Positions 1 through 20,081 of a stretch of 20,081 nt of DNA are shown in pieces. The stretch spans positions 1 to 20,081 of the forward strand of contig NW_021824126.1 of NCBI RefSeq assembly GCF_006345805.1, read 5' to 3'. Position numbers and translations under genes: made by a program. Origin of the DNA: Octopus sinensis. Taxonomy: Eukaryota. The notes beneath the pieces are model-generated. The model was not told the origin of the DNA. It made no database searches and saw only the letters and a list, made by a program, of their open reading frames with translations. Every line of letters begins with the position of its first letter. Within the stretch, counting starts at the first letter, position 1.

Positions 1-160
1 AGAGAACGAGAGAGAGAGAGAGAGAGAGAACGAGAGAGAGAGCGAGAGAGAGAGAGAACGAGAGCGAGAGAGCGAGAGAGGGAGAGAACGCGAGAGAGGG
101 AGAGAACGCGAGAGAGCAAGAGAGAGAACGAGAGAGAGAGCGAGAGAGAGAGAGACAGAC
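1..160. repeat. (GA)n microsatellite with GAAC/GAGC interruptions
   Basis: Directly visible GA dinucleotide run with recurrent 'gagaacg' and 'gagcga' variants. Confidence 0.95.
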
Positions 161-269
161 AAAAAAGCGTGTGAATGAGTGAGAGATTGACTGAGAAAGA
201 GAGGAGAAGGAGAGGGAAATAGAAAGAATGCGCGCCCATGTGTAAGTATAAATCTATGTGTCGGGTACT

Positions 270-460
270 CGTCTATATGTTTGTCCCCGAACACCGCTAG
301 ACAACCGGTGTTGGTTTGTTGACATTCTCGTAATTTAGCAGTTCAACAAAAGAGACCGAATGAATAAATTGGCGGGGTCAATTTATTCGACTAAACCATT
401 TAAAGACGAAGCTAGCTCCAGCATGGCCACAGTCCAATGACTGAAACAAATAAAACAAAC
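270..460 (+). mobile_element. SINE-A, diverged 3' half
   Basis: Contains 'tgtttgtcccc...gacaaccggtgttgg...aaaagagaccga...ttcgactaaa...ctccagcatggccacagtccaatgactgaaacaa', matching the 3' half of the copy at 4731-5143. Confidence 0.85.
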
Positions 461-845
461 GCTGCCATGCGGTATTTGGGAGCCAAAGTCGATGGTGAAA
501 GACAGTGGATCGATTATCTTCGCTATACTCCTCCGCATCTTTTCTATAAATACGCACGCTAAATCTAAATACGGACATAGAACAGGATATAAGTGACAAA
601 GCTAGTTACGAATAACTAAATATTTTTTTGGCACTGTTCATTTCGACCATATGTTATATAAATAAATATCTGGCTGTGTTGTTAGCTTCTAAGATAACCG
701 ACCGAAAAGTATGTGTTTAACACCCAGTTACTGAAGTCTAATCACGTGGCTTTAAAATGACGCAGTCCATCTGGTTGAACATAAGTACCATTGGTAGGAA
801 TTCCTCGCCCATTTAACCCATTCAGACAACAGAATCACTAAGATT

Positions 846-935
846 ACTGTCGTAATGGTTAAGACCAGGAGCTTTCAAATCTGGTAATTGACATTGGCCA
901 GATGGGAAATGTAGGTTCAATTTCAAGTGGGACTA
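846..935 (+). pseudogene. Possible degenerate tRNA-derived sequence or old SINE head
   Basis: A-box-like 'gtcgtaatggttaag', stem-loop 'ccagg..ctttcaa..tctgg' and B-box-like 'ggttcaatttc'. No clean acceptor stem. Confidence 0.3.
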
Positions 936-1254
936 GCTTCATACCAGATATGAAATATTGGTCCAAATAGAATTGCCAAGACGTCTAGTCTGAGTGTGAA
1001 CTATAGGCATGATTTCAAGAGGTAATAAACTGAGGTGTGAAATTTAGTTAGAGTTCATGTGGTTATAGGCCCAGGCCAGATGAGAAGACAGGTGAGGGAA
1101 CAACAAACAGGTGTAGTTGTTTGATGCTCGGGAAGAATGGAAAAGTGTTCTCGTTCGAGTCTACACTCTTCGACAGAAAAGGGTTAAGAGAAAAATAATG
1201 GGGGACAGAACGGGGAGAGAAAAATGTGTAGGGATTAACGGTTCCTACACACAT

Positions 1255-1285
<31 letters not shown>

Positions 1286-1679
1286 TTCAGTCTCTGAAAG
1301 AATGAGTTCAAAACTTAAAAGAACTTGAGTCAAGTTGTTCGATTAACTCTGCAAAGTGATGCCCCAAAATTACAACATTCAAATGAATAAAATTAGTAAT
1401 AAAGCTATGAAATGTAACATTCCATAACCTAATTTATTCATATAAATATTGAATTTATATAATGAATACATAATGTATGCAAAAACCTAATTTATTCATT
1501 TCAAATATGATATATAATGAATATTCATTGAAACGGGGTCATCTGCCCTTTTGCAAGTATTCGGGACTATGAATTCGGGTTGAGGGTACTTTTCTCCCGT
1601 CAATTTCAGAGGTCTTGATATAGGCGCTGTTTTATATCTTGACTAAAGGATAAAAAGATGCATATATATATATATATAT

Positions 1680-2060
1680 ATTTCAGAATTAATAAAAAGA
1701 TAACAAACGGAAAATATGACATACCTGTATATCTATAAATATATGTATAATTCAAAAATCGTGTAGTAAATAAACATACGATTACATACTAAATACACAG
1801 ACGAACAGGAAACAGAACGTCACCAACTCCTCTTCTTGACCCTCTGACTGACGAAGAGTTGGTGACCGTCTGTGTTTTTTGTTCATCTGTGTATTAGACC
1901 TGACACCGTGTATTAGCCGGTGTTTTCAAAGCGATGAATAGCTTTTTGCGGAAACCATGGTTCGCTTTGTTTTCTTACTTTAGTATCATCTTATAATCAT
2001 ATCATAATAATGACTTTTATGACTTTTATTACTACCTCAGTCCATCTAAATGTATATATT
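1680..2060 (+). mobile_element. Probable Penelope-like element remnant (inverted repeat plus hammerhead relic)
   Basis: Starts after (TA)n. Imperfect inverted repeat at 1792-1895. Hammerhead-like relic 'caaagcg-atga-...-gaaa-ccatgg-tt-cgctttg' at 1927-1969. Boundaries approximate. Confidence 0.4.
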
Positions 2061-2183
2061 TGTCGTTTCCTGTCATAAAAAGCCTTTTTTTATTTGCAAT
2101 GTGCATTTTCGTTGAGTTTTCATATTTTACCCTTACATTTCCACGTGTATTTTATATTTTCTTTTTGTAACATATTTCTACTA

Positions 2184-2193
2184 TATATACACA

Positions 2194-2256
<63 letters not shown>
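2184..2256. repeat. (CA)n(TA)n compound microsatellite
   Basis: Directly visible. Confidence 0.95.
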
Positions 2257-2257
<1 letters not shown>

Positions 2258-2462
2258 GCTAGGAGGGACTCTTAAAGTCAAAACTACCAAAATAAATAAA
2301 CACATAGTATCGAATGCGAGGGAATGCAACTCTCGAAGCGAGCCTTTTAAAAACAGAATTCAGCTGCAACTCACATGATTTTATAATTAGTGCAGAAATG
2401 CACTTTTTAATCTTCAGTGCAAGCATAATTAAAGATTTATAACGAATGAACAAAAAAAAAAA

Positions 2463-2783
2463 AGACCCTATGTCTGGCATCGGGACTCTACACCATGCTA
2501 CACAAGCAGAACTCAGTCATGGCTGTCAGACAATGTCTGCAACCGCATCAGCCCTAACATCTGACCACCTAACTCCCCAGACTGCAGCTCCCTTGATTAT
2601 TATGTGTGAAGCGCAGCTGAGCGAAAGACTAACAAAACTCCTTGTAACACCAAAGATGAACTGAAGGCAAGCATTATGATAGTATTCACCAACTTAAATA
2701 AGGAGATCGTCCAGAAGAGTCACAGGAGATTCCGAAATCGTCTGGACGCCATAGTTGAAGCTAATGGCGATTTTATTGAATAA
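2463..2783 (+). pseudogene. Tc1/mariner-superfamily (maT/DD37D-like) transposase, C-terminal part, inactivated
   Basis: My translation: RPYVWHRDSTPCYTSRTQSWLSDNVCNRISPNI*PPNSPDCSSLDYYV*SAAERKTNKTPCNTKDELKASIMIVFTNLNKEIVQKSHRRFRNRLDAIVEANGDFIE*. Matches the QQD-A-H, W-P-SPD-NP-DY and terminal 'RL-A-I-A-G--IE*' motifs. Two stops fall at Trp positions. 36 residues separate the second and third catalytic Asp, which would be DD37D with one codon lost (inference). Confidence 0.88.
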
Positions 2784-2903
2784 ATTTACTCTTTAGTATT
2801 TCAAGATATTTTTTATGTAATTTTGGTAAATATATCTGTTAAAATAAGATGTCAGAGTTATTTTTTATTTTTGCGTAATTTAAACGACAATATACTCACT
2901 GCA
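2463..2903 (+). mobile_element. 5'-truncated Tc1/mariner-type DNA transposon including 3' flank and decayed TIR region
   Basis: Transposase remnant followed by about 120 bp ending '...gacaatatactcactgca' before TA-rich repeats. No matching left end identified. Confidence 0.7.
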
Positions 2904-3029
2904 ATATATAAATATGTGTGTGCGTGTGTATAGCTGTGTGTGTATATGTGCGTGTATGTGTGTGCGTGTCTGTGTAGGTAGGTATGTGTGTCTGTGTAGC
3001 TGTATGTGTGTGTGTGTATCTGTGTGTCT

Positions 3030-3226
3030 GTGTGTCTGTGTTTGGCGCCCACTATCGTTGACAACCGGTGCTGATGTGTTTACGTTCCCGTGGTTCGGCA
3101 AAAGAGAACGAAAGAGTAAGTACCAGACTTTATAAAAAAAAGTTCTTGTTTTGGTTCGCTCGATTGAAATTCTTTATAGCAGTGCCCCCTGTATGGCTGC
3201 AGTCCAATGACTGAAACAAGAAAAGG
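3030..3226 (+). mobile_element. SINE-A, diverged 3' half preceded by degenerate (TG)n
   Basis: 'ttgacaaccggtgctgatgtgtttacgttcccg...ggttcggcaaaagaga...atggctgcagtccaatgactgaaacaag'. Confidence 0.85.
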
Positions 3227-3260
3227 AAGAAAAAAATAACAAAATCAAAAAGATAATATA

Positions 3261-3426
3261 GGCGCAGGAGTGGCTGTGTGGTAAGGACTGGCTTGCTTAC
3301 CGACCACATGGTTCCGGGCTGTCCCACTTCGTGGCACCTTGTGCAAGTGTCTTCTACTATAGCCTCGGACCGACCAATGCCTTGTGAGTGGATTTGGTAG
3401 ACGGAAACTGAAAGAAGCCAGTCGTA

Positions 3427-3467
<41 letters not shown>

Positions 3468-3695
3468 TATATATATATTTGAGTAGTTGAATGAATTATC
3501 TTATTAAGGATAATTCGAATTAACCGATACCTGGGTAGCAAATTCACATAAGAAAAAACACGGTTGAAGTTACGTGCCTAGGGCATAGATTACGTGCTTT
3601 CGTAATATGCAGGAATATGCAGCCTTCGAAACATATGTCGAAAATAAAGGAATTTTGTTAATTCGCCGTTCAGCTCCATTCTTTCATATATTTGT

Positions 3696-3747
<52 letters not shown>

Positions 3748-3951
3748 CGTGTGTATGTTTGTGTGTCTGTGTTTGTCCCCCTAGCATTGTGTTTATGTCC
3801 CCGTCACTTAGTGGTTCGGCAGAAGAGACCGATAGAATAAGTACTGGGCTTACAAAGAATAAGTCCCGGTGTCGATTTGCTCGACTAAAGGCGGTGTTCC
3901 AGCATGGCCACAACCAAATGACTGAAACAAGTAAAAGAGTAAAAATGAGTA
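3261..3951 (+). mobile_element. SINE-A, full length, interrupted in its internal (TA)n by a ~215-bp insertion
   Basis: Head 'ggcgcaggagtggctgtgtggtaag' (A box), CORE-like 'gtggcaccttgtgcaagtgtctt', (TA)n, foreign segment 3478-3694, (TA)n(TG)n, 3' body and 'gtaaaagagt' tail. Confidence 0.92.
3478..3694 (+). mobile_element. Insertion in (TA)n, probable Penelope-like remnant
   Basis: Absent from other SINE-A copies and flanked by TA repeats. Partial inverted ends (cgaattaac/gttaattcg). Palindromic helix-III-like 'gaaacatatgtc' at 3628-3639, but no intact CUGANGA core. Confidence 0.5.
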
Positions 3952-4054
3952 TGTAATGATTTCGCTGGGGCACAGCGGTACTATTAATCATTTGATAGTA
4001 CTCAATATTACATATGTTTTAGAATTGAACGTTGGGCAATTACTGACCATAACG

Positions 4055-4238
4055 TTGGTTTCAAATTTTGGCACAAAGCCAGCAATATCAGGGTGGGTAT
4101 AAGTCAATTACATTGACTCCCCACCAGTGTTCGTTCAACTGGTAGTTATTTTATCGACTCCGAAAGGATGCAAGGCAAAAACGCCTTCAGTGGAATTTGA
4201 ACTCAGAACGTAAATACGGACGCTAAGCATTTTTTTTT
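4055..4238 (-). mobile_element. SINE-B, diverged subfamily with alternative tail, 5'-truncated
   Basis: Reverse complement reads 'atgcttagcg-tccgtatttacgttctgagttcaaattcc...catcctttcggagtcgataaaataactaccag...tttgtgccaaaatttgaaacc'. Confidence 0.85.
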
Positions 4239-4354
4239 ACACACAACATAATATTAATGAATGAGTGACAAGGGAACAGGAAACATGTAATCACTTCCAT
4301 TAGCATAAATGTTTAGCAAATGAATTTAATTATGAGATTCCTGTTCCATTCTCG

Positions 4355-4355
<1 letters not shown>

Positions 4356-4436
<81 letters not shown>

Positions 4437-4450
4437 CATTTATCCATCCA
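4356..4450. repeat. (TATC)n microsatellite
   Basis: Directly visible. Confidence 0.97.
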
Positions 4451-4561
4451 TCTGATGCATTTATATAAATTATAATATTATATGATATATATTTTGCTAG
4501 CACGTAATGCATTAACTATACATAATTATATGAAATATTTGATATCAATAAATTATCTAAC

Positions 4562-4616
4562 ATATATGAATAAATTATGCATTTTTCATGTAAACGTGCA
4601 TAATTTATTCATATAT
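4562..4616. repeat. Perfect 20-bp inverted repeat with 15-nt spacer
   Basis: atatatgaataaattatgca (4562-4581) is the exact reverse complement of tgcataatttattcatatat (4597-4616). Confidence 0.95.
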
Positions 4617-4730
4617 AATGCATAATCTCATGATGTGAAATATTCCATAAAATTGGTTATTAATAAAAAAAAAATCCATAATTTGAAAAAGTTACATACC
4701 TTTGTTTTCTTATAAAAAAATACCGTATTT

Positions 4731-5143
4731 GAGTGGCTGTGTGGTAAGTAGCTTACCTACCAACCACATGGTTCTGGGTTCAGTCCCACTGCGTGGCATC
4801 TTGGGCAAGTATCTTCTGCTATAGCCTCGGGCCGACTGATGTCTTGTGAGTGGATTTGGTAGACGGAAACTGAAAGAAGCCCGTCGTATATATGTATATA
4901 TATATATATATATATATAATGCGTGTGTGTGTTTGTGTGTCTGTGTTTGTCCCCCTAGCATTGCTTGACAACCGATGCTGGTGTGTTTACGTACCCGTAA
5001 CTTAGCGGTTCGTCAAAACAGACTGATAGAATAAGTACTGGGCTTACAAAGAATAAGTCCTGGGGTCGATTTTCTCGACTAAAGGCGGTGCTCCAGCATG
5101 GCCGCAATCAAATGACTGAAACAAGTAAAAGAGTAAAAGAGTA
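4731..5143 (+). mobile_element. SINE-A, nearly full length (tRNA-derived head, CORE-like block, internal microsatellite)
   Basis: A box 'tggctgtgtgg', B box 'ggttcagtccc', 'tcttgggcaagt' resembling the CORE-SINE motif, (TA)n(TG)n centre, tail repeats 'gtaaaaga'. Confidence 0.93.
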
Positions 5144-5316
5144 TAAGATATGCCTGGGTGTATTAGACGCACGTGGGTATTGGATGCACCCTGAATTCAA
5201 CAGCGCATATTCCGAAGAAAATGTTTTTAGTGCAATAATACACATGGAAGTCCCAGCTTAACATATAAGATTCGGGGCGTTGCTTTTGAAATAAACAGCA
5301 TGTGTACCATGAAATA

Positions 5317-5698
5317 TACTCTTTACTCTCTTTTACTCTTTTACTTGTTTCAGTCATTTGACTGCGGCCATGCTGGAGCACCGCCTTTAAATCGAGCAAC
5401 TCGACCCCGGGACTTATTCTTTGGTAAGCCCAGTACTTATTCTATTGGTCTCTTTTGCCGAACCGCTAAGTAACGGGGACGTAAACACACCAGTATCGGT
5501 TGTCAAGCAATGCAAGGGGGACAAACACAGACACACAAACATATACACACACACGCATATATATATATATATACATATATACGACAGGCTTCTTTCAGTT
5601 TCCGTCTACCAAATCCACTCACAAGGCTTTGGTCGGCCCGGGGCTATGGTAGAAGACACTTGCCCAAGGTGCCACGCAGTGGGACTGAACCCGGAACC
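5317..5698 (-). mobile_element. SINE-A, slightly 5'-truncated, inverted relative to 4731-5143
   Basis: Reverse complement aligns along its length with the upstream copy, from 'ggttccgggttcagtcccac' to the 'gtaaaagagta' tail. Confidence 0.93.
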
Positions 5699-5909
5699 CG
5701 GAAATATGGTAAATATTTCTATAAAAGTTTTTATTAAAACACATTTTATCTTGCGGAAGCCCAGGATTTTTTGTTACGGAATACTAAGGTTCGTCAGATC
5801 TTTGGAAAACGTTGCTTTATGCAGCCGTTCAGCATGTTAGAAATAGCAATAAAATCTCCCTCATATCATCAGATCACACTCCTTTTCTCCGTTTTAGGTA
5901 TGAAATATA

Positions 5910-6150
5910 TATTTCTTTATTGCCCACAAGGGGCTAAACATAGAGGGGACAAACAAGGACAGACAAAAGGATTAAGTCGATTACATCGACCCCAGTGCGA
6001 ATATGGTAATTTATTTATCGAATCGACCCCGAAAGGATGAATGGCAAAGTCGACCTCGGCGGAATTTGAACTCAGAACGTAACGACAGACGAAATATCGC
6101 TAAGTATTTCGCCCGGCGCGCTAACGTGTCTGCCAGCTCGCCGCCTTTTA
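5910..6150 (-). mobile_element. SINE-B, full-length monomer with 17-bp target-site duplication
   Basis: Head 'ggcggcgagctggcagacacgttagc', B box 'gagttcaaattcc', block 'ttcatcctttcggggtcgat' resembling the Nin/Deu SINE domain (from memory), tail 'gggcaataaagaaata'. Direct repeat tttaggtatgaaatata at 5893-5909 and 6151-6167. Confidence 0.93.
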
Positions 6151-6225
6151 TTTAGGTATGAAATATAAGCGAGGAAAGAGCATAGGTTATGCAGTCTGGG
6201 ATACTTCGAAAAAGAATGGATGCTG

Positions 6226-6400
6226 TGGCGGTCATGCGCAAAATTCGGTCTACGGGACTTTCTGAATGACACGACTAACGAAAAATTACAATTTTATCCT
6301 GAAACATTTTAGTGCGGCTCGCATGTGTTTCAAAGGACCTGCCCGCCCATCATGCAACCAGCCTGTGCCTCATGCGGCCCACCCGTGCCACCCACACTGT
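6226..6400. mobile_element. Possible decayed hAT-type MITE
   Basis: GC-rich segment with 'catgcggccc' and 'gtgcggctcgca' motifs reminiscent of hAT subterminal repeats. No clean TIR or TSD. Confidence 0.25.
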
Positions 6401-6569
6401 AATATTAGTAGTAGTAGTAGTATGGTCTGCCGCCTAGCTCTTGCGTGCGGCCCGCTTCTCGAGTAGAGAGGTTGCTCATATCCGTGATACAGTCACGGTT
6501 GGCAATGGTTTGGTTTTCATCGTGCATGGGTCGCTTGCTCAAATCGGAGCTAACCTGGGGCTATATAAT

Positions 6570-6575
6570 AACAGC

Positions 6576-6608
<33 letters not shown>

Positions 6609-7234
6609 AGCAGCCACAGCAGCACCACCACCACCACTATCACAACTACCGTCATCATCATCACCACCATCATCATCATCATCATCATCATCACCATCAT
6701 CCTTCATCATCATCATCATCATCATCATCACCACCATCATCCTTCATCCTCCTCCTCCTCCTCCTCATCATCATCATCACCATCATCCTTCATCATCATC
6801 ATCATCATCATCATCACCACCATCATCCTTCATCCTCATCATCATCATCATCATCACCATCATCCTTCATCATCATCATCATCATCATCATCACCACCAT
6901 CATCCTTCATCCTCATCATCATCATCATCATCACCATCATCATTCTCATCATCATCATCATCATCATCACCACCATCATCCTTCATCCTCATCATCATCA
7001 TCATCATCACCATCATCCTTCATCATCATCATCATCATCATCATCACCACCATCATCCTTCATCCTCATCATCATCATCATCATCACCATCATCCTTCAT
7101 CATCATCATCATCATCATCACCACCACCATCATCCTTCATCCTCATCATCATCATCATCATCACCATCATCCTTCATCATCATCATCATCATCATCATCA
7201 CCACCATCATCCTTCATCCTCCTCCTCCTCCTCC

Positions 7235-7267
<33 letters not shown>

Positions 7268-7362
7268 CCATCATCCTTCATCCTCATCATCATCATCATC
7301 ATCACCACCATCATCCTTCATCATCATCATCCTCCTCCTCCTCCTCCTCCTCCTCCTCCTCC

Positions 7363-7408
<46 letters not shown>

Positions 7409-7451
7409 TATCGTCATCATCCTCATCAGCTCAGCAGCAGCAGCAGCAGCA
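6570..7451. repeat. Compound trinucleotide array: (CAA)n, then ~800 bp of CAT/CAC/CCT with higher-order units, then (CAG)n
   Basis: Recurrent 'caccatcatccttcat' motif separated by (CAT)n runs. Explains the 346-aa and 337-aa ORFs. Confidence 0.95.
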
Positions 7452-7615
7452 AATATAAAAGAGGAAAAACCAAAAAAATAAACCTAAAAAAAGACCCAAA
7501 ACCAAAAACCAAACAATATTTCTGATAAAAATATGAAAAATGATAAATCCTGGCGGGTTATATAATATTTCATTTGTACTTTAGAGTCAAGGTCATTAAC
7601 ACTCATAAAATCAGT

Positions 7616-7762
7616 TGCAGTAACGGTAGCAGCAGCAGCAGAAGCAGCAGCAGGTGCAGCAGCAGCAGCAGGAACCATGGCAGCATCTGCAGCAACAACG
7701 GCTGCAGCAGCAGCAGCAGCAGAGGCGGCGCCGGCTGCAACGGCAGTAGTAGTAGTCGTCGT
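7616..7762. repeat. Degenerate (GCA)n/(GTA)n trinucleotide tract
   Basis: Directly visible. Confidence 0.85.
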
Positions 7763-7832
7763 GAAGCTACTGTTTGCGCGCATACGCTGGAATTGTTCAA
7801 TATCGAATGTAAAAATCCATGATTTTTTTTTA

Positions 7833-7907
7833 GGGGTGGGGGTGGGGCTGTCGTGGGGGTGGCGTGGGGGTGGCGTGGGGGTGGCGTGGGGGTGGCGTGG
7901 GGGTGGG
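7833..7907 (+). repeat. G-rich 11-bp minisatellite (CGTGGGGGTGG)x5, G-quadruplex-compatible
   Basis: Units start at 7852, 7863, 7874, 7885 and 7896, preceded by three more G4-G5 runs. Confidence 0.9.
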
Positions 7908-8094
7908 AGTGGAGGTGTTCCCTCCTATCTTCTTCAATAAAAAAAATCTCCCTCCCTAACCATAATTAGAAAGCGGGACCAAAATTTTGGTTTGATTACA
8001 CAGCTTCATACAGAAAGTGAAAGCTGCTGAATTTATCTGACTGCCTGCCTGCCTGTCGGCTGGCTGCTTCTCTGTATGCCTGGTTTTTTTTTCT

Positions 8095-8509
8095 GTGTAT
8101 GTATGTATGTATGTATGCATGTATGTATGCATGCATGCATGTATGTATGTATATATGTATGTATGTATGTATGTGTGTATGTATATATGTATGTATGTGT
8201 GTATGTATGTATGTATGTATGTATTTATGTATGTATGTATGTATATATGCATGTATATATGTATGCATCTCTCTCTTCTCTATTTTATCTATACATCTAT
8301 CTAAGTGTATGTATGTATGTATATACATATAAATATATATATACATACATATGCATTATATATATATACATAAATATACATATATATATATTATATGTAT
8401 ATTATACATATATATGTGTACATATATATATATATATATAAATATATATATATGCATACATATTCACATACATATGGCATATATATACACACACATACAC
8501 ATACACATG

Positions 8510-8548
<39 letters not shown>

Positions 8549-8607
8549 ACATAAGATATATATATATATGTGTATATATGTATATATGTATATATATATA
8601 TATATAT
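8095..8607. repeat. (TATG)n/(TA)n degenerate microsatellite
   Basis: Directly visible. Confidence 0.95.
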
Positions 8608-8840
8608 CTTTATGTAGGTATATAACCCGGTCTCTTTTATCCTCGCTCTCCCACCCTCTCATACCTTCCCTCTCTCACGTTATTTTTATTCCCTCTCTCC
8701 CTCTCTTCCTCTCTCCTTCCCTCCCTCCCTTCATCTATCCATTCATGCACCCGCTCCTCCTTCCTCTTCTTTCTCCCTCTAATGACACACCAAATGTCTT
8801 TAACCTTTCTTCAAGTTGGGAACCGCAACATCATATTTGG

Positions 8841-8996
8841 TGATGGTAGCAATACTGACGACAACAGTGGTGATGGTGATGGTGATGATGGTTGCGGTGG
8901 TGGTGGTACCATGAGTGGCGGTGGTGGCTCCGGTGGCGGCAGGGGTGGCTGTGGTGGAGGCGGTGGTGCCGGCAGTACCGGTGATGGGGTGATGGT
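8841..8996. repeat. Degenerate (GGT/GGC/GAT)n low-complexity tract
   Basis: Directly visible. Translates to poly-Gly with no recognisable domain. Confidence 0.8.
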
Positions 8997-9113
8997 TAAT
9001 TCTTAATTTCTTTATTTTTTTATAACAATCTTCTCTTCTCTTTAAGAGTCGCCAATAATTTCAGTGAAAATTTAATTTTCACGAATAAGGAGGACGAGAA
9101 ATACAGAAAAAAT

Positions 9114-9146
9114 CTAATCTATATTTCTTTTTCCTTGCAGGTAATT
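9114..9146 (+). other. Strong 3' splice site abutting a 5' splice-site-like sequence (candidate recursive splice site)
   Basis: Branch-point-like CTAAT at 9114-9118, pyrimidine tract 'tttctttttcctt', GCAG ending at 9140, immediately followed by GTAATT. Confidence 0.4.
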
Positions 9147-9832
9147 GTGTAATTATGCAAATTACTACCCGCCAAAAGTGCTAGTAAACTCACCTTTTTT
9201 TTTTTAGCTGTATTTGTAAAATGTATTTATTCATTGATTAAGGAAAAGCAAAGTGATTGTTTTACTAATGAGTAATTAATAAGGTTAGAAACTATCCGTA
9301 GCTCTCATCTTGCTTGCTACCAAACATCAGATTTCCCCCATTAAGTATGAACATTAATTTGTTTTATCTTATTGAGATGATGAGATTACCTGCCCTTCTT
9401 GAGAATCTCAAACAAATACCTCGATGTTTTTGATTTGATTTTCCAGCTAAAGTCTCACAATTGAGAGGTGTAGTGCGTGAAATTATGTGTGTTACATTAA
9501 AGACACAAATATGTCATTTTCGTTAACATTCTTTCAGATTTATTTATTAATCCTTTACTGTTATTTTTGAACAACAATGCTGCCAAAACCATCAATGTTT
9601 CGAGGTATTCTCGGTCTCATCTTCAAGATGAAGTGGCTGTTAACGACGCTTTGCCTTGTCACACTTTTATAATGGGCAACAAGAATCATAGAAATGGGCA
9701 CTGATCATTACATAGAGTTTAGTCTAGTCTATCTTGTTTTATTTTTGTTCTCCTTTTATTTATTCTCTTTATCTTTATTTCCCATCTTATATAATATATA
9801 TATCTATATATAATATATATATATATATATAT

Positions 9833-10024
9833 AAAATAGTAAAAAGTGAAAAAACTACAGAAGGCTTAAAGGTTAAAAAATATATATTTGAGTCAATATG
9901 TCTGAAGAATATTAAATTTTTTTTTCTTACAATGACATAATTTAGAAGAAAATTTAGAAGAAAGACCGGTTTCACGTTTAGCTTTTCAAATTTCTTTTGT
10001 AGTTTTTTCACTTTTTACTATTTT
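9833..10024 (-). mobile_element. Penelope-like short element with perfect 27-bp inverted ends
   Basis: aaaatagtaaaaagtgaaaaaactaca (9833-9859) is the exact reverse complement of 9998-10024. Begins at a (TA)n run and contains a minimal hammerhead motif. Confidence 0.65.
9958..9996 (-). ncRNA. Minimal type I hammerhead ribozyme motif (U3/A8 core variant)
   Basis: Minus strand: aagaaa-t-TTGAAAA-gc-taaac-gt-GAAA-ccgg-TC-tttctt. This gives a 6-bp helix I with one extra U, a 2-bp helix II, palindromic helix III (ACCGGT) and a GUC cleavage triplet. Confidence 0.55.
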
Positions 10025-10237
10025 CTATATATTCAACCACGTGCTTTCACAAACCAACTTTCTTATCTCTCTCTCTCTCTCTCCTCTTCTCTCTCTCTCT
10101 CTATATATATAATATATATATATATATATGATCGCGGTTCTTGACTGAAGATAAAAGGCTTCGAATGACCCGTCCGTGTTATTTGGATGTTTTGTTGCCC
10201 CGTTTTGCGTTCTTGTTCCATTTTTGTATTTTATTAA

Positions 10238-10239
10238 TA

Positions 10240-10303
<64 letters not shown>

Positions 10304-10405
10304 TATATATATATATATTATATTATATATATATATATTTATAATTATAATGTATGTATGTATGTATATATATATTTATATATATCGAGAGAGAGAGAGA
10401 GAGAT
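10238..10405. repeat. (TA)n then (TATG)n and (GA)n microsatellites
   Basis: Directly visible. Confidence 0.95.
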
Positions 10406-10920
10406 GGGGACAGGCAGACTGACAAACAGATAGATTTGCATGATTTTTGTGCATGGGTGTGTGTTTAAAACAGTTGATGATAAACTTCCTCTTTACCCAG
10501 AGTTTCACGCCACCTGTAGTCGTTGAGTTGCTAAAGAGAGCAATGTCGACGACTGACGAGGACGGCAATACATTGGTCAACAGAGATGAAGTGGAAGGCT
10601 GCGCTGGGCAGTAACGAACGATATTCTGTCCACTACTCCGTCACAAATAGTAACTCATTCGCCGCAAATGCAGTGATTAGGACATCATGTATCCTTCCAC
10701 ATGACCGTTATGGAGCAACGAATTTCCTTGTATCCAGTATTCAGCAGTAGGTCATATTGATCCTCTTATCAATTCAACGGCCCTATGTGGCAAGCGAATT
10801 TGGGTAGCGAGGGAACGAATCAACAGTTGTTATCTCATCAATCTGTGTGTGCGCGTGTGCGCCTATATGTGTGCGTGTGCGTGCACATGTGTATTATCCT
10901 GTAAATAATCTCTGCGTGCA

Positions 10921-10952
10921 TATCATCTTCATCATCATCATCATCATCATCA

Positions 10953-11005
<53 letters not shown>

Positions 11006-11082
11006 TTTACTGCTACTACTAGTACTACTGCTGCTGCTGTTACTACTACTACTACAGTAGTAGTAGTAGTAGTATTAGTAGT
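10921..11082. repeat. Compound (CAT)n(TAT)n(ACT)n(AGT)n microsatellite
   Basis: Directly visible. Confidence 0.95.
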
Positions 11083-11148
11083 AAGGCAGCGATCTGGTAC
11101 TATCTTTAGCATGGCAGGCAAAATGCTTAGCGGCATTTCTTCCGTCTA
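11083..11148 (+). mobile_element. SINE-B head fragment, 3'-truncated
   Basis: 'aaggcagcgatctgg...ttagcatggcaggcaaaatgcttagcggcatttcttccgtc' aligns to the head of 5910-6150. Confidence 0.7.
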
Positions 11149-11217
11149 AGATAGAGAAAATGGGGAAGACAGAAAGAAAAAGGAAAAAAAAATAATTTAA
11201 AAAAACGTAAACAAATA

Positions 11218-11430
11218 GGCGCAGGAATGGCTATATGGTGAGTAGCTTGCTTACGAACCACATGGCTTCGTGTTCAGTCCTGCTGCATGGCACCTTGGGC
11301 AAGTGTCTTCTATTATAGCCTCTGGCCGACCAAAGCCTTGTGAGTGGATTCGGTAGACGGAAACTGAAAGAAGCCTGTCGTATATAATATATATATATAT
11401 ATATATATAATATATATATATATATATTAT

Positions 11431-11480
<50 letters not shown>

Positions 11481-11710
11481 TGTATGTGTATGTATTTGTG
11501 TGTCTGTGTTTGTCCTCCCACCATCGCTTCACAACCGATACTGGTGTGTTTACGTCCCCGTAACTTAGCGGTTCAGTTTAAAGAGACCGATAAAATAAGT
11601 ACTAGGCTTACAAAGAATAATTTTGGGGTCGGTTTGTTCAACTAAAAGGCGGTGCTCCAGCTTGGCCGCAGTCAAATAACTGAGACAAATAAAACAAATA
11701 AAAGAATAAA
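11218..11710 (+). mobile_element. SINE-A, full length
   Basis: 'ggcgcaggaatggctatatggtgag' head, 'gttcagtcc' B box, 'ccttgggcaagtgtctt', (TA)n(TG)n centre, 3' body and A-rich tail. Confidence 0.93.
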
Positions 11711-11721
11711 AAATAAAATAA

Positions 11722-12624
11722 AGTGGTGGTGGAGGGGAGAAAGTTCACAACGAATGCTCTTCTCAGTACGTATGACGTAGCAGTTGAGACAATCTTTTGC
11801 ACTTCATGTATGGATGATAAGCCAGGGATTATTCTTAGATAATTTTCAGTTCCTTTTTGGATCATTCCAAGTGCTCCTACAATCACTGGTATTGCAACCC
11901 TCTTCAGATTCCACATCTTTTCGATTTCGATTAGAAATCTTTATATTTTTCTGTGCTTATCAAATATTTTTGCCGTAATATTATGACCACAAGGTATGCT
12001 CATGTCAATCAAAAAACAGACTTAATTGTTTTGGTCTTTTACAACAATATCTGGTTTATTTGCCTTGATGGTCCGCTCTGTACATACTGGGAAGTCCCAC
12101 AGAATAGTTACATTTTCTCCCTCAGTTACAGCCTCAGGGTGGTGCTTGTGCCATCCGTCAGCAGTTTTGATTTTATAATGCCGACACATTATCCAATGTA
12201 GATATTGGCCAACTCATGTCTTGATTTGTACTCTACAGGTGCTAAAACCTTACATCCAGAGATTAGGCGGTCCACTGTTTCAATCCCATCGTTGCAGTAT
12301 CAACACCACTTTCCATAACATTGGCTTGATAGTTCCGGGTCAATAAGCTCTGATCTTGGGCAGCCATGATAAATCCTTCACTCTCTGCTTTTAACCCCGA
12401 TCCCTCTAACCACTGATGGGTGTGCTTCTGGACTACATCAGCGTTCTTGCTACGGGCCACATACTTGCCACGCAGAGGTTTTTTTCAGCCAATTGTTCAA
12501 ACGCATTTTGCTTTGCCATTGATTTCACCTTCTTTTACAACTACAGTTGCTGCTCTTCAATCGTGCTGTTTAACCTGGGCATTATTATGCATAAGTTCAC
12601 TTGAAAAAATTTTGCTCTCCTTCC

Positions 12625-12625
<1 letters not shown>
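11722..12625 (-). mobile_element. 5'-truncated, decayed R4/Dong-clade non-LTR retrotransposon (zinc knuckle and restriction-like endonuclease region)
   Basis: Translation across frameshifts: KPLRGKYVARSKNADV..THQWLEGSGLKAESEGFIMAAQDQSLLTRNY...ETVDRLISGCKVLAPVEYKSRH..VGQYLHWIMCRHY...ILWDFPVCTERTIKANKPDIVV...LIDMSIP...KYKD..IEIEKMWNLKRVAIPVIVGALGMI...VQKIVSTATSYVLRRA. The PD..D RLE core, KY motif and VGALG motif are present. The truncated end abuts (TAA)n. Confidence 0.9.
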
Positions 12626-12719
<94 letters not shown>

Positions 12720-12745
12720 TATTATTATTATTATTATTATTATTA

Positions 12746-12797
<52 letters not shown>
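12626..12797. repeat. (ATT)n / (TAA)n microsatellite
   Basis: Directly visible. Confidence 0.97.
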
Positions 12798-13165
<368 letters not shown>

Positions 13166-13239
13166 TAGTCATAGCAATGATAGCTATTGTTTTGTAGATC
13201 ATGAAGTTATCCTTTAACTCTTCTTCCGTCCTCATTGAG

Positions 13240-13290
<51 letters not shown>

Positions 13291-13299
13291 CATCTATCT

Positions 13300-13367
<68 letters not shown>

Positions 13368-13405
13368 CCTATCTATCTGTCTGTCTCTCTATTTATCTAT
13401 CTATC
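13240..13405. repeat. (TATC)n microsatellite
   Basis: Directly visible. Confidence 0.97.
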
Positions 13406-13663
13406 AGGCGATGGGGTCAAACAAATCTAGTGAAGCTACTTAGAATATGGGAATCAAAAGTCAGAAGTCGCATTAATGCATAACTGTGAGCCTGACAAAA
13501 AATACATTCTGCTGAACTTGCGGTTATAGATTAAGAGTACGTATATAACCTACAACACGTGTGTTTGAAAAACTGCAATCAGTGAAAGCGGTTACTCACA
13601 ATAAGAAACCTTCCATCCAATATTTCATTTATAAAATTAGTTTCAATTTAAGATAATCTTCCT

Positions 13664-13701
<38 letters not shown>

Positions 13702-14099
13702 AGAGAATGTCAGAGAAGGAAAGAAAACGATAAGCTCCTTCCCCGTTGTCAACCCTCACCTCTGTCACTAAGCCGACACAAACCAGACCTAAACCAGTGC
13801 CACGCACGTGCCCGCTCTAACCAGCCAGTGAACCATATCTTGTAAAGACAATATCTCGCAGGTGAATATTGTTGATAAAATTGATGAGGTGTGTAGTTAA
13901 ATTAATTGGTTTTAGATTGTTTCATTTGTGCACACATACACACACACACACGCGCTCGTATACAATATATATACATATATATAGATATACATGTACAAAT
14001 ATAGTTATACACATCGACGTATATAGAGGTATACATATAGGCACACACATACTCACACTTATGTATAGGTACACACGCATACACACATATGTTGTTTGT

Positions 14100-14995
14100 A
14101 GTTGTTGGTGGCGGCGGTGACGGTTTAATTAAAGGCGGAGAAGAGCAGTATGGGGGAATAGTACGGTTTGTAGTGGTGGTGTTGATGTTGGGGGTGGAGG
14201 TGGATGGCGTTGGGTGGGTGGTAGTGACTGTAGTGGTGAGATGATGGTGATGATGAGTTTAGTAAAAGAGGGGGGAGTTACTATGGGGGGAATGTTAAGG
14301 TCGTGTTGGGATGGTGAGGTGGTGGTGGTAGTGGCGGCGGCGGCGGTGATAGTGGTGGTGGTAGTGGTGGTGGTAGTGGTTGGGTGTGTGGTGGGTTGTC
14401 AGAGTTTGTAAGGGATTGTGGGATAGGAAGTGAGGTGAGGATGGAGGGCGGATTTGAGGGCATGGGGTAAAGGGATGGAATGAGGAGGGTGGGGATTGAG
14501 AAGATGAGGGGTTAGTATTGGATGTGAGGGGTGGAGTCAGGCGTAGGGGATGATGGGGATGGGCTGAGGGAGATAATGAAAGGGTTCGAAGAGTGAAGAT
14601 GAGGCCGTCACGACGGCATATATTTGTTGGGGGGAAAGAGAAAGAGAGTGGAGACAAAGAGTAGGGGTGGGAAATGAAGAGGGGGAGTTTAGGATGGGAG
14701 AGTGGGGAGAGAATGTAGGAGGAGTGAATAGGGAGAGGCAGTGTGAGGAAGAGAGACTGTGCTTTAGTAGATGAAACTCTAAGTGACAGATGAGAAGAAG
14801 AAGAAGGAGAAGAAGAGAGGAGGAGGGGGAGAAGAGGGAAGAGGAGAAGAAGGAGGAGGAGGAAGAAAAGAAGGAGAAGAAGAAGAAGAAGAAGGAGAAG
14901 AAGAAGAAAAAGAAGAAGAAGAAGGAGAAGAAGAAGAAGAAGAGAAGAAGAAGAAGAAGAGAAGATAAAAGAAAACGACGATGCAGAGAAGAATG
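14100..14995. repeat. Purine-rich low-complexity tract ending in (GAA/GGA)n
   Basis: Degenerate GGT repeats, then a G/A-rich stretch, with a near-pure purine run at about 14792-14975. Confidence 0.9.
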
Positions 14996-15035
14996 ATAGT
15001 TTGCTAATGTTGTTGTTAGCGTTGTTGTTGCTGCA

Positions 15036-15110
15036 TTTTAACCCTGGGTCAACTCTCTGATCCAACAGGAAACATGATCAAATGTGTTCCTGCCGTGGCC
15101 TCTCCACCAG
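15036..15110. mobile_element. Fragment of an old unclassified interspersed repeat
   Basis: 'tttaaccctgggtcaactctctgat...atgatcaaa..ttcc.gccgtggcc' resembles 15676-15870 and 16666-16735. Confidence 0.5.
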
Positions 15111-15287
15111 TTTAACTTCCTCCCCACAAAACTTCAAGGCTTCGTGTCTCACGGCAAAATGAATTGTTTGGTTTAAGGGACAGGGTGTGAATTGAGGGGG
15201 ACTTAGCTACGATGTTTCTTTTCAATAGGTCGATGACTCTTCGTTAATAATTGTTGGAAAATGGATATTGCTGCAGTAGCAATATGA

Positions 15288-15660
15288 ATATTATTATTAT
15301 TATTATTATTATTAGTAGTATAGTAGTAGTAGTAGTAATAGTCTGGGTTGTGGCAGCCGTAGGGGTGGTAGTGGTGGTGCAGTACGTATATAGTAGTAGT
15401 AGTAGTAGTTGTAGTTATAGTTGTAGTAGTAGTAGAAGTAGTAGTAGTAGTAATAGTAGTAGTAATAGTAGTAGTAGTAGTGGTAGTTGTAATAGTAGTA
15501 GTAGTGATAGTAGTAGAAGTAGTAGTAGTAGTAGTGGTGGTGGTCTTGGTTGTGGCAGCCGTAGGGGTGGTGGTGGTGCAGTGGTAACAGTACATATATA
15601 GTAGTAGTAGTGGTGGTAGTAGTAGTAGTTGTAGTAGTAGCAATAGCAGCAGCTGCTGTT
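15288..15660. repeat. (TAT)n/(AGT)n array containing a ~202-bp-period duplication
   Basis: 'ggttgtggcagccgtaggggtggt' occurs at 15346 and 15548. Confidence 0.9.
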
Positions 15661-15675
15661 GTTTCGTAGTTATTG

Positions 15676-15870
15676 TTTAACCCCAAGTCGGCTCTGTTCA
15701 TGCTTTCAGTAGTATAGTCACAGACAATACATCCGTGACCATCACATTTCTTCCTGTGCATCGAACCTAAGACCCATTTTCAACTGCATCCTTTTCTAAA
15801 GACTGTTGAACACACAATTTAAGGGACATTTAGCTGCTATTTCTAACAAGTCATGTGGGTGAGGTATATG
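15676..15870. mobile_element. Old unclassified interspersed repeat
   Basis: Starts 'tttaaccccaagtcggctctg'. Contains 'atttagctgctatttctaaca', whose reverse complement resembles 'tgttagaaatagcaataaaatctccc' near 5835. Confidence 0.5.
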
Positions 15871-15915
15871 CGTAAATGATTCTTCGAGAAACACCGAGAA
15901 GGTTGCTATGGCAAT

Positions 15916-16535
15916 TTGTATACATGGGTCTGTGTATGTATGTTTGTTTATGTGTATGGTATATGTTTGAGTGTGCGTGACTCTGTGTGTATGTGTTTGC
16001 ATGTATGTGTGAATGTGTTTTTGTGTGTTTCATACGTACGCATTTTTGCGTATGTGTGTGTTTCAGTCCGTGTATACGCGTGTGCGTATATGTGTATGTG
16101 TGTGCATGTATGTACGTGAATGTACTTTTCCATGTGTATGAACGTGTGTATCTGTATATGTGTTTATGTGAGTGTTTGTGCGTGTATGTTTATGCTTATG
16201 TGCACAATGTATATTTGAATGTATATGTGTATGAGTGTGATGCATGTATGTTTATGCGTATTTGCGTGACTGTGCGAATGTATATGCGTTTATGTGTATG
16301 TGTGGCGTGTATGTGTGTTTATCTGTATGCCTGCGAGTCTGCGTGTGTGTTTGTATATGTGAGTTGCGTATGTGTTTCGTATGTATGTATGTATGTATGT
16401 ATGTATGTATGTGTGTGTCAATGTGCATGTGTATGTGTTGCGTACGCGTATGTCTGTGTATGCGTATGCATGTGTGTGTGTGCATGTATGAGCATATCTG
16501 TTTGTATGTATGTACGTATGTGTGTTTGTGTATGT
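15916..16535. repeat. Degenerate (TG)n/(TATG)n tract
   Basis: Directly visible. Confidence 0.92.
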
Positions 16536-16749
16536 AGGTACCAAGTTAAGGGAGTAGAAAAAGCAACAATAAATTAAAAGCAAGACAACGAAACGAAAGT
16601 GAAAGTATTCTACTTTCACTTTCGCTATCGTTTTTATTGCTTTTTTATTTATTGTTTTCTTTCTGGTTTAGTCCCAGGTGAGTCATGATTAATCAGATAT
16701 GTTATCAAAGCCGTTCCAACTGTGACCAACCGGTCATATTGTATCTTTT

Positions 16750-17056
16750 ATCGTTTGCTTCTTTTAGCCATTGGACTACGGCCATGCAGAACCATCGCCT
16801 TGAAGGATTTAGTCGGACAAATCAACCCCAGTACATATTCTTTCTTTAAGTCGGGTATTTATTTTATGGTCTTCTTTTGCCGAACCATAAAGTTACGGTA
16901 ACGTAAACAAAACAACAAGCAGTGGTGGAGGACAAACGAGCTCACACATATGCATAACCACATACACACACACACACATACATATATATATATACATACA
17001 TACATACATACATACAAACATACATATGCACGTATGTTTGTATGTATGTAAGCATA

Positions 17057-17104
<48 letters not shown>

Positions 17105-17417
17105 AGTGTGTGTGTATGTATATGTGTATATATGTAGATATATATACATATATGTATATATATATATAAACATATATATATATATACTCACATACACATA
17201 AATAAACACACACACACACATAACAAACACACTCAGACACATACGCACACACACACACGCACGCACACACGCACACACACACACACACGCATACAATATT
17301 CACTCACAAGGTTTTGGTCGGCCCGATATTATAGTAGACATTTTTGCAACGTGCCAAGCAGTGGGACAGAATCCAAAACCTTTTGGTTGTGAAGTAAACC
17401 ACACAACCATGCCTGTT
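16750..17417 (-). mobile_element. SINE-A, old copy with greatly expanded internal microsatellite
   Basis: 3' body at 16750-16940 ('ttttgccgaacc..aagttacgg..acgtaaaca'), CA/TA tract to about 17295, then head 'cactcacaaggttttggtcggccc...gtgccaagcagtgggacagaa...accacacaaccatgcctg'. Confidence 0.85.
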
Positions 17418-17436
17418 TCTATATCTAAGAGATCTT

Positions 17437-17569
17437 TCTTTCCAATTTCAGCACCAGGCCAGCAATTTTGCGTTGTACGGTAGCCGATTACATTGACACC
17501 AGAGCTCAAAAACTACTTAATTTATCAACCCTGAACGGATGAAAGACAAAGTCAACCTCGGCGGCATTA
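17437..17569 (-). mobile_element. SINE-B, old 3' fragment with alternative tail
   Basis: 'aggccagcaatttt...gattacattgac...tttatcaaccctgaacggatgaaagacaaagtcaacctcggcgg'. Confidence 0.8.
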
Positions 17570-17690
17570 TTATGTTTCTAGGATTACACTAAGCAATGCA
17601 TTACGCGTTTTTGCTGTAAATACAGCTGTGTGTAAATTGAGGAATACTTAGCTACTATTCTTAGCTGGCTACTTGAGTGGCACTGTAGAG

Positions 17691-17790
17691 CCGTGGTTCT
17701 CAACCGTTGTCCATATGGCCCTTGGAGAGATCCACATAAGACATTGTTGTTAAAATTTATCTCCAATAAATTGGTTATACTTCTACAATA
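17691..17790 (+). mobile_element. hAT/Charlie-like transposon end fragment
   Basis: 'gtagag|ccgtggttctcaacc' resembles the CAGTGGTTCTCAA terminus and TAGA-containing target typical of hAT-Charlie elements. No second end seen. Confidence 0.45.
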
Positions 17791-17906
17791 GGTGCGTGCG
17801 TGACACCTTAGCCTCCGACCGACCTAAGACCTTGTGATTTTCTTTGGTAGCCTCGTATATTAGCCTCGAAAAAAAATATGTGTGCGTGCGGTGTGTGTGT
17901 GTGTGT

Positions 17907-18284
17907 CTGTGGTAAGAAGCTTGCTTCCCAATCACATAGCTTCGGGTTCAGTCTCACTACGTGGTACCTTGGCCAAGTGTCTTCTACTACAGCCTCGGGC
18001 CGACCAGCCTTGTGAGCTTGTTTTGGCAGACGGAAACTGAAAGAAGCCCATCGTATTTATATATATATGTGTGTGTGAGGGGGGGGTGTTTGTGTGTCTG
18101 TGTCTGTCCTCCAAACATCTCTTGACAACCGATGCTGGTGTGTTTACGTCCCTGTAATTTAACGATTAGACAAAAGAGTCTGATAGAATAAGTACTAGGC
18201 TTATAAAGAATAAGTCTTGTGCGTATAATTGCTCGACTAAAGTTGATACTCCAGCATGGCCGCAGTCAAACGACTGAATAAAAG

Positions 18285-18287
<3 letters not shown>
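17907..18287 (+). mobile_element. SINE-A, nearly full length
   Basis: 'tgtggtaagaagcttgcttccc...gggttcagtc...ccttggccaagtgtcttc...gacggaaactgaaagaagccc...ccagcatggccgcagtcaaacgactgaa'. Confidence 0.9.
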
Positions 18288-18369
<82 letters not shown>

Positions 18370-18570
18370 GTGTCTTTGAGTTTGTGTTGTCCCCTACCAC
18401 TGTCTAACAACCGGTGCTTGTGTGTCTACGTACTCGTAACATAGTGTTTCGGCAAAGACAATCGATAGAATAAATACCTGGTTTCAGAAAAACATAATAA
18501 GTACTGGGTGAATGATAAATTCGACTAAAATTCTTCAAGACAGTGCCCCAGCATGGCAGCTGCAGTTTAA
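18370..18570 (+). mobile_element. SINE-A, diverged 3' half after a (CA)n(TA)n tract
   Basis: 'aacaaccggtgcttgtgtgtctacgt...ttcggcaaag...gatagaataa...ttcgactaaaa...gtgccccagcatggc'. Confidence 0.82.
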
Positions 18571-18645
18571 TTCTTGTTATACAATTCCTAAAACGTTTAA
18601 TTCTAAAACTATAATTTTTTTTTTAAAACATGGAATGGCTATGAA

Positions 18646-18702
18646 GGTCCATCTTACGATCGGGAGTCCGCGGCCCTAACCACTGGGCCATTGCACCTCC
18701 AC
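18646..18702 (-). mobile_element. tRNA-like head of a third SINE family, 3'-truncated
   Basis: Minus strand 'gtggaggtgcaatggcccagtggttagggccgcggactcccgatcg' has a canonical A box (TGGCCCAGTGG) and D-arm-like text. No B box remains. Confidence 0.6.
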
Positions 18703-18739
18703 TGTTGTTGCTGTTGTGGTTGTCAATGACTACGTATGT

Positions 18740-18779
18740 ACTTCTACTACTATCACTACTACTACTATTACAACTACCT

Positions 18780-18836
<57 letters not shown>

Positions 18837-18837
18837 T
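18740..18837. repeat. (ACT)n microsatellite
   Basis: Directly visible. Lies immediately upstream of the SINE-B array. Confidence 0.96.
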
Positions 18838-18839
18838 AA

Positions 18840-19777
18840 GTGAGCTGGCAGAAACGTTAGCACGCCGGGCGAAGGTATTCCGTCTGCCGATACGTTCTGA
18901 GTTCAAATTCCGCCGAGGTCGACTTTGCTTTTCATCCTTTCGGGGTCGATAAATTAAGTACCAGTTATGCACTGGGGTTGATGTAATCGACTTAATCCGT
19001 TTGTTTGTCCTTGTTTGTCCTCTCTGTGTTTAGCCCCTTGTGAGTAGTGAAGAAATAGGTATTTCGTCTGCTGCTACGTTCTGAGTTTAAATTCCGCCGA
19101 GGTCGACTTTGCCTTTCATCCTTTCGGGGTCGATTAAATAAGTACCAGTTACTCACTGGAGCCGATGTAATCGACTTAATCCATTTGTCTGTCCTTGTTT
19201 GTCTCTCCTGTGTTTAGGCCATTGTCGGTAGTAAAGAAATAGGTATTTCGTCTGCCTTTACATTCTGAGTTCAAATTCCGCCGAGGTCGACTCTGCCTTT
19301 CATCCTTTCGGGGTCGATTAAATAAGTACCAGTTACGCACTGGGGTCGATATAATCGACTTAATCCATTTGTCTGTCCTTGTTTGTCCTCTCTATGTTTA
19401 GCCCCTTGTGAGTAGTAAAGAAATAGGTATTTCGTCTGCCGCTACGTTCTGAGTTTAAATTCCGCCGAGGTCGACTTTGCCTTTCATCCTTTCAGGGTCG
19501 ATAAATTAAGTACCAGTTGCGCACTGGGGTCGATGTAATTGACTTAATCCCTTTGTCTGTCCCTGTTTCTCCCATCTATGTTTAGCCCCTTGTGGGCAAT
19601 AAAGAAATAGGTATTCCGTCTGTCTTTATGTTTTGAGTTCAAATTCCGCCGAGGTCGACTTTGCCCTTCATCCTTTCGGGGTTGATAAATTAAGTACCAG
19701 TTGAGTACTGGGGTCGATGTAATCGATTGCCCCCTCCCCCAAAATTTCGGGTCTTGTGCCTAGAGTAGAAACGAATA
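18840..19777 (+). mobile_element. SINE-B head-to-tail array: one head, four 184-bp headless units, and one terminal unit with a different tail
   Basis: Units start with 'ggtatt(t/c)cgtctg' at 18874, 19058, 19242, 19426 and 19610 (spacing exactly 184). Units 1-4 end 'aagaaata'. Unit 5 ends 'gccccctcccccaaaatttcgggtcttgtgcctagagtagaaacgaata'. Confidence 0.95.
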
Positions 19778-20081
19778 CGTATGTGTGTTTGGCTGTGTGA
19801 GTGTGTGTGTGAGGAGAGAGAAGAGAGAAAGGAGGGAGTTGGTATGTGTTGCTGAGAGGGTTCTTGGAGTTAAAAGATGGGGAGTTTGGAAGAGGAAAGG
19901 TAAGAGGTAGGGGTGAAAGATGAAGAGGGTAAAGGAATGGATTGAAGGCTTAGAAGATCGTTATGACTACGGGACTCTGTGTGTGTGTGTGTGTGTGCAT
20001 ATATAGGTGTTTTGTGTATGTGTGTGAGAGAAGAGGAAGAGGAGGAAGAGAGTAGTGTGTGAGTGTGGGAGGAGTGTCGTG

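What the first reader, a model, noticed from the sequence alone, without database searches (positions are those of the whole stretch)
18840..19777. SINE array built at one fixed nucleotide from different sequence variants: candidate self-targeting or RNA-concatenating SINE system
Seen: a single A-box head is followed by five bodies, each starting at the same internal base (GGTATT...) with exact 184-bp spacing. All four junctions read AAGAAATA|GGTATTYC, with no tail expansion, TSD or indel. The units are not clones. Units 1-3 end in 'gtagt(a/g)aagaaata'. Unit 4 ends 'gggcaataaagaaata', exactly like the free monomer at 5910-6150. Unit 5 has a wholly different tail, closer in style to the old copies at 4055 and 17437. 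Established: ordinary SINE 5' truncation is variable, and local tandem duplication yields near-identical units. Inference, two models. (a) New copies repeatedly integrate at one site inside an older copy and resolve their 5' end by homology with the resident head, giving a polarised, chronologically ordered record with the oldest unit distal. (b) The reverse transcriptase jumps end-to-end between SINE RNAs precisely cut at this position, as R2-type RTs can template-jump. I cannot tell whether this has already been described.
Basis: partly seen in the sequence, partly recalled or inferred. Interest (0 to 1): 0.8.

Follow-up and report, generated by a model that had tools for sequence, protein, structure and literature searches.

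The report
Self-targeting SINE stacks age-ordered arrays
A small jumping element in this animal genome sits at one exact base inside older copies of its own family tens of thousands of times, building short arrays that get older away from a single shared head, likely because its RNA pairs with that site and so aims itself.

Summary
Observation confirmed, and it is genome-wide. The exact junction 21-mer occurs 31,732 times (control 0). At least 27,111 of 71,143 exact B1 tails are followed by the body start. Model (a) is supported; co-insertion (b) and local duplication are not the main route. Terminal units are older than head-proximal ones (70:22), with a gradient among B units (39:15, 40:8). 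The target-site duplication (TSD) around arrays is as old as the host (55/854 mismatches vs 10/445). With marked old hosts the single head is a polarised chimera, host 5' and incomer 3'. Unresolved two-head insertions with a 15-17 bp TSD exist and are commoner in diverged hosts (11/67 vs 2/143). Only 12 of 124 adjacent pairs look clonal. Target choice follows the SINE's tail subfamily, also at non-SINE sites, which suggests RNA-flank pairing (inferred). The partner LINE and RNA 3' ends were not found. SINE arrays are published (bivalves, squamates, rodents); this mechanism was not found in nine searches. The scan had noted a different SINE concatemer elsewhere, not this system.

The parts
18840..18873 (+). 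Single tRNA-like head with an A-box-like motif; 5' end worn and last 9 nt of the usual head missing
   Evidence: ARAGORN finds no tRNA gene; box naming recalled
18874..19057 (+). Unit 1, B1 tail; shares a rare C at +7 with unit 5
19058..19241 (+). Unit 2, B1 tail
19242..19425 (+). Unit 3, B1 tail
19426..19609 (+). Unit 4, B2 tail (same end as the free monomer)
19610..19777 (+). Unit 5, older A1-type body and tail: inferred original resident (host) copy
18739..18836 (+). Trinucleotide microsatellite directly upstream of the head
18731..18739 (+). Candidate left copy of the host TSD (9 nt, matches 19776-19784; separated from the head by the microsatellite; uncertain)
19776..19784 (+). Candidate right copy of the host TSD (uncertain)
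5910..6147 (-). Free B2 monomer with a perfect 17-bp TSD; comparison copy
4055..4240 (-). Old A3-tailed copy of the same SINE group
17437..17568 (-). Old 5'-truncated A3-like copy

Best explanation
The array is one of tens of thousands built in place, with younger B-tailed SINE units sitting at one fixed base inside older genomic copies behind a single chimeric head, likely through repeated LINE-driven target-primed insertion that is likely guided by the SINE RNA's 3' flank pairing with that site. Steps. (1) Shown: B copies insert with about 16-bp TSDs. (2) Shown: about 40% or more of B1 tails sit at body +1 of another copy. (3) Shown: the distal unit and the outer TSD are old and the proximal units are young. 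(4) Shown: the head is host-type 5' and incomer-type 3'. (5) Inferred: the new cDNA's head anneals to the resident head, so no second head or inner TSD remains; when homology is poor, a two-head insertion with a TSD is left. (6) Inferred: read-through RNA from a copy already in an array ends in the next body's first bases, pairs with the nicked target and so favours the same site. Each self-insertion then recreates a source with the same aim. A minority of units (about 10%) come from local duplication.
For: Fixed site: 31,732 junctions; 27,111 of 71,143 B1 tails; 16 of 37 tails in loci not seeded on a junction. Age: non-CpG core divergence, terminal A1 0.063 vs unit 1 0.035, 70 higher, 22 lower, 8 tied of 100, p 2e-8; free A1 0.076, free B1 0.033. 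Unit 2 older than unit 1 in 39 vs 15 of 57; last B older than first in 40 vs 8 of 48. Outer TSD mismatches: arrays 55/854, free A1 7/140, free B 10/445; p 7e-4 vs B, 0.7 vs A1. Head markers in single-head arrays with A3 hosts: -29 host allele 39/56 (free A3 22/29, free B 5/44); -12 26/55 (21/29, 3/45); +12 5/53 (terminal units 45/67); polarity 15:2. Two-head forms carry the host start on both sides, private variants included (L273, L289, L321, L405); 11 of 67 A3-host arrays vs 2 of 143 A1/B-host arrays (p 8e-5). Non-SINE targets: 3,657 B1 tails are followed by the first four target bases plus a non-T; 16 of 18 TSDs carry those bases in the upstream copy too. B1/B3 flanks start with the site's first three bases in 22 of 58, B2 in 0 of 22, background 1.1%. 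Per-site use is roughly 85-fold higher in SINE bodies than at other matching hexamers (rough).
Against: No RNA 3' end was observed; the one RNA run laid was uninformative. No partner LINE sharing the tail was found among 50 RT loci. In A1-host arrays the head's CpG decay (0.10-0.12) is nearer free B (0.08-0.10) than free A1 (0.19-0.30), so little resident head seems kept there. About 25-28% of terminal A1 units begin with B-type +14/+16 alleles, against about 10% of free A1, which a strict cut at +1 does not explain. 12 of 124 adjacent B-B pairs share two or more rare variants. This window's own units show no gradient. The 85-fold figure rests on 7 and 48 sites in 20 random stretches. Most loci come from one chromosome and from exact-match seeds, which favour young copies.
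Confidence: 0.78

Rival explanations
1. Same in-place insertion, but the site is chosen by the partner LINE's endonuclease and chromatin, not by RNA pairing; the two heads may be collapsed later by deletion between direct repeats.
For: All B flanks share a TA at positions 3-4 (68 and 69 of 91), like a nuclease motif. Head-plus-TSD tandem runs of 65-67 bp show that adjacent heads do recombine.
Against: Preference differs between tail subfamilies that differ by 2 nt: B1/B3 go to the body site 334:5, B2/B4 22:36 (seed-biased), and 22/58 vs 0/22 at non-SINE sites. Use of the SINE site far exceeds use of other matching hexamers. Two-head forms are very rare (64 exact matches vs 31,732), even among young copies.
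Confidence: 0.25
2. DNA-level ectopic gene conversion copies an existing junction from one array into a monomer, with no reverse transcription.
For: It would give one head, an old outer TSD and chimeric ends. The 25-28% of terminal A1 units with B-type starts fit it.
Against: Breaks anywhere in the 115-nt shared core should give broad switch points, yet 57 of 67 terminal A3 units are host-type by +14/+16 and only 5-7 of 55 first units are. Two-head TSD forms and matching non-SINE targets need TPRT.
Confidence: 0.1
3. Arrays are inserted whole, either from multimeric read-through RNAs (Alu-like dimers) or by reverse-transcriptase template jumps between RNAs.
For: One TSD encloses the whole array in 53 of 91 cases. 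Divergence of first and last unit correlates weakly (rho 0.20). The window's shared +7 C in units 1 and 5 only would fit a multi-unit insertion into a host.
Against: The outer TSD is host-aged, not B-aged. There is an age gradient among units. Heads carry host-subfamily alleles that match the terminal unit.
Confidence: 0.06
4. Ordinary local tandem duplication or unequal crossing-over (SINE-derived satellite).
For: 12 of 124 adjacent pairs are clonal (control 0.2%), and long arrays such as L028 are locally homogenised. It is the published explanation for bivalve and squamate arrays.
Against: Adjacent units are nearly as far apart as units of different arrays (median 0.089 vs 0.098). Each window unit has 47-133 of 345 units elsewhere closer than any neighbour. 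Terminal units belong to other subfamilies. One junction recurs at over 30,000 places.
Confidence: 0.04

Closest known systems
Single-head tandem SINE arrays of the bivalve Scapharca broughtonii, TSD1-(SINE)n-TSD1 (PMC11481361; passages read)
   Same: First unit has the full tRNA head, later units are head-truncated at one position, and one TSD surrounds the array.
   Different: There about 3% of SINEs, with inner tails truncated, attributed to unequal recombination. Here about 40% or more of a subfamily, full tails, mixed subfamilies, an age gradient and chimeric heads.
SINE-derived satellites sSat1-3 of squamates (PMC10702118; parts 2-4 of 5 read)
   Same: Tandem units from part of a SINE, 130-215 nt, with a longer terminal unit.
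   Different: Treated as satellites made by duplication and homogenised, up to about 1000 units, subtelomeric. Here mostly 2-3 units, dispersed and not clonal.
Head-to-tail B2, Dip and Ves multimers of mammals (PMC8466645; passages read)
   Same: 40-49% of copies lie in multimers (B2, Dip); insertion of one SINE next to another was considered.
   Different: Units arranged head-to-tail, origin left open, insertion into the tail suggested. Here the site is internal, there is one head, and the order runs young to old.
R2/R1-type site-specific TPRT (PMC13580325 passages; PMC6007223 section 18)
   Same: Works like it: the RNA 3' flank pairs with the target primer, and the cDNA end anneals to upstream target homology for a seamless 5' junction.
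   Different: Those are autonomous elements with protein-defined rDNA targets. This is a non-coding SINE whose target is its own family and whose preference follows its tail subfamily.
RTE-mobilised SINEs whose TSD start follows the RNA 3' repeat (PMC6007223)
   Same: Target choice correlates with the RNA 3' end among near-identical SINEs.
   Different: Reported animal microhomology is 1-2 bases and involves no self-targeting; here it is 4-8 bases or more.
Octopus tRNA-derived SINEs of Ohshima and Okada 1994 (seen only as citations in PMC4824008 and PMC4758252)
   Same: Possibly the same family; the host taxon is inferred from recall, not from a call.
   Different: Sequence identity not tested; the paper was not read.

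Membership tests
tRNA-derived SINE | Short, dispersed, high-copy element | tested here: met
   About 235 nt; 71,143 exact B1 tails; 32 core hits in 180 kb of random DNA
tRNA-derived SINE | Variable TSDs at monomers | tested here: met
   28 of 40 B monomers, median 16 bp, control 0 of 40
tRNA-derived SINE | tRNA-like head with Pol III A and B boxes | tested here: inconclusive
   Box-like motifs seen by eye (consensus recalled); ARAGORN 0 genes in 6 sources; Rfam no relevant hit
tRNA-derived SINE | 3' end shared with a partner LINE | tested here: inconclusive
   No tail match in LINE 3' ends among 50 of 150 scored RT loci
tRNA-derived SINE | Pol III transcription | not testable with these tools
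   RNA reads cover the family on both strands, with no informative ends
SINE-derived satellite (sSat) | Tandem units from part of a SINE with a longer terminal unit | tested here: met
SINE-derived satellite (sSat) | Units made by local duplication and homogenised within a locus | tested here: not met
   12 of 124 adjacent pairs clonal; within 0.089 vs between 0.098
SINE-derived satellite (sSat) | Subtelomeric clustering of long arrays | not tested
   Matches are listed along chromosome arms, but no positional analysis was done
Dimeric SINE moving as one RNA (Alu-like) | All units and the TSD share one insertion age | tested here: not met
   Terminal unit and TSD are older than the proximal units
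Sequence-specific non-LTR retrotransposon (R1/R2-like) | Insertion at a fixed nucleotide of a repeated target | tested here: met
   partial, since about half of the copies insert elsewhere
Sequence-specific non-LTR retrotransposon (R1/R2-like) | Encodes its own RT and endonuclease | tested here: not met
   184-nt units with no room for such a gene; it works like one but is not a member
Sequence-specific non-LTR retrotransposon (R1/R2-like) | RNA 3' flank pairs with the target primer | tested here: inconclusive
   Indirect only: subfamily-linked target starts
Conserved-domain SINE superfamilies (Meta, CORE, V, Ceph) | Shared central domain | not tested
   No domain sequence was available in the passages read; supplements not opened

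The most novel reading that the evidence does not exclude
A non-coding retroposon that inherits its insertion target through its own RNA 3' flank: copies inside arrays make RNAs that home to the same base of other family members, so self-targeting is heritable and self-reinforcing, different subfamilies have locked onto different registers, and each array is a dated ledger of successive subfamilies.
Probability: 0.5. Interest if true: 0.85.

Novelty: new variant of a known kind. Interest (0 to 1): 0.72.

Why it matters
It gives a testable origin for single-head SINE arrays, which are so far ascribed to unequal recombination, and predicts the same signatures in bivalve and squamate arrays. It suggests that insertion specificity of a LINE machine can be set by the passenger RNA's flank at genome scale, a natural case of homology-guided TPRT. 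Inserting into old copies spares genes and renews the promoter head. Tens of thousands of polarised arrays order subfamilies in time without a molecular clock.

Tried and rejected
Rfam scan for a ribozyme or circular-RNA origin: nothing relevant. ARAGORN: no tRNA. The idea that unit 1 carries a duplicated host start: rejected in general, 1 of 46 rare variants shared at +1..+20, that one being this window. Partner LINE: 30 top RT loci plus 20 chromosomal ones of 150 scored (RTE-like and CR1/L2-like by eye, motif names recalled) share no tail. Public runs X2, X3, X7 (contigs) and X22 (RNA reads) were swamped by family copies, so they gave no orthologous-locus or transcript-end information. A genome-wide count of unoccupied head-body targets was not obtained, so per-site enrichment rests on a small sample. 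One search timed out and was redone. Paper searches returned nothing; one search returned only a MITE review. SINEBase (PMC3531059) was seen in a listing only. The earlier finding e1-6322684 was unrelated.

Full report
OBSERVATION. The window holds one SINE head (18840-18873) and five bodies 184 bp apart, with four identical junctions. Units 1-4 are 87.5-91.8% identical and unit 5 has another tail. The head lacks its usual last 9 nt. The window is a whole 20-kb contig of a 2.72-Gb genome. That it is an octopus-like animal is my inference from recall, not a call result. Tail names B1-B4 and A1-A3 are mine.

GENOME-WIDE. The junction 21-mer has 31,732 exact matches, control 0. Of 71,143 exact B1 tail 18-mers, 27,111 are followed by the first 8 body bases. 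This is a lower bound of 38%, and 16 of 37 tails in loci not seeded on junctions agree. A second register, 33 nt upstream in the head, has 2,742 matches. Among 317 junctions parsed in 271 sequences, 258 were at +1 and 41 at the head register (seeded, so biased). Arrays are short: 165 of 222 have two units and 50 have three. Chains were followed only through B tails, so inner units are B by construction. Terminal units are A1, A2, A3 or B.

NOT LOCAL DUPLICATION. Adjacent B units differ by a median 0.089, against 0.098 between arrays. 12 of 124 adjacent pairs share two or more rare variants (0.2% between arrays), so about 10% are local copies. For each window unit, 47-133 of 345 units elsewhere are closer than any neighbour.

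AGE ORDER. Over non-CpG core columns, terminal A1 units diverge 0.063, first units 0.035, free A1 0.076 and free B1 0.033. The terminal unit is higher in 70, lower in 22 and tied in 8 of 100 scorable arrays (103 examined); CpG decay is 0.15 vs 0.05. Unit 2 is older than unit 1 in 39 vs 15 of 57 arrays, and the last B is older than the first in 40 vs 8 of 48. Both hold without clonal arrays. This window's own four B units do not show the gradient.

BUILT IN PLACE. TSDs of about 16 bp were found for 28 of 40 B monomers, 9 of 24 A1 monomers and 53 of 91 arrays ending in A1 (shuffled controls 0, 1, 1); elements without a locatable head or tail were dropped first (45, 29 and 103 examined). Mismatches were 10/445, 7/140 and 55/854 (p 7e-4 against B, 0.7 against A1). 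The scar around an array dates from the host, so the B units came later, inside it. This is the main evidence against whole-array insertion and RNA-to-RNA jumping.

THE HEAD. Old A3 hosts carry head markers. Of 70 loci, 3 were dropped, 11 kept two heads and 56 had one. Host alleles stood at -29 in 39/56, at -12 in 26/55, at +12 in 5/53 and at +14/+16 in 7 and 5 of 55, while terminal units were host-type at +14/+16 in 57/67. Recombinant heads ran host-to-incomer 15 times and the reverse twice. Two-head forms show the host head, a 15-17 bp copy of the host start, a full new element and then the host body; by eye about 10 of 20 distinct loci are of this kind, some with private variants on both sides. 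They number only 64 exact matches and depend on host divergence: 11/67 for A3, 2/106 for A1 (one doubtful) and 0/37 for B hosts. Against a simple picture: in A1-host arrays the head's CpG decay is near that of B, and a quarter of terminal A1 units start with B-type alleles. Longer homology-driven replacement therefore also occurs.

WHAT AIMS IT. Outside SINEs, 3,657 B1 tails are followed by the site's first four bases and a non-T. Of 30 such loci, 2 were SINE bodies and 18 had a TSD, 16 of them with those bases in the upstream copy, so the match is target selection and not an added tail. B1/B3 flanks begin with the first three bases in 22/58, B2 in 0/22 (background 1.1%), and B2/B4 prefer the head register. 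A3 hosts with a C at +3 are avoided (8/67 vs 20/29). Hexamer-matched non-SINE insertions number about 2,150 (2,690 x 24/30) over roughly 725,000 sites, against 27,111 over roughly 106,000 SINE sites. That is about 85-fold, from counts of 48 and 7 sites. I infer extended RNA-primer pairing, with read-through RNA from array-resident copies supplying the flank. A shared TA at flank positions 3-4 suggests a nuclease motif as well. Neither the RNA ends nor the partner LINE was found.

LITERATURE. Seen: PMC11481361, PMC8466645, PMC13580325, PMC13282606, PMC4824008 and PMC4758252 as passages; PMC6007223 as passages and section 18; PMC10702118 parts 2-4 of 5. Single-head SINE arrays and SINE satellites are described and ascribed to unequal recombination. 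RNA-flank pairing and cDNA annealing upstream are established for R1/R2-type elements. Nine searches found no report of fixed-site self-insertion with age-polarised SINE arrays, nor of these arrays in cephalopods. Subscription papers, Repbase/Dfam notes, the 1994 octopus SINE paper and supplements were not seen and may bear on novelty.

VERDICT. Real, genome-wide, and best read as sequential self-targeted insertion with homology-resolved 5' ends (0.78). RNA-flank guidance is inferred (about 0.5-0.55). New variant of a known kind; interest 0.72.

Noticed in passing
L276-L280, L292-L296, G000:C3430:1375-2204: Tandem runs of a 65-67 bp head-plus-TSD unit (5-11 exact matches each) in front of a B body: two-head insertions that expanded instead of collapsing; multiplied A-box heads.
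   Followed up: partly
L097, L142, L377: B tails joined to the reverse complement of the SINE core at one recurring place: a possible third, antisense self-target that differs from the main site by one base.
   Followed up: no
L069, L171, L243: A1-type tails joined to older heads at the head register, so self-insertion predates the B subfamilies.
   Followed up: no
L444:2229-3918: An RTE-like LINE fragment with a dinucleotide tail splits a B tail at a matching purine run, showing 3' microhomology use by that LINE.
   Followed up: no
window 3321-3449, 4770-5050, 5421-5698, 11264-11574, 17900-18270: A second abundant short repeat family, split in the middle by a dinucleotide microsatellite, with inverted copies close together.
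   Followed up: no
L331-L360: The best-scoring RT matches lie on small contigs as many near-identical copies of families unlike the chromosomal LINEs; an active family or foreign DNA.
   Followed up: no
L028: A ten-unit array with shared CpG-depleted variants and alternating unit types, a locally amplified satellite-like case.
   Followed up: partly
window 18731-18836: The trinucleotide microsatellite begins right after a 9-nt match to the array's right flank and may have grown out of the host's left TSD copy.
   Followed up: partly
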